From the NCBI GenBank assembly GCA_964646435.1, contig CAZYEJ010000006.1:1965-65964 (forward strand): 64,000 nucleotides of DNA. Direction: 5' to 3'. The position numbers and the translations under genes are program-made. Each line of letters opens with the position of its first letter. Within the stretch, counting starts at the first letter, position 1. This document shows, one piece after another, positions 1 to 64,000 of the stretch. Below the pieces are notes generated by a model, which was not told the DNA's origin, did no database searches, and saw only the letters and a program-made list of their open reading frames with translations. The stretch comes from an uncultured Thermodesulfobacteriaceae bacterium (GTDB lineage: Bacteria > Desulfobacterota > Dissulfuribacteria > Dissulfuribacterales > UBA3076).

Positions 1-254
1 ACCACATTGTCACAGGAGATCAGGTCAGCAGAAGAAAACCATTTCCGGATCCATTTCTGGCGGCCCTTTCAGCCCTTGGACAGGGTCCGGAGGCGTGCCT
101 TGTGGTGGAAAACGCACCTGCCGGCATTATGGCTGCCAAGGCCGCTGCCCTCCATTGTGTTGCCCTCACCACCACCCTTTCTGAAGAATACCTGTCTGAA
201 GCGGACGCAGTACTCAGCTCACATGCCGAGCTAAGTGATTATCTTTTTGGATAA
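1..254 (+). CDS. HAD-superfamily (subfamily IA-like) hydrolase, C-terminal fragment; 5' end lies outside the window
   Basis: Frame 3 reads HIVTGDQVSRRKPFPDPFLAALSALGQGPEACLVVENAPAGIMAAKAAALHCVALTT...DYLFG, ending at TAA 252-254. This matches the usual HAD-IA K-P-x-P-D-x-F and E-x-A-x-x-G-I-x-AA-x-AA region. The tracked ORF 7..234 is a different and implausible frame. Confidence 0.6.
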   Translation, partial: HIVTGDQVSRRKPFPDPFLAALSALGQGPEACLVVENAPAGIMAAKAAALHCVALTTTLSEEYLSEADAVLSSHAELSDYLFG

Positions 255-411
255 GCGTTCACAGTTCTGTGGGTTGCTGTAAAATGGGCGTTGTAATTCC
301 GGTCGAGTAGACTGGTTTCAAAGGATCAGGCCGACTTAGCCAAAAATCTCGCCGACGGACAAGATATCCCCAAAATCTGTGGCCTTGGGGAAGCAGAGCT
401 TCTCGAAATTC

Positions 412-439
412 TTGACATTTTCTATTTCATTCTTAATAT
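412..439 (+). promoter_or_regulatory. sigma70-type promoter candidate for tRNA-Gly, possibly also for the rimP-nusA-infB string
   Basis: TTGACA at 412-417, a 16-nt spacer, then TAATAT at 434-439, about 15 nt upstream of the tRNA 5' end. Confidence 0.45.
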
Positions 440-454
440 GCGTTTGGATTACAA

Positions 455-530
455 GCGGGTGTAGCTCAGTTGGTAGAGTACAAGCTTCCCAAGCTTGGGG
501 TCGCGGGTTCAAACCCCGTCGCCCGCTCCA
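455..530 (+). tRNA. tRNA-Gly (anticodon CCC), CCA encoded
   Basis: GCGGGTG acceptor stem, D-arm TAGCTCAGTTGGTAGAG, anticodon stem CAAGC/GCTTG with loop TTCCCAA, T-arm GCGGGTTCAAACCCCGT, 3' CGCCCGC-T-CCA. Confidence 0.9.
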
Positions 531-659
531 ACCCTTTTTGAGGTTTGTGCCTGCTTATGTCGATATTGGGTCGGCTGAGACGGATGTTTACTTCAATTAG
601 TGGGGTTTTTTTGGTATTTTGGTAGTAACGTACAAATATCAATAATATTCTGCTAATGA

Positions 660-686
660 AGTGGGCTAAGCCCACTTTATTTTTTT
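660..686 (+). terminator. Intrinsic terminator or attenuator between tRNA-Gly and rimP
   Basis: Hairpin AGTGGGC-TAA-GCCCACT followed by TTTATTTTTTT. The rimP ATG follows immediately at 687. Confidence 0.6.
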
Positions 687-1160
687 ATGGTACTCAACAA
701 AAAAAATAGAGGACAACAAGCAGAGGTCGTAAGGGGCCTTATTGAACCATTGGTGGCATATGCCGGCATGGAATTGATCGACGTGGAATATGGTCGCGAG
801 CCTTCGGGTGTAATCCTGAGGCTTATTATAGATAAACCTGGTGGAGTGACAATCGATGATTGTTCATACATCAATCATCTGGCAGGCGATTTCCTGGAAG
901 CGAAGGATTCCGTGCCGGGGTCATACAATCTGGAGGTGTCTTCTCCTGGGATTAATCGACCGCTCAAGAAAAAAGATGATTTTGAACGTTTTGCCGGTCA
1001 GAAGATCTTGATCAAGACCAGGGAACTAATAGAAGGCCGCAAAAATTTTAAAGGCATTTTGAATGGGATAAAGGGAAATTTTATTGTTGTTTCCTCAGAG
1101 AAAATGATCTTTAATATTCCTTTTGAGCTGATAGCCAAGGCACGGCTGGACATAATTTAA
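687..1160 (+). CDS. rimP: Ribosome maturation factor RimP
   Basis: LIEPLVAYAGMELIDVEY...LEVSSPGINRPLKK motif and position directly upstream of nusA. Confidence 0.9.
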   Translation: MVLNKKNRGQQAEVVRGLIEPLVAYAGMELIDVEYGREPSGVILRLIIDKPGGVTIDDCSYINHLAGDFLEAKDSVPGSYNLEVSSPGINRPLKKKDDFERFAGQKILIKTRELIEGRKNFKGILNGIKGNFIVVSSEKMIFNIPFELIAKARLDII

Positions 1161-1237
1161 TAGTATAGGAGTTTCCATTTTTTTGACAGGATCAACAGGA
1201 TAGTCAGGATAAATGTAAATCATGTTCATCCTGTCAG
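1159..1237 (+). repeat. About 80-nt hairpin repeat family R1, copy 1
   Basis: AATAGTATAGGAGTTTCCATTTTTTTGACAGGATCAACAGGATA...GTTCATCCTGTCAG. Arms TGACAGGATCAAC and GTTCATCCTGTCA. A near-identical copy lies inverted at 26674-26752. Confidence 0.7.
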
Positions 1238-1281
1238 AAAAGTTCTGCTGTAGGCAGCTAAATTTATACAAGGAATAAAAT

Positions 1282-2685
1282 ATGAGTTCAGAACTCAAGA
1301 TGATCATAGATCAGGTAAGCAGGGAAAAAGGGTTGGACCGTGATATCCTTATCGCTGCCCTTGAGGAGGCAATCAAATCGGCTGTCAAAAAACGATACGG
1401 TGTACACCTTGATCTGGAAGTCAATTTTAACGATGCCAAAGGAGAAATTGAGGTATTTCAATATCGTACTGTAGTAGAAGAGGCTCATGACAAGGAAACA
1501 GAAATTTCCATGGAAGAGGCTAAAGAGCTTGACTCCAAATGTGAATTGGAGGACTGTATCGGCACCAGAATGGATATTTCAGCCCTGGGGCGAATAGCAG
1601 CCCAGTCAGCCAGACAGGTCATCATCCAAAAGATGAAGACTGCTGAAAGGGATCTTATTTATGAGGAATTCAAGGACCGGAAAGGGGAAGTCGTAAACGG
1701 CATTATCCAACGCTATGGAAGGGGAAATGTCATAATCAACCTTGGGCGAACAGAAGCTATCCTTCCCACATCTGAGCAGATTTCCAGCGAAAGCTACCGC
1801 CGTGGTGATAGGCTCCGTGCCTACATCATAGAAGTGAAAGATACACAAAGGGAGCCCCAGATCGTTTTATCCAGGACCCATCCGGAATTTTTGATTAAGC
1901 TCTTTGAGCTGGAAGTGCCGGAGATCTCCGATGGGATAGTTCAGATCATGGGAGTGAGCAGGGAACCCGGAAGCAGATCCAAGATCGCTGTAAGCTCCAG
2001 CGAGTCTGATGTGGATCCCGTGGGGGCTTGTGTGGGAATGCGGGGATCAAGGGTCCAGGCAGTGGTTCAGGAACTCAGGGGCGAGAAAATAGATATAGTG
2101 CCGTGGAGTCCTGATCCGGCAAAGTATATCTACAATGCCTTGGCCCCTGCCGAGTGTTCCAGGGTTATAGTAGATGATTCCAACCTGTCCTTGGAAGTTA
2201 TCGTGCCGGATGACCAGCTCTCTCTTGCCATCGGACGCCAGGGGCAAAACGTGCGTCTTGCCGCCAAACTCATGGGTTGGAGAATAGATGTAAGGAGTGA
2301 GACCCGCTATCAACACTACCAGGATCCTGACTATTATTCATTGTTAGAGATATCCGTTATGACAGAGAACATAGCGGACAAAATCTATGACCTGGGCATT
2401 AATTCACTTGAACTTCTTGCTCAGTCTGATCCTGATGAACTTACACAGGAAACCAATCTGAGTACGGAGTTGATAAACTCATTGGTGGAAGAGGCCAAAA
2501 AGCTGATAGAGGAAAAGAAAACTGGAAAAGAGGATGCTCTGGCCAAAGAAACAGATAGCAGTGAAGAGACCGGAACCGAAAAAGAGGATTTGCCTAAGAT
2601 AGAAGAGAAAGCCGAGGACCACGAGTCTCAAAGTAATTTTGCTCAAAATGTTCCGGACACATTGCACGAAGATCTCGAGGAATGA
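1282..2685 (+). CDS. nusA: Transcription termination/antitermination factor NusA with an acidic C-terminal tail
   Basis: N-terminal [32 protein letters not shown]1 and KH regions ([26 protein letters not shown]), and synteny. Confidence 0.95.
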
Positions 2686-2700
2686 TTCTGCTGAAATCAG

Positions 2701-2731
2701 TCCAAAGGTCAAAGGTCAAAGCTCAAAGAGC
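2701..2731 (+). repeat. Tandem heptamers of the CAAAG(G/C)T type
   Basis: TCCAAAG GTCAAAG GTCAAAG CTCAAAG starts 16 nt after the nusA stop. The same heptamer family appears at 37645-37685. Confidence 0.6.
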
Positions 2732-2909
2732 TATCGTAATCAACCCTTTTAGCTTTTACGCAACGCCTCAGATAGGGTATTCTCAGTAGAATTATAAAAT
2801 GAATAGTGGTAATAACAAAAAAAATGAACAAGTCAATCCAGGATGTACTAATTGAGAGCCTAATCGGCTCTTTTAGGCAGAGTTATATTGCCGGGGGTTA
2901 AAGACAGGC

Positions 2910-5639
2910 ATGGCTAAAATCAGAGTCCATGAGCTGGCCAAGGAATTCGGAATAGCCAGCAAAGAGATGGCGACCAAGATTATGGATCTTGGTTACAACA
3001 TCAAGAACTACATGAGTGCGCTTGAGGACTATGAGGCTCGGGATATCCGTCGCAAGTTCAAGGACAAAGCACATGCGGCAGAAAAGAAAGAGCAAGAGGC
3101 CAAGCCCAGGACCACGGTACGTCTCAGGCACCGAAAAATTACCCTCAAAAAGATCGTTCATCCAACTGAATCTGAAGAGAAGGTCGTTCCTAAGGTATCT
3201 GTGAAAGAGGCTGCGGTGATGGAGGAAAAAGCGGAAGGGGCTATCCCCGTCGCCGGGAAAGAGGAAGAAATTAAGGCTGGGGGAGAAGCCCCGGCTACTG
3301 AAGCAGAACAGTTAGAAATCGAATCAGGGCAAGAGGTAACCGAGACCGCAACAGAAGTAGTGGAAGAGCCCCTGCCTGAAAAACAGCCTGCCCAGCCTAA
3401 AGGCGTTTCTAAACCCAAGACTGTAAAAAAGGCCAAAGTCGCTAGGCACAAAAGCTTTGTAAAAATTCTTGACCGGCCGAAGATTGAAATCCCTAAGCAG
3501 CCAAACAATAGACCTAAAAGGCCTACCCCACGGCCTAAAAGGCCCTCTCACACGGATGCACCTCATGCAGAACCGTCGCCCAATTTAGTTGATATTTCCG
3601 TAGTCCCTGGGAAAAAGGACAGAAAAAAGGGCAAAAGAGTAGTCCAGATGTCGGAGTTGGGAGGATCGCTCAAAAAGCGTCGGGTCATTCCCAAGCGAAG
3701 GGGAAGACAGAGACATATAGACAAAGTTTTTGCAGAAGAAAGCAATATCACAGCATCCGGCCGGAAGAAAACCAGGATTTCCGGGATCCATGGCGATTCA
3801 GGACAAAAGAAGAAAATAGTCCTCCAGCCCGGCACTGTGCCTCCCAAAGCAAGCAAACGAAAGTTTGCCATATATGAGACTGTTCAGGTAGGTGAGCTTG
3901 CCAAGCGGATGGGCGTCAAGGCAGGAGACATTATAATGAAGCTCATGGAGCTGGGCGTAATGGCCACGGTAAATCAGTCTATCGACTACGACGTAGCCAG
4001 TATTGTGGCATCCGGATTTGACTATGAGCTGGAGAAGAAGTCCGTGGCTGAGGACCTGGTCCACATGAAGGATGTCCAGGAAGGCAAGCCTGTGCCAAGA
4101 CCTCCTGTGATTACAATCATGGGCCATGTAGATCATGGGAAAACCTCACTCCTGGATGCCATACGCAACGCGGATGTAGTCTCAAAGGAGGCGGGTGGCA
4201 TCACCCAGCACATAGGCGCATATCACGTCACACTTCCCTCCGGCCAGGAAGTAGTCTTTCTGGATACACCGGGCCATGAGGCATTTACAGCTATGAGGTC
4301 TCGCGGGGCCAAGGTTACTGATATCGTGATCCTACTGGTGGCAGCGGATGACGGCGTAATGGCCCAGACACGTGAGGCCATAGATCACGCTCGGGCAGCC
4401 GAGGTGCCCATCATTGTAGCAATCAACAAGATTGACAAGCCTGGGGCGAATCCGGAAAAGGTGAAAGGGGAACTTGCTGAACTGGGATTGATTCCAGAGG
4501 ATTGGGGTGGAGAGACTATTTGCATCAACATCTCAGCCAAAGAAAAAACAGGAATCGAAGAACTGCTTGAGTTGATGGCCCTCCAGGCCGAGGTGATGGA
4601 ACTCAAGGCAGATCCCAATCGGCCTGCCAGAGGTCACGTGATAGAGGCGAAGCTGGACAAGGGGCGTGGCCCTGTGGCTACCCTGCTGATTTCAGAAGGG
4701 ACGCTGCACATAGGTGATGCTTTGGTCTGCGGCATACACCACGGCAGAGTACGGGCCATGTTCGACGACAAGGGTAAAAGGATAAAGACTGCCAGCCCAT
4801 CCATGCCTGTGGCAATTCAGGGTCTCTCCGGCGTGCCGGAGGCGGGGAACGAATTCGCAGTACTTTTTGACGACAAAAAAGCCAGAGAAGTGGCTGAGTA
4901 TCGCCAACGTAAGATAAGAGAGACAGAACTGTTCAAGAGTAGCAAGGTAAGTCTGGAAAATGTCTTTGAAAAACTCCGGGAGGAGGAACTCAAAGAACTC
5001 AACATATTACTCAAGACAGATGTTCAGGGCTCTGTGGAGGCCCTTCTGGAGGCATTGCGCAAGCTCAGTACTCAAGAGATAAAGGTGAATTTTATCAGGA
5101 GCGGTATCGGGGCCATTACCGAATCCGACGTCTTGCTGGCATCTGCCTCAGATGCAATTATCATAGGTTTCAATGTAAAACCCAGCCCGCAGGCAAAGGC
5201 CTTGGCCGAGCGGGAACATGTGGACATCCGCTTCTATGACGTCATTTACCATGCCGTGGAGGAGATAAAAAGCGCCATGGTCGGGCTGTTGGAACCTGTT
5301 TATAAGGAAAAAACCCTGGGACGCGCCGAGGTGCGTGACGTCTTCCACATTGCCAAAGTCGGTACAGTGGCAGGGAGCTATGTGCTGGATGGCTTGATCC
5401 AGAGAAATGTTCAGGCCAGGCTCTTAAGAGACAACGTTGTAGTCTACAATGGCAAGATAGCGTCTCTTCGTCGCTTTAAAGAGGACGCAAAAGAAGTCCA
5501 GGCCGGGTACGAATGCGGAATCGGCCTTGAAAGGTTCAATGACGTAAAAACAGGGGACATAATAGAGGTCTATATAATAGAAGAGGAGGCCCCGGTCCTT
5601 GGAGAATCTTTATATAAGGCCGGAGAGAAGGAAATTTGA
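2910..5639 (+). CDS. infB: Translation initiation factor IF-2
   Basis: [16 protein letters not shown]-terminus and GTPase motifs [24 protein letters not shown]. Confidence 0.97.
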
Positions 5640-5700
5640 AATTGGATAAACACAAAGATGCAGATGCATTACCTAATTTCGAATTTCCAGTTTCAGCATC
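5631..5700 (+). repeat. Hairpin repeat family R5, copy 1; contains the infB stop codon
   Basis: GAAATTTGAAATTGG...CATTACCTAATTTCGAATTTC. A homologous copy lies at 20884-20957. Confidence 0.65.
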
Positions 5701-5768
5701 CGTATCCAATTCGATAACGCACGTTTTTTTGAAGAAAGTGCAAACTGGTGAATGAAGGATGCCGATAA

Positions 5769-6062
5769 ATGATCGTGGGGATAATCAGGCTCAGGGTGAG
5801 ACTGCCCGGAAACCGTTCGCTAAAGGGAAAACGGCGTGTGGTTAAGAGTTTGATTGGCCAGGTGCGTAGCCGTTTCAATGTTGCTGTATCAGAAATAGCC
5901 ATGAACGATGTATGGCAAAGGGCGGAGATAGGAATATCCACAATAGGAAACAGCCAGCCAATAATCAATTCTGTCCTGGATAAGATCCTGGAATTTATTG
6001 AAAGGACCTGTCTGGTAGAGATTATTGATACAGATATCGAAATTATTAACATGGGAAAGTAG
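5769..6062 (+). CDS. DUF503 (YlxP-like) protein
   Basis: MIVGIIRLRVRLPGNRSLKGKRRVVKSL pattern and the conserved position between infB and rbfA. Confidence 0.8.
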   Translation: MIVGIIRLRVRLPGNRSLKGKRRVVKSLIGQVRSRFNVAVSEIAMNDVWQRAEIGISTIGNSQPIINSVLDKILEFIERTCLVEIIDTDIEIINMGK

Positions 6063-6073
6063 GAAGACTAACT

Positions 6074-6442
6074 ATGCCCCGCATGTTCCCCCGTTCCAAG
6101 CGGATAAAGGATCTTCTCAGGAAAGAAATGGCAGACATGCTGCTTGGTGAAATTAAGGATCCAAGGATCCAAGGGCTAGTGACCATAATGCAGGTAGAGG
6201 TCTCAGAAGACCTCCGTAACGCAAAGTTTTTTATTTCGGTTTTTGGGAATGAGTCTGAAAGGGAATCCGTGCTGAAAGGACTGAATAAGGCTAAGGGCTT
6301 CATACGGCGAACACTGGGACACCGCCTTGACCTCAGGCGGATACCTGAACTGCATTTTCAACTGGACCGGAGTCTGGATGACCAGGAAAAGATAGAAAGA
6401 CTCCTTGCCGGTGTGCAAACCGGCCAACAGACAGAGAATTGA
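6074..6442 (+). CDS. rbfA: Ribosome-binding factor A
   Basis: RSKRIKDLLRKEMADMLLGEIKDPRI...RIPELHFQLD and synteny. Confidence 0.92.
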   Translation: MPRMFPRSKRIKDLLRKEMADMLLGEIKDPRIQGLVTIMQVEVSEDLRNAKFFISVFGNESERESVLKGLNKAKGFIRRTLGHRLDLRRIPELHFQLDRSLDDQEKIERLLAGVQTGQQTEN

Positions 6443-7494
6443 GAGACACTGTGACTGAAGTTTTACCCAAAGACACCAAGACACTGAAGGCCGCGGTAGA
6501 TGCCATTAATGCATCTGATCGTCTCCTTTTGACCTGTCATATCAAGCCGGACGGAGATGCTTTGGGTTCTGTATTGGGCCTGGGCCTTGCCCTTAAGGAT
6601 GCAGGAAAAGACGTAACCCTTTTCATAGAAGAACCCTCACCGGCTTCACTTCAATTTCTCCCCGGCTCTCAGTACCTGGTCAATGAAGTGGCCGATCCGT
6701 TGCCTGAAAAAACCACTCTTGTGGTCCTTGACTGCAATGAACCCCACAGGATCGGAAGGCAGGCACAAAGGTTTATAGAACAGGCCTCGCTTATTGTGGT
6801 TCTGGATCATCACTTGAGCCAGGCCCCGTTTTGTGCTCAAACTTCGGGAACAAAACGCCCTCATTGCATAAGCTATATATCTACGGACATTTTTGCCGCA
6901 GGGGCCATAGTCCTCTGGATCATCAAAGGACTTGGATGGCCTATAACAAAAGACATCGCCACAAATCTCTATGCTGCCATATTGTCAGACACAGGGTGTT
7001 TCCGTCATAGTAATACGAATGAAACAGCTTTCCGGATGGCCGGGGATCTCGTGGCCCACGGCGCAAACTCCTATGCCGTTGCGAACAATCTTTATCAAAA
7101 ATATTCTCTATGCAGGCAACACCTTTTAGGCCTTGTATTAAGGACTATTGAGGTAAGGGGACATGGCAAGATAGGTCTTCTTCAGGCCACTCCTGAGATG
7201 TTCCGTGTCAGCGGAGCAACGGAGCACGACACAGATGACTTTGTAGGGCATGTCCGGTGTATAGATACAGTAGAGGTTGCTATTTTCATAAAAGAGGTCT
7301 ATGCCGGGCAGGTATCTGTCAGCATGAGGTCAAAATCATTCTTTAATGTGGCAAAGCTGGCAAAAAAATTCGGAGGCGGCGGGCATTTTCACGCAGCAGG
7401 TTTCCGCAAGACCGGGACAGCAGCCGAAATTAGACAGGCCCTGTTGAATAAAATAAATGCCTATCTTGAAGGCTCGGAAACAGCCGATGCTTGA
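6439..7494 (+). CDS. DHH/DHHA1 phosphoesterase (NrnA-like oligoribonuclease / pAp phosphatase)
   Basis: CHIKPDGDALGS, LDHH and GGGGH motifs. Confidence 0.8.
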   Translation: MRDTVTEVLPKDTKTLKAAVDAINASDRLLLTCHIKPDGDALGSVLGLGLALKDAGKDVTLFIEEPSPASLQFLPGSQYLVNEVADPLPEKTTLVVLDCNEPHRIGRQAQRFIEQASLIVVLDHHLSQAPFCAQTSGTKRPHCISYISTDIFAAGAIVLWIIKGLGWPITKDIATNLYAAILSDTGCFRHSNTNETAFRMAGDLVAHGANSYAVANNLYQKYSLCRQHLLGLVLRTIEVRGHGKIGLLQATPEMFRVSGATEHDTDDFVGHVRCIDTVEVAIFIKEVYAGQVSVSMRSKSFFNVAKLAKKFGGGGHFHAAGFRKTGTAAEIRQALLNKINAYLEGSETADA

Positions 7495-8479
7495 TGGTAT
7501 CCTGGTAATGGACAAGGCATTCGGCATAACGTCCTTCCAAATGGTTCAGGAAGTTCGCAAAAGGCTTAAAGTTAAAAAAGCCGGGCATGCAGGTACCCTT
7601 GATCCACTTGCCACAGGTGTATTGCCCATATGTCTGGGACGAGCGACAAAGATCGTCCAGTTTATTATGGCAGGTCACAAGGTATATCAAGGGACTATGC
7701 TCCTTGGAATAGCCACCGACACTTACGATGCAGCAGGCAAAGTCACGGAGCAGAAACCTTTACCCCCAAGTCTTGACCTAATCTCTTTACAAGAGGCGGC
7801 CAAAGAATTTACAGGCAGGCTTCTTCAGCCGCCTCCACCATTTTCAGCCGCCAAGCATAAAGGGAAACCGTTATACAAATTCGCACGTCAGGGAATAATG
7901 GTCCAAAAAGAGCCTAGGCCGGTGCAGGTATTCTTCTTTGAGATCCTTGAAATAAGGTTACCCGAGGTGGACTTCAGAGTACACTGCTCAAAAGGTACCT
8001 ATGTGAGGTCACTTGTACATGACCTAGGGTCAAATCTGGGTTGTGGCGGTCATGTGACGAGACTGCGAAGGACCCGAAGTGGACCTTTCAACATAGAGCA
8101 GGCCCTGGAAATGGAGACCCTGGACGAAATTCTTAAGAACAAAAGGCTTTCAGAGGTCCTTATTCCTATTGGAAAGGCATTGGCTCACATCCCTGCCATT
8201 GATATAGATAATGAGATGGCAACAGAGTTAAGGAATGGACGTCCAATTTTTGTAAATAGGCTCAAGGATCTAATGGAATCGCAAGGCCATAAGTCAGATA
8301 CGGAGCTACCTTATCTGCGTCTTCTTCTTTGCAGGCCGCCTTACATAAAAAATGGTTCAAGCCTGCAGGAAAAAGATCTGGTATCCGTGGTGGCATGGCC
8401 CACAGCGCTAAAACTGGATGGCCATAAAATACTGCGTCCCATAAAAGTCTGGCCAAAAGAATATGGTATTACAAATTAA
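7487..8479 (+). CDS. truB: tRNA pseudouridine-55 synthase TruB
   Basis: GILVMDKAFGITSFQMV...KKAGHAGTLDPLATGVLPI. The ATG at 7487 overlaps the upstream stop (ATGCTTGA). The tracked start at 7457 is also possible. Confidence 0.92.
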   Translation: MLDGILVMDKAFGITSFQMVQEVRKRLKVKKAGHAGTLDPLATGVLPICLGRATKIVQFIMAGHKVYQGTMLLGIATDTYDAAGKVTEQKPLPPSLDLISLQEAAKEFTGRLLQPPPPFSAAKHKGKPLYKFARQGIMVQKEPRPVQVFFFEILEIRLPEVDFRVHCSKGTYVRSLVHDLGSNLGCGGHVTRLRRTRSGPFNIEQALEMETLDEILKNKRLSEVLIPIGKALAHIPAIDIDNEMATELRNGRPIFVNRLKDLMESQGHKSDTELPYLRLLLCRPPYIKNGSSLQEKDLVSVVAWPTALKLDGHKILRPIKVWPKEYGITN

Positions 8480-8524
8480 ATAAGAAATATCAAATCGTAG
8501 TTATAATGAAGGAGGAAAAAATAG

Positions 8525-8794
8525 GTGGTGTTGGATCCGGAACGTAAGAAAGAAATTATAGAGAATTTCCAGACCCACGGGACTGATACTGGGTCCCCTG
8601 AGGTTCAGATAGCCCTGTTGAGTTCCCGTATTGGCTATCTCACCGAGCACTTCAAGATCCATAAGAAGGATCACGGCTCAAGACGCGGCCTGCTAAAACT
8701 TGTAGGCCAGAGAAGGAGGATGCTCGATTACCTCAAGAACCGGGATGTGGGACGGTACAGGAAAATTATAAAGGAGCTTGGAATCCGCAAGTAA
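8525..8794 (+). CDS. rpsO: 30S ribosomal protein S15
   Basis: [56 protein letters not shown] lies 10 nt upstream of the GTG start. Confidence 0.96.
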
Positions 8795-8798
8795 TACG

Positions 8799-10892
8799 AT
8801 GATAAAATTAAAAACACAGATAAATAACATGGCCTTCTCCTTTGAAACAGGACGTTTGGCCAAGCAGTCCAACGGCGCCATTTTGGCCAGCTTAGGGGAA
8901 ACCTCTGTCCTGGTAACAGCGGTAACCTCTGGTAAAACACGAGAAGGGATAGACTACCTGCCACTCATGGTAGACTACAAGGAGATGTTCTACGGATCAG
9001 GTCGAATACCCGGGAATTATTTCCGCAGGGAGATCGGAAGACCCAGCGAAAAAGAAACTCTGACTTCACGACTTATAGATCGTCCACTTCGGCCCAGATT
9101 TCCTGATGGATACGCCTACGACACACAGATAATAGCAACGGTGCTTTCTGCAGATGTAGAGGTCGATCCTGATGTGGTTGCCATTACTGCGGCATCCGCA
9201 GCCCTTTGTATCTCAGACATACCATTTGACGGCCCTATTGCCGGCGTGAGAATAGGAAGGGTGGAAGGCAAATTCGTAGTTAACCCCACCAAAACGCAAC
9301 TTTCGGATTCCGATCTTAACATAATTGTTGCCGGTACGAGAAGCGCAATAGTTATGGTGGAGGGTTGGGCCGCGACACTTTCAGAACAGGAAGTGCTGGA
9401 TGCTATCTTTTTCGGTCATGAATCCCTGATGCCCTTGCTCGATCTCCAGGATGAGCTTATTGAAAAGGCGGGTAAGCCCAAGATGACTGTCCCTGAACCC
9501 GATTCAGACTCTGAGCTTACGGACAAGGTCAGGGAAATTGCCCAGGAGAAGATGCTGGCAGCCATACAGATACCCTCCAAGGTCGAACGAGTTCAGGAAA
9601 TAAAACGCCTCAAAACAGAAGTTAAGGAAGCATTGGCTGAAGTCCATTCCGGGCGTGAACAGGAAATATCAGAGTGCTTGAGGGGCCTTGAAAAGGAGCT
9701 GGTGCGCACTTTGATCACAAAAGAAAAGCGCCGGATCGACGGCAGGGTTTTTGATGAAGTCAGGCCGATTTCCTGCTCTGTAGGAGAACTCCCCCGAGCC
9801 CACGGCTCAGCGGTCTTCACCCGCGGAGAAACTCAGGTGCTGGCTGTGGCAACCCTTGGTAGCTCTGATGACGAACAGAGGATAGAGTCACCCGCGGGAC
9901 AACATTATAAACACTTCATGCTGCACTATAATTTTACCCCTTTCAGCGTAGGCGAGGTCAGGCCGATGAGGGGTCCGGCACGAAGAGATATCGGCCACGG
10001 AGTACTGGCAGAACGGGCGTTGGCCGGAGTAGTACCTCCTGCGGACGATTTTCCATACACTATTCGCATTGTCTCAGATGTTCTGGAATCAAACGGCTCA
10101 TCCTCGATGGCTACTGTCTGTGGAGGGACACTTGCCATGATGGACGCCGGCATTCCAATTCGAGACATGGTGGCAGGGGTTGCGATGGGCCTTGTAAAGG
10201 AGAATGACGAGGTCATTATACTCTCTGATATCCTGGGAGATGAAGACCACATGGGCGATATGGACTTCAAGGTAGCAGGGACCGCGGAAGGGATTGCCGC
10301 GCTCCAGATGGACATCAAGATTTCAGGGATCAGCCGGGATATTTTAAGCAAAGCGCTTATGCAGGCAAAAGATGCGAGACTCTTTATTCTGGGCAAGATG
10401 AAAGAGGTGATAGATCATCCCAGAAAAGACCTTTCCCTGTATGCACCTAAGATCATTACCCTCAATATCAACCCGGAAAAGATCCGGGACCTTATTGGTC
10501 CTGGGGGGAAGCATATACGTGGCATAATAGCGGAAACCGGCGTAAAGATAGACGTCGATGATTCAGGTGAGGTGAACATCTTTTCCTCTTCAGGAAAAGC
10601 AGCAGAAGATGCCATCAAAAGGATCGAAGACCTCACAAAAGAGGCTGAGGTCGGGAAAATCTATCTTGGGACCGTAAAAAAGATTATGGACTTTGGGGCG
10701 TTTGTTGAGATATTACCCGGCACCGACGGCCTGGTACATATTTCCCAACTAGAGAACAGGCACGTAAAAAATGTAAGGGATATACTTGCCGAAGGTGATG
10801 AAGTCCGTGTAAAAGTCATAGGGATAGATCAACAGGGCAGGATCAAGCTCAGCCGCAAGGCTGTCATGGACGAACAGGGAGATACTGTTTAA
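8799..10892 (+). CDS. pnp: Polyribonucleotide nucleotidyltransferase (PNPase)
   Basis: Two RNase PH domains plus KH and S1 (GKIYLGTVKKIMDFGAFVEILPGTDGLVHISQL). The start is uncertain: ATG 8799, tracked TTG 8778, or ATG 8829. Confidence 0.95.
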   Translation: MIKLKTQINNMAFSFETGRLAKQSNGAILASLGETSVLVTAVTSGKTREGIDYLPLMVDYKEMFYGSGRIPGNYFRREIGRPSEKETLTSRLIDRPLRPRFPDGYAYDTQIIATVLSADVEVDPDVVAITAASAALCISDIPFDGPIAGVRIGRVEGKFVVNPTKTQLSDSDLNIIVAGTRSAIVMVEGWAATLSEQEVLDAIFFGHESLMPLLDLQDELIEKAGKPKMTVPEPDSDSELTDKVREIAQEKMLAAIQIPSKVERVQEIKRLKTEVKEALAEVHSGREQEISECLRGLEKELVRTLITKEKRRIDGRVFDEVRPISCSVGELPRAHGSAVFTRGETQVLAVATLGSSDDEQRIESPAGQHYKHFMLHYNFTPFSVGEVRPMRGPARRDIGHGVLAERALAGVVPPADDFPYTIRIVSDVLESNGSSSMATVCGGTLAMMDAGIPIRDMVAGVAMGLVKENDEVIILSDILGDEDHMGDMDFKVAGTAEGIAALQMDIKISGISRDILSKALMQAKDARLFILGKMKEVIDHPRKDLSLYAPKIITLNINPEKIRDLIGPGGKHIRGIIAETGVKIDVDDSGEVNIFSSSGKAAEDAIKRIEDLTKEAEVGKIYLGTVKKIMDFGAFVEILPGTDGLVHISQLENRHVKNVRDILAEGDEVRVKVIGIDQQGRIKLSRKAVMDEQGDTV

Positions 10893-10894
10893 AA

Positions 10895-12145
10895 GTGAAC
10901 CAGCAATACAATAAATCCGTCCTTACAAACGGCATCCGCGTGCTTACTGAGCGCATGCCCAATGTCCGTTCGGTATCAATCGGTATGTGGGTTACTATAG
11001 GAGCCAGGGACGAAAATGCTGGCAACTCAGGCATTTCCCACTTTATTGAGCACATGATTTTTAAGGGGACTGAACGGCGTACCGCCCTGGACATTGCCAA
11101 GGCCTTTGACCAGATGGGTGGATTTTCCAATGCCTTTACCTCTAAAGAGATCACATGTTTCCACGCAAAGGTAATGGATATCCATCTAGACAGGGTCCTG
11201 GATTTATTCTCTGATATTTTTCTCCATTCCAGATTTGACGACAAGGAAGTGGAAAGAGAACGCCGGGTCATAATGCAAGAGATCGGCATGCTTGAGGACT
11301 CCCCTGATGAGTTGATACATGAGCTTTTTAACAAATTTTACTGGCCAGGAAGCAACCTTGGACAATCCATTCTCGGCACTGTTGAAAACGTTAGAGCAAT
11401 AAGTTCACAGACCTTGAAGGAGTTTGTAGCTGAGGCCTATGTAGGTCCAAAGGTCCTGATCGCTGCGGCGGGTAACCTGGAACATGAGTCTTTTGTTGCC
11501 AAGATAAACGAACTTTTCGGAGGCCTGGTGTCTATCAATGGCCATTCATCTCATTCCAGGCCTGTACCCCACCTTGGGGTCAAATTTATCAAAAAAGACC
11601 TGGAACAACTTCACGTACTGATGGGCTATGAAGGACAATGTACCTCAGACCCTCAACGCTATCCGGCCCTGTTGCTTAACGTCATTCTGGGCGGATCCAT
11701 GAGTTCCCGGCTGTTTCAGGAGATAAGGGAAAAACGGGGTCTTGCCTACTCAGTCTATTCCTTTTCCTCCTCATTCCAGGATACAGGGATGATGGGAATT
11801 TATGCAGGCATCTCTGAAAAACAGTTTTCGAAAACAGTGGAGCTAATGAACGGGGAGTTAAAAAAGCTTGCGGATCAATCTATTGAATACGATGAACTGG
11901 AGGCTGCCGGGGATCACATCAAGGGTGGATTGTTGCTCTCTGCTGAAAGCGCAGACAGCCGCATGACACGTTTGGCAAAAAATGAAATAAATTTTGGCAA
12001 ATTCGTCTCATATGATGAGGTGATAAGCAAAATTAATGCAGTTACCCCTGAGGACATAAAGCAGATGGCAGCACAGTGTCTGAAAGGTGGCTCTGCCTTG
12101 GTCTGTCTGGGGCCGACCCCGGATGGAGATGCCTGGAAGGTATGA
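10895..12145 (+). CDS. M16 (pitrilysin) family zinc peptidase
   Basis: HFIEH inverted zinc motif followed by MIFKGT. The position after pnp is typical. Confidence 0.88.
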   Translation: MNQQYNKSVLTNGIRVLTERMPNVRSVSIGMWVTIGARDENAGNSGISHFIEHMIFKGTERRTALDIAKAFDQMGGFSNAFTSKEITCFHAKVMDIHLDRVLDLFSDIFLHSRFDDKEVERERRVIMQEIGMLEDSPDELIHELFNKFYWPGSNLGQSILGTVENVRAISSQTLKEFVAEAYVGPKVLIAAAGNLEHESFVAKINELFGGLVSINGHSSHSRPVPHLGVKFIKKDLEQLHVLMGYEGQCTSDPQRYPALLLNVILGGSMSSRLFQEIREKRGLAYSVYSFSSSFQDTGMMGIYAGISEKQFSKTVELMNGELKKLADQSIEYDELEAAGDHIKGGLLLSAESADSRMTRLAKNEINFGKFVSYDEVISKINAVTPEDIKQMAAQCLKGGSALVCLGPTPDGDAWKV

Positions 12146-12230
12146 TAAGCCTGCAAGTTTTTTTTGCAGGCAGCTCATAAAATATCCAATCTATATTGAC
12201 AGATATAGGTAAAATGGCTATTTTGAAAAA

Positions 12231-12323
12231 TATTAGATTTTTGAGGATTTGATCCCACGCCGTTTGCGGCGTTCCTTAGCAGTTCGAGATACCCCGTGGC
12301 TTCCCGCGGGGTATCTTTTTTTT
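12231..12323 (+). ncRNA. Candidate small RNA or leader (unclassified)
   Basis: TTGACA at 12196-12201, 17-nt spacer, TATTTT at 12219-12224. Hairpin ACGCCG-TTTG-CGGCGT follows, then a strong terminator GATACCCCGTGG-CTTC-CCGCGGGGTATC plus T8 (12288-12323). Confidence 0.3.
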
Positions 12324-12357
12324 ATGACAACATAATAAACAAAAAAGGAGATATAAA

Positions 12358-12495
12358 ATGTATCTGATAGCAAAAAAGATGATAAACAATAATAAGAAAG
12401 GGACTAAGCGCAGAAAACTTGAAAAATTTTCGTCAGTTAAATTTTCTAAGTTTAATACATTGTATAATTATGTCAGCAGATTATATAAAGCTTGA
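12358..12495 (+). CDS. Hypothetical 45-aa lysine/arginine-rich peptide
   Basis: AAGGAG sits 7 nt upstream of the ATG. Product is MYLIAKKMINNNKKGTKRRKLEKFSSVKFSKFNTLYNYVSRLYKA. It is below the track's size cutoff and I recognise no homology. Confidence 0.25.
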   Translation: MYLIAKKMINNNKKGTKRRKLEKFSSVKFSKFNTLYNYVSRLYKA

Positions 12496-12643
12496 GTAAC
12501 TTCTCAATAAGTTAGGGTAGATTACATTTTGCGACTATTTGCTGGATTCCTGCTTTCGCAGGAATGACGTTTGGATGTGAATGCCCGTCATTCCTGCGAA
12601 AGCCGGAATCCAGATATCTTACCCTGAGTTATTGAGAAGTTAC
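12496..12643. repeat. Nested palindromic element, family R7 long form
   Basis: Outer inverted repeat GTAACTTCTCAATAAGTTAGGGTA / TACCCTGAGTTATTGAGAAGTTAC. Inner inverted repeat CTGGATTCCTGCTTTCGCAGGAATGACG / CGTCATTCCTGCGAAAGCCGGAATCCAG. A short form lies at 42965-43030. Confidence 0.75.
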
Positions 12644-12662
12644 GAGCTTGACATTAAGTTTA

Positions 12663-12873
12663 GGATGCCAGCCATTAGCTGTTAGGTAAACGCTTTGGCA
12701 TCCTTCAAGAAGGCCCAAAAGCAGTTTATACTTTTCGAACAATAAGCGCTGTCATGGTGGGCACAAATACAAGACCAACAAAGTATAAACTACTTTTGAC
12801 TTGTCGTGAAGGATACCAACGCTTTGTATTAAAGACTGGCTGTTAAAAAGCTAACGGCCAGTAGCTAATCGCA
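12663..12873. repeat. Imperfect palindrome of about 210 nt, family R8
   Basis: Arms GGATGCCA...TGGCATCCTTCA and CCTTCAAGAAGGCCCAAAAGCAGTTTATACTTT pair with AAAGTATAAACTACTTTTGACTTGTCGTGAAGG. Segment 12765-12810 recurs inverted at 20831-20876 with 2 mismatches in 46. Confidence 0.6.
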
Positions 12874-12919
12874 CAGGTCTATTTTTTGTAAACGCTTACA
12901 GTTTCGGTAGGTTGTTGAA

Positions 12920-13405
12920 GTGCCAATAGAATCCGTGTCCATTAGATCACCGGAAGAACTATCTGTAGTTATACAGATTAAACGCCTGCCCCATGCAGTT
13001 GACCTTCCTCTTCCTCATTACATAACCAGGCAATCAGCAGGCATGGATTTGGCTGCAGCGATCCAACACGATATCCTACTGCATCCAGGGGAAATAGGTC
13101 TTGTTCCTACAGGTCTTGCAGTAGCTCTGCCACATGGTTATGAATTCCAGATCCGGCCCAGGAGCGGACTTGCCATCAAACACGGTCTGACAGTAGTTAA
13201 CGCACCCGGCACTATTGACGCCGACTACCGCGGTGAGATAAAAGTCGGACTAATTAATCTCGGACCGGAGACTGTCACCATCAAGAGAGAACAAAGGATA
13301 GCCCAGATGATCCTTGCCAGGGTCTGGCAGGCAAGCTGGCAAGAAGTGGATTCATTGCCCACAACCGCAAGGGGCGAGGGAGGCTTTGGTCATAGTGGAG
13401 TTTAG
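12920..13405 (+). CDS. dut: dUTP diphosphatase
   Basis: [30 protein letters not shown] and GGFGHSG motifs. Confidence 0.93.
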
Positions 13406-13524
13406 CTGATACCTGCCTGTGAAAATCAGCCCAAACGTTCATGCCGGTGGTTTTCGTCATCCCTGAAGTGCGAATGGTCTGATGTTGGACCGTGCACGAT
13501 GGTATCAGATTAGAGGAACTGAAC

Positions 13525-14364
13525 ATGATTTCACAATTGAAACTAACTGTAATATGCGAAAATAGTGTCTTCGGTCCATCTGGATTGATCGGGGAGCATG
13601 GCTGGTCTTGCTATGTTGAGACTGAAGGGTATAGCATGTTGTTTGACACAGGCCAGGGCCTTGGTGTGTTGTCTAACAGCCTGATTTTGAGAAAAGACCT
13701 GAGGTCAATTGATGCTGTAGTTTTGAGCCATGGGCACTATGATCATACATCCGGGCTTCCGGCAGTGCTGGGACTTTCAGGGCCTAGGCCGGTCTATGCC
13801 CATCCCGACATCTTTCTTGTGCGATACTGGAAAAAGGGAGATGTCCTGAGGGAAATAGGGCTTCGATATAAAAAGGAGTATCTTGAGGCTATCGGAGCCA
13901 GGTTTGTCGATGTGGAAGAGTTCAGGGAGATCTATCCTGGCGTATACCTGACCGGTATGGTTCCAAGGATAACCGACTTTGAACCCCCTGATCCGAATAT
14001 GCAACTGAGAGACCCTGAGGCTGGCTGGGTTCAGGATCTTTTGAAAGATGATCTTTCTGTAGTGATAGACACGGTGAAAGGCCTTTTTGTAATACTCGGC
14101 TGTGCCCATGCAGGGATCATCAATATTCTGAGGCACATACAGAAGAATCTCCCCGGCCGACCAATCCACACTGTGATGGGTGGTACCCATCTGGGCCCTG
14201 CAGATCCTGCCCAGTTCGGCATTACGTTATCCAACCTTGAAGAGTTTGGTATTAAAAGGCTGGGAGCTGCCCACTGTACCGGGCTTGAGAATGGAGCGAA
14301 GCTTTACAATGCACTTGGTGAGAGGTTTTTCTTTGCTTCAGTAGGAGTGAGCATTAGTATCTGA
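13525..14364 (+). CDS. MBL-fold metallo-hydrolase
   Basis: HGHYDHTSG motif. AGAGGA sits 7 nt before ATG 13525; the tracked start at 13492 is less likely. Confidence 0.8.
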   Translation: MISQLKLTVICENSVFGPSGLIGEHGWSCYVETEGYSMLFDTGQGLGVLSNSLILRKDLRSIDAVVLSHGHYDHTSGLPAVLGLSGPRPVYAHPDIFLVRYWKKGDVLREIGLRYKKEYLEAIGARFVDVEEFREIYPGVYLTGMVPRITDFEPPDPNMQLRDPEAGWVQDLLKDDLSVVIDTVKGLFVILGCAHAGIINILRHIQKNLPGRPIHTVMGGTHLGPADPAQFGITLSNLEEFGIKRLGAAHCTGLENGAKLYNALGERFFFASVGVSISI

Positions 14365-14371
14365 GTAACCA

Positions 14372-14480
14372 TAAGCGTTCACAGAGCACAGCATCTGCTT
14401 TGTTTGTCGGGCATTTGAAGTACAGGGAGTACGTCTGCGTATCCTCCGCCTCGCATCTGCAGCACCCTGTAAACGCTTAC
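14372..14480. repeat. MITE-like repeat family R2, copy a (109 nt)
   Basis: Terminal inverted repeats TAAGCGTTCACAG / CTGTAAACGCTTAC. By eye it is about 90 percent identical to 33031-33131 apart from an 8-nt indel. Confidence 0.75.
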
Positions 14481-14487
14481 AATTGTT

Positions 14488-15171
14488 TTAGCTCCATTTG
14501 CCAACTGGAGCCTCGCTTGGGATATCAATCAGCTTTTTAAGTCTTTTCAGGAAAAAAGACCTTGGTATTTCCTTTGCGCCAAGGCTTAAGAGGTGGAAAC
14601 TAGTAACCTGGCAATCAATCATGGCAAAGCCCCACTCAGATAGTTGGCGTACAAGGGTCACTAATGCTGCTTTTGAGGCATCTGAAACTTTGGTAAACAT
14701 TGATTCACCAAAAAATACCCTGCCCATTGCTATCCCGTAAAGTCCACCAACGAGTCGATCCCCTTGCCAGGTCTCTACTGAATGGGTTTTCCTTAGATAG
14801 TGAAGGTCAGTGTATGCCTCAATCATTTCCGGGGTAAGCCAGGTTCCCTCGCCCCTTTTTATTCTGGTCTCTGAGCAGGCCCTTATAACCTCCTTAAAGG
14901 CGTGGTCCAGGGTGACTTGAAAGCGTCCTTGCCGAATGATTCGTTTAAGACGTCTGGATACGTGGAGGTCTGAGGGCTCCAGAATCAACCTTGGATCCGG
15001 GGACCACCAAAATATTGGTTCCCCAGGGTTGTACCAGGGGAATATTCCTTGACGGTATGCGAGAATTAACCTCGGGATGCTCAGGTCCCCGCCAGCAGCC
15101 AAAAGTCCGTCTTCTCTGGCAAGTTCGGGAGGTGGAAAGACCAAGTCTCCGGTTAGTAGATATACAGGCAT
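14488..15171 (-). CDS. aat: Leucyl/phenylalanyl-tRNA--protein transferase
   Basis: GLLAAGGDLSIPRLILAYRQGIFPWYNPGEPIFWWSPDPR...GESMF. Confidence 0.9.
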   Translation of the reverse strand: MPVYLLTGDLVFPPPELAREDGLLAAGGDLSIPRLILAYRQGIFPWYNPGEPIFWWSPDPRLILEPSDLHVSRRLKRIIRQGRFQVTLDHAFKEVIRACSETRIKRGEGTWLTPEMIEAYTDLHYLRKTHSVETWQGDRLVGGLYGIAMGRVFFGESMFTKVSDASKAALVTLVRQLSEWGFAMIDCQVTSFHLLSLGAKEIPRSFFLKRLKKLIDIPSEAPVGKWS

Positions 15172-15409
15172 AATTCAAGCGGCTCCACGGGCATCTGTAC
15201 ACAAGGTATTTCAAACCGGAGTTCTTTACACTAAACCGAAGGATGATTCAACTCTTGTTTTCAATAGCAGCCGGACATTATAAAGGAAAGTTTTGTTAAG
15301 GGGAGCCTCTTGCGCTTCTCCGGTTGACACAGCCTTTGGTCAGAATTAGTGTCTTTCAGTACCTCAAGGTATTATTAAGTGCTAATAATGCTTGCGAGAA
15401 AAGTCACCT

Positions 15410-16441
15410 ATGGATACAAACATTGACCTATCTGAACGAAGCCGCGAGATACTGAAGACCGTCATTCATGCTTATATAAATGACGCGGAACCGGTAGGGT
15501 CAAGGACTGTTGCCAAAAAAGCCGGGCTTGGATTGAGTCCTGCTACCATCCGTAATGCCATGGCCGACCTTGAAGATATTGGTCTGCTGTTCCAGCCCCA
15601 TTCATCAGCAGGGCGCCTTCCAACTGAGACAGGTCTGCGTTATTACGTGGACTTCCTTTTGGATAAAGAAGATTTGTCTTGGAGTGACCAGGTAGCTATA
15701 GAAAAGGGTTTAATGTTCAGGTCTGCTGGTTTGGTAGCAACCCTGAAGCGTGCTGTTCAACTACTGGCATCTTTTTCAGGACATGCAGCAGTAGTCAGTG
15801 CTCCCCGGCTTACCTGTGACCGCTTGATACACCTTGAATTTCTACGAATCCGGCAGGGTCTGATATTGGTCATCAGTGTATCTGACACCGGTACGGTGCA
15901 AAATCGATTTGTGCATATCGATTATGACATCCAGGAGGAGAAACTGGAGCAAATTTCCCAGTATATCAGCAACAAGCTTGACCACATGTGCCTGGAAGAA
16001 CTCAGGTCTATGATTATAGAGGAACTAAAAGAAGAAAAGAAAATCTTTGACGTCCTTTTAGAGGACTTCCTTGATCAGATGAAGATGTCAACTGAGCAGG
16101 GAGAGGTTTTTATCGAAGGCAGACTCAATCTTCTTGATAAACCGGAGTTTTCGAATGTCTCCCGTATCAGGGCAATTCTTCAGACATTTGAAGAGAAAAA
16201 GGCCCTTTTGACCCTTTTAGATAGGTGTTTGGACTCAAGAGGAGTGCAAATATATATCGGATCTGAAGGGCTTGGAAATAAGGTGCCGGGCTGCGGCATG
16301 GTACTGGCTCCTTATGTTGGAAGCGGCAGTCCCCTGGGGAGCCTGGGTATTGTTGGTCCGATTAGCATGAACTATGCCCGTGCAGTGTCACTGGTTGAAT
16401 ATACCGCCCAGGTTTTGGGCGAAAAGTTTAAGGAATCGTGA
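15410..16441 (+). CDS. hrcA: Heat-inducible transcription repressor HrcA
   Basis: LSERSREILKTVIHAYINDAEPVGSRTVAKK and position upstream of grpE-dnaK. ATG 15410 is preferred over the tracked TTG 15392. Confidence 0.9.
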   Translation: MDTNIDLSERSREILKTVIHAYINDAEPVGSRTVAKKAGLGLSPATIRNAMADLEDIGLLFQPHSSAGRLPTETGLRYYVDFLLDKEDLSWSDQVAIEKGLMFRSAGLVATLKRAVQLLASFSGHAAVVSAPRLTCDRLIHLEFLRIRQGLILVISVSDTGTVQNRFVHIDYDIQEEKLEQISQYISNKLDHMCLEELRSMIIEELKEEKKIFDVLLEDFLDQMKMSTEQGEVFIEGRLNLLDKPEFSNVSRIRAILQTFEEKKALLTLLDRCLDSRGVQIYIGSEGLGNKVPGCGMVLAPYVGSGSPLGSLGIVGPISMNYARAVSLVEYTAQVLGEKFKES

Positions 16442-16444
16442 AAT

Positions 16445-17014
16445 ATGGACAAGAAAGATATGGAAAAAAAGCAGACAACTGGAGAGGAAGAGATCGAGAG
16501 CGCAGGTGGCGATGAGAATGATCTGGCCCAAAAGTTAGCAGACAGAGAGGCAGAACTCGAGCAATGTCAGGAAAAGGTGCTGCGAATGGCTGCCGATCTG
16601 GAAAATTTTAAGAAAAGGATAGAGCGGGAAAAATCGGAATATATGAAATATGCCTTAGAATCCTTTGCCAAAGAACTGCTACCTTTTCTTGATAACTTAG
16701 AACGAGCCATGACCTCAGCCAAGGATTTAAGGGATTTTGATAAGTTGATAGAGGGGCTTGATCTGACCATATCCGGCTACTTAAAGACCTTGGAACGTTT
16801 CGGTCTCAAGGTCTTTAGTGCAGAAGGGCAAAGATTTGATCCGAATCTGCATGAGGCCCTTACTGTGCAAGAGCATGAGGGAGTGGAAGAAAATACAGTG
16901 ATAAAAGAGCTCTTAAAAGGTTATTCGCTTCATGAAAGGATCTTGAGACCTGCTCTTGTAATAGTATCAAAAAATGCAACAGAGGGGAGTGGACAAGAAG
17001 AAACTAGTGCTTAG
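16445..17014 (+). CDS. grpE: Nucleotide exchange factor GrpE
   Basis: LRMAADLENFKKRIEREK...LKGYSLHERILRPALVIVS. Confidence 0.93.
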   Translation: MDKKDMEKKQTTGEEEIESAGGDENDLAQKLADREAELEQCQEKVLRMAADLENFKKRIEREKSEYMKYALESFAKELLPFLDNLERAMTSAKDLRDFDKLIEGLDLTISGYLKTLERFGLKVFSAEGQRFDPNLHEALTVQEHEGVEENTVIKELLKGYSLHERILRPALVIVSKNATEGSGQEETSA

Positions 17015-17087
17015 TTTTAGGAACAGTAAAATTACAACTAGATCTAACTTTTTATATTGAAACTTTTTTACAAGGAGGATTTTCAAC

Positions 17088-19001
<1,914 letters not shown>

Positions 19002-19047
19002 GGGTTGATTCCGCTGAAAAAACCCAATCTGCGGTGCACAATACAAT

Positions 19048-19135
19048 AAATGTTGAATGTTGAATGTTGAATGTTGAATTAAGGTATATGCCTTTTAAAT
19101 CTTCTTTCACAATTCAGCATTCAGCATTCAGTATT
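19048..19135 (+). repeat. Heptamer-armed hairpin family R3, copy 1
   Basis: (TGTTGAA)x4 then TTAAGGTATATGCC loop then CACAATTCAGCATTCAGCATTCAG. The 19-bp stem has 17 Watson-Crick pairs and 2 G-U pairs on the + strand. Confidence 0.75.
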
Positions 19136-19147
19136 ATCTATCAGACA

Positions 19148-19798
19148 CTAATTAAGCCGCGCGACAAAACTCCCATCATCCTGACTGTTGAACTCTATCC
19201 AGCCCGGATCTCTGAGCATCCCCGGATTGAGTATCAGAGTACGTCCTATTCGATCTTCCCCTCTGGATTCGTGTATGTGGCCTGTGAAGCAAAAATCAGG
19301 CTGTTTTTCTTCAATGAATTTCCTGATGGCGGTGCTGCCGACGTGGACCTCACCGCCAATCATATCGGCAGCAGTGTTGAAAGGAGGAGTGTGGGATATC
19401 AGGACCTTGACCGGTGCCTGTGCCACATATTGATATGCCTTGTTGACAATGTTCCCAAGTTCTTCTTCAGAAAACTCGGTTGGGGTATTGAAGGGAGTGG
19501 GATTAGATCCTCCAACACCGAAGATTCCCAAGTCCCCCAGGACAAATCCCTTACCATGGATATTGATGCCAAGCTCATCCAGATAGTTCCCGACTGATGC
19601 CTTATCCATATTACCTGGGACAGCATATATTTTGGGATTAATGCGCCTGATGACATCAAGTACGGTTGAGGCGTCTTCTTTTCCTCCAAAATTGGTAAAA
19701 TCCCCTGTAATTATAACCAGATCCGCCTTTGAAAGCCCAGGGATCTTCTCAACGCCGGCATAGTCCATGTGGATGTCTCCAAAGGCTATAATGCGCAT
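19148..19798 (-). CDS. Calcineurin-like metallophosphoesterase
   Basis: MRIIAFGDIHMD, ITGDFTNFG, GNMD, SHTPP and GHIHE motifs. Confidence 0.85.
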   Translation of the reverse strand: MRIIAFGDIHMDYAGVEKIPGLSKADLVIITGDFTNFGGKEDASTVLDVIRRINPKIYAVPGNMDKASVGNYLDELGINIHGKGFVLGDLGIFGVGGSNPTPFNTPTEFSEEELGNIVNKAYQYVAQAPVKVLISHTPPFNTAADMIGGEVHVGSTAIRKFIEEKQPDFCFTGHIHESRGEDRIGRTLILNPGMLRDPGWIEFNSQDDGSFVARLN

Positions 19799-19812
19799 TC
19801 GTCTTTCTTCTT

Positions 19813-20079
19813 TTACCAGGAGCGCTTCTTGCGGCGGTCATCTCGTGCCCTTGCTTCGTTTACCTTTAAATTGCGTCCACCGAGGTCCTTGCCGTTAAGA
19901 GCTTTTATAGCGGCATCGGCATCGGCATTATCCATTTCGGCGAAGCAAAAACCACGCGGTCTCCCTGTATCGCGATCAGTAATCCAATTGAAGGACTCGA
20001 GAGTCCCATACTGCTCAAGCATTTCGCGAACTTCTGCTTCCGTGGTATTAAAGGGCAAATTCCCAATATAAAGTTTCAT
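19813..20079 (-). CDS. RRM (RNP-1) RNA-binding protein
   Basis: KLYIGNLPF (RNP-2) and RGFCFAEM (RNP-1). Confidence 0.9.
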   Translation of the reverse strand: MKLYIGNLPFNTTEAEVREMLEQYGTLESFNWITDRDTGRPRGFCFAEMDNADADAAIKALNGKDLGGRNLKVNEARARDDRRKKRSW

Positions 20080-20202
20080 TAATACATTCCTCTAAGAGCA
20101 ACTGCTATTCATTAATAGTCGTTTTGGATGAAACAAACTTTTAGTTTTAGTGGTTGCTCGGGTTTAAGGGTCATTATAGATAAAATTGGTTGGAAAAATA
20201 AA

Positions 20203-20237
20203 ACGAAAAAAGCGGGTCCTCGAAAGCAAACCCGCTT
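20203..20237 (-). terminator. Intrinsic terminator downstream of csp
   Basis: Minus strand reads AGCGGGTTTGCTTTCGAGGACCCGCT followed by TTTTTT. Confidence 0.7.
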
Positions 20238-20267
20238 TTCGGTGCTAATTTCCGAGTCCAACCGGCA

Positions 20268-20465
20268 CTAAGCGTGCACGTTGGACGCCTGGGGACCCTT
20301 GGGGCCCTCAACCACATCAAACTCCACTGTCTGCCCTTCTTCTAAGGACTTGAATCCACTGCCCTCAATGGCGCTGAAGTGGACGAAGACATCAGGCCCA
20401 TTCTCTTGAGAGATGAAACCGAAGCCTTTTTGATCGTTGAACCATTTTACAGTTCCTTTAGCCAT
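20268..20465 (-). CDS. Cold-shock protein (CspA family)
   Basis: [15 protein letters not shown] and VFVHFSAI motifs. Confidence 0.95.
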
Positions 20466-20493
20466 GCTCTTTACCTCCTTTCCTAAAAACTAT

Positions 20494-20543
20494 GGGCTCT
20501 TTCGACCCATGTGTGTTGCACTTGCCATGGGTTCGAAACGCCC
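20494..20543 (-). promoter_or_regulatory. Long hairpin in the csp 5' leader
   Basis: Minus strand GGGCGTTTCGAACCCATG...CATGGGTCGAAAGAGCCC lies immediately upstream of the AGGAAAGGAGG Shine-Dalgarno sequence. Confidence 0.45.
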
Positions 20544-20616
20544 AAACGGAAAGGATCCGCCATGCAGGTAATTTCTGATCCATACAGAGTGTCATGTTTC
20601 CTCAAGGGCTTAACCA

Positions 20617-20647
20617 CAAAAAAAAGAGGCACTATTTGTAGCCTCTT
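20617..20647 (-). terminator. Terminator-like hairpin upstream of the csp leader
   Basis: Minus strand AGAGGC-TACAAATAGT-GCCTCT followed by T8. No ORF lies upstream on that strand. Confidence 0.4.
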
Positions 20648-20830
20648 TATTTACAGATCTGCCACTTGATAGCCTTATAGACCTACATATAGCTAATTCC
20701 AGCTATACATCCGTAAAACATACGATACGAAACATTTTTTCCAGTGTCAATAAAAAAAACAGGAAGAGCCCCAACTCCGCTAATAGGAGGTGTTGAAAAC
20801 AGCCGGACGATACCCATGGGAAATTTTATG

Positions 20831-20876
20831 TTCACGACAAGTCAAAAGTAGTTTACACTTTGTTGATCTTGTATTT
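20831..20876 (-). repeat. Half copy of family R8
   Basis: TTCACGACAAGTCAAAAGTAGTTTACACTTTGTTGATCTTGTATTT is the reverse complement of 12765-12810, matching at 44 of 46 positions. Confidence 0.75.
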
Positions 20877-20883
20877 TGGCAGT

Positions 20884-20957
20884 GAAATTTGAAATTGGAA
20901 AAGATACAAGTATGTAAATACATTACCTAATTTCGAATTTCGAATTTTAAGTTTCGA
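20884..20957 (+). repeat. Hairpin repeat family R5, copy 2
   Basis: GAAATTTGAAATTGGAAAAGATACAAGTATGTAAATACATTACCTAATTTCGAATTTCGAATTTTAAGTTTCGA. Confidence 0.65.
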
Positions 20958-21052
20958 CAACGGTTCATCCTATTAAATATAATTCTCCTCGGGAAATTTA
21001 ACAAGGTGAACCCTGAACCTGTGAACGCCTATGATATATGTAGGGATAAAAA

Positions 21053-21631
21053 ATGAAAACAGAGAAAAGGAAAAAACTAAAGGAGCTATATAACCAGTAT
21101 GAAGAAGACGTGGCCGAGCTTAAAAAATCAGCGGCATGTGTAAAGGGCTGTGCTGATTGTTGTATAAACGTTGGTAATATTGATATTACAACTCTTGAAG
21201 GCATTATTATCCTTGATCGGATGGCCACGTTTGAAGAGCCACTAAAATCGGAAATAAAGGTCAGGCTGGCTCGAAACAAGATGCAGAGAGAAAACGGAGA
21301 GCTTTCTCGATGCGCCTTTCTTAAGGCGAACAAGACCTGCATGATCTACGATATCCGTCCTTTTAGCTGCAGGTGGCTCTATTCAGTCAAAAAGTGCGAT
21401 GGTGCATCGCCTACCATTCACCGCAAGGCATCAAACTCGGCTAGGCAGATAGTGAAAAAGATTCAACAGCTTGACTCCAACGGATATTCCGGGCACATCA
21501 GTTACATTCTCTTTTTGCTGGACAAGGAGGAATTCAGGAAACCCTATCTGCGTGGCAAGTTCAAACCTCAAAAGATAGCAAATTTTGGGCGAAGCCACGG
21601 GATATTAATCAATCGCTCAGTCTCGCGCTGA
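21053..21631 (+). CDS. YkgJ-family cysteine-cluster protein (CxxCxxCC)
   Basis: CVKGCADCC...RCAFLKANKTCMIYDIRPFSCR. Confidence 0.65.
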   Translation: MKTEKRKKLKELYNQYEEDVAELKKSAACVKGCADCCINVGNIDITTLEGIIILDRMATFEEPLKSEIKVRLARNKMQRENGELSRCAFLKANKTCMIYDIRPFSCRWLYSVKKCDGASPTIHRKASNSARQIVKKIQQLDSNGYSGHISYILFLLDKEEFRKPYLRGKFKPQKIANFGRSHGILINRSVSR

Positions 21632-21720
21632 AATTCAGGCCAAGGCGAGGAGGTGAAAGCAAAAGTCTCTGAAAATTTTTTAATTTTTCGCTTGACAACA
21701 AAATTTTTCCTTCTACGATG

Positions 21721-21760
21721 TGAATCGTAAGTCACTTTATTTAATATGACGTCAGATTCA
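21721..21760 (+). promoter_or_regulatory. Candidate TetR operator palindrome
   Basis: TGAATCGTAAGTCA-N12-TGACGTCAGATTCA lies between a TTGACA (21692-21697) promoter candidate and the tetR Shine-Dalgarno sequence. Confidence 0.35.
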
Positions 21761-21785
21761 TGGTGTCTGGTATGGAGGCCGAATA

Positions 21786-22406
21786 ATGCAAGAAGAGAAA
21801 CTCTCACGTCGGGAAAGAGAGAAACTAAGGCATCGTCGCCAGATGCTTGCTGCTGCGCTCGAGCTTTTTTCGGAGAAGGGATTTCATAACGTCTCAATGC
21901 ACGAGATTGCGAAAAGAGCCGAGTTTGCCATAGGTACTCTCTACAAGTTCTTCAAAAACAAGGAAGATCTCTATAAGGCCCTCATGATGGAAAAGGCGGA
22001 GGAACACCACCGGGTCCTTATTAGGGTCCTTTCCGAGGAAAACGATGTCCTTACCGTGATCGACGACTACATTGCCGCCAAGGCTCGGCTTTTCGCCCAC
22101 AACCTTGCAGCATTACGCCTTTATTTTGCAGAAACGCGCGGCGCGAGTTTCAATATCAAGGCCGGGCTTGACCAAGATATCCGCAAGCTGTATGACAAAT
22201 TCATCCTGCAACTGGCTTCTGTACTGGAAACCGGTATCCGTAAAAAGGTTTTTCGCGAGATGGATCCCTATCACATGGCCGTAGCCCTGGAGGGTCTCAC
22301 CAATGCATTTCTCTTCTGTTGTCTGGAAGACCCGGAGCAGCATCCATACGGAGCTAACATTCCGGTGATCAGGGACATGTTTCTCAAGGGAGTCCTGGCC
22401 AAATGA
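21786..22406 (+). CDS. TetR/AcrR-family transcriptional regulator
   Basis: LAAALELFSEKGFHNVSMHEIAKRAEFAIGTLYKFFKNKEDLY helix-turn-helix region. Confidence 0.9.
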   Translation: MQEEKLSRREREKLRHRRQMLAAALELFSEKGFHNVSMHEIAKRAEFAIGTLYKFFKNKEDLYKALMMEKAEEHHRVLIRVLSEENDVLTVIDDYIAAKARLFAHNLAALRLYFAETRGASFNIKAGLDQDIRKLYDKFILQLASVLETGIRKKVFREMDPYHMAVALEGLTNAFLFCCLEDPEQHPYGANIPVIRDMFLKGVLAK

Positions 22407-23539
22407 TGAAAACGAAATATTTTGTATTGTTTGCCCTTTTGCTGACATCGGTTTTTCCCTGGAGCGCGACGGCCGATCCGCCGAATCAGGGCAGCGGCGG
22501 ACCGCCGCTGGTGACGGTTGCGGCAGTCACAGAGCAGGATGTCAACCCGCCGGCGGAATACGTGGGCCATGTGGAGGCCATCCAGAGCGTGGACCTGCGG
22601 GCCCGTGTCGAGGGTTTTCTTGAACAGGTCAAGTTCAGGGAAGGAAGTGATGTCAATGCCGGAAATCTGCTCTATGTCATCGAACAGGCACCTTACCAGG
22701 CCAAGGTTGACGCGGATAGAGCCAGCGTGAACCAGGCAACGGCGACCCTTACCAGGGCCCGTCAGTATCTGCAACGGGTCAGAACTGTTCGTTCTGGAGT
22801 GGTGTCCGCAACAGACATCGACAATGCCGTGGCCGACGAACTCCACGCCAGAGCGCAGCTCCAGGAGGCCAAGGCCGATCTCGATCTATCCGAACTTGAC
22901 CTGGGATACACTATGGTCAGGGTCCCAATCAAGGGACGCATCGGGCGGACCGCTTTCACCAAAGGAAATCTGGTTGGGCCTGATTCAGGGCCTCTGGCGC
23001 AAATTGTCCAGTTGGACCCGATCCGGGTGATGTATTCCATCAGTGAAAATGACCTCTCGGCCGTCAGGGCGACGATTGGCGACTCCTCGCCGGACAAAAA
23101 GAAGTATGCCCTGATTCTCCGTATCAAACTACCCAGCGGCGAAATCCTTAAAACCGCCGGGCATGTGGATTTTGTGGATAATATAGTAGATGCCAAGACC
23201 GGCACCATTGCGATTTGGGCTATATTTGACAACCATGACGGTTTGCTGCTGCCGGGACAGTATGTCACCGCTCTGATAAGCCGGAGTCAGGGCAAACAAC
23301 TGCCGATGGTGCCGCAGGCAGCCGTCCAGGAAGACCATGATGGGCGATATGTGCTGGTTGTGGATAGCGAGAACAAGGTCATCCAGCGTCGCATCACTAC
23401 CGGGCCGGTTGTCTACACTCAATGGGCCGTCGAATCAGGGCTGGCGGCCGGAGAAATGGTCATTGTGCAGGGAGTGCAGAAAGTTCGGCCCGGACAGATT
23501 GTAAAAACCATTACCGAGGACGAACAGAACAGGATGTGA
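22403..23539 (+). CDS. RND efflux periplasmic adaptor (MFP)
   Basis: Signal peptide. GHVEAIQSVDLRARVEGFL, QAPYQA and DLGYTMVRVPIKGRIG. The start overlaps tetR by 4 nt. Confidence 0.9.
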   Translation: MMKTKYFVLFALLLTSVFPWSATADPPNQGSGGPPLVTVAAVTEQDVNPPAEYVGHVEAIQSVDLRARVEGFLEQVKFREGSDVNAGNLLYVIEQAPYQAKVDADRASVNQATATLTRARQYLQRVRTVRSGVVSATDIDNAVADELHARAQLQEAKADLDLSELDLGYTMVRVPIKGRIGRTAFTKGNLVGPDSGPLAQIVQLDPIRVMYSISENDLSAVRATIGDSSPDKKKYALILRIKLPSGEILKTAGHVDFVDNIVDAKTGTIAIWAIFDNHDGLLLPGQYVTALISRSQGKQLPMVPQAAVQEDHDGRYVLVVDSENKVIQRRITTGPVVYTQWAVESGLAAGEMVIVQGVQKVRPGQIVKTITEDEQNRM

Positions 23540-23542
23540 TGC

Positions 23543-26500
23543 ATGTTTTCCAGAATTTTTATTGAACGCCCGCGCCTGGCTGCAGTGGTGTCGATTATTA
23601 TCACCCTGGCCGGGCTGATTGCCATGCTGAACATCCCCGTGGCCCAGTATCCCCGGATCACCCCTCCTGAGATCCGGGTGACCGCGGTCTATCCGGGAGC
23701 CAACGCCCAAGTCGTGGCCGACAACATAGCCGCACCGATTGAAAAGGAAGTAAACGGCGTTGAAAACATGCTCTATATGTCCTCCACTTGTTCCAATGAC
23801 GGACGCTACGAACTGGCCGTAACCTTTGCTGTAGGCACCGATTCGGACATCGACCAGGTCAACCTTCAAAACCGGGTGCAACTCGCCACCCCCAAGCTTC
23901 CGAAAGATGTAACCGAGCAGGGGATAGATATACGTAAACGCTCTTCGGATATGCTGGCGGTGATCTGTTTCTTTTCTCCCGAAGGCACCAGGGACAAACT
24001 TTTTTTGAGCAACTATGCAAGCCGGGAAATAAAGGATGCCCTGGTACGTATTAACGGCGTAAGTGATGTCTTTATTTTCGGGGAATTCGAATACAGCATG
24101 CGTATCTGGATGGACCCGGAGCGTCTCACCTCCATGGGTATGACCGCGGATGACGTGATCACCGCCATCCGTGAGCAGAATGTCCAGGCGGCAGTTGGCT
24201 CGATCGGATCAATGCCTGCCGGTGATGACCAGCAAATTCAGTATACCTTGCGGGCCAAGGGTCGTCTTAAGGCAGTTGAAGATTTCAAAAATATTATTGT
24301 CCGCACTAACGCCAAAGGTGGTCTGGTGCGAATCAGCGACATTGCCCGTGTAGAACTTGGTGCCCGGTCTTACGGTACCAAGTCGATCCTAAACGGCGCC
24401 CCGACCCTGGGAATGGCGGTTTACAGGTCCTCAGAAGCCAATGCCCTGGATACCATGAAGGAGGTCAGGGCCAAGCTTAAACATCTTGCCCAGCGTCAAC
24501 CGAGCGATGTTCAATACCAGATCGTTTACGACACTACCAAGTATGTCTCCGCAGCCATCCATGAGATTGAGCTGACGCTGTTTATCACCTTTCTCCTTGT
24601 GGTAGGCGTAACCTTCCTTTTTTTGCAGGATTGGCGGGCCACACTCGTCCCCACCGTGGCTATTCCAGTGTCGCTGATAGGGACATTCGCTGTGCTGTTT
24701 GCCCTTGGCTTTAACGCCAATACTATTTCCCTGTTTGCCCTGATCATGACCATCGGTCTGGTGGTCGACGACGCCATTGTGGTGGTGGAAAATGCGCATC
24801 GGGTCATACATGAGACAAACCTCAGCCCAAAAGATGCAACCATCAGGGCCATGGGCCAGGTCACAGGGCCCATCATCGCCACCACCCTGGTTCTGCTGGC
24901 CGTATTTGTCCCTGTCGGATTTGTGCCGGGCATCACAGGGCAACTCTACAAACAATTTGCCATGACCTTATGCACGTCAGTGGTCATTTCTTCAATCATC
25001 GCCCTGAGCCTGAGCCCTGCGCTCTGCGCTGTCCTGCTCAGGCGGAAAAGTCCTATCCGGCGAGGGCCCTTGGCCTGGTTCAACAGGGCGCTCGATGCAT
25101 CACGTAACAGATACGTGGCCGGGTCTGCATGGCTGATAAGACGGCTGGTCGTAGTACTACTGATTTTAGTCGGTGTATTCGGCGCTTCCTACTACTTGTT
25201 TGAGACCCGTCCCACCAGCTTTTTGCCCCAAGAGGACCTGGGCGCCTTTTTTTTCGATGTTCAGCTCCCCGAGGCCTCCGCGCTGGACCGCACGGCTAAG
25301 GTTATGCAACAGATCACCAAAGAGATCAAAGGCATTAAGGGTGTCCAGGATGTCATTGGGGTAAGCGGATTCAGCCTGCTCAGCGGGAATGCTGAAAACG
25401 TTGGATTTGGTATCGGGATATTGGACACTTGGGATAAGCGCACCAGTCCGGGCTTGCAGTTGAATGCTATAGTAGGACAGGCCCACGGAAAACTGGCTGC
25501 CATCTCCTCGGCCAACAGTTTTGCTTTTGTCCCCCCGCCCATCCAGGGCCTCGGGATGACCGGCGGGTTTGACTTTCGGCTGCAGGCCCTGGGGGACCAG
25601 AGCCCCCAAGAACTTGCCGCTGCAACCCGAGCAATGGTCATAGCCGCCAACCAGGATCCGGCCCTGATGAGGGTTTTCAGTACCTATACGGCCAATACGC
25701 CTCAGATCTTCGTGAACCTTGATCGCACCAGGGCTGAAACGCTTAAGGTGCCGGTCAGCAGGGTATACGAAACCCTGCAAGCCCAGCTTGGATCAAGATA
25801 TGCAAACGATTTCAACCTCTATGGACGAGTCTATCAGGTCAAGGTCCAGGCCGATGCGCCCTACCGCGACACGGTAAAAGACATTGGCAAACTGTACGTA
25901 CGCAGCAATGAAGGCAAGATGGTGCCCATGGACAGTCTGGTAACCCTGTCCACGGTCCTGGCCCCCCAGATTGTGAACCGTTATAACCAGTTTACCAGCG
26001 TCCAGATTAGCGGTGGAGCAGCTCCTGGTTTCAGTTCCGGGGATGCCATGGCGGCGATGAAACGGGTGGCGGCCAAGACACTGCCCGAGGGATATGCCTA
26101 TGACTGGTCAGCAATGTCATTTCAGGAACGGAAAGCCATTGGCCAGGTCTCGATCCTTTTCCTCCTGGCCCTTGTCTTTGCTTATCTTTTTCTGGTGGGT
26201 CAGTATGAGAGCTGGAACATCCCGTTATCCATTATCACCTCGATCCCTGTCGCTGTTCTCGGGGCATTAGTCGGTCTGTGGATCGTAGGGCTTAACCTCA
26301 GCATCTATGCCCAGATTGGCCTGGTGCTGTTGGTGGGTCTGGCCAACAAAAACGCCATTCTTATCGTGAAATTTGCCAAAGACCGGCGGGAACAAGGGTT
26401 GCCCGTGGCCGAGGCCGCGGTGGAGGGAGCACGAATCCGCTTCCGTCCTGTTTTGATGACGGCCTTTTCCTTTATTCTGGGTGTGACGCCTCTGGTAATC

Positions 26501-26677
26501 GCCACGGGCGCAGGCGCGGGCAGCCGCCGGGCTATCGGGACCACTGTCTTCAGCGGCATGCTGGCGTCAACGCTGTTTGGTATCTTTCTGATCCCGGCGC
26601 TTTATTATGCCTTTCAGACGTTCCGTGAAAAGGGCACTGCCTGGCGCACGCGTCCGCGGGACAATAAGGAATCCTGA
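23543..26677 (+). CDS. RND multidrug efflux permease (AcrB/HAE1 family)
   Basis: MFSRIFIERPRLAAVVSIIITLAG. Length 1044 aa. GLVVDDAIVVVEN motif. Confidence 0.95.
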   Translation: MFSRIFIERPRLAAVVSIIITLAGLIAMLNIPVAQYPRITPPEIRVTAVYPGANAQVVADNIAAPIEKEVNGVENMLYMSSTCSNDGRYELAVTFAVGTDSDIDQVNLQNRVQLATPKLPKDVTEQGIDIRKRSSDMLAVICFFSPEGTRDKLFLSNYASREIKDALVRINGVSDVFIFGEFEYSMRIWMDPERLTSMGMTADDVITAIREQNVQAAVGSIGSMPAGDDQQIQYTLRAKGRLKAVEDFKNIIVRTNAKGGLVRISDIARVELGARSYGTKSILNGAPTLGMAVYRSSEANALDTMKEVRAKLKHLAQRQPSDVQYQIVYDTTKYVSAAIHEIELTLFITFLLVVGVTFLFLQDWRATLVPTVAIPVSLIGTFAVLFALGFNANTISLFALIMTIGLVVDDAIVVVENAHRVIHETNLSPKDATIRAMGQVTGPIIATTLVLLAVFVPVGFVPGITGQLYKQFAMTLCTSVVISSIIALSLSPALCAVLLRRKSPIRRGPLAWFNRALDASRNRYVAGSAWLIRRLVVVLLILVGVFGASYYLFETRPTSFLPQEDLGAFFFDVQLPEASALDRTAKVMQQITKEIKGIKGVQDVIGVSGFSLLSGNAENVGFGIGILDTWDKRTSPGLQLNAIVGQAHGKLAAISSANSFAFVPPPIQGLGMTGGFDFRLQALGDQSPQELAAATRAMVIAANQDPALMRVFSTYTANTPQIFVNLDRTRAETLKVPVSRVYETLQAQLGSRYANDFNLYGRVYQVKVQADAPYRDTVKDIGKLYVRSNEGKMVPMDSLVTLSTVLAPQIVNRYNQFTSVQISGGAAPGFSSGDAMAAMKRVAAKTLPEGYAYDWSAMSFQERKAIGQVSILFLLALVFAYLFLVGQYESWNIPLSIITSIPVAVLGALVGLWIVGLNLSIYAQIGLVLLVGLANKNAILIVKFAKDRREQGLPVAEAAVEGARIRFRPVLMTAFSFILGVTPLVIATGAGAGSRRAIGTTVFSGMLASTLFGIFLIPALYYAFQTFREKGTAWRTRPRDNKES

Positions 26678-26752
26678 CTGGATGAACAAGATTTACATGA
26701 TTCACTTTTATCCTGTTGATCCTGTCAAAAAAATGTAAATTCCTATACTATT
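26674..26752 (-). repeat. Hairpin repeat family R1, copy 2 (inverted); overlaps the RND stop codon
   Basis: The reverse complement reads AATAGTATAGGAATTTACATTTTTTTGACAGGATCAACAGGATAAAAGTGAATCATGTAAATCTTGTTCATCCAGTCAG. Confidence 0.7.
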
Positions 26753-26783
26753 TAATAAAAATGTGTTGCAAATGGAAATAACC

Positions 26784-28376
26784 ATGAGATCCATAGCGTT
26801 CAAACGACATCACTATAGGCAGGTTGGCGTGGGGGCGCGCTGTACACTGATTATCCCGGTTGCCGCGATCATCATCCTGATCTTGGCCGGATGCGCGGCC
26901 GTTGGGCCGGACTATGCCAGGTTAAAGCCCCAGGCACCAAAAGAATGGCACACCCAACTTCAGGGCGACCTGACCGCTGATCGTCTGAATCCTGAAACCA
27001 TGGCCAACTGGTGGACCACTCTCAACGACCAAGAACTATCCAGTCTGGAGGAGCGTGCCATCAAAGGCAATTTGAACCTAAAAGATGCCCGTGCCAGGGT
27101 CCGTGAAGCCAGGGCACTGCGGGGCATTGAGAAAGCGGTTTTTTTCCCCTCCCTGGATGCAAGCGGCTCGGCCTCGAAACGGCGGAGCAGCGAAAACAGC
27201 GGTACCGGAACGGAGAGCAAACTCTACCAAGCCGGTTTTGACGCAGGCTGGGAACTGGATATTTTCGGCGGTGTTCGACGCTCAGTAGAAGCGGCACAGG
27301 CAGACCTTGAAGCTGCTCAGGAAGACCTGCACGACGTGCTGGTAAGCCTGCTTGCCGAAGTAGCGCTGAACTATGTGGATACCCGGACCTATCAGGCCCG
27401 CCTGGCTGCCATCAAGGCAAATATGAAGGCCCAGCAGGATATCTATGAACTGAATCTTTTACGCTACAAAGCGGGTCTCATTGATGAACTGGCCGTCCAG
27501 CAGTCTCGCTATATTCTTGAAAGCACCCGTTCCCGGATCCCGACGCTGGAGACTGGCCTGGAAAAGGCAAAAAACAGGCTGGCCGTCCTGCTCGGCGAGA
27601 AGCCTGGCGCAATGCACAGAGAACTGGCGGAGGCAAAACCGATTCCAGTGCCTCCGGTAATGGTGGCAGTCGGAATCCCTGCGGAGACCATGCGTCATCG
27701 GCCGGATATCCGCAGAGCAGAACGTAACCTCGCGGCCCGGACGGCCAGGATCGGTGTGGCCACGGCAGATCTCTATCCCAAATTCCGTCTGGCCGGCAGC
27801 ATCGGGCTTGAATCCATTTCCAGCAGCAATTTTTGGGAATGGGCCGGACGAACATGGAGCATCGGCCCGGGCGTTTCCTGGAAAATTTTCCATGCGGGAG
27901 CCATCCGGCAGAATATCAAGGTGCAGACTGCCCGCCAGAAACAGGCCCTGGTCCAGTATGAATCAGCAGTGCTCATCGCTCTTGAGGAGGTGGAAAACGC
28001 AGTTACGGCCTATGCCAGGGAACAGCTTCGGCTGGAATCGCTGAAAGCTGCTGTATTGTCCGCGAGGCGTGCATATGAATTGTCCCGGGACCTTTATAAT
28101 GCAGGGCTCGTAGATTTCAGCGATGTTCTTGATGCAACCCGCTCCCTTCAATCTTACCAGGATGAACTGGCCGGCAGCGAAGGCACAGTAACTTCAAACC
28201 TGATTCGTCTTTACAAGGCCCTCGGCGGGGGCTGGAAATCGCTGGAACCCTCTTTAATTGTTCGAAAAAATAAGGAAGGTGACCATAATGAATCAAAAAC
28301 AAGACAGCCTTCTGGAACGTACATTGGGTATAGATCAGCCTTCGGGGTGGAAGAGGCACCTGAAGCTATGGATTAG
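26784..28376 (+). CDS. Efflux outer-membrane lipoprotein (NodT/OprM family)
   Basis: Lipobox LILAGC. Ends LYKALGGGW, then carries an unusual extension of about 45 aa. Start is ATG 26784, or the tracked 26763. Confidence 0.88.
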   Translation: MRSIAFKRHHYRQVGVGARCTLIIPVAAIIILILAGCAAVGPDYARLKPQAPKEWHTQLQGDLTADRLNPETMANWWTTLNDQELSSLEERAIKGNLNLKDARARVREARALRGIEKAVFFPSLDASGSASKRRSSENSGTGTESKLYQAGFDAGWELDIFGGVRRSVEAAQADLEAAQEDLHDVLVSLLAEVALNYVDTRTYQARLAAIKANMKAQQDIYELNLLRYKAGLIDELAVQQSRYILESTRSRIPTLETGLEKAKNRLAVLLGEKPGAMHRELAEAKPIPVPPVMVAVGIPAETMRHRPDIRRAERNLAARTARIGVATADLYPKFRLAGSIGLESISSSNFWEWAGRTWSIGPGVSWKIFHAGAIRQNIKVQTARQKQALVQYESAVLIALEEVENAVTAYAREQLRLESLKAAVLSARRAYELSRDLYNAGLVDFSDVLDATRSLQSYQDELAGSEGTVTSNLIRLYKALGGGWKSLEPSLIVRKNKEGDHNESKTRQPSGTYIGYRSAFGVEEAPEAMD

Positions 28377-28503
28377 CCTGGCCATCGTGCTGTTTATAAT
28401 AATTTTTGGTGGCATAATCATCTTAAATTCAAGAGATTCTAATGGCGCAATCCGGTATAAGAGCCAGGAAGTCAGGATAGGAGATCTCACTACAATTATC
28501 TGA
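28288..28503 (+). pseudogene. Truncated MacA/HlyD-type adaptor: N-terminal 71 codons only
   Basis: MNQKQDSLLERTL...WKRHLKLWISLAIVLFIIIFGGIIIL (TM anchor)...YKSQEVRIGDLTTII then stop. This is the anchor plus the first beta-strand motif of MacA-like adaptors. No remainder of the gene and no macB follow. Confidence 0.5.
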
Positions 28504-28542
28504 TATTCCAATGAGGATGCCCTACACAGAAGGAGAAAACCC

Positions 28543-29361
28543 ATGAAACCACGCGTCGGACACATTCAATTTCTCAACAGTCTGCCTTTGTATCATTGTC
28601 TGGTTCAAAATCAGGTGGTGCTCAATATTGACCTTTTCAAAGATAGCCCCAAGGCCCTGTGTCGTCGATTGCTGGCCGATGAACTGGATATCAGCCCGGT
28701 CCCGGCAATCGAATACGCCAGGCATGCCGACGAACTGCTTCTCTTGCCGGATCTGACTATCAGCTCCGACGGCAAGGTAATGAGCATTTTGTTGATCAGC
28801 AAAGTTCCCATTGAGCAATTGGATAAAAAAACCGTTGCCCTGACCAACACATCAGCCACTTCCCAGGTACTCATCCGGATCATCATAGAAAAAAAATATG
28901 GACTGCGCCCCACCTATTTTGAATGCCCGCCGGATCTGGGCCAAATGTTCCGAGAGGCCCAGGCGGCCTTGCTGATCGGCGATGACGCCCTGAGGGCACT
29001 CCAAGCACCGTCAGGTTATCACTTGTATGACCTCGGCGAAGAATGGAAATCTTTCACTGGGAAGAAAATGGTGTATGCCGTCTGGTGTGTTCGCAGGGAC
29101 TATGCCGTCAGACATCCGAAAAACGTCCGGAAAGTCATTCACGCTTTTCAGCACTCCATGGAGATGAGCAAAAAATACGTTGACTTGATTGCAGAAGAAG
29201 CGGCTCGTTGGGACGTCTTTTCAAAAGATTTTCTGAAAAATTATTTCGTAACGCTGAAATTTGAATTTGGCCCTGAATACCAGCAGGGGTTTCTTACCTA
29301 TCTGAAAAAAGCCCGACAGTTGGGTGCCATTGATGATGTTCCTGAGCTTTTGTTTTTCTAG
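28543..29361 (+). CDS. mqnA: MqnA-family protein (futalosine-pathway chorismate dehydratase-like, DUF178)
   Basis: RVGHIQFLNSLPL...DISPVPAIEY...ALLIGDDAL...YDLGEEWKSFTGKKMVYAVW. Confidence 0.65.
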   Translation: MKPRVGHIQFLNSLPLYHCLVQNQVVLNIDLFKDSPKALCRRLLADELDISPVPAIEYARHADELLLLPDLTISSDGKVMSILLISKVPIEQLDKKTVALTNTSATSQVLIRIIIEKKYGLRPTYFECPPDLGQMFREAQAALLIGDDALRALQAPSGYHLYDLGEEWKSFTGKKMVYAVWCVRRDYAVRHPKNVRKVIHAFQHSMEMSKKYVDLIAEEAARWDVFSKDFLKNYFVTLKFEFGPEYQQGFLTYLKKARQLGAIDDVPELLFF

Positions 29362-29625
29362 AAATGTATAGACCAAGGAGTACCTGATGAAAAAAATGAC
29401 AGCAGTGACCTTGGACCACTATCGGATTTAACGTTACTGACTAAATCGTTAATCTCCCTGGAAGCTATGCAAAAGAGGTCCATGAGGATAAAAGCCAAGG
29501 AGCATTAATAAGGACAGCAAGATATCCAGTGGCTGGTCGTTGCAGAAGCGTTCAGCAGTCGCTGAGGGTTGGGGAACAATAGATCGATATCGAGTGGCGA
29601 TTTTGAAAAGACGGATAGTAAGCTG

Positions 29626-30777
29626 ATGCAATTAACCCAGTCACAAAAGGCACACATACGACACCTTAAAAGTACTGATGGATTAATACTGCTCAAGAGT
29701 TCCGGCAATTGGACGATTGATGCCCTTCGGGATGCCGCCGGGATGTTAGAGCAATTTTCAAAGAAGACCCGCAATGAATCCATCCAGTGGGATGTTTCTG
29801 ATGTTGGGCGTGTTGATTCGGCAGGTATGATGCTTTTTATCCACTATTACGATTTGCTGAAGTCCAACAACTGCTCCATTGAAGTCATTGGCGCCAAGGA
29901 TGAGCATGAAAAGATGTATCGGCTGCTGCGAGAGTATGCACCCGGACATCCTGTGGTCGGACCTGCTTTTTCCTCCCGTTTCCTGAGGATCTTTAACGGA
30001 ATAGGGAAAATCTCAGTGGCGTTTGTGCTGGATATAGCGGCATTTCTCTCTTTTGTCGGCGAAAATTTTGTGATCTTTCTTACCTCTTTGCTCAATCCGT
30101 TTTCCATCCGGTTTGGCGCAATTGTGAAAAATATTGAAGATGCCGGCGTGCGCGCAATGCCTATCGTTGCCCTGACCAGTTTTTTAATCGGGATTGTGAT
30201 CGCCTACCAGGGCGCTGTGCAGCTTGAGAAGTTCGGCGCCCATATCTTCATTGTGGACATGATCGGCATCTCGGTCACCAGGGAACTTGCCCCACTTATC
30301 ACTGCCATAGTTGTGGCCGGTCGTACCGGTTCCTCTTATACCGCACAACTTGGCGTGATGAAGATAACTGAAGAGATTGATGCCATGCGCACCATGGGAT
30401 TTGATCCCCACCGCTTTCTCGTGCTGCCGCGCATCATGGCCTTGATGATTGCCCTGCCGCTTATGATTTTTTTTGCCGATATAGTCGGTATTCTTGGCGG
30501 CATGTTTATCTCTCATGTCCATCTGCACCTCTCTTATGCCGAGTTTCTCCACCGGTTGCAGACTGCTCTTGAAATGAAGCATGTATGGATTGGTATTGGT
30601 AAAGGTCCGTTTTTCGCCTGGCTTATCGCCTCCGTCGGCTGTTTCCGTGGCTTTCAGGTCTCAAAAAGTACGGAAAGCATAGGACGTTACACCACCATCA
30701 GTGTTGTTAACGCTATTTTCCTGGTGATTGCATGTGACGCACTCTTTTCAGTAATATTAACGGAGCTTGGCATTTGA
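29626..30777 (+). CDS. MlaE-family ABC permease with an N-terminal STAS-like domain
   Basis: N-terminus reads LLKSSGNWTIDAL...WDVSDVGRVDSAGMMLF (STAS pattern). C-terminus is an MlaE core (ELAPLITAIVVAGRTGSSYTAQLGVMKITEEIDAMRTMG). ATG 29626 is preferred over the tracked TTG 29569. Confidence 0.85.
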   Translation: MQLTQSQKAHIRHLKSTDGLILLKSSGNWTIDALRDAAGMLEQFSKKTRNESIQWDVSDVGRVDSAGMMLFIHYYDLLKSNNCSIEVIGAKDEHEKMYRLLREYAPGHPVVGPAFSSRFLRIFNGIGKISVAFVLDIAAFLSFVGENFVIFLTSLLNPFSIRFGAIVKNIEDAGVRAMPIVALTSFLIGIVIAYQGAVQLEKFGAHIFIVDMIGISVTRELAPLITAIVVAGRTGSSYTAQLGVMKITEEIDAMRTMGFDPHRFLVLPRIMALMIALPLMIFFADIVGILGGMFISHVHLHLSYAEFLHRLQTALEMKHVWIGIGKGPFFAWLIASVGCFRGFQVSKSTESIGRYTTISVVNAIFLVIACDALFSVILTELGI

Positions 30778-31541
30778 GTGACACCGTTATCACAGTTTTA
30801 AATGTTGTGACCCGGTTCGGCAAAAACGTGGTCCATGACGGCATCAGCCTGAATGTGCGCCAGGGTGAAATCTATGGGCTTCTTGGCGGCAGCGGATCAG
30901 GGAAATCAACTTTAATGAAAGAGATTATCATGCTGCAGCGTCCCCAGTCCGGAGAGATCAGAGTTCTTGGTCAAAACCTTTTGACCATTACCCGTGCCGG
31001 TGCAACCATGCTGCGACGGCAATGGGGTGTGCTTTTTCAGGCTGGCGCCCTCTATTCTTCTCTCACGGTTAGGGAAAATGTTGGGATAAAGCTCAAGGAG
31101 TATACTGATCTCCCCTTGAAACTAATCCAGGATATCGTGCGCCTGAAGATAAATATGGTTGGTCTTCCTGAACATGCAGCGGATCTCTATCCGGCGGAAC
31201 TGAGTGGCGGCATGGTCAAACGGGCGTCATTGGCACGGGCGTTGGCCATGGACCCGAAGCTGCTGTTTCTTGATGAACCGACCTCAGGGCTGGATCCCGT
31301 GGGCGCAGAGGCTTTTGACAATTTGATTCTTAAACTGCGGGAGGTCCTTGGTTTAACCGTTGTAATGGTAACCCATGATCTTGATTCCATCTGGACTGTA
31401 GTTGACCGTTTTGCCGTACTGGGCGAAAAGAAAGTGATTGCGGAAGGCACTCTTAATGAGGTCAGACAAAATACTCATCCCGTTATCAAAAAGTTCTTCG
31501 GGGGAAAGCGGGGGCTGATAAGGAGTCGGAATGGAAGGTAG
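30774..31541 (+). CDS. MlaF-like ABC ATPase
   Basis: GGSGSGKST, LSGGMVKRASLARAL and LLFLDEPTSGLD. Confidence 0.9.
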   Translation: MSDTVITVLNVVTRFGKNVVHDGISLNVRQGEIYGLLGGSGSGKSTLMKEIIMLQRPQSGEIRVLGQNLLTITRAGATMLRRQWGVLFQAGALYSSLTVRENVGIKLKEYTDLPLKLIQDIVRLKINMVGLPEHAADLYPAELSGGMVKRASLARALAMDPKLLFLDEPTSGLDPVGAEAFDNLILKLREVLGLTVVMVTHDLDSIWTVVDRFAVLGEKKVIAEGTLNEVRQNTHPVIKKFFGGKRGLIRSRNGR

Positions 31542-32427
31542 AATCAATTATACGATTGTCGGACTCTTTGTTGTTCTGTTGTTGGCAGGTCTGATAGCTT
31601 TCATTTACTGGCTAGGCAAATATAGCGGCAAACAGGAATATGACCATTATTATGTCTATATGTCGGAATCGGTTTCCGGATTGAGCGCTGATGTTTCCGT
31701 TAAATACAGGGGCGTTGACGTAGGTACTGTGGAGCATATAGGTATAAATCCGAAAAATTCCGAAGAGGTGGAACTTCTTTTGAAAATCAAACATGATACT
31801 CAAGTTAAGGTGGACACCACGGCCACGCTTGAGTTTTTCGGAATAACGGGGCTGGCCTTTGTTGAGCTCAAAGGGGGCAGCAAAGACGCTCCGCTGTTCA
31901 GCAAAACAAAAGACGAGATTCCTGTCATTCCTGCAAGTCCTTCAACCTACGCACGACTCAATAAATCCATGACCATACTTGCTGCAAAATCGGCAATGGC
32001 CCTGGACAAGTTTGACCGGCTGCTCAGTGAGAAAAATCTGCAAAACATTGAAGATATACTTTCTGAAACAAAGATCCTCGCCAAAGATATCAGAGGGCAA
32101 CTGCAAGGATTCCAGAACCTCGTTGATAACGGTGTTGTCATGGAGAAACGCGTTGTCGGGGCTTTTGAAAAGGTTGAAGACGCCTCTGTCAGTGTTGAGA
32201 AAATGGCCGACGGCCTGGAGAAAAACTATGCTGACATCGGTCGTAATATAAGCCAAGATGCGCGACAGAGTCTTGAATCGTTTAATAAACTGCTTTACGA
32301 ATTGGGTATTCTGGTGGGAGATCTGCAAAGAACAACCCGCGCTATTGAAGCCAGTCCTGGAGATCTGATATTCAAACGCTCTCAGCCGCGGCCAGGACCT
32401 GGAGAGGAGGGATACAGTGAAAAATAG
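31531..32427 (+). CDS. MCE/MlaD-family substrate-binding protein (298 aa)
   Basis: N-terminal TM helix followed by the MCE domain (VSVKYRGVDVGTVEHI). Confidence 0.85.
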   Translation: MEGRINYTIVGLFVVLLLAGLIAFIYWLGKYSGKQEYDHYYVYMSESVSGLSADVSVKYRGVDVGTVEHIGINPKNSEEVELLLKIKHDTQVKVDTTATLEFFGITGLAFVELKGGSKDAPLFSKTKDEIPVIPASPSTYARLNKSMTILAAKSAMALDKFDRLLSEKNLQNIEDILSETKILAKDIRGQLQGFQNLVDNGVVMEKRVVGAFEKVEDASVSVEKMADGLEKNYADIGRNISQDARQSLESFNKLLYELGILVGDLQRTTRAIEASPGDLIFKRSQPRPGPGEEGYSEK

Positions 32428-33034
32428 GCTCTATATGGTCTTCGTATTGACCTGTATACTGCTCGCAGGATGCGTGACCAAAACCGTTCCTCCCGCCTCC
32501 ATCTATACGATATCGCCTGAATGGGACAGCAGTGAAGCCCAAGAGGAAACAGGAAAAAAGAATTCTACTATTATTAAAATGGCTTCGGTTCGTGGAACGC
32601 GAGCCCTTACAGGCACCGAAATCTTTTATACTGATGCACGGTATGGCCAGAACAGCTATGCTTACAGCCGCTGGAGTGATGCGCCGGTCAGATTGCTGCA
32701 AATACTCTTCCAGGTTGCCTTGGAAAAAAGTGGCCGGTTTGGGGCTGTGGTTCCTCCCGCCTCCGCTTCAGAAGCCGATCTGCTTTTGGAAAGCACTCTG
32801 TTTGATTTCAGCCACCATATCAAAGATGACGGAACTTCTGAAGGAGTCATCAGGGTACGTTTTTATGTCATAGATAATACGACAAAAAAGGTAATTGCAA
32901 CGAAAGAGTTTGTGTCCAGGGTGCCGGCATCCTCGCAGAATGCTCAAGGCGCCGTGGCCGCACTCAACAAGGCTGCGACAAATGTCGCCCGCAGCCTTAT
33001 TGCTTGGCTTGCCGAACCCGGCAGGATTTTGTAA
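32417..33034 (+). CDS. ABC-type transport auxiliary lipoprotein (DUF330-like)
   Basis: Lipobox LLAGC. Its size and its position after the MCE gene fit the family. The TAA stop lies inside repeat R2 copy b. Confidence 0.65.
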   Translation: MKNRLYMVFVLTCILLAGCVTKTVPPASIYTISPEWDSSEAQEETGKKNSTIIKMASVRGTRALTGTEIFYTDARYGQNSYAYSRWSDAPVRLLQILFQVALEKSGRFGAVVPPASASEADLLLESTLFDFSHHIKDDGTSEGVIRVRFYVIDNTTKKVIATKEFVSRVPASSQNAQGAVAALNKAATNVARSLIAWLAEPGRIL

Positions 33035-33131
33035 GCGTTCACAGGGCACCGCATCTGCTTTGTTGTCGGGCACTTGAAGTACAGGGAGTACGTCGTACGC
33101 CTCGCATCTGCAGCACCCTGTAAACGCTTAC
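33031..33131. repeat. MITE-like repeat family R2, copy b (101 nt)
   Basis: GTAAGCGTTCACAGGGCACCGCATCTGC...GCATCTGCAGCACCCTGTAAACGCTTAC. The 16-nt terminal inverted repeats have 1 mismatch. Confidence 0.75.
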
Positions 33132-33280
33132 AGTTCAGGAAAAGAACCAATCTATTATGACCTGAATTGAGCGTTTAGCTGTTAGTAACCTATTTGGAAA
33201 ACAGCAACAAATTAACCGCTAACCGCTAATACCTAATTTTGTAATAGCAAGAACATCCTGTAATCATTAAACTAATAGCT

Positions 33281-33393
33281 AACCGCAAAGACGCAAAGAA
33301 CGCAAAGTTAAACACAAAGAAGATACTTATCCAGCCGGTAACGGTCCGGCTGGATAAAAAGTATTTCTTAGCGTCCTTAGCGTCTTCGCGGTT
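33281..33393. repeat. Long hairpin element (R9)
   Basis: Arms AACCGCAAAGACGCAAAGAACGCAAAG and CTTAGCGTCCTTAGCGTCTTCGCGGTT flank a perfect 12-bp core TTATCCAGCCGG / CCGGCTGGATAA. Confidence 0.7.
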
Positions 33394-33525
33394 CAATTTA
33401 CCGTGAAAATACCTCGTAGTGGTAAAAAAAACATACAAAGGCTAATCGCTTAATTTAGGTTATAATAAAAGGCTGCCGGCTGCCTGGCAGAGAGCGAATA
33501 ATTACACCCAAGGAGATTTTTCAGG

Positions 33526-33858
33526 ATGCGACAATACGTAGTAGATGAACTCAGAGCAGATGAAGTTGAAAAAATTAAAGAGTATTTGGACGAACACTGT
33601 GATCTTTCAGATATGGTGGGGCTTTACTGGCTTAAAATACCAGATGATATCCTTTCTCAAACACAGTATGAACATAAGAACTGCCAGCCCCATTGCGCAG
33701 CCATAGAGCTGGGAAACAAATGGGTGAAGTTTGAGATGCTGGTTAGGAGCCGCCAGAAGATAAGATGTGAATGTGTGTGTTATGCAACTCCTCAGCAAAG
33801 GACTTTTTTGTTGTCTTTTGTCGATAATCTTCTGGACCAGACAGGAATAAGAATATGA
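33526..33858 (+). CDS. Hypothetical 110-aa Cys/His-containing protein
   Basis: AAGGAG Shine-Dalgarno sequence, with a TATAAT about 60 nt upstream. Contains HKNCQPHC...CECVCYAT. I do not recognise a family. Confidence 0.6.
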   Translation: MRQYVVDELRADEVEKIKEYLDEHCDLSDMVGLYWLKIPDDILSQTQYEHKNCQPHCAAIELGNKWVKFEMLVRSRQKIRCECVCYATPQQRTFLLSFVDNLLDQTGIRI

Positions 33859-33887
33859 GTAACTGTTCAAAAGTTCAGGGCTTACGG

Positions 33888-34139
33888 AAAAGATGAACAT
33901 CGAACATCGAACGTCCAACATCGAACATCGAATGGGAAAAGATGAAAAAACAGAATTATGATTTGGAAAAAAGGCTGCTAATAAAAAACCTGAACTACTA
34001 AATAATATTTTAGAGAAAACAGAAGAATTAATTAAGATTTTCGTTACGAGTATCAAAAGGGCTGAAAAGAAACAGAAATAGCCGTTGAATGTTCGGTATT
34101 GAATGTTCGTTTTTCATTCGATGTTGGACGTTCATCTTT
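33888..34139. repeat. Composite element R6: CATCGAA-heptamer inverted arms flanking a decayed ORF
   Basis: Left arm AAAGATGAACATCGAACATCGAACGTCCAACATCGAACATCGAATG (33888-33934) and right arm CATTCGATGTTGGACGTTCATCTTT (34115-34139). Confidence 0.7.
33942..34081 (+). pseudogene. Internally deleted four-helix-bundle (23S rRNA intervening-sequence family) gene remnant
   Basis: N-terminus MKKQNYDLEKRLL then stop. A second frame gives the C-terminus ...TEELIKIFVTSIKRAEKKQK. Both resemble the family ends (xDLEERxL... and ...ELIAIFxASxKTAKKN), as recalled from memory. Confidence 0.45.
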
Positions 34140-34188
34140 CAATGTAACCTCTGAACCCTGAACCTGTAAACGCTTACCAAAAAGGAGT

Positions 34189-35301
34189 ATGGAGATGCCT
34201 CAACTCAACATTGACTGTGAAGGCCCTATAACCCAGAATGACAATGCCTATGAGCTTTGTGATGCCCTGATACCTGAAGGAGGAAATTTCTTTGCCAGGG
34301 TCAGCAAATACGACGATTATCTTGCAGATATAGAGAAAAGGCCGGGCTACAAGGCAGGAGACACCCTCAAGCTGGTCCTTCCCTTTTTAATGGCTTGCGG
34401 GGCTACCAATAAAAAAATGGAAGAATTTTCAGAAAAAACCCTGATACTCCTTCCAGGGGCAAGGGATATGCTTCCAAAGATAGCCGGCTTGATGCCTACT
34501 TTTATCATAAGCACAAGCTATTGTCCGTATCTCCAGGCGCTCTGCAAGGTATCCGGTTTCCCTGAAGATCAGGTCTACTGCACTTCTCTGGAACTGGACC
34601 AATATGAGCTCACGGGACAAGAACAAAACAGACTTAAGGAACTGGCTTCGGAGATTGCCGGCCAACCCCTTCTTTCCTGGCCTGAAGAGGCAGAGAATAT
34701 CAGAAATCTCAGCAATGAGAACCAGGCACTGGTGAGCCGTCTGGATACCATGTTTTGGGAAGAGATTCCAAAAATGCGGATCGGAAAAATACTGTCAGAT
34801 GTAAACCCGGTTGGCGGCTTTGAAAAGGCAAGAGCTGTTGAAGATAGCCTCAAAAAGACAGGACTTACCTTATCAGAAGTACTCTACGTAGGAGACAGTA
34901 TTACCGATGTACAGGCCCTGGAGCTGGTTAAAAACGCAGAAGGTGTGGCTATTTCCTTTAACGGGAACCGCTATTCCATAAAAGCAGCCAAGTGGGCATG
35001 CATGTGTGGTAACACCACAATCATCGGGGCCATTGCCAGGCTCTTGATCCTGAACGGCATGGAAGCCATGGATGAACTCATGGCAGATATGGATAGTGAC
35101 CAGGCTGAGGGGACAGACTTTCTGGATGCCTTGGCATCAATGGGGGTTGAACCTGCCTTCCTTGAGCCGCTCCGGCTGCTCAGAGACAAAGACGTTCCAA
35201 GACTCTTCCTCGTCAATAGTACTAACATCTTTGATGTAATAAAAGACAGTGAATACATAAGGAAAAACGTGAGGGGCCTCAGTGTCGGAGAACTTGGATA
35301 G
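34189..35301 (+). CDS. HAD-like fold protein with an atypical motif I (D-x-E); possibly EhaR-like
   Basis: LNIDCEGPIT (motif I variant), FIISTSY, and YVGDSITD (motif IV). The EhaR resemblance is from memory only. Confidence 0.5.
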   Translation: MEMPQLNIDCEGPITQNDNAYELCDALIPEGGNFFARVSKYDDYLADIEKRPGYKAGDTLKLVLPFLMACGATNKKMEEFSEKTLILLPGARDMLPKIAGLMPTFIISTSYCPYLQALCKVSGFPEDQVYCTSLELDQYELTGQEQNRLKELASEIAGQPLLSWPEEAENIRNLSNENQALVSRLDTMFWEEIPKMRIGKILSDVNPVGGFEKARAVEDSLKKTGLTLSEVLYVGDSITDVQALELVKNAEGVAISFNGNRYSIKAAKWACMCGNTTIIGAIARLLILNGMEAMDELMADMDSDQAEGTDFLDALASMGVEPAFLEPLRLLRDKDVPRLFLVNSTNIFDVIKDSEYIRKNVRGLSVGELG

Positions 35302-35306
35302 GATTG

Positions 35307-36617
35307 CTATTTTAATAATGTGCCAAAAGCCATTCCCTTTTCAGCCTTTGTGATTCGGACCGGCAGGATCTGATTTTTAAGGTCTGCCTGACCTCTTCCG
35401 GTTTCCTCAATCAGCACAGGAATATAGTTTGGAGTAAGCCCTTTCCACAGATCAGTCTCTTTGTCTTGCTGCTCCACGAGGCACTCAAATATTTTTCCTA
35501 CCTGCGAACGGTAAAAGGCCTGCTTTTTTTCGTTTCCCAGATTCCTGACAGCCTTGCCTCTTCTCGCCTTTTCTTTTTTGGGTACCATGTCATTCATTGC
35601 TGCAGCAACAGTCCCTGGCCTGGAAGAAAATGGAAATGCATGGACATATGTAATAGGGAGTCCTGAGATCAATTCCATTGTCTTTTCAAAAGCAGACTCA
35701 TCTTCCCCTGGAAACCCGACCAGCACATCCGCCCCTATGGCTGCATCAGGCATGGCAGCTCTTAGCTCCATAATAAGATTTCTGTAATAAGAAGAGGTGT
35801 AGTGACGGTTCATACGTTTCAGGATTTTATCAGAACCGCTTTGAAGAGGAATGTGCCAGTGCGGACAGAAATTTGGGGTGGAACTTGCCCATGATATTAT
35901 GTCCGGAGTGAGTTCTGAGGGTTCTATGGAGCTTAAACGAAATCTCAGTTGAGGAAAGGCCGTGCATAGGCTTTTCAACAGGTCCAGAAGAGATGTCTTT
36001 TCCGGCAGGTCCTCACCATACATACCTATGTGAATCCCGGTAAACACAACCTCCTTTATCCCTTCCCGAATCATGGTCTTGACCTGTTTTTTCACCAATT
36101 CAGGGGCAAGGCTCCTACTCCTTCCTCGTGCGTAAGGTACGATGCAGTATGTGCAAAAGGAATTACATCCGTCCTGAATTCGTACAAAAGCCCTGGTCCT
36201 TCCCAATTGGCGTCTTACAGTAAAGGGCGCGATGGTTGTAACTCTGGAAATACTGCCGACATAGAATTCCATGCCGTCTTCGATCTCAAAGGCAAGGTCT
36301 ACAAGTTGCGCCTTTTGGCCGTTTCCTATGAGACATACCTGGCCAGGAACCGCCTCCAGGATTTCCTGTGCTCCTACCTGGACATAACAACCAGTGGCTA
36401 TGATTCGTGATTTTTTTCTGGATCGCCTCAGTCTTCTGAGTATCTGCCTCGACTGATAGGCAGCCTTTGAAGTCACTGTGCACGTATTTACAACGTAGAT
36501 ATCAGCTTCCTGAGTGTAATTGACAATATCCGCTCCCTTTGAGATAAAACCCTCTGCCAGGGCGGCAGTTTCAAACTGATTGACCTTGCATCCGAGGGTG
36601 TAAAGGGCTACTCGCAT
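35307..36617 (-). CDS. mtaB: Radical-SAM methylthiotransferase, MtaB-like
   Basis: MRVALYTLGCKVNQFE...VVNTCTVT, the radical SAM motif CNSFCTYC, and a TRAM-like C-terminus. Confidence 0.8.
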   Translation of the reverse strand: MRVALYTLGCKVNQFETAALAEGFISKGADIVNYTQEADIYVVNTCTVTSKAAYQSRQILRRLRRSRKKSRIIATGCYVQVGAQEILEAVPGQVCLIGNGQKAQLVDLAFEIEDGMEFYVGSISRVTTIAPFTVRRQLGRTRAFVRIQDGCNSFCTYCIVPYARGRSRSLAPELVKKQVKTMIREGIKEVVFTGIHIGMYGEDLPEKTSLLDLLKSLCTAFPQLRFRLSSIEPSELTPDIISWASSTPNFCPHWHIPLQSGSDKILKRMNRHYTSSYYRNLIMELRAAMPDAAIGADVLVGFPGEDESAFEKTMELISGLPITYVHAFPFSSRPGTVAAAMNDMVPKKEKARRGKAVRNLGNEKKQAFYRSQVGKIFECLVEQQDKETDLWKGLTPNYIPVLIEETGRGQADLKNQILPVRITKAEKGMAFGTLLK

Positions 36618-37690
36618 ATTGAACCACCCCCAAGTACCAGATCATCCAGATAAAAGACTGCGAACTGACCTGGTGTTATGGCCCATTGGTCTGAGAAAAA
36701 GCAGACATGAACCTTGCCGGATTCCAGAAGTTCCAACTTTGCAGTGCCCCCTGCGTGACGATAGCGTATCTTTACTGTACATGGCTGTTTAAGGGCAATA
36801 TCAGGGGACACCAGCCAGTTAACATGTTCCACAAGGAATTCTCCTGCCCAGAGGTTATGCTCTTTCCCAACTACCAGCCGGTTGTTTTTCCTGTCCAGGG
36901 CAGCAACGTAATATGGCGTTTTATCCGGGACACCAATACCCTGTCTCTGGCCTACGGTATAGGCATATAGTCCTGCATGTCTTCCGAGCACCTTCCCGTC
37001 TACGGTGACAATGTCTCCGGGCAGGTTATTAAAAAGGCCTCTCTTTTCCAGAAAGGTCCGGTAATTACCTTTCAGGAAGCAAATCTCCTGGCTTTCTTTC
37101 TGCGCTAAAGCTAAAAGGCCTGTTTCAGCAGCCTGTTTCATTACATCTTTTTTGGTGCGGTCTCCAAGCGGGAATATCAACCTTGGAATGGCCTCTTTAG
37201 GTATCTGATGCAGAAAATATGACTGGTCTTTTTTTAGATCTTTTGCCTTGAAAAGGCCTGTCTGACTATTTAAAAACTTTTTTGCCCGGGCATAGTGGCC
37301 TGTGGCCAGATAATTAACACCAAGCGAGTCTGCCAGAGACAGGCCAATAACTACTTTGATCCTGTCATTGCATATTACGCAGGGGTTTGGGGTTAGCCCT
37401 TTATTGTAGGATTTTTTAAAATATGAGATTACCTCGTTCTCGAATTTTTCTGCTTCATTCAGACAGTGAAGTCTGATGCCGAGATGTTTTGCCACACTCT
37501 TTGCTGCAAGAAGACCTGTGCCGGGACATCCTTCTGGAAGGATATCAAGAAAAAATGCCTCAGTATGCCATCCGGCCTGAAGGAAATCATAGGCCGCAAA
37601 GGCGCTGTCCACCCCCCCGCTCAAGGCTACTAGAACAGATCTATTTTTTGGCTCTTGGCTTTGAGCTTTGAGCTTTGAGCTTTCCTGCAT
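36608..37690 (-). CDS. mnmA: tRNA 2-thiouridine(34) synthase MnmA, CxxC (Fe-S type) variant
   Basis: PP-loop SGGVDS, TPNPCVICN, SQEICF. Start is ATG 37690, or TTG 37696 directly abutting the upstream stop. Confidence 0.88.
   Translation of the reverse strand: MQESSKLKAQSQEPKNRSVLVALSGGVDSAFAAYDFLQAGWHTEAFFLDILPEGCPGTGLLAAKSVAKHLGIRLHCLNEAEKFENEVISYFKKSYNKGLTPNPCVICNDRIKVVIGLSLADSLGVNYLATGHYARAKKFLNSQTGLFKAKDLKKDQSYFLHQIPKEAIPRLIFPLGDRTKKDVMKQAAETGLLALAQKESQEICFLKGNYRTFLEKRGLFNNLPGDIVTVDGKVLGRHAGLYAYTVGQRQGIGVPDKTPYYVAALDRKNNRLVVGKEHNLWAGEFLVEHVNWLVSPDIALKQPCTVKIRYRHAGGTAKLELLESGKVHVCFFSDQWAITPGQFAVFYLDDLVLGGGSICE
37645..37685 (-). repeat. Tandem heptamers inside the mnmA 5' coding end
   Basis: Minus strand reads AAGCTCA x3 then AAGCCAA GAGCCAA, encoding SSKLKAQSQEP. 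Confidence 0.7.
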
Positions 37691-37696
37691 TCTCAA

Positions 37697-38125
37697 TCAG
37701 GCCAGGACTTTGTCCTTGCTGAATCGAATTTCCATAGCCCTCACAGGGCAGACTGCTACACAGAGTTCACACCCTGTACATTCTTTGGGGTCAAAGATCA
37801 CTTCCATAGTCTTTCGATCCATGTACAGTGCATGACTAGGGCAGATCCCGGTACAGGCACCACACTGGTAACATATGTCATCGTTTCTGCGAATTTCCTG
37901 TTCTACGGATTTTACGCTAACACCCAGATCCTTCAGATAGCGAATTCCCTCTCTTACATGTTTTTTGTGCCCGGTGAGTTCAAGTACCATTAGGCCTTCT
38001 AGGCCAGGGAGTATTTTTGCCTTAAGTATGTTAAAGGACAGATCATATTTGCGACTGAAATTACAGATCAGGGGTTTATCTGTGACCTCCGGCGGAAAGC
38101 GGAGAACAAGGACCTTTGTGTACAT
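37697..38125 (-). CDS. NIL-domain / 2x[4Fe-4S] ferredoxin fusion protein
   Basis: The N-terminal region contains the literal NIL tripeptide (LSFNILKAK). It is followed by CYQCGACTGICP and CTGCELCVAVCP. Confidence 0.8.
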   Translation of the reverse strand: MYTKVLVLRFPPEVTDKPLICNFSRKYDLSFNILKAKILPGLEGLMVLELTGHKKHVREGIRYLKDLGVSVKSVEQEIRRNDDICYQCGACTGICPSHALYMDRKTMEVIFDPKECTGCELCVAVCPVRAMEIRFSKDKVLA

Positions 38126-38130
38126 GTCAG

Positions 38131-38925
38131 TTATTCCTTAACTGCCTCTTCGCGGTACTGAATATAGGCATCTTTAAAAGCAGCATAAGGATCCAGTGCG
38201 GATTCTTTAAGGTCTTCGTATTCGCCGATGGAAAGGGATGTCTCGTTAACCACTTCATATGATCTGGCGCCCAAGGAAATATAAAAAGGTCTTATATAGC
38301 TGACAGGTTGAAGAAAACAGTCACCCACAAATCCTACTGAATCACGCAGGGTAGAAGGGCCGAGAATCGGCAAGACAATGTAAAAGCCATTGCCGATACC
38401 CCAGGTACCCAGGGTCTGTCCCGTGTCCTCCGGCGGTGGGTTCAGCCAGGGATACTTTTGGGCCGGATTGAAAAATCCAAGTATGCCGACTGTGCTGTTA
38501 AAGACAAATCGGCATGTACCCTGTCCAGCCCTCTTGAATTTGATCTGGAAGATATCGTTTACGAACCGCATAGGAAATCCGATGTTGTAAAAGAAGTTTT
38601 TAACTCTAATACGAACCGGTTCAGGAGTGATAAATCCATAACCACGGGCAACGGGTTTAAGAAATTTGAAGTAAAAGAAATCATTAAAGACAAAAATGCC
38701 CCTGTTAAGCCTTTCCAGGGGGTCACGTACATAAGGTACTGCTTCGTCTTCTTCTAAATCGTCTGTCCAGTCATCGTATTCATCCTGGGGGGCAGTCTCT
38801 TCGCCAGTATTTGCTGGTAGAGAAGTCCCCTGTGCAAGGACCTTTGGACAATTGGCATCATATCCGGCAAAGAAAAACAAAAATACCAGTGTGAAAGAGA
38901 TTAAAGCTGCGCGATTTACCTTCAA
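38131..38925 (-). CDS. mlaA: MlaA/VacJ-family lipoprotein
   Basis: DPLERLNRGIFVFNDFF...PVARGY...NFFYNIGFPMRFVNDIFQ. Confidence 0.88.
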   Translation of the reverse strand: MKVNRAALISFTLVFLFFFAGYDANCPKVLAQGTSLPANTGEETAPQDEYDDWTDDLEEDEAVPYVRDPLERLNRGIFVFNDFFYFKFLKPVARGYGFITPEPVRIRVKNFFYNIGFPMRFVNDIFQIKFKRAGQGTCRFVFNSTVGILGFFNPAQKYPWLNPPPEDTGQTLGTWGIGNGFYIVLPILGPSTLRDSVGFVGDCFLQPVSYIRPFYISLGARSYEVVNETSLSIGEYEDLKESALDPYAAFKDAYIQYREEAVKE

Positions 38926-38968
38926 GACTCACCTCCACATTTTCCGTTGAATAGAGCGGTTTAATCCG

Positions 38969-39574
38969 TTAGGGCTTTCCCTTGTTGACCTTATCACGTA
39001 ATTGCTGTAACAGGTCCTCTGGAGTCTTTTTCTGTAGGATCTTATTGAATTGGCTCCGGTAGTTCCTTACCAAACCCACGCCCTCTACAATGACATCGTA
39101 ACTCCTCCATTCTCCGTGTCTGTAAATGACTCTGTAATTTATCAGGATCTGCTCGGATGCCTTTACTATATTGGTTTCCACTTTTGCCTTGTTTTTGGAA
39201 AGCATCGTTGCCTTGCCATAGATTACCTTTTCGTCAGTATATTCCTGGATTCTATCCAAGTAGATATCTTCCAAAAATCTGGTAAACAGGCCGGAGAATT
39301 TATCCATCTGTTCAGGTGTAAATGCCTTCCTGTTTCTGCCGAGCGCCCTTCTGGAAATTTCATCATAATCAAAAAGTATCTCCGCAAGGGTCCTAAGTTT
39401 TTGACGCTGGACCTCTCTGGTCGACTCCTCTTTGTAGGCAGGGTCACGCAGGATGGTGAGTACTTCGTCTACCGAGGTCCTGACAAAATCAAGGGCTCCA
39501 TCAGTTTGAGTCGAAGCTGAAACCGGAAGGGCAAGAAAGAGAATAAGTAAAATTATTACAGATTGCCTTTTCAT
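38969..39574 (-). CDS. mlaC: MlaC/Ttg2D-family periplasmic lipid-binding protein
   Basis: Signal peptide. FDYDEISRRALGRNRKAFTPEQ...WRSYDVIVEGVGLVRNYRSQF. Confidence 0.85.
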   Translation of the reverse strand: MKRQSVIILLILFLALPVSASTQTDGALDFVRTSVDEVLTILRDPAYKEESTREVQRQKLRTLAEILFDYDEISRRALGRNRKAFTPEQMDKFSGLFTRFLEDIYLDRIQEYTDEKVIYGKATMLSKNKAKVETNIVKASEQILINYRVIYRHGEWRSYDVIVEGVGLVRNYRSQFNKILQKKTPEDLLQQLRDKVNKGKP

Positions 39575-39613
39575 ATTGCGCCTCTTTGAATATCAGATAA
39601 GGTCGAAAACAAA

Positions 39614-40060
39614 TTACACGCTCCCAAAAGTATATTTACTGATTAATTCCTCAAGGTCAATAGCTGATTCAGTTTCCGTAATGGTTTCGCCGGGCTGAAG
39701 TATAATATCAGAGCCGCCCGGCGTAATTTTGATAAATTTATCTCCAATCATGCCGCTTGTTTTGACTGATGCAATGGCGTCGTCTGTGATTTGAACATCC
39801 TTATGGATTTTGAGTCTCACCAAGGCCATCTCTCTTTCCAAATCCAGGCCGATTTTGCTGACACGCCCAATCTCAACACCGGCCATCTCCACGCTGCTAT
39901 CGGTTTTCAGACCGGAAACCGAATTGAAGCGTGCGTACAGGATGTAATTCTCTCCCCCGATAAGTTCCATCTTGCCCAACTTGATGGTAAAATAGCCAAC
40001 ACAAAGAAGACCGATAAAGACAAATATGCCCACGATTGTTTCCATGGAATACTTTTTCAT
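39614..40060 (-). CDS. mlaD: MlaD (single MCE domain, 148 aa)
   Basis: TM helix followed by SVSGLKTDSSVEMAGVEIGRV. Confidence 0.88.
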   Translation of the reverse strand: MKKYSMETIVGIFVFIGLLCVGYFTIKLGKMELIGGENYILYARFNSVSGLKTDSSVEMAGVEIGRVSKIGLDLEREMALVRLKIHKDVQITDDAIASVKTSGMIGDKFIKITPGGSDIILQPGETITETESAIDLEELISKYTFGSV

Positions 40061-41292
40061 GCTGTTTCACCGTGTTTTATACACTCGAGATGAGCGATTA
40101 TTTTTTGATGTGACAAGGCCTGTTCTATTAAGGAATCCATATCTGTCCCAGGTCCGGCTTCGGCCAGTCCGGCCAATATGGAAAAACTGAAACAGGCTTT
40201 AGGATAGCTTTTGGCCTGGAAAATTTCCTGTTTCTGCAGGTCTATTGCCAATTCATCGATGACCTGTTTGGCTTTTTTAAGACCTGTATGTGGCAGGACC
40301 ATCAGAATCTCGTTTTGACTATACCATGCAGAGGTATCTGCCGTGTCGAAATGGTCCTTTATAAGCATCGCAAGGCACTGGACAATTTGTTGGGCTGCTA
40401 TATGGCCGATATGCTTATTGATCTGTTCCAGATTATCTATGGTAAACATTATAACAGGAAAACTTTCCTGAAGACGGTTCACGCTGTCCATTTCCTGAAT
40501 GAGCATGTCCTTGACGTCTTGTTTGGTGTTCAATCCTGTCAGCTCATCCTTTAGGTTTGTCTGACCTTTGATGAATTCTTGAACGACCGGGTTTTCAGAC
40601 TGCTCAAGTTCTATGGGTGTGCCCTGGAAGGGAATCTTGCCCTTATCGATGATGGCGACACGATTAGAAATGAAAAAGACATCCGGGATATCGTGACTGA
40701 CCAGAACGGCTGTAAACCCAATTTTTTTCTGGTGATGTGCGATCATACCCAAGACCGCATTTTTGCGGAGTGGGTCAAGACCAGTGGTCGGTTCGTCAAA
40801 AAGGATGATCTTGGGTGCAGTGACGAGTGCCCTGGCCAAGGCTACACGCTTCTGCATGCCACCAGAGATCTGGGACGGGTACTTGTAGGTGACCTCGGAA
40901 AGCTCCATCTGATCAATTTTGGCCAGTACCTTGCTTTTTATAGCGTCTTCTCGCAGCCTGGTTTTTTCTCTGAGCGGCAGGGCAATATTTTCAAAAACCG
41001 TAAGTGAGTCAAACAGGGCGTTATTCTGGAACATGTAACTTGCCTGCCGTTTGAATGATTTTCGCTCTTTCCGGGTCAAGCCTTTGAGTTGCTTGCCATT
41101 GAAAAGGATTTTTCCCTCATCAGGCTTGAGCAGGCCAATGATGTGTTTGAGCAAGACGCTTTTGCCCTCTCCGCTTTTACCGATAATTGTCGTGATGTCA
41201 CCTTCAAAAATGGTAAGATTGAGCCTATCAAGGATAGTTCGGGTGCCAAACCGTTTGGTCACTTTTTTTAATTCTATCAGCGGAACAGTCAC
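40057..41292 (-). CDS. mlaF: MlaF-like ABC ATPase fused to a C-terminal degenerate GGDEF-like domain
   Basis: Residues 1-245 carry GKSGEGKS, QISGGMQKR and ILFDEPT. Residues about 248-411 read DELTGL...TIDNLEQINKHIGHIAAQQIVQ...SQNEILMVLPHT, which follows the GGDEF fold pattern with the catalytic residues replaced. Confidence 0.8.
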   Translation of the reverse strand: MTVPLIELKKVTKRFGTRTILDRLNLTIFEGDITTIIGKSGEGKSVLLKHIIGLLKPDEGKILFNGKQLKGLTRKERKSFKRQASYMFQNNALFDSLTVFENIALPLREKTRLREDAIKSKVLAKIDQMELSEVTYKYPSQISGGMQKRVALARALVTAPKIILFDEPTTGLDPLRKNAVLGMIAHHQKKIGFTAVLVSHDIPDVFFISNRVAIIDKGKIPFQGTPIELEQSENPVVQEFIKGQTNLKDELTGLNTKQDVKDMLIQEMDSVNRLQESFPVIMFTIDNLEQINKHIGHIAAQQIVQCLAMLIKDHFDTADTSAWYSQNEILMVLPHTGLKKAKQVIDELAIDLQKQEIFQAKSYPKACFSFSILAGLAEAGPGTDMDSLIEQALSHQKIIAHLECIKHGETA

Positions 41293-41299
41293 GACGTCC

Positions 41300-42106
41300 T
41301 CACAGGAGAAATGAAGTCAAGACATAGTCTACAACTAAAACCAATACGCATGAAAGAACCACCGCTGAAGTCGTAGCCAGGCTTACCCCTTTGGCACCAA
41401 AGCCGCCGGGACGCATATGCATAAAATAGCCCTGATAGCAACAGATAGTGGCGACTATTATCCCAAAAGCAAAGGCCTTGATAAAGCATCCTTTCACGTC
41501 TTGCATGGCTACATTGGGCTCGATGCGGTTAAAATAAATACCGGAATTGATGCCCAAAATGCAGACACCTGAAAGGTAGCCGCCTACGATCCCGATTACA
41601 TTAAAAATTGCAGTAAGCAAGGGAAAACTGATTAGAGATGCAACGATACGTGGACTGACCAGAAAGCGGATGGGATTGATGTCCATGGTCTCAAGTGCAT
41701 CGATCTGCTCGGAGATACGCATGATGCCAATCTCTGCAGCCATGGATGAACCTGCCCTGGCGATAATCATGAGTGCTGTCATGACCGGTCCCAATTCACG
41801 TATAAGTGAGAGCGCCACTACCGCGCCAAGCACTCCCTCTGATCCGAATTTAACCAGTGTATAGTAGCCCTGTAGCCCCAGGACCATGCCGGTGAAAAGG
41901 CCTACCAGAAGGATAATCAAGGTAGACTTGGCCCCGATGAAGAAGACCTGCTCTATGGTCTTGCGCACTTGAAGGGGCAGAGAAAAAATCAGGGCAATCG
42001 CGTGAATGAAAAAAAGCGCAATGGCCCCTAGTTCACCAAGAAAAGCAATAGAAACTTTGCCCAACCGGTTGAACGGTGCAAATATGGAATTGGTCGCTTG
42101 AGCCAT
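41300..42106 (-). CDS. mlaE: MlaE ABC permease
   Basis: IRELGPVMTALMIIARAGSSMAAEIGIMRISEQIDALETM. Confidence 0.9.
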   Translation of the reverse strand: MAQATNSIFAPFNRLGKVSIAFLGELGAIALFFIHAIALIFSLPLQVRKTIEQVFFIGAKSTLIILLVGLFTGMVLGLQGYYTLVKFGSEGVLGAVVALSLIRELGPVMTALMIIARAGSSMAAEIGIMRISEQIDALETMDINPIRFLVSPRIVASLISFPLLTAIFNVIGIVGGYLSGVCILGINSGIYFNRIEPNVAMQDVKGCFIKAFAFGIIVATICCYQGYFMHMRPGGFGAKGVSLATTSAVVLSCVLVLVVDYVLTSFLL

Positions 42107-42224
42107 AAAATCGTTTGATCAGTTTAGTTGAAATTATTAATACCGAAGACGGATTAACCCCCAATATGCTTGTAGATCAGTATCTTAATATTCGATAAAG
42201 CAAAAGTAAATAGTAGGCCCCTAC

Positions 42225-42938
42225 ATGCCGGAGTCTGAACCTTTGAACGTATACAAAAAAAACTTGTGGGTTCATGTTTCAGCCTGCTATCTTTGCTATA
42301 TGTTGCAACGCATGCCCAAAGATAAGATTCACGCTGCGGAAAATGAGTTCAATTTTCTCGATCCAATTTTACCGTCTGAAATAGGTTTCGACATAGACGG
42401 TGTAGTTGCCGATACCATGAAGGCCTTCATACGGGTAGCCAGAGAAGAGTTCGGCATCAATTACATCAGCAAAGAGCAAATAACCTCTTACTGGATCGAG
42501 GAATGCCTGCCTATACCACTTGACATAATTGAAACCATTATTAATCGTCTCCTTGCAGATCCTTTTGGCATTGATCTTGAGCCGCTTCCAGGGGCAAAAG
42601 AGGTCTTACTGAGACTTGCCGCCCACAGTAGGCTCACCTTTGTAACAGCCAGGCCGGCGAAAGAACCAATTGAGGCCTGGCTGGTCTCTCTCCTTTCCGA
42701 GGTGCCACGTGGAGACATCAGGGTGATCGCCACAGGTCATCACTCGGCAAAGGCCGAACTGCTTGAGGAACTGAAGCTTAAGTATTTTATTGATGACCAT
42801 CCGGAGACCTGCCAGGATCTCCACAAAAGAGGAATCAGGACCATTGTCTTCGACCAGCCATGGAACAGGGGACATACACCTTTTTTGAGAATCAGTTCCT
42901 GGAAAGATCTTTCAGGTATCATAAAAATGTCCTCTTGA
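42225..42938 (+). CDS. HAD-family 5'(3')-deoxyribonucleotidase-like protein
   Basis: IGFDIDGVVADT (motif I) and FIDD (motif IV region). The true start is probably the internal ATG near 42300-42312. Confidence 0.6.
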   Translation: MPESEPLNVYKKNLWVHVSACYLCYMLQRMPKDKIHAAENEFNFLDPILPSEIGFDIDGVVADTMKAFIRVAREEFGINYISKEQITSYWIEECLPIPLDIIETIINRLLADPFGIDLEPLPGAKEVLLRLAAHSRLTFVTARPAKEPIEAWLVSLLSEVPRGDIRVIATGHHSAKAELLEELKLKYFIDDHPETCQDLHKRGIRTIVFDQPWNRGHTPFLRISSWKDLSGIIKMSS

Positions 42939-42964
42939 TAGCTGGATAATACGCAAAAAAAGGA

Positions 42965-43030
42965 GTAACTTTTCAATAAGTTGGGGTAAACAAGGATCAG
43001 CGCACTTACCCAAACTTATTGAGAAGTTAC
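42965..43030. repeat. Palindromic element, family R7 short form
   Basis: GTAACTTTTCAATAAGTTGGGGTAA-N16-TTACCCAAACTTATTGAGAAGTTAC. Confidence 0.75.
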
Positions 43031-43053
43031 AAAAAGGACACCAAATCATAAAA

Positions 43054-43851
43054 ATGAATGAAAAAATCGTGGAAGAACTGAAAAACTGGTTCACTAGTTA
43101 TATCCAGAAATTTAAATCTGGGAATCCCGACTGGCAATCAAACATAATACTGAAAGAAGAACATACCAGACGAGTATGCAAAGAAATTTTGGATATTGGG
43201 AGAAAAATTGGATTAAGTAATGAAGACCTTTGCCTGGCTGAGGTAATTGCCCTTTTTCACGATATTGGCCGCTTTGAACAGTTTGCCCATTATCAGACCT
43301 TTGTGGATCGCAATTCCGTGAATCATGCCGTGCTTGGTGTAAAAATACTTAAAGAAAACGGGGTATTGAACAGGCTTGATAAATCATTACGAGATCTGAT
43401 TCTGCGAGCAATCTTATACCACAACCGTTTTGCTCTACCTAAAAAAGAGACGGAAAAATGCCTTTTATTTGCAAAATTGCTGCGCGATGCCGACAAACTG
43501 GATATATGGCGGGTGGTTACCGATTACTACCGCCGGAAAGATAGAAAACGAAATGCTGCAATTGAGCTTGGCCTTCCCGACACCCCTGGGATTTCAAGTG
43601 ATGTCTATAGGGATTTGATGGACGGAAGGATCGTAAATGTTACGCATCTTAAAAATCTAAATGATTTTAAGCTTCTTCAAATTGGGTGGATCTATGATAT
43701 CAACTTTGTGCAAACCTTCCAATGTGTTCAGGAGAGGGGCTATCTGGAAATGATCCGTGATGTCCTGCCTGAATCGGAAAAAATCGCAGAGATTTTTAGT
43801 GTGCTCCAAGCCCACATGAATGAGCAAATCCGGGGAAAGAAGATCTGCTGA
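43054..43851 (+). CDS. HD (HDIG-type) metal-dependent phosphohydrolase
   Basis: EHTRRV, LFHDIGRFEQ, NHAVLG, LYHN and DADKLD. Confidence 0.75.
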   Translation: MNEKIVEELKNWFTSYIQKFKSGNPDWQSNIILKEEHTRRVCKEILDIGRKIGLSNEDLCLAEVIALFHDIGRFEQFAHYQTFVDRNSVNHAVLGVKILKENGVLNRLDKSLRDLILRAILYHNRFALPKKETEKCLLFAKLLRDADKLDIWRVVTDYYRRKDRKRNAAIELGLPDTPGISSDVYRDLMDGRIVNVTHLKNLNDFKLLQIGWIYDINFVQTFQCVQERGYLEMIRDVLPESEKIAEIFSVLQAHMNEQIRGKKIC

Positions 43852-43855
43852 AAAA

Positions 43856-43953
43856 ATGAAAAAACAGAAATAGCCGTTGAATGTCCGGTACTGGATATTC
43901 GTTTTTCGTTCGATGTTGGACGTTCGATGTTCGATGCTCGACGTCCATCTTTT
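43856..43953 (+). repeat. R6 right-arm module with an ATG..TAG 6-codon scar
   Basis: ATGAAAAAACAGAAATAG followed by GCCGTTGAATGTCCGGTACTGGATATTCGTTTTTCGTTCGATGTTGGACGTTCGATG.... It is homologous to 34068-34139. Confidence 0.65.
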
Positions 43954-43963
43954 AATTTGCGGG

Positions 43964-45256
43964 TTACCCTGTAATCCTTTGCCAGTGTTGCCAGAAAGAT
44001 GGAAAGGATTTTCGGACGCAGTCAGGATCTTTGATCCTGATACCCGGGATTCTCAGTCCAGCCACTGCAAAGGCCATGGCTATCCGGTGATCGTCATAAG
44101 TGTCTATCAGTGATCCATGCATGTCCCGGGTCCCCTCAATGATGAGCCCATCCTCCAGTTCCTTCACTGATGCCCCTATTTTGGAGAGTTCCTGTGCCAC
44201 TGCCTTCAGCCTGTCTGTCTCTTTTATTCTCAGGTGGGCTACATTCTTGATGATAGTCGTACCTCGGGCAAAGGCAGCAACTATGGCAAGAGTCGGGACC
44301 ATATCAGGCCATCTGCCCATGTCCACTTCTATGGCCTTAAGCATGCCACTGGGAGGTCCCTGGACTGTAACTCCCTCTGGATCTTTTTTTACAGAACAAC
44401 CCATGCTGACCAGAAGGTCAGCAAAAGCCGCATCGCCCTGAAGGGCGTCCGATGGTATATTTTCCACTGCAATTCTACCCCCTGTGACGGCTGCTGCTGC
44501 CCAGAAATAGGAGGCACTCGATGCATCTCCCTCAATTTGATATTTTCTGGCCTTATAAGTCATATGAGGTACAAGGAAAGAGTCACCTTTCTCCTGTACT
44601 TTCACCCCGAAGGCGGCCATAACGGCCAGGGTAAGATCTATATAAGGTCTGGATACCAGAGTGCCGTCCAGGGTGATTTTGGCCGAATTCCTGGCAACTG
44701 GGGCTACAAGCAGCAGTGAGGAAAGGTACTGACTGCTCTTCGAGGCAGAAAGCAGGGTTTCTCCGCCTTCAAGTCCATGGGCCTTGATTTCTACCGGAGG
44801 GCAACCGGTGTTCTCAACACTCCTTGCATCAGCTCCCCAGGCCTTCAACGCATCGAGTAGAGGCCCTATGGGTCTTTCGGCCATTCGTTCGGTACCTGTG
44901 AGCCTGTAAGTGCCTTGACCGAGGGCTACAAGAGAGGTCAGAAAGCGTATCCCTGTACCATTGTTGCCGAGATAGAGGTCCTGGCTTACAGGCAAGATTC
45001 TTCCGCCTTGGCCATCAACTGTCCAGTCAATTCCTTTATCCTTTATGGAAATTCCCAAACAGGACAGGGCATTTCTGAGAAACTTGGTATCTTCACTGTC
45101 TAAGGGGCCTTTCAGCTCGCTCTTTCCTTCAACTAAAGAGGCTACTACCAGGGCCCGCTGGGTAATGCTCTTCGATCCGGGCACTCTTATCTTGGCCATT
45201 ATTCCAGACCCGGGTTGACGAATTTCCATAAACTTATCTTTTGAAGATAGAATCAT
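43964..45256 (-). CDS. aroA: 3-phosphoshikimate 1-carboxyvinyltransferase (EPSP synthase)
   Basis: PGSKSITQRAL, LGNNGTGIRFL and RIKETDRL. Confidence 0.93.
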   Translation of the reverse strand: MILSSKDKFMEIRQPGSGIMAKIRVPGSKSITQRALVVASLVEGKSELKGPLDSEDTKFLRNALSCLGISIKDKGIDWTVDGQGGRILPVSQDLYLGNNGTGIRFLTSLVALGQGTYRLTGTERMAERPIGPLLDALKAWGADARSVENTGCPPVEIKAHGLEGGETLLSASKSSQYLSSLLLVAPVARNSAKITLDGTLVSRPYIDLTLAVMAAFGVKVQEKGDSFLVPHMTYKARKYQIEGDASSASYFWAAAAVTGGRIAVENIPSDALQGDAAFADLLVSMGCSVKKDPEGVTVQGPPSGMLKAIEVDMGRWPDMVPTLAIVAAFARGTTIIKNVAHLRIKETDRLKAVAQELSKIGASVKELEDGLIIEGTRDMHGSLIDTYDDHRIAMAFAVAGLRIPGIRIKDPDCVRKSFPSFWQHWQRITG

Positions 45257-45264
45257 GTAAGTGC

Positions 45265-47199
45265 TCAGCCAACCTCAATCCTGGCCCTTACCCAATTAAG
45301 AAGGCTGCCAGAGGCCAGTATCAGGCGATCTCTTTCAGACAGCTCCAGGCAGGCCTTTATTGTTTTGTCCTTACCGATTTCTACTGACACCTTGTCTGAG
45401 CCTCCCAGCAGCGCAGTCCTTAGGCCTGGGATATTAACAGTGTCTCCCAGCTCAATCCGATCGTAGTCATCCGGATCTATAAAGGTAAGTGGCAGGATGC
45501 CAAAATTTATAAGATTTGCCTTGTGAATTCTGGCAAAGCTCTTTACCAGTTTAGCACGTACTCCAAGGTACCTTGGTGCCAGGGCCGCATGCTCCCTGGA
45601 GGAGCCCTGGCCGTAATTTTCCCCTCCGACTATGATCACATTACCTGCCTCCTTGGCCCTTGAGGAAAACTCCGGATCAATAGCGGAAAAGACATACTCA
45701 CTGATAGCAGGCACGTTGCTCCTGAATGGTAATATCTTGCTCCCGGCAGGCATTATAAGGTCAGTGGTTATGTTGTCTTCCACTTTGAGGAGTACAGTAG
45801 CCTTCAAGTCTTCCGGCAGAGGCTCAAACTCCGGAAGAGGTTTTATGTTGGGGCCGCGCAGTACTGATACGTTCGAGCCGTCCTCAGGGGGAGGAATTAT
45901 CCCATTGTCATTAATAAGATACGTCTCAGGAAGCAATACCTCAGGGACTTGCCCAAGATCTCTCGGATCTGTAATTACACCTTTTATTGCGGATGCAACT
46001 GCGGTTTCAGGACTGCACAGATATACCCGGTCGTCCTTTGTGCCGCTTCTTCCAGGGAAGTTACGGGTAAAAGTCCTCAAAGAGATAGTATCTGTGGCCG
46101 GGGCCTGCCCCATCCCAATGCACCCCAGGCAGCCGCACTGGTGTATTCTGGCCCCGGCGTGGATCAACGTGCGCAAAGCCCCAGCCACATCGGCGTTTTC
46201 CAATACCTGCCGGCTTCCCGGATTTATCTCAAAGCTCACAAACGGGTGTATTTCCCTGGATTCAAGGGACCTGGCAGCAACTACTATGTCCCTGAATGAT
46301 GAGTTGGCACAGGAGCCTATAATGACCTGAGATAACGGCTGTCCTGCCACTTCTCGCACAGGTACCACGTTGTCCGGGGATGATGGACAGGCTATCATTG
46401 GCTCAATAGAAGAGAGATCTATATTGATTATTTCATGATATACGGCATCCTGGTCGGCTTTAAGAATTTGCCATACATCTTCTCTTTTCTGGCTGACAAG
46501 GAAGCTCCGAGTCATCTCATCAGAAGGAAAAACTGTACCGGTAGCCCCCAGTTCAGTTCCAAGGTTCGCTATTGTAGCCCTGTCAGTAACAGATAGCGTG
46601 GCAACACCAGGTCCAAAGTATTCAATGACCTTTCCCACACCGCCCTTTACTGTCATCCGGCGGAGTAATTCCAGGATGACGTCCCTTGCCGAGACCCACG
46701 GGCCAAGCTTTCCTGTGAGACAGACACCAGTAACATATGGCATTCTCAAGTAAAAAGGTTGCCCGGCCATGGCCATGGCCACATCAAGACCACCCGCACC
46801 TATGGCGAGCATCCCGCACCCACCGGCTGTCGGAGTGTGACTGTCTGATCCCAGCAGTGTCTTGCCGGGGACAGCACACCGCTCAAGATGTACCTGATGG
46901 CATATGCCGTTTCCCGGACTGGAAAAATGGATGCCGTAGCGGCCGGCAATAGACTGGAGGAACCTGTGATCATCAGCATTCCGGAAGTCAGATTGCAGTA
47001 AATTATGGTCTACATAACTTATCGACAGTTCTGCCTTGACCTTAGGTATGCCTATGGCCTCAAATTCCAGGTAGGCCATGGTGCCCGTGGCGTCTTGAGT
47101 AAGAGTCTGATCAATGCGGATGGCGATCTGGCTCCCTGGAGTCATTTCACCTTCCACAAGGTGCGCATCTATGATTTTTTCTGTTGCTGTTAAACCCAT
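45265..47199 (-). CDS. Aconitase-family hydratase (644 aa, large and swivel domains fused)
   Basis: GSDSHTPTAGG, IGSCANSS, CGCLGCIGMG, and C-terminal GGENYGQGSSREHAA. Confidence 0.85.
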   Translation of the reverse strand: MGLTATEKIIDAHLVEGEMTPGSQIAIRIDQTLTQDATGTMAYLEFEAIGIPKVKAELSISYVDHNLLQSDFRNADDHRFLQSIAGRYGIHFSSPGNGICHQVHLERCAVPGKTLLGSDSHTPTAGGCGMLAIGAGGLDVAMAMAGQPFYLRMPYVTGVCLTGKLGPWVSARDVILELLRRMTVKGGVGKVIEYFGPGVATLSVTDRATIANLGTELGATGTVFPSDEMTRSFLVSQKREDVWQILKADQDAVYHEIINIDLSSIEPMIACPSSPDNVVPVREVAGQPLSQVIIGSCANSSFRDIVVAARSLESREIHPFVSFEINPGSRQVLENADVAGALRTLIHAGARIHQCGCLGCIGMGQAPATDTISLRTFTRNFPGRSGTKDDRVYLCSPETAVASAIKGVITDPRDLGQVPEVLLPETYLINDNGIIPPPEDGSNVSVLRGPNIKPLPEFEPLPEDLKATVLLKVEDNITTDLIMPAGSKILPFRSNVPAISEYVFSAIDPEFSSRAKEAGNVIIVGGENYGQGSSREHAALAPRYLGVRAKLVKSFARIHKANLINFGILPLTFIDPDDYDRIELGDTVNIPGLRTALLGGSDKVSVEIGKDKTIKACLELSERDRLILASGSLLNWVRARIEVG

Positions 47200-47432
47200 T
47201 TATTTCTCCAGATGTCTTTATTCTAATCTTGAAAGCCCTGTCCTCTGGTCAAGGATTCCTTAAAAATTTATGTGGGAGGTATTATAAAAGCCGCAGACCA
47301 TGACGGCAAGCTTGACATTGGGTCAACAACTGCTAAAAGTTAAATTAACTATGATTACACAGTAAAAAGTGGTTCGCTCAAGATATTTTAGGTTGAAAGT
47401 GCAAATTTTTTGAGGTATTAGAGATAATTAGT

Positions 47433-47485
47433 GTCTGAACGAAAAAACAGTTCAGACATAATTTTGAATTTTGAATTTTGAATTA
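47433..47485 (+). repeat. Repeat family R4: hairpin plus AATTTTG heptamers
   Basis: GTCTGAAC-GAAAAAAC-AGTTCAGAC then ATAATTTTGAATTTTGAATTTTGAATT. A homologue lies at 63215-63262. Confidence 0.65.
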
Positions 47486-47502
47486 AAAAAGGAGGATGGC
47501 CG

Positions 47503-47955
47503 ATGGTAGAAGTCAAAAAGATACTGTTCCCTGTAGATTTTTATGAAAGTGCCCTTAAGGTTTTGCCTATTGTGAAACTTATGGCAGAAAAGCTAGGGGC
47601 AAAGGTAGAGCTTATTCACGTGGTGAGAGGCTCATCGGATTTTGTTGGTTATGAAATGGGCACCGCCTGGTATTCTAACTTTGAAGACGAACTCATCAAG
47701 GGCGGCGAGAAAGCCATGGATAAGTTCCTGGAAGAAAAATTGGCTGGTCTGGATGTTGACACAACAGTTGCTGTAGGCGATGCGGCGGAAGAAATCATTA
47801 AATACGCCGATAAGACCGGGACAGATATGATCATAATTGGGACCCATGGGAGAAAGGGGCTGGAGAAAATCCTGTTTGGTAGCGTAGCGAGGGGCGTAGT
47901 CAAGGGGGCCAATTGCCCGGTCCTTACTGTCAATCCACATAAGGTGGGCAAGTGA
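47503..47955 (+). CDS. Universal stress protein (UspA family)
   Basis: KKILFPVDF...DMIIIGTHGRKGLEKILFGSVA...CPVLTV. Confidence 0.9.
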   Translation: MVEVKKILFPVDFYESALKVLPIVKLMAEKLGAKVELIHVVRGSSDFVGYEMGTAWYSNFEDELIKGGEKAMDKFLEEKLAGLDVDTTVAVGDAAEEIIKYADKTGTDMIIIGTHGRKGLEKILFGSVARGVVKGANCPVLTVNPHKVGK

Positions 47956-47971
47956 TCCAGTGATTTTTACT

Positions 47972-48046
47972 TGATGGTCTCGCAAAAAGTCCTGAAACGA
48001 TTTTTCATACAGTGAAGGCTCGATATACTGACTTTTTACGAGATCA
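47972..48046. repeat. Inverted-repeat element
   Basis: TGATGGTCTCGCAAAAAGTC / GACTTTTTACGAGATCA. The core matches at 14 of 16 positions, with a loop of about 38 nt. Confidence 0.5.
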
Positions 48047-48113
48047 CCCCACATAACAGAGCCATAAGCTGCATTTAAAAAATCGTTAGGGAAGCAAAAA
48101 AGAATTTTCGTGA

Positions 48114-50804
48114 TTGATTTTGAATAATTTTTTAACCGCTTTTCCCACCACCATTATCACCTCACACCTCAATGCGGATTTTGATGCCTTGGCCTCTTCT
48201 TTGGCCGCAAGCAAGCTTTATCCAGGGGCTCAAATCGTCCTGCCCGGTTCCCAGGAGAGGGACCTGCGGGACTTCCTCCTGCTGTCGAGCAGTTACTTCA
48301 TAAACGTAAAACGTTTAAAAGACATAGATCTTGACAAGGTCAAGCTTCTGGTAATTGTAGACACCAGGCAGAAAAGCCGTATCGGTCCTTTGGCTTCGCT
48401 TCTGGAAAGGCCTGATGTTGAAGTCCATGTATTTGATCATCACCCCCCTTCTAGTGAGGACATAAAGGCCTCTAAGACCCTTTTCAGGCCGGTGGGCGCA
48501 AACACGACCCTGATGATCCGACTCCTGAGAGAAAAAGGGGTGGATATAAGTCCTGACGAAGCAACTTTCCTGGCTGTGGGTATATATGAGGACACTGGCT
48601 CTTTTACTTTCAGCTCCACCACTTCCGAGGATCTGGAGGCGGCCGGCTGGCTGCTTGAGAAAGGGGCCGACCTCAAAACAATCTCCGAACTCCTCGAACA
48701 CAGGTTCACCCCCGAACATGTAAAGCTTTTAAACGATCTTTTGGACACCGCAGCCACTTATACTATGGCCGGCATCCCTGTCACCTTGGCAAAGACATCA
48801 TCGCCGACGTATGTGGAAGACTTCGCTGTCCTGGCTCACGAACTAATGGATATGGAGAAACTCCCCGTAATTTTTGCAATAGCACTTATGGCGGATCAAG
48901 TATTGATAGTGGGCCGTAGCCGGGATAAGAGAGTTGACGTAGGGAAGGTGCTGAAGGCAATCGGTGGAGGGGGCCACCCCATGGCTGCATCTGCCACGAT
49001 AAAGGGACTGACTCTGGCTGAGGCTGAAGAACGCCTTGTCGCCGAGCTTCACAAGCAGCTCGGAACAGAGCCTAAGGTGAAAGACATTATGTCGTATCCG
49101 GTGCTCTCGGTCTTGCCGGATACCACTCTTTCCCAGGTCAATGATAAATTAACGCGCTATGGCATCACTGTTTTGCCTGTGGTCCAAGAAAAAAAAGTCC
49201 TGGGCCTCATTTCCCGCAGGACAGTGGAGAAGGCAATATACCATGGTCTTTCAGACCTGCCGGTACGTGAATACATGACTACGGATTTCGAAGTCATCTA
49301 TCCGGAAGACACTCTTGCCAAGGTCCAGGAACTTATTGTCAACCATCGACAGCGCTTTATCCCTGTAGTGGATAAAGGACAGGTAAAAGGAGTAATCACC
49401 AGGACGGATCTCCTCCAGATATTGAGTGGAGATGCCGCAAGAAGACCTGAAGCTTTGCTTTCAGGAAAGGAACAGCGCAAGAACGTTCTTTCCTTGTTGA
49501 GGGAAAAGCTCACCTCCAATATATTTGATCTATTGATGAATGCGGGGAAAGTGGCAGAGGATGAAAGTTTTCATGTTTGTGTCGTAGGCGGCTTTGTGAG
49601 GGACCTGTTATTAAGAAAACCTAATCTGGATATAGATCTGGTAGTTGAGGGGGATGGAATCGCCTTTGCCAGGGCCTTTGCCAGCCGGTTCGGAGCAAGG
49701 GTTCGTGCCCACCAAAAGTTCGGGACAGCGGTTGTGATCTTCCCGGACGGCTTTAAAGTGGACGTGGCAACAGCCCGGTGGGAATACTACAAGTATCCAG
49801 CCGCCATGCCCACAATAGCCCTCTCGTCCACCAAGTTGGATCTGTTCCGGCGGGATTTTACCATCAATACATTGGCTATTAAGCTAAATCCGAATGAATT
49901 CGGATTGTTGATAGACTTCTTTGGAGGCCAGAGGGATCTCAAAGACCGTATTATACAGGTCCTCCACAGCCTGAGTTTTGTTGAAGACCCGACCAGGGTC
50001 TTCCGGGCAGTCCGCTTTGAGCAACGATACGGTTTCAGGATAGGCAAGCAGACATTGAGGTTGATCCGGAATGCCGTGCGTCTCGACTTATTCTCAAGAC
50101 TTTCCGGAAAACGTTTACTTACCGAACTCATACTGATATTGAAGGAGCCGGATCCAAGATCTGCCATCAAAAGGCTGGCCGGCCTAGGCTTACTGAAAGT
50201 AATTCATCAAAGCATTCGATTAGGACCAACGGAAGAAGAAATCCTTACCCGGTCTTACGATGTCCTGGCCTGGCATGATCTGCTCTTTAGACCACAGAGG
50301 CCGAGAAAGTGGGTGGTTTATCTGCTGGCGCTTTTTGAAGGGCTAAAATTTTCAGAAATTCAAGAAGTTGTAGACCGCCTGGGCCTTGTTGGCTCAAAGA
50401 GGAATATCTTTATAGAAGGACGTAAAGTTGCAATAAAGGCCCTCGGTCTTCTCTCCAGGCGATCTTTTATGAAGGCCAGTGAGGTCTATTGGCTGCTGAA
50501 AGGCCTGGATCTTGATCTCCTTCTCCATATCCTTTCAATTACTGAGAACGAAGACGCCCGGCAGGCTATATCCAGGTATATCACAGAACTATATAACGTA
50601 AGCCCCATGCTTACAGGAGATGATTTAAAAAATATGGGCCTGGAGCCAGGCCCTCTTTTCCGGACGATACTCCATCGCCTGCTTGAGGCCAGACTGGACG
50701 GAGAGGTCAGGTACCGGGAAGACGAGATCAAGTTGGTGAGACGGGATTTTTTGGATCAGTCAGAATTGCAAAAATTAAATTTAAACCACGAAGAACACGA
50801 ATAG
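48114..50804 (+). CDS. Multidomain DHH/DHHA1 - tandem CBS - poly(A) polymerase/CCA-adding nucleotidyltransferase family protein
   Basis: SHLNADFDALAS, DHH, GGGGH, two CBS-like segments, and VVGGFVRDLLLRKPNLDIDLVVEGD. Confidence 0.8.
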   Translation: MILNNFLTAFPTTIITSHLNADFDALASSLAASKLYPGAQIVLPGSQERDLRDFLLLSSSYFINVKRLKDIDLDKVKLLVIVDTRQKSRIGPLASLLERPDVEVHVFDHHPPSSEDIKASKTLFRPVGANTTLMIRLLREKGVDISPDEATFLAVGIYEDTGSFTFSSTTSEDLEAAGWLLEKGADLKTISELLEHRFTPEHVKLLNDLLDTAATYTMAGIPVTLAKTSSPTYVEDFAVLAHELMDMEKLPVIFAIALMADQVLIVGRSRDKRVDVGKVLKAIGGGGHPMAASATIKGLTLAEAEERLVAELHKQLGTEPKVKDIMSYPVLSVLPDTTLSQVNDKLTRYGITVLPVVQEKKVLGLISRRTVEKAIYHGLSDLPVREYMTTDFEVIYPEDTLAKVQELIVNHRQRFIPVVDKGQVKGVITRTDLLQILSGDAARRPEALLSGKEQRKNVLSLLREKLTSNIFDLLMNAGKVAEDESFHVCVVGGFVRDLLLRKPNLDIDLVVEGDGIAFARAFASRFGARVRAHQKFGTAVVIFPDGFKVDVATARWEYYKYPAAMPTIALSSTKLDLFRRDFTINTLAIKLNPNEFGLLIDFFGGQRDLKDRIIQVLHSLSFVEDPTRVFRAVRFEQRYGFRIGKQTLRLIRNAVRLDLFSRLSGKRLLTELILILKEPDPRSAIKRLAGLGLLKVIHQSIRLGPTEEEILTRSYDVLAWHDLLFRPQRPRKWVVYLLALFEGLKFSEIQEVVDRLGLVGSKRNIFIEGRKVAIKALGLLSRRSFMKASEVYWLLKGLDLDLLLHILSITENEDARQAISRYITELYNVSPMLTGDDLKNMGLEPGPLFRTILHRLLEARLDGEVRYREDEIKLVRRDFLDQSELQKLNLNHEEHE

Positions 50805-50866
50805 ACACAAAACGGAATTGAGGAATAGATGAACTTTGGACATATTTGTAGTATATTAGAAGGATT

Positions 50867-51502
50867 ATGGATTTTGCTGCAATAATTCAAAGATTCGCAA
50901 TACTTACACCACCCATACTTATTGCTGTTACCGTGCACGAGATGGCCCACGGGTGGGTGGCTTATCGCCTCGGTGACCCCACTGCAAAACTTATGGGACG
51001 CCTTACTCTTAACCCTATTCGTCATCTTGATCCCATCGGTACAATGGTATTTTTTCTCACTCAGACCATAGGTTGGGCAAAGCCTGTACCGGTCAATCCC
51101 AGTTATTTTAAGAATCCCAGGAATGACATGATCTGGGTCTCACTGGCAGGTCCCGGGGCCAATATCCTCCTGGCAATATTGAGTGCTGTTTTGCTAAAAC
51201 AAGTATTGGGGTCGTTTTGGGAGACGTCGGGCTTTTTCATGCGTCCGGCTCTATACATGGCATATGTGAGTGTACAGATTAATGTAGGGCTTGCAGTGTT
51301 CAATCTCCTTCCCATCCCGCCTCTCGACGGTAGTAAGGTCCTTATGGGTATACTTCCCCCTGACCTAGCAAGCTCTTTCGAGAGGTTTGAGCGTTATGGT
51401 TTCTTGCTGATTTTAGTGCTTGTCTTTACAGGAGTGACCGGCCGCGTTATCGTCCCGCTGATCCTTTATCTGAATAAACTCCTATTAGGAACCGTACTTT
51501 AG
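50867..51502 (+). CDS. Site-2 protease (M50) family membrane metalloprotease
   Basis: HEMAHG motif, NLLPIPPLDG, and multiple TM segments. Confidence 0.85.
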   Translation: MDFAAIIQRFAILTPPILIAVTVHEMAHGWVAYRLGDPTAKLMGRLTLNPIRHLDPIGTMVFFLTQTIGWAKPVPVNPSYFKNPRNDMIWVSLAGPGANILLAILSAVLLKQVLGSFWETSGFFMRPALYMAYVSVQINVGLAVFNLLPIPPLDGSKVLMGILPPDLASSFERFERYGFLLILVLVFTGVTGRVIVPLILYLNKLLLGTVL

Positions 51503-51514
51503 ATGTGAGCCTTT

Positions 51515-52522
51515 ATGAGTGAACAGGCAAAACAACGAATACTCAGTGGCATGAGGCCCACTGGCAAGCTGCACCTGGGGCACCTGCACGGTGTACTTGA
51601 GAACTGGAAACGTCTTCAAGAGACATATGAGTGCTTCTTTCTTGTGGCTGACTGGCATGCCCTAACTACCAATTACGAACGCCCGCAGGAAATTCCGTCA
51701 AACATGGATGAGATGGTACTGGACTGGCTGTCTGTGGGTATAGACCCGGACAGAGTTACCATGTTTGTCCAGTCAGAAGTAAAGGAGCACGCAGAGCTTC
51801 AACTCATGCTTTCCATGATCACGCCTGTTTCATGGCTGGAGCGCAACCCTACATACAAGGAACAGCAACAGCATCTCAAGGAAAAGGACCTCGCAACCTT
51901 TGGTTTCCTTGGCTATCCGGTCCTCCAGGCTGCCGACATACTGCTGTACAAAGGCCACAAGGTGCCTGTAGGCGTGGATCAACTGCCCCATATTGAACTA
52001 ACCAGGGAAATCACACGCAGGTTCAATTATCTGTATAAAGATATTTTCCCAGTACCTGATGCCATGCTGGCAGAGGTCCCCAAGCTCCCAGGGCTGGACG
52101 GCAGAAAAATGAGCAAGAGTTATGGGAATTCCATATTTCTGTCAGATCCTCCGGACGTGATAAGAAAAAAAATATCCACGATGATAACTGATGTGGAGAG
52201 GCCGAGGATGGGAGACCCTGGTGATCCTGAAAACCGCTGTATAGCCTTCAGGCTTCACCAGCTTTATTTGCCGGCAGAACAGCTTGCCGTCATTGTGTCT
52301 GAATGCAAGGCAGCCAAGCGGGGTTGTGCGGCATGTAAGAAAGAACTTGCAGAGGCCATTATACGAAAAATGGACCCGATCCGGCAGAGGAGAAAGGCCC
52401 TTGCTGCCGATCCCGGCAAAGTCAGGGCCATATTGGCAGATGGGGCCAACAGGGCCAGAAAGGTTGCGCAGTCAACAATGGCGCAGGTATGGAGTGCCGT
52501 TTGGAACCGGAATGCCAAGTAA
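51515..52522 (+). CDS. trpS: Tryptophan--tRNA ligase
   Basis: SGMRPTGKLHLGHL (HIGH region) and KMSKS. Confidence 0.95.
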   Translation: MSEQAKQRILSGMRPTGKLHLGHLHGVLENWKRLQETYECFFLVADWHALTTNYERPQEIPSNMDEMVLDWLSVGIDPDRVTMFVQSEVKEHAELQLMLSMITPVSWLERNPTYKEQQQHLKEKDLATFGFLGYPVLQAADILLYKGHKVPVGVDQLPHIELTREITRRFNYLYKDIFPVPDAMLAEVPKLPGLDGRKMSKSYGNSIFLSDPPDVIRKKISTMITDVERPRMGDPGDPENRCIAFRLHQLYLPAEQLAVIVSECKAAKRGCAACKKELAEAIIRKMDPIRQRRKALAADPGKVRAILADGANRARKVAQSTMAQVWSAVWNRNAK

Positions 52523-53250
52523 AGCTGGAGGCCTTCGAAGGGCCTTTAGATCTGCTCCTTCACTTAATCCAAAAAAATAAGCTCGAAATTACCGACATCC
52601 CCATAGCTGTGGTCACTGCCCAGTATCTGGAGTATCTGGAGTTCATGCAGGCCGCCCTTGACGTGGTGGTGGCCGGTGAATATCTGGTGATGGCTGCCAC
52701 CCTGATGTACATCAAATCCAGGATGTTGCTGCCAAGGCCTGATCCCGCGAATTCTGAAGACGACCCCAGACTTGAGTTGGTCCGGCCCCTTCAAGAGTTG
52801 GTTCAGATAAGAGAAGCAGCCGCGTCCCTTGGGTGCAGACCTATATTAGGCAGAGATATATTTATCCGTGAAGGAGGACTGGAGAGTGAGGAATCAAGAA
52901 ATAGTGTGGAAGTCTCTGAGCCTGCCGGATTTGAGGGTACCTTTGACGTAAGCCTCACAGACCTCATCTCTGCTTTCAAAAAGGTGCTGGGAAACAATTC
53001 TCTTCCCAGGATCCTTGAAATCACCAGGGCCAAGGCCAGCCTTTCTGAACGAATGGAATCTATTGCCGAAGAGCTTAACCAGATAGGAAGTATCCGTTTC
53101 TTTGAGTTATTTTCTTCAGAAGATCGGGAAATGATCGTCGTTACGTTTCTGGCAATACTTGAGCTTGCCCGGTTGGGAAAGGTGCGTCTTTTGCAGGAAA
53201 AACCAGGGGGAGACATCCTAATACTTTTCAGAGGCAATGTTGAATTTTGA
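52489..53250 (+). CDS. scpA: Segregation and condensation protein A
   Basis: VKLEAFEGPLDLLLHLIQKNKLEITDIPIA. The last codons and the stop lie in repeat R3 copy 2. Confidence 0.88.
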   Translation: MECRLEPECQVKLEAFEGPLDLLLHLIQKNKLEITDIPIAVVTAQYLEYLEFMQAALDVVVAGEYLVMAATLMYIKSRMLLPRPDPANSEDDPRLELVRPLQELVQIREAAASLGCRPILGRDIFIREGGLESEESRNSVEVSEPAGFEGTFDVSLTDLISAFKKVLGNNSLPRILEITRAKASLSERMESIAEELNQIGSIRFFELFSSEDREMIVVTFLAILELARLGKVRLLQEKPGGDILILFRGNVEF

Positions 53251-53319
53251 ATTTTGAATGCTGAATTGTGGAAGACGATCTAAAAAAACATATACCTTAA
53301 TTCAACATTCAACATTCAA
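53238..53319 (-). repeat. Heptamer-armed hairpin family R3, copy 2 (inverted relative to 19048-19135)
   Basis: The reverse complement reads TTTTGAATGTTGAATGTTGAATTAAGGTATATGTTTTTTTAGATCGTCTTCCACAATTCAGCATTCAAAATTCAAAATTC. Confidence 0.75.
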
Positions 53320-53351
53320 AAAAAAGCCCGGTAGGCCGAAACCCGCCGGGC
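53318..53351 (-). terminator. Intrinsic terminator downstream of yeeE
   Basis: GCCCGG...CCGGGC hairpin, followed by T8 on the minus strand. Confidence 0.7.
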
Positions 53352-53401
53352 TTTCATGTTAGATTTCCTTAATAAACAAGAAGGCGAAATTTCTTATCCG
53401 A

Positions 53402-54619
53402 CTACATCGGTACGACCAGCTTTTCCGTCTCCTCATTCCAGGTCACAATGACATACCAGAGAGCCATTACAAAAAGGATAAGGGCCAGGCTGCCTCCGTA
53501 ACCAAGCCAGGTGTCAGGCATGTACACAAAGCTGCCGAATTTGCCGCTGTTGGTTATACCCTCCTCCATATAGTCCTCCATTCCTTCCCAGTCATTGGCC
53601 TTGAACCATCCATCTACAATGGCATTAGAAAGACCGAAGAAAAGTCCCACAACCCACAACTTAATCTGACCCTCACCTATGCGCCAGAGAGTCCCTGTTC
53701 CGCAGCCTCCGGCAATTACGCCACCAAAGCCGAAAATAATGCCTCCTACAACGCCGCCCCAGCCAAAGAAACCCCTGACATAGTGTTCGACCATCCGGAT
53801 CTCGGTAAATTTAAGGATCGCACATCCGACAGCCACAATAGCTACGCTGAGGGCCACAGACTTGGCCATTTTGGCATCACCTGACAGATGTGGCTCACGA
53901 AAGCCCTGAATCATGCACCAGCGCCCACGCTGCATTGTGTACCCGATACCGCCTGCAATAATCAGAAGCCCGGCCAGCCGCACCAGAGCATCATCGTCGC
54001 TGGTTGCATAGGCATTAGTCCCCCAAATAAGGACGCCAAGCGCCGCGATACCCAGAATAATCTGGAAAGGCAAGGGAAGCCCAAGGGTCTTCGCCCCTCC
54101 GGAACCCCAAGAGATATGCTCCATTTCCCAATAAAGATACCTGACACCGATCACTGCACCGATGATGATCCCCGCCATCATACAAAACCCGCTGGCAGAA
54201 AGATTCCCGATCGAATTGTAAAATCCTCCGAGGTTACATCCACCTGACATAGCAGAACCAATACCCATGAATATCCCTGCAAACACTGCCTTTACTATCT
54301 CCAGCCTTGGGGGAATCCTGATGGCAAAGTCCCCGCCAAGGCAGGCCGAAATAAAGGCACCGGCCACTACACCTATGCCGATGACAGAACCGCTACTGAC
54401 GAGGATGCTAGCCGGTTTGTCCTCAAATATGTGTATGCCATAGAGTATCCATTCACCCCAGTTTCTTACCGCACCAACCGCACCCCAGGGCCGCGCCCAG
54501 GTAAATATCATAATGCTCAACAGGGCGACTAAGATCCCACAAACAGTGGCATTCCATTCCCCTGTACACAAAACCTTGTAAAGTCCTTTGGTCTTTTTTA
54601 CCAATATGCTTTCACTCAT
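53402..54619 (-). CDS. YeeE/YedE-family sulfur-compound (thiosulfate) transporter
   Basis: A polytopic membrane protein with GGCNLGG and GGCGTG motifs. GGAGG lies 9 nt upstream of ATG 54619. The tracked start is TTG 54637. Confidence 0.75.
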   Translation of the reverse strand: MSESILVKKTKGLYKVLCTGEWNATVCGILVALLSIMIFTWARPWGAVGAVRNWGEWILYGIHIFEDKPASILVSSGSVIGIGVVAGAFISACLGGDFAIRIPPRLEIVKAVFAGIFMGIGSAMSGGCNLGGFYNSIGNLSASGFCMMAGIIIGAVIGVRYLYWEMEHISWGSGGAKTLGLPLPFQIILGIAALGVLIWGTNAYATSDDDALVRLAGLLIIAGGIGYTMQRGRWCMIQGFREPHLSGDAKMAKSVALSVAIVAVGCAILKFTEIRMVEHYVRGFFGWGGVVGGIIFGFGGVIAGGCGTGTLWRIGEGQIKLWVVGLFFGLSNAIVDGWFKANDWEGMEDYMEEGITNSGKFGSFVYMPDTWLGYGGSLALILFVMALWYVIVTWNEETEKLVVPM

Positions 54620-54861
54620 CAATCCACTCCTCCCCAAAAGCCTTATCTTCTAAAACTTGACTGTATGTCTATATAATTTGGCATTCTTCATAGCAAGCAA
54701 AAAGTAGTTTCCAACTAACTAAACATTATTATTAACAATTTTTCAAATAGTCTCGTTTAAGTCAAGCCAAGTCCAGACTTTTTCATAGCAGTCTCATCAG
54801 GGGCTGTCAAGCCTGATCATAGGTTTCACTGGCACTGAAAGCGCACCTGGCTCAGTAAATA

Positions 54862-54896
54862 ATTCTTAACTCTTAATTCCTAATTCCTAATTCCTA
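54862..54896 (-). repeat. Tandem AGGAATT heptamers spanning the lptD stop codon
   Basis: Minus strand reads AGGAATT x3 then AAGAGTT AAGAATT. Stop triplets sit every 7 nt at 54887, 54880, 54873 and 54866. Confidence 0.7.
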
Positions 54897-57091
54897 GAAA
54901 CCCAGCCTCCAATACCCAAAAGCTCAAAGTGGAATGTAAAGCGGGTTTCGTCCTCGTCTTTTTTCAACTTGCCTTCAAAGGCCCAACAGGTCGATTGATA
55001 CCGGAGACCATAGACGGATTCAACCCCTGAGCTTTCGGAGAGATTCCTCTTTAACCGATACATTCCATACCAGGAAGGTGAAAGTGCGGTATATATTTCC
55101 AGGTTAAGTTCATTTATGTGAGCAAGGCAGTTATACCTATATTCCAGGTCCAGACGATCTCCTGCGGAATTTGATAAGCGTCCCAGGAAATTGTACTTAG
55201 TAAAGCCCTTTCCATAGACATTGTAGTCAGTGTCATAACGCATGAAAAGGTTGGGAAAGAGTTTAAAATCCAACTCGGCATAAATGTCTGAAAAATGTCT
55301 AGGGTCATCTTCACCAGGCAGGTCTCTCTTGCTCTCCCTGGTGTCGTAACTCTGCTCCAAGTAAAACCTTACAGCGTCTGTGTATGCAAATTTGTTATTG
55401 CCAAGGGTGGTTTTGCTGCTAAGGAACGAGAGCAGGGATAGTGTAATTCTATTTGTAGGTTCAAGCCGGTCCATGGCGTCGATGTCAGGCAGGTCGTCCT
55501 GGTTCTCAGAAGGACGATACTGGTAAGTCAGCCTTGGCCGTATGCTGTGTCTCATAGTCTTTTCGCCAGAAAGGCAGTAGGTCCGTCCAAAAGTTGTGCT
55601 CAGATCGGTTTTCAGGTTATAGAGCAGCCTGTTGGGATAGTTATCAGGGTCCTGATCCGGATCATGGCCGCTGGTCTCATACATGGTCTCTTCAATGGAC
55701 CCGCTTAAAGTTAAATCTGCCAAGTTATATAGGTTCAACGGCAAGGATACACTCGGTTCCATATGCAGGCGTTGTTCCCTAATGCCTACCTCCCTCCAGT
55801 AATGTACATACGAGGTAGCCCAATCATAGTAAAAAGGGGAATTAAAGAGAGGCTTTTTGAATCCGTGAAGCACCAACCGGGGATATGTCTGTACAGTGGA
55901 ATCCTGTTTCCCTACTTCGTCCTCAGAGATATTATCGTTATACCGGCCTTCGCCTCCAAAAAACATGTCCTGGGCCAGTCTGGTTATCTGGAGAGTTGAA
56001 GGCCGGATCAGATCCGTTTCATCGGACAGGGAACGGCCAAAGGTCCTTCGGAAGATCTTGTCTGTTTCATCATAACCCATTGGTCCATGATCAAATTCCA
56101 ACAGGTAATCCCTGTCACTGATCAGGTCCACGTCCACCTTTGTCTCAAAGTCCCAGGGAAGTTGTTGGTCAGCCTTTGCCCTCAACCACCAACGTTTTTC
56201 ATTACCTCTTGTGTATCCATTATTGTTGTAGTCATCATCGTCCAGTGTGTCTACCATGAAGTTGTATCGGAGGATGCCTTTGTCTTCCTGGGAGAATACG
56301 TGGCGGAACTCTACTCCTTCCATCCATCCCCTTTTACTCATGGAATGCTGATAAAAAGTGGCATCCATGCTGTCATTAATGGCCCAGAAGAAGGGGACGT
56401 TGAGCTCTGCACCATTCCTATTGGATGTAGTGAAGTAGGGTAACAGTAATCCTGTCTTTCTGTATTTATTTATGGGTAGCACAACCCAGGGGCTGTAGAG
56501 TATAGGAATGTCCCTTATATTGAAGAAACTGCTTTTGGCAACAGCCATGCCACCAATCGTGAGTTTAAGGTCTCGACACTTAAAATTCCACGCCTGTTTG
56601 GGAAGGGGACAGGTGCTGATGGTGGCATATTTTGCCTTATATTCTTCAGGGCCTGTCTTCCAAATCTTTTTGGCCAGAAGGTGAATGTTGTTTCTCTGCA
56701 AGAAAAGATCGGCATTCTCTACTGTGCCTGTAGATGTATTGAGATCCAGTTCTCCTTCGGTTCCCTTCAGCACATCCATGTCGAGGTATATGACCACATT
56801 GCCATTTGCCCGTACTATGTCATTACGCCTGTCATAAATGATTCGGTCTGCACAGACCTTGAGATCACCCCTCCAGACCTGGACCGCGCCTTCACCCAAA
56901 ATCACATCTGAAGAGTGGAAATAAGTTAGCTGAAGGGCCTCTATGCGCCAGGGCTCAGTTCCTGGTGACGGACTTGTCTCGAATTCAGAAGATGTTTTTT
57001 CTTCTGAGGCCGTCAGACCTGTTGCCGGAAGCATCAGCAAAAAAGCCAGTATGAGTAGAACGTTTTTTTGGATATAAGCGTGACTTTTCAT
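54887..57091 (-). CDS. lptD: LPS-assembly outer-membrane protein LptD
   Basis: Signal peptide after M31 (MKSHAYIQKNVLLILAFLLML), an OstA-like N-terminal domain, and a large beta-barrel region. The tracked start at 57181 would overlap the PHP gene. Confidence 0.8.
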   Translation of the reverse strand: MKSHAYIQKNVLLILAFLLMLPATGLTASEEKTSSEFETSPSPGTEPWRIEALQLTYFHSSDVILGEGAVQVWRGDLKVCADRIIYDRRNDIVRANGNVVIYLDMDVLKGTEGELDLNTSTGTVENADLFLQRNNIHLLAKKIWKTGPEEYKAKYATISTCPLPKQAWNFKCRDLKLTIGGMAVAKSSFFNIRDIPILYSPWVVLPINKYRKTGLLLPYFTTSNRNGAELNVPFFWAINDSMDATFYQHSMSKRGWMEGVEFRHVFSQEDKGILRYNFMVDTLDDDDYNNNGYTRGNEKRWWLRAKADQQLPWDFETKVDVDLISDRDYLLEFDHGPMGYDETDKIFRRTFGRSLSDETDLIRPSTLQITRLAQDMFFGGEGRYNDNISEDEVGKQDSTVQTYPRLVLHGFKKPLFNSPFYYDWATSYVHYWREVGIREQRLHMEPSVSLPLNLYNLADLTLSGSIEETMYETSGHDPDQDPDNYPNRLLYNLKTDLSTTFGRTYCLSGEKTMRHSIRPRLTYQYRPSENQDDLPDIDAMDRLEPTNRITLSLLSFLSSKTTLGNNKFAYTDAVRFYLEQSYDTRESKRDLPGEDDPRHFSDIYAELDFKLFPNLFMRYDTDYNVYGKGFTKYNFLGRLSNSAGDRLDLEYRYNCLAHINELNLEIYTALSPSWYGMYRLKRNLSESSGVESVYGLRYQSTCWAFEGKLKKDEDETRFTFHFELLGIGGWVSRN

Positions 57092-57150
57092 AACCTGTAT
57101 CCGTTTAGTATCATATGGACATGGTGCTTTCAATAAATAGAGGCTAAAAC

Positions 57151-57828
57151 TTAAAACCTTTTCAGAATCTTGTTTCTCCAAAGCATCTTTAAATTGATTT
57201 TTAGCAGGAGGAACAGGGGAAGGGGGCGAGTGACTATCTGGACCTTGCCGGACTTGACGGCCTGGATAATTGACTCCGGATCAGGTTCTGCTTCTATGAG
57301 CGAGTAAGTTGTGTGGAACTGGCATCTTTGGTGGGCGTCAGAAGTACCAATCATTGGGAGATTGTGTTCTTTTGCAAATTTTATTGCAGGGCGGTTAAAG
57401 TCCAGTCGTTTAGTATAACAGTGGCAATGCTCCACTGCGTCAAAAAGATTGACGTGTCGTCTCAGCATGCCCCTGAGTGCTACAGGACTGGGAAAGTATG
57501 GGTGAGGAGCAACTATCAGATTGTCGGGCCTCTTCAAGTATTCCAAGTTAGCGATTTTGTCGCGTTTTACCTGTTTAAAATCCAGGTTATGGAGAAGTAC
57601 ATGCCGGCCTTGAATTGTTGCCTCCATACCCGGTATCAGCACTATTCCTCTTTCCCTGGCATAATCTCTGAGATATTCGCTATAGGTAACACAGTTGTGG
57701 TTGGTTATGGCCAGTACCGAGTATCCCAGCCTGTGGGCCGTGTCTATAAGTTCGGTCGCGCTGTACAGGATAAGATCTTCAGGGTCTTCAGAAGTATGAA
57801 TGTGAAGGTCTGTTTTTAAAAAAGTCAT
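57151..57828 (-). CDS. PHP-domain phosphoesterase
   Basis: DLHIHTSEDP...AITNHN...GTSDAH. Confidence 0.8.
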   Translation of the reverse strand: MTFLKTDLHIHTSEDPEDLILYSATELIDTAHRLGYSVLAITNHNCVTYSEYLRDYARERGIVLIPGMEATIQGRHVLLHNLDFKQVKRDKIANLEYLKRPDNLIVAPHPYFPSPVALRGMLRRHVNLFDAVEHCHCYTKRLDFNRPAIKFAKEHNLPMIGTSDAHQRCQFHTTYSLIEAEPDPESIIQAVKSGKVQIVTRPLPLFLLLKINLKMLWRNKILKRF

Positions 57829-57832
57829 AAAT

Positions 57833-58333
57833 TCAGTGGGGACTTCTCCTGATATGAAGCATATAAAGAAGTGGAGAGAGGCCGATCTCCAGTAATGTAA
57901 AGCAGAAAATTATCAGGATTATCTCAGTCCAGCAAATAAAAAGGCTGTCCTTGAGTACCCACAAGGGTAGAAATGACTCAAGGCCTTGATCCAGCAAAAG
58001 GGCATTACTCCCACTTTTCAGGCCCATGCGTCGTTTTGTAAAGCTTGAGATCAGATCACCGGACATGGAACATAAGGCGAGTTTAAGCCCGAGAATAAAG
58101 CCTAATGGCGTGAAGTGACCGGCCAGACCAGTCCCAATGACTGAAATAATTATTCCCCTCCAGGTCTTGTGCGGGCCCAATAGATAACGATTATCTATCC
58201 ACTTGTACCCCAGGTCCAAAGGAACGGAAAGTCGTTCCTTGAGGACGACCCTCCCCAGTATAGGCAGGACATTGCTCCAGCCAATAAGGATCAGAATCAG
58301 GATATCCCGCTGCCACAGATGTAGTTCTGCCAT
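57833..58333 (-). CDS. CDP-archaeol synthase-like (CarS/DUF46 family) membrane protein
   Basis: LGPHKTWRG and GDLISSFTKRRMGLKSGSNALLLDQ match the CarS-family signatures as recalled. Length 166 aa. Confidence 0.55.
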   Translation of the reverse strand: MAELHLWQRDILILILIGWSNVLPILGRVVLKERLSVPLDLGYKWIDNRYLLGPHKTWRGIIISVIGTGLAGHFTPLGFILGLKLALCSMSGDLISSFTKRRMGLKSGSNALLLDQGLESFLPLWVLKDSLFICWTEIILIIFCFTLLEIGLSPLLYMLHIRRSPH

Positions 58334-58345
58334 TTTGTAAGTGGA

Positions 58346-59044
58346 TCAGTATCTTCGTAACATAACAAGATTTCGACGAAAACTACTAACAGGTGTTTGA
58401 GTTTTTATGATACCGGTCTTCCATCCATGCCTTTGGAGATAGCCCATTTTTTCTTCCAGTTCTTCATCTGCCTTTGGCCCCTTCATGGCTATTACCAGAC
58501 CATTTGGTGACATTAAAGGCCGGGCCATGCGGGCAAGCTCATCCAGAGGTCCCACTGCCTGGCTGACAATTACATCAAAGCCTTCAGGGGGGAGATGCCT
58601 TGGTATATCTTTGGGACCTACTCGGCAGTGCTCTGCCCAGATACCTGTAAGACCAATTATTGCGATCACAGTATTGAGAAATGAGACCTTCTTCCGAATG
58701 GCGTCAATAAGCACTATTTCAAGATCGGGACGAAACAGCTTGAGGATTAATCCTGGAACACCGGGGCCTGTACCTATATCCAGTACGTGATGGACACCCT
58801 CCGGCAAAAAACGAATCAGGGTCAAGGTATCACCGACGTGCTTGACGGCCATTTCCTCCATGGTCTTGAGGCCGGTGAGGTTGATGCACCGGTTCCAGGA
58901 GTAAAGCTCCCTTAGATAGACTCTGAGGTTTGTTATGAGCTCCCCTGATGGCGTTACGCCACCTTCCTTCAAGAGCTCATGTAATAGAGGCTCAATATTC
59001 TGATTCGTGAGATAGGTTGGCAAAGGTAGCGTACTTGTCCACAA
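58346..59044 (-). CDS. rsmG: 16S rRNA (guanine527-N7)-methyltransferase RsmG
   Basis: WNRCINLTG...HVLDIGTGPGVPGL. The TTG start overlaps the dnaB 3' end, so the exact start is uncertain. Confidence 0.85.
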   Translation of the reverse strand: MWTSTLPLPTYLTNQNIEPLLHELLKEGGVTPSGELITNLRVYLRELYSWNRCINLTGLKTMEEMAVKHVGDTLTLIRFLPEGVHHVLDIGTGPGVPGLILKLFRPDLEIVLIDAIRKKVSFLNTVIAIIGLTGIWAEHCRVGPKDIPRHLPPEGFDVIVSQAVGPLDELARMARPLMSPNGLVIAMKGPKADEELEEKMGYLQRHGWKTGIIKTQTPVSSFRRNLVMLRRY

Positions 59045-60362
59045 AGACCAGCTTTATAATACCAATGGGACCGTTTCTCTGTTTGGCCACAATGATTTCA
59101 GCCATACCCTTGTTCGGATTGTCTTCAGACCGATTATAGACTTCGTCCCGAAAGATAAAGGCTATTACATCAGCGTCCTGTTCTATTGCCCCTGACTCCC
59201 TGAGGTCTGACATCTGTGGTCTTTTATTTGGCCTGTCCTCTACCTTGCGATTAAGCTGAGACAGGGCTACTATAGGGATGTTCAGCTCCTTGGCCATTGC
59301 CTTAAGTGACCTTGAAATCTCGGAAATTTCCTGCTCTCTGCTCTCGTTGCGTCCCCTTCCCCTCATAAGCTGCATGTAATCTACCAATACAAGGCCAAGG
59401 TCGTTTTTGCTCTTAAGCCTCCTGGCCTTGGCCCTTATCTCCATGACAGATAAGGCCGGCGTGTCATCGATAAAGATAGAGGCCTCGGAGAGGTGACCCG
59501 CGGCATTTATAAGCTTTGGCCAGTCCCGCTCACTCAGGAAACCCGTCCTTACCTTCTGTGCGTTCACCCTGGCCTCTGAACACAGCATCCTGATGGCCAG
59601 TTGTTCCTTGGACATTTCCAAAGAGAAGATCGCAACACAAATATCGTTGGCAATAGCAGCGTTCTGAGCGATATTCAGAGCAAAGGCCGTCTTTCCCATG
59701 CTGGGACGACCTGCAATGATAATAAGGTCGGATGGCTGAAACCCTGCAGTCAGCTTGTCCAGTTCTGTAAACCCTGCAGATACACCGGTAATCAGTTCTT
59801 TACGTTCGTACAGATACTCAACCTTTTTGATGCTGTCCCTAAGTATACTCTTAAGAGGGTGGAAGGCCTGACGGATTTTGGTCTGAGAAATTTCAAATAT
59901 GGATGCCTCGGCAGATTCCAGGATCTCGTCTACCTCTCCTGCTTCTTCGTAACAAAGGGCAGATATGTCTGATGCCTTTTGAATAAGCCGGCGGAGGACG
60001 GCCTTATCCCAAACGATTTTGCCGTAGTAGCCGATATTGGCGGCTACTGGCATAGTTTCCGTAATCTCTGCGAGGTAGGCTGCCCCCCCGACCGCTTCAA
60101 GCTTTCCCATGGATTTCAGGGCATTATGAACAGTCACAAGGTCTTGAGGTTCATTTCGGTTAAAAAGATCAAGTATAGCAGTATAGATAATGCTGTGGGC
60201 CTCTTTGTAGAAATCCTCTGGGTGCAGAAACTCAACAACCTTCAGAAGGGCCTGGTCCTCGATTAGAATGCCTCCGAGGATACACTGCTCTGCTTCTACA
60301 TTTTGTGGCGGAAGGCGGTATTTAGCGGGTTTAATAACACTCTCAAGAGATGCTATAGACAT
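58992..60362 (-). CDS. dnaB: Replicative DNA helicase DnaB
   Basis: PPQNVEAEQCILGGIL, GRPSMGKTAFALNIA and ALSQLNR. Confidence 0.96.
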   Translation of the reverse strand: MSIASLESVIKPAKYRLPPQNVEAEQCILGGILIEDQALLKVVEFLHPEDFYKEAHSIIYTAILDLFNRNEPQDLVTVHNALKSMGKLEAVGGAAYLAEITETMPVAANIGYYGKIVWDKAVLRRLIQKASDISALCYEEAGEVDEILESAEASIFEISQTKIRQAFHPLKSILRDSIKKVEYLYERKELITGVSAGFTELDKLTAGFQPSDLIIIAGRPSMGKTAFALNIAQNAAIANDICVAIFSLEMSKEQLAIRMLCSEARVNAQKVRTGFLSERDWPKLINAAGHLSEASIFIDDTPALSVMEIRAKARRLKSKNDLGLVLVDYMQLMRGRGRNESREQEISEISRSLKAMAKELNIPIVALSQLNRKVEDRPNKRPQMSDLRESGAIEQDADVIAFIFRDEVYNRSEDNPNKGMAEIIVAKQRNGPIGIIKLVFVDKYATFANLSHESEY

Positions 60363-60381
60363 TTTTGTAGATTACTCAATG

Positions 60382-60834
60382 TCACAAAGATTCCTGTGGG
60401 ACCACATTGACTTTGACTATGACCTTGACATCAGGGCTGAGTTTTACAGGGACCTCAAATTCACCAAGGGCCTTGATGGGCTCATCCAGCTGTATCTTCT
60501 TGCGATCAATTGAATATCCTTGTGATTCTATAACGTTGGCTATGTCAAGATTGGTAACGGAGCCATAAAGCCGATCCATTTCACCTACCCGGACCGGGAT
60601 GGTAATTTCCAGATCACCAAGCTTGGTGGCCAGGGCATCAAATTCGTCATGCTCCTTGGCAGCCTTGGCCAGGATAGAGGCCTGTTGACGCTCAATCTGA
60701 GACATATTCTTTTTGTTGGCAAATATGGCCTTGCCTTTAGGCAGCAGGAAATTGCGGGCATAGCCATTTGCGACCTTGACCATGTCTCCGGCCTTCCCAA
60801 GAGAAGGGATAGTTTCTTTAAGAATGATTTCCAT
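60382..60834 (-). CDS. rplI: 50S ribosomal protein L9
   Basis: MEIILKETIPSLGKAGDMVKVANGYARNFLLPKGKA. Confidence 0.95.
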   Translation of the reverse strand: MEIILKETIPSLGKAGDMVKVANGYARNFLLPKGKAIFANKKNMSQIERQQASILAKAAKEHDEFDALATKLGDLEITIPVRVGEMDRLYGSVTNLDIANVIESQGYSIDRKKIQLDEPIKALGEFEVPVKLSPDVKVIVKVNVVPQESL

Positions 60835-60891
60835 TTATCTGAAACCTCGATAAAATATTTATGTTGAAAATAATTTATGAATTGACGGTTC

Positions 60892-61833
60892 TCAAGATTC
60901 TCTGGCTGATGGTGCCCTGACTCTCAGATCAAACCATACATCAAATACTCCTATAATAACAATAAGTATTAGACCATACCACTGGATGCAAAGCAATATA
61001 TATGTAATCCAACGGATGAATGCAGGAACCTTCAGTCTTTCAAAATAAAAGGCAACTACCGCCAGTCCTTGCAATAAATAAATACTGCTCAGTACCAGCA
61101 GGGCATTTTCTCCGCAGACCTTAAGTATACCTTTTCCCAAAAAGGCCGATGCACCTGCTGTTATTATCACCCAGATAAGTGGTTCAGGTAGTTTCCACTG
61201 AGTGAACACCGGCGCAAACACCTCGTTTTTGAGCCTTTTGGCCAGATATATTTTTGGTACTGATATATTACTCAGGCTTATAAACAGAAAGACTGAACCC
61301 AATAGCCCCGGCAAAAAATGTATAATGACTTCTTTAAATTGCCGGAACCAGTTTTCTAATTCTACCTGGTATATGCCGGATGATTTCTCTTTATAGAGAA
61401 ACAGACTCTGATCCATATCCTCGGATATTGCCTGAACAACCTTATTATATCCGTCAAGCAAATCAAGGCCTGATCCGGCACTGAGTACAACTATGAATGT
61501 TACACAAAGATAGGCAAAACCTGCCAGAAGGGTCTTGATCCCGGACCAATCCTGTTTTCTCGCGACCACTAGGACCATGGCAAGCCCTGCAGTCTGGATC
61601 AACCATACTAAAGCCTCCGGCTTCATGGTCAGCCAACAAAGCAAAACCCCTAAGGCAAAGTTCCCAAAAATAATTGAGGTTGCCAGACCAAGACTGATGC
61701 CTTCGGTCAATACAACAAGAATTCCTGGTGCTACAAGTTGGAACAGAGGCGCGATCCCCCCAACTATAAGGGGTACTAAAAGAACGACAGAAGCCAGTGT
61801 CCACTTGCTTGAGAGGTTTGGAGGAAAAACCAA
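60892..61833 (-). CDS. DUF2232-like polytopic membrane protein
   Basis: Hydrophobic, 313 aa, in the conserved slot between rpsR and rplI. Confidence 0.6.
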   Translation of the reverse strand: MVFPPNLSSKWTLASVVLLVPLIVGGIAPLFQLVAPGILVVLTEGISLGLATSIIFGNFALGVLLCWLTMKPEALVWLIQTAGLAMVLVVARKQDWSGIKTLLAGFAYLCVTFIVVLSAGSGLDLLDGYNKVVQAISEDMDQSLFLYKEKSSGIYQVELENWFRQFKEVIIHFLPGLLGSVFLFISLSNISVPKIYLAKRLKNEVFAPVFTQWKLPEPLIWVIITAGASAFLGKGILKVCGENALLVLSSIYLLQGLAVVAFYFERLKVPAFIRWITYILLCIQWYGLILIVIIGVFDVWFDLRVRAPSARES

Positions 61834-61846
61834 CGGTTATAAATCG

Positions 61847-62122
61847 CTAATCCTTGAGTATATGACCGGAAGTGAATGGCAACAAGGCCATTATCCTGGC
61901 CTGTTTGATGGCTGTAGTCAGGCGTCTTTGATGCTTAGCACAGGTCCCGGTAATACGGCGGGGCAGTATCTTTCCCCTTTCTGTGATAAAATGCCTTAAG
62001 GTTCTGTGGTCTTTATAATCTATGGCCAGGGACTTGTCGGCACAAAAGCGACAGACCTTCCGGCGTATATATATGCGCCGGCGCCCGGTACGATTATTTC
62101 TTGGATTTTGCATTTGTCTCAT
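61847..62122 (-). CDS. rpsR: 30S ribosomal protein S18
   Basis: CRFC...IDYKD...[35 protein letters not shown]. Confidence 0.95.
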
Positions 62123-62523
62123 TCCTCTTCTCTTTTCTCAGTGGACTGAGTGGAATCTAAAGCCTCTTCAACAATTTCAGCAGGTGGAGCAGACTCGTCC
62201 CGGGCCTTGGCAAGCGCCTCAGCATCAAACTCATTATTTGTCTTTGTGGTAACGAATTTCATCACGCCCTCATCCAATCGCAGCCTGCGGGTGAGTTCTG
62301 AAATGGATTCGGCAGATGCACCATACTCCATCAGCACATAATAGCCTTGGGGCTGTTTTTGCACCCTGTAAGCAAGTTTCTGTAGGGGCCACGGATCAAT
62401 CTTTACTATTTCGCCATGCCCGCTAATTATGATTTGCTGGAGTTTCTCCGAGATAGCTGTACGTTCCTCGTCACTGAGATCTGGATGGAGGAGATAAAAT
62501 GTTTCGTAATGCCGCAATTTCAT
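62119..62523 (-). CDS. rpsF: 30S ribosomal protein S6
   Basis: [16 protein letters not shown]...[12 protein letters not shown]...GYYVLMEY. Confidence 0.94.
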
Positions 62524-62760
62524 ATATGGCCTCCCTATGGGCTATATTATATTATCCGGCCCTGATCCAGGATGGATATTGAGTAAATCCTATCAGGGCA
62601 AGGAGGAATAAAAGAGATCTTTCTATTACATGAGACCAGTGCCTGAGTCAAGAACAAATTTCTTTTTTCACCTTGCTTATCAATTGTATATGACCTATTG
62701 TTTTTTTGGAAAAGGCGTAAGAATAGGTACCAAGGGATTTGAACGGCTATGGAGGGAGCT

Positions 62761-63198
62761 ATGCCGGTCATAGAGATAAAGGTGGAACGTGACTTTGAGC
62801 TACTGCAAGATCGGGTAAAACGCTTGGTAGATGATGTCTTTCAGGTTTCAATGCCTGTTATGCTTTCCATGGGAGGCTGGATACCGGCTGTAGACATATA
62901 TGAAAGTCCTGATGCTGTTTATGTTGTGGCGGATACCGCAGGCGTAGACAAGGAGAGTCTGAATCTTATCTTTAAAGGTCAGTTCTTGCATCTGGCCGGC
63001 CGGAGACGTCCACCAGTCAGTTTGGGCAAAGGACGTTTTTATCAGATGGAAATTGAATATGGCCCATTCGAACGTATCATTCGCATTCCCGTGACTGTAG
63101 ATCCAGAGCAGATGGAAGCATATTACGAAAACGGGTTACTCGTTATAAGGATGCTTTGCAAAAAGACGAATAGTACAATAAAAATCGATGTATCCTGA
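62761..63198 (+). CDS. Hsp20/alpha-crystallin small heat-shock protein
   Basis: WIPAVDIYESPDAVYVVADTAGV...ENGLLVIRM. GGAGGG sits 4-5 nt before ATG 62761. The tracked start is 62749. Confidence 0.9.
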   Translation: MPVIEIKVERDFELLQDRVKRLVDDVFQVSMPVMLSMGGWIPAVDIYESPDAVYVVADTAGVDKESLNLIFKGQFLHLAGRRRPPVSLGKGRFYQMEIEYGPFERIIRIPVTVDPEQMEAYYENGLLVIRMLCKKTNSTIKIDVS

Positions 63199-63214
63199 TT
63201 CCAATGTAGTTAGA

Positions 63215-63300
63215 ATCTGAACAAAAAGACCGTTCAGACACAATTTTGAATTCTAAATTTTGAATGTTGAATTAAGGTAGATGTTTTGTAATTATTCAGG
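63215..63300 (+). repeat. R4 module followed by a degenerate R3 copy
   Basis: TCTGAAC-AAAAAGACC-GTTCAGA, then CACAATTTTGAATTCTAAATTTTGAATGTTGAATTAAGGTAGATGTTTTGTAATTATTCAGG. Confidence 0.6.
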
Positions 63301-63349
63301 TGGATAGACTGAAAGTGGAAGGTTTTTAAGGATGTAATTAAGATTGCTT

Positions 63350-64000
63350 ATGAGTAAAAATATACACATAAAAGAGAATACCAAGCACAGTACAATTCGT
63401 GAGCTTCCGGTATTGCCCGGTAAAGAGCTTGTGCTCTTTCCCCACATGGTTGTTTCTTGGGTAGTGGAACAGCCAAATTTCGTAAAGCTGGTTGATGACG
63501 CCCTTGCAGCAGACAGGACCGTAGTGGTAATGAGCGAAAAAAAGGGGGATGGCAAGTCTCTTGGTTTCCACAATATAGGTACTGTGGGCCTGATACTCAG
63601 GATGGCCAAGAATGAGGAGGGCCATGCAAGGCTGATAGTGCAAGGGGTCACCAGGGTGCGGCTTCTGGAGATTACAGAAAAGGAACCTTATATAAAGGCA
63701 AAGGTGGAGCCGGTACAGCACATAGATAGCCATGATCTTAAGATCCAGGCCCTTGCAGTAAATGTCAGGCAGATTTTTTCCAAGGTGTTGGATCTGTCTC
63801 CCAATCTCCCCCGAGAGCTCGGTGCGATGATAATGGGTGTGGAAGATTCAGGTACCTTGGCAGACGTAGTGATCAGCCACCTCAATATTTCAACTGATGA
63901 TAAGCAGACTGTATTGGAAGCCTTGGATGTCAAGGAACGGCTGCAGGCAGCCCTTCGTATTCTGACCGGTCAGTTTGAAATTCTCGAACTTGGACACAAG
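63350..64000 (+). CDS. lon: ATP-dependent protease Lon, N-terminal fragment (runs off the window)
   Basis: An open frame from ATG 63350 to the window end, absent from the track. It reads ELPVLPGKELVLFPHMVVSWVV...VVVMSEKK...IGTVGLILRM...ARLIVQGVTRVRL, which fits the Lon LAN domain. Confidence 0.85.
   Translation, partial: MSKNIHIKENTKHSTIRELPVLPGKELVLFPHMVVSWVVEQPNFVKLVDDALAADRTVVVMSEKKGDGKSLGFHNIGTVGLILRMAKNEEGHARLIVQGVTRVRLLEITEKEPYIKAKVEPVQHIDSHDLKIQALAVNVRQIFSKVLDLSPNLPRELGAMIMGVEDSGTLADVVISHLNISTDDKQTVLEALDVKERLQAALRILTGQFEILELGHK

Follow-up and report, generated by a model that had tools for sequence, protein, structure and literature searches.

A degenerate GGDEF-fold domain fused to the C-terminus of the Mla transporter ATPase MlaF in Thermodesulfobacteriota

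The window, a stretch of 64,000 nucleotides from an uncultured Thermodesulfobacteriaceae bacterium, contained an mlaE-mlaF-mlaD-mlaC-mlaA operon in which the ATPase MlaF continued at its C-terminus into a true GGDEF-fold domain with a dead active site. The fusion was conserved throughout the phylum, and its C-terminal domain was under purifying selection. We tentatively propose, as the best of several explanations, that the GGDEF-like tail is a folded dimerization and stabilization module, possibly also a regulatory one, on a genuine ATPase of the MlaFEDCA type. A dimerizing or regulatory tail was judged more likely than a sensor of c-di-GMP or GTP.

Results

The fusion gene and its operon

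The product of the fusion ORF (Table 1) was identical in an independent metagenome gene call. An assembly or frameshift artefact behind the fusion was ruled out, because independent assemblies and a complete genome carried the same ORF. All of the strings quoted in the initial annotation (GKSGEGKS, QISGGMQKR, ILFDEPT, DELTGL, TIDNLEQINKHIGHIAAQQIVQ, SQNEI, LMVLPHT, and SFSILAGLA) were found in the translation, and nt 40060–40551 encoded residues 248–411, as given there. Its assignment of residues 1–245 to an MlaF-type ATPase was borne out by a Pfam ABC_tran match at residues 21–170 (E = 2.5e-36), by the presence of the Walker A, signature, and Walker B motifs, and by closest similarity to MlaF. 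The top structural matches of the nucleotide-binding domain (NBD) in Foldseek were the MlaFs of E. coli, P. aeruginosa, and A. baumannii, with target-normalized TM scores of 0.81–0.89 and 37–38% identity. The best NCBIfam match of the NBD was the MlaF equivalog NF008809, which scored 201 bits (cut-off 441); a score below the cut-off is expected in a distant phylum, and the protein is an MlaF ortholog by context, not by equivalog score. This context comprised adjoining mlaE and mlaD genes together with mlaC and mlaA, and the same context was found in related genomes, including that of Desulfocurvibacter africanus. In all related loci, mlaE lay directly 5' of the fusion gene, and in all fusion loci mlaD lay immediately 3' of mlaF.

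No STAS gene was found within the mlaE-mlaF-mlaD-mlaC-mlaA operon, in agreement with the initial annotation. The STAS-MlaE permease of a second, paralogous MCE system (Table 1) was encoded approximately 10 kb away in the same genome. A scan of the operon for promoters and terminators yielded fewer sites than shuffled sequences did and is thus uninformative.

Table 1. Coordinates of the features in the window (numbering of the whole stretch)
Feature	Position	Strand	Description or basis
mlaE, first gene of the operon	41300..42106	-	ABC permease, 268 aa; Pfam MlaE, E 3.6e-77
mlaF-GGDEF fusion ORF	40057..41292	-	411 aa, GTG start
mlaF NBD, residues 1–245	40558..41292	-	Walker A GKSGEGKS, signature SGGMQKR, Walker B ILFDEPT
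Short linker and degenerate GGDEF-fold domain, residues 246–411	40060..40557	-	In-frame fusion to NBD
Pfam GGDEF match, residues 248–392	40117-40551	-	Profile score
DTAD, residues 316–319	40336..40347	-	At the RxxD inhibitory c-di-GMP site; hand mapping
Trp323 codon (TGG)	40324..40326	-	At the PleD R366 equivalent; family alignment
SQNEI, residues 325–329	40306..40320	-	Replaces GG(D/E)EF (PleD GGEEF); alignments to solved cyclases
Cys367	40192..40194	-	First Cys of the family-conserved pair; Cys in 134/156 members
Cys404	40081..40083	-	Second Cys of the pair; Cys in 38/59 redundancy-reduced members
mlaD	39614..40060	-	MCE protein, 148 aa, start overlaps the mlaF stop codon; Pfam MlaD, E 1.5e-19
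mlaC	38969..39574	-	Periplasmic lipid carrier, 201 aa; Pfam MlaC, E 6e-43
mlaA	38131..38925	-	Outer-membrane lipoprotein, 264 aa; Pfam MlaA, E 3.6e-68
MlaB-like STAS domain fused to N-terminus of second MlaE-type permease	29569-30777		Only STAS/MlaB-like sequence in the window
Plain ATPase of the paralogous MCE system	30774-31541		255 aa

Fold of the C-terminal domain

The C-terminal approximately 160 amino acids are a true GGDEF-fold domain. The pattern that the initial annotation had recognized by eye scored 62.3 bits against Pfam PF00990 over fusion residues 248–392 (cut-off 23.8, E = 6e-17), and 65 bits when the domain alone was used. The PDB matches of the domain in phmmer were diguanylate cyclases only, down to E = 1e-9. 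An AF2 model of the domain (pLDDT 89, pTM 0.82) matched only GGDEF structures in Foldseek, with a probability of 1.00 and TM scores of about 0.7, and the top structural matches included the stalk-helix GGDEF dimers GCN4-WspR (3i5c) and DgcB (6ttr). Neither Pfam nor Foldseek gave a STAS match in the C-terminal domain.

The NBD core ended in EFIKGQ, which corresponds to QFLDG of E. coli, and the GGDEF-like domain began approximately 7 residues further on. In the full-length AF2 model the domain had pLDDT values of 76–94 and formed a folded domain straight after the NBD, the layout of an ABC NBD with a C-terminal regulatory domain; this single-chain model had a pTM of 0.59, and the placement of the domains relative to each other is therefore uncertain. 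The junction was short and rigid in the domain-only AF2 model, in which the last helix of the NBD and the N-terminal helix of the GGDEF-like domain formed one helix (residues 235–252).

Replacement of catalytic, GTP-contact, and I-site residues

Residues were mapped by hand onto PleD numbering from the phmmer alignments to solved cyclases. The second metal-binding aspartate, D327 of PleD, was replaced by Thr284, K332 by Glu289, D344 by Gln301, R366 by Trp323, and E370 by Asn. The equivalent of N335 was kept as Asn292. Lys397 occupied the position of K442 and a histidine that of R446, but neither position was conserved in the family. Thus, the window protein had neither the signature and metal aspartate nor the guanine and triphosphate contacts of an active diguanylate cyclase, and the RxxD motif that lies five residues ahead of the signature in an I-site receptor was DTAD. 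With the exception of Asn292, and of the lysine at the K442 position, the mapped catalytic, GTP-contact, and I-site residues were replaced; judged from these residues, the domain is no cyclase and cannot be catalytic, because the canonical catalytic residues are gone. The initial annotation had predicted a non-catalytic domain with replaced metal and catalytic acids and a missing RxxD, and the PleD mapping agreed on each point.

This loss extended over the family, for which a residue table of 156 members was compiled (59 in the redundancy-reduced set). GG[DE]EF occurred in none of the 156, and SQNEI was the most frequent variant. The N335 equivalent was present in 59 members. RxxD was retained in eight, exactly five residues before the signature motif: six proteins of 403 aa forming a Desulfobacterales subclade (L007, L008, L012, L019, L021, and P0269), P0066, and P0122. 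P0122 kept all of the GTP-contact residues, with a GGKEF motif and 131 bits on Pfam GGDEF, and apparently arose by a separate fusion event in another MlaF lineage.

Residues conserved in the family

The most conserved polar residue of the family was the R366 equivalent, which was Arg in 145 of the 156 members and in 45 of 46 close relatives; Trp at this position was found solely in the window protein and an identical database copy (P0156). The D344 equivalent was Gln or His in 144 members. The remodeled pocket kept Arg, Gln/His, and Asn/Asp. In addition to the Cys367 equivalent (Table 1), 141 members had a cysteine among their last 22 aa, and both cysteines occurred together in 132. Family-wide conservation was found chiefly at core glycine, proline, and hydrophobic positions, with the former catalytic and GTP-contact residues lost. 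Such a pattern is more in line with a role in structure or interaction than with nucleotide chemistry.

Distribution and evolution

The MlaF-GGDEF fusion was present in at least 117 protein clusters (90% identity) and in at least 23 species-representative genomes, always in the order mlaE-mlaF*-mlaD-mlaC(-mlaA), with mlaF* the fusion gene. The carriers were mostly Thermodesulfobacteriota, including the cultured D. africanus (Desaf_0216), and the hosts were mainly anaerobic sulfate reducers and syntrophs. The fusions were 403–418 aa long, and the reading frame was held across several classes of the phylum. Word-indexed searches with the C-terminal domain alone returned three proteins each, because the domain is too divergent for the index; exhaustive phmmer and the full-length profile were needed. 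The initial annotation knew of no described MlaF-GGDEF fusion, and our literature search likewise found no published description. The survey of the architecture across genomes that it had suggested showed that the fusion recurs beside mlaE and mlaD and is common, not unique. Instead of being rare, the fusion is widespread in sulfate-reducing bacteria and their relatives and is already in public databases under a wrong label: ever since the D. africanus genome, both UniProt and RefSeq have contained it, automatically annotated as 'diguanylate cyclase'.

The mean identity was 26% for the GGDEF-like domain versus 59% for the ATPase, and Pfam GGDEF scores ranged from 131 bits to undetectable. L020 is a family member although Pfam misses it (hhalign probability 94.9%). 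The Opitutales MlaF L079 and the MlaF P0150, with lengths of 384–388 aa, were considered as hyper-degenerate members and rejected, with an hhalign probability of 0.8% and no Pfam match; they carry a different extension. The dN/dS ratio was 0.12–0.22 for the GGDEF-like domain versus 0.06–0.08 for the NBD, which indicated that the domain is under purifying selection and functional.

The 50-odd closest loci with a plain MlaF contained neither MlaB nor the GGDEF-like domain. Their mlaF genes encoded 245–266 aa, with C-terminal tails of merely 5–20 aa, and mlaD followed at -13 to +130 nt. The exception was L080, with a gap of 590 nt between mlaF and mlaD. ORFs of at least 80 aa were absent from this sole large gap, and the idea that the plain-MlaF relatives have a split gene or encode the domain separately was accordingly rejected. 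Within Desulfobacterales, the GGDEF-like domain was lost at least two times, and no neighboring gene was gained. A single origin with strictly monophyletic fusions was rejected: none of 200 bootstraps supported it, as the fusions had plain MlaFs nested among them; the tree was built by NJ from approximately 245 positions, and its deeper branching is unreliable. The relatives without the domain or MlaB, together with the losses, indicated that the domain is accessory and not essential for assembly of the complex.

Discussion

A folded tail at the handshake position of MlaF

The domain probably descends from a diguanylate cyclase and has since lost catalysis and canonical nucleotide binding. GGDEF domains act as homodimers, and the two GGDEF-like domains of an MlaF dimer would lie beneath the NBDs and may dimerize there. 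Paired in this way, they would keep both ATPase subunits joined on MlaE, possibly also providing a regulatory input. The domain starts exactly where the C-terminal 'handshake' extension of approximately 25 aa begins in E. coli MlaF. Removal of this extension abolished the function of E. coli MlaF, and a GCN4 dimerization domain fused at its position largely restored it (PMC7367683). In this construct, MlaF-deltaCTE-GCN4 (Kolich et al. 2020, eLife, PMC7367683), a dimerizing module at the same point of MlaF takes the place of the handshake. The GCN4 module is an artificial coiled coil and was assayed in E. coli, where MlaB is present, whereas the natural domain is globular. By analogy, the natural fusion may be the evolutionary counterpart of this construct.

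Among the closest known systems are the MlaFs of E. coli, A. baumannii, and P. aeruginosa in MlaFEDB (PDB 6xgy, 6xbd, 6z5u, and 7cha), which share with the window protein the NBD, the partners MlaE, MlaD, MlaC, and MlaA, and the C-terminus of the NBD core as the attachment point for an element acting on the dimer. Whereas E. coli MlaF has an unfolded extension that needs the separate STAS protein MlaB, the window protein has a folded GGDEF-type domain of 165 aa in an operon without MlaB. Within the same window, the STAS-MlaE permease also bears a cytoplasmic accessory domain in cis on an MCE-type ABC transporter, but there a STAS/MlaB-like domain is fused to the N-terminus of the permease and the ATPase is plain, whereas here a GGDEF-type domain is fused to the C-terminus of the ATPase.

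MetN (C2/NIL domain), MalK (regulatory domain), and ModC likewise carry a compact alpha/beta domain straight after an NBD that is a separate subunit. These C-terminal domains form dimers beneath the NBDs and govern how the NBDs close. The tail of the window protein may be parallel to them, as it may be to the E. coli handshake with MlaB; its fold is a different one, GGDEF/palm-like. Long Foldseek alignments gave no structural support for a MetN-like arrangement, because the C-terminal parts superposed with an rmsd of 9–10 A, which is not meaningful. Importer ATPases with such regulatory domains are also discussed in PMC7367683. Like the window protein, PelD, PopA, FimX, LapD, CsrD, GdpP, and BcsE are non-cyclase proteins with a GGDEF fold whose GG(D/E)EF motif is destroyed; in these seven the domain serves as a receptor or scaffold. 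Among them, PelD, PopA, and BcsE keep RxxD and bind c-di-GMP, which sets them apart from the window protein with its DTAD. We know of none of the seven that is fused to an ABC ATPase.

Other explanations

A different role would follow if the degenerate domain bound c-di-GMP, GTP, or another nucleotide and so tuned the MlaF ATPase, coupling lipid trafficking to second messengers. The degenerate GGDEF domains of PelD, PopA, and CC3396 are known c-di-GMP or GTP receptors, and the RxxD proteins, P0122 with its full set of GTP contacts among them, as well as the strongly conserved Arg and Gln/His, are in keeping with such a role. We regard it as improbable, because the I-site, metal ligands, guanine-contact aspartate, and triphosphate contacts that sensing of GTP or c-di-GMP, as the initial annotation had envisaged, would use are lost in the window protein and mostly in the family too, and P0122 seems to be an independent fusion. 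Decay of an ancestral active or c-di-GMP-binding GGDEF domain after its fusion to MlaF, leaving it functionless and drifting toward deletion, would account for its very fast evolution, the wide spread of its Pfam scores, its repeated losses, and the mutation of the most conserved polar residue in the window protein. Such a relic is very improbable in view of dN/dS values far under 1, the frame and length kept over several classes, the confident AF2 fold, and the conserved cysteine pair and Arg/Gln pattern. The cysteines themselves might form a reversible disulfide or a metal site that modulates the transporter in strict anaerobes: in the full-length model they flank the last two beta-strands, they are retained together despite the low mean identity of the domain, and the hosts are mostly anaerobic. 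This switch seems quite unlikely to us, as one cysteine is missing in about one-third of the divergent members and no further conserved His or Cys ligands were seen.

The initial annotation had reasoned that, with no MlaB in the operon, the fused domain may take its role; in that case it would bind the MlaF helical subdomain, either in cis or in the neighboring subunit, and stabilize or activate the ATPase as MlaB does in E. coli. There, MlaF associates stably only with the help of MlaB, and the MlaF–MlaB interface of the neighboring subunit is where the C-terminal extension docks (PMC7367683), so that a domain attached at the extension point could reach this interface. The STAS domain in cis on the permease of the paralogous system indicates that the lineage does fuse accessory domains. 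This argument is weakened by the nearest plain-MlaF relatives, which lack both MlaB and the domain, and by the domain losses without any gain of a neighboring gene. Moreover, MlaB is sparsely distributed among bacteria anyway according to phylogenomics (PMC10665443), and there is no relation between the GGDEF and STAS folds. In addition, the domain is attached where the E. coli extension starts, whereas MlaB chiefly contacts the helical subdomain. Replacement of MlaB is therefore a doubtful reading. The tail could instead be a true signal-input domain of Mla that gates closure of the MlaF dimer, with the ancestral form and some extant ones (the RxxD proteins of Desulfobacterales and P0122) binding c-di-GMP and the window type sensing another ligand or redox state through the Arg/Gln/Asn pocket or the Cys367–Cys404 pair. 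We consider this unlikely; if true, Mla would provide the first case of outer-membrane lipid transport under direct second-messenger or redox control, as well as the first case of a GGDEF-fold domain regulating an ABC ATPase.

The preferred reading, a folded tail for dimerization and stabilization, has points against it as well: the same plain-MlaF relatives and losses count against it, and the conserved Arg, Gln/His, and Asn/Asp pocket and the cysteine pair count against pure scaffolding and could mean a ligand or redox function.

Significance

The assembly and regulation of the Mla ATPase are still debated and, to our knowledge, have so far been known solely from proteobacterial MlaFEDB, with MlaB and the handshake extension. 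An MlaF with a folded C-terminal domain throughout a phylum would be the natural counterpart of the GCN4 rescue and a different route to stabilization of the NBD dimer. The label 'diguanylate cyclase' on these transporter ATPases in NCBI and UniProt is a systematic misannotation that inflates the counts of c-di-GMP enzymes in sulfate reducers. The fusion in the cultured D. africanus offers a tractable test case, and the variants with and without the I-site would make it possible to ask directly whether c-di-GMP ever acts on envelope lipid homeostasis.

The fusion protein and its operon

The fusion ORF began with a GTG codon and encoded 411 aa, and an independent gene call gave an identical product (source metagenome contig ENA ERZ27317826, 96.9 kb). 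The gene was the second in a tight co-directional cluster, mlaE-mlaF-mlaD-mlaC-mlaA. Beyond mlaA lay three further co-directional genes, encoding a NIL-4Fe4S protein followed without gaps by a MnmA-type tRNA 2-thiouridylase and a radical-SAM MiaB-like protein. The C-terminal regulatory domain of MetN has the NIL fold; in related loci, tblastn found no NIL-ferredoxin gene beside mla.

Features of the window, with coding positions of selected residues
Feature	Position (nt)	Strand	Remarks
mlaE	41300-42106	-	co-directional with the fusion gene
mlaF-GGDEF fusion	40057-41292	-	second gene
Trp323 codon (TGG)	40324-40326	-	
Cys367 codon	40192-40194	-	
Cys404 codon	40081-40083	-	
mlaD	39614-40060	-	start overlaps mlaF stop
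mlaC	38969-39574	-	co-directional cluster
mlaA	38131-38925	-	co-directional cluster
NIL-domain + 2x[4Fe-4S] ferredoxin gene	37697-38125	-	142 aa; 5 nt downstream of mlaA
Second MCE-type ABC system	29569-33034	+	four genes below
STAS-MlaE permease		+	402 aa; MlaB/STAS-like N-terminus, residues ~46-125
Plain ATPase		+	255 aa
MlaD-domain protein		+	298 aa
ABC_trans_aux lipoprotein		+	
RND cluster	21786-28376	+	TetR, membrane-fusion protein, 1044-aa RND pump, outer-membrane factor
Region without ORF >=70 aa	20072-21052		~1 kb; G+C 0.42, window minimum

Pfam assigned residues 21-170 to ABC_tran (E 2.5e-36) and residues 248-392 to GGDEF (62.3 bits; gathering cut-off 23.8), and the C-terminal 166 aa alone scored 65 bits against PF00990, with no other significant match. 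The initial annotation, which had recognized a MlaF-type ATPase with a C-terminal GGDEF-like domain (C-domain), was therefore correct, far above chance. The best NCBIfam model was the MlaF equivalog (201 bits, under its cut-off of 441), and NCBIfam held no dedicated model for the fusion. The full-length AF2 model was confident (mean pLDDT 84.6), with a pTM of 0.59, so that the relative placement of the domains was not. Its ATPase core (NBD, residues 1-245) was closest to the solved MlaF chains of E. coli, P. aeruginosa, and A. baumannii (target-normalised TM 0.81-0.89, 37-38% identity), and mycobacterial MceG was also among the closest structures. A domain-only model (residues 232-411; pLDDT 89, pTM 0.82) matched no PDB structures other than GGDEF domains, among them PleD, WspR, PadC, DgcB, DosC, and SadC (probability 1.00, TM ~0.7, 17-25% identity), and phmmer against PDB sequences retrieved diguanylate cyclases only (best E 1e-9).

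Loss of catalytic and nucleotide-binding residues

Residues were mapped to PleD numbering from the phmmer alignments with PDB diguanylate cyclases. In the window protein, the metal ligand D327 was replaced by Thr284, K332 by Glu289, the guanine contact D344 by Gln301, R366 by Trp323, and the RxxD I-site by DTAD (316-319); the guanine contact N335 was kept as Asn292. With SQNEI (325-329) for the GGEEF signature and Thr284 at the metal position, the domain is, as judged by its sequence, incapable of cyclase activity and lacks the canonical nucleotide sites, and the earlier reading of it as non-catalytic was right. Among 156 aligned fusion proteins, none had a canonical GG[DE]EF; the D327 position was T, S, or R, the D344 position Gln (131/156) or His (13/156), and the E370 position mostly Asn or Asp. 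The N335 equivalent was kept in 59 and RxxD in just 8, and the K442 and R446 equivalents were variable.

The positions conserved in the family were those of the fold core (Gly253, Gly296, Gly375, Pro334, and hydrophobic positions). The most conserved polar residue was the Arg at the R366 position, present in 145 of the 156 members; among 46 close relatives, 45 had it. Trp323 took its place only in the window protein and its identical database copy; a read error was excluded because this copy occurs in several assemblies.

MlaB and the second MCE system

The initial annotation had stated that the operon has no MlaB and that the GGDEF-like domain might replace it. No stand-alone STAS protein was present among the scanned ORFs of the window, but an MlaB-like STAS sequence was fused to the permease in a second ABC system of the MCE type. 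The matches of this N-terminus were weak but concordant (Pfam STAS_2, E 1e-5; NCBIfam mlaB_1, E 6e-6), and its sole PDB match, also weak, was E. coli MlaB (E 0.004). In the 50-odd closest loci with plain MlaF (Desulfosarcina, Desulfobacula, Nitrospira, Geobacter, Brocadia, and Verrucomicrobia), mlaD followed a 245-266-aa mlaF at -13 to +130 nt, and the sole 590-nt gap contained no ORF. As a rule, these lineages thus lack MlaB in the operon, whether the domain is present or absent, in agreement with the sparse distribution of MlaB in published phylogenomics (PMC10665443). Because plain-MlaF loci have neither MlaB nor the domain, and because a STAS sequence resides on the second permease, the comparative data gave no support to replacement, an unlikely but conceivable role.

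Elsewhere in the window, a putative RND cluster, identified by ORF sizes, order, and N-termini, had a G+C content of 0.54-0.55 against ~0.42-0.50 in the rest, and may therefore have been horizontally acquired. No Rfam family matched the ORF-free region at the gathering threshold.

Distribution and evolution of the fusion

An exhaustive phmmer search with residues 190-411 against 1.84 billion cluster representatives found ~20 full-length proteins of the same layout (388-426 aa) and many fragments. A species-genome scan found a 403-418-aa fusion in at least 23 GTDB species, all with the order mlaE-mlaF-mlaD-mlaC(-mlaA) and in most of them mlaD began -3 to +43 nt from the mlaF stop. Their labels were Desulfobacterales, Desulfobacteraceae, Syntrophaceae/Smithella, 'Deltaproteobacteria', and Desulfovibrionaceae; single MAGs labelled Nitrospiraceae, Lentisphaerales, and Hyphomicrobiales could be binning errors or transfers. 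In one Nitrospiraceae-labelled MAG (L027:8001-9246), a frameshift near nt 8200 broke the fusion gene, through either assembly error or pseudogenization. When 5.8 billion proteins were searched with a profile, 117 of the best 120 clusters listed had 403-438 aa and precomputed PF00005 and PF00990. Thermodesulfatator and Thermodesulfobacteria MAGs were represented among them, as was cultured Desulfocurvibacter africanus, which carries the fusion in the same operon (Desaf_0216, WP_014258438.1, UniProt F3YTW8). The architecture is thus a family rather than a singleton, widespread in Thermodesulfobacteriota and already in public databases, where it is mislabelled (names in use: 'diguanylate cyclase', 'ATP-binding cassette domain-containing protein', 'phospholipid/cholesterol/gamma-HCH transport system ATP-binding protein'). 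The earlier reader knew of no described MlaF-GGDEF fusion, and our full-text literature search likewise found no paper on one; this MlaF with a folded C-terminal domain is uncharacterised in the searchable literature.

Mean pairwise identity was 59% for the NBD and 26% for the C-domain, and Pfam GGDEF scores were as high as 131 bits; the window protein scored 62, others 19-23, and one protein (L020) went undetected, which hhalign nonetheless placed in the family (94.9% probability). In pairs with unsaturated dS, dN/dS was 0.12-0.22 for the C-domain versus 0.06-0.08 for the NBD, indicating purifying selection about twofold relaxed. In a neighbour-joining tree of the NBD, the fusions were not monophyletic: plain MlaF L024 was the sister of fusion L007, and plain L025 and L029-L033 (185/200 bootstraps for L029-L033 as a group) adjoined the 403-aa Desulfobacterales fusions. 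Of the 200 replicates, 199-200 placed the plain proteins within the fusion clade. This nesting implies at least two losses of the domain, and the repeated losses mark it as an accessory module. One protein, P0122 (L082:5001-6281, GCA_029001845.1), encoded within an mlaE-F-D-C operon, reached the 131 bits and kept GGKEF, an RKSD I-site, and all GTP contacts; its NBD grouped with plain MlaFs of the Nitrospira type. The fusion in P0122 probably arose independently and more recently.

Verrucomicrobial MlaFs of 384-388 aa (L079:7989-9140, from an Opitutales MAG, and P0150) were rejected as GGDEF-like (hhalign probability 0.8%); their extension was different, ~140 aa without a Pfam match. Extra segments seem to have been added to the C-terminus of MlaF repeatedly.

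Possible role of the C-domain

The working form of GGDEF domains is a homodimer, in many cases carried on a helical stalk. In the domain-only model, the final helix of the NBD joined the N-terminal one of the GGDEF domain in a single continuous helix, and stalk-containing GGDEF dimers ranked among the best structural matches. The domain starts ~7 residues past the NBD core (EFIKGQ, corresponding to QFLDG in E. coli), at exactly the point from which the 25-aa 'handshake' extension of E. coli MlaF runs. That extension is essential and promotes NBD dimerisation, and a GCN4 dimerisation domain at the same position largely restores function (Kolich et al., PMC7367683). In other ABC ATPases, MetN and MalK among them, a folded regulatory domain at the C-terminus dimerises beneath the NBDs; E. 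coli MlaF has no such domain (PMC7367683). The data establish the identity, inactivity, operon context, and conservation of the C-domain and the selection acting on it. We infer from the observations above, with somewhat less than even confidence, that the C-domain would be a folded module that dimerises and stabilises the MlaF dimer, thereby acting on the transporter, and that it may be regulatory as well.

The alternatives are not all mutually exclusive with a dimerisation module. Sensing of GTP or c-di-GMP, as initially proposed, is plausible for the RxxD-bearing subclade and for P0122, the strongest candidate for genuine binding of c-di-GMP, but unlikely for the window protein given its I-site and guanine-contact replacements. 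Docking on the MlaF helical subdomain in the manner of MlaB appears similarly doubtful. The pair Cys367 and Cys404, absent from canonical GGDEF domains, co-occurs in 132 of the 156 members and could serve as a redox or metal switch, which we consider rather improbable. A functionless relic is contradicted by the dN/dS values and by the conserved length and reading frame, and is highly improbable. The main value of the architecture lies in a natural experiment on stabilisation or control of the Mla ATPase dimer, and in correcting 'diguanylate cyclase' annotations.
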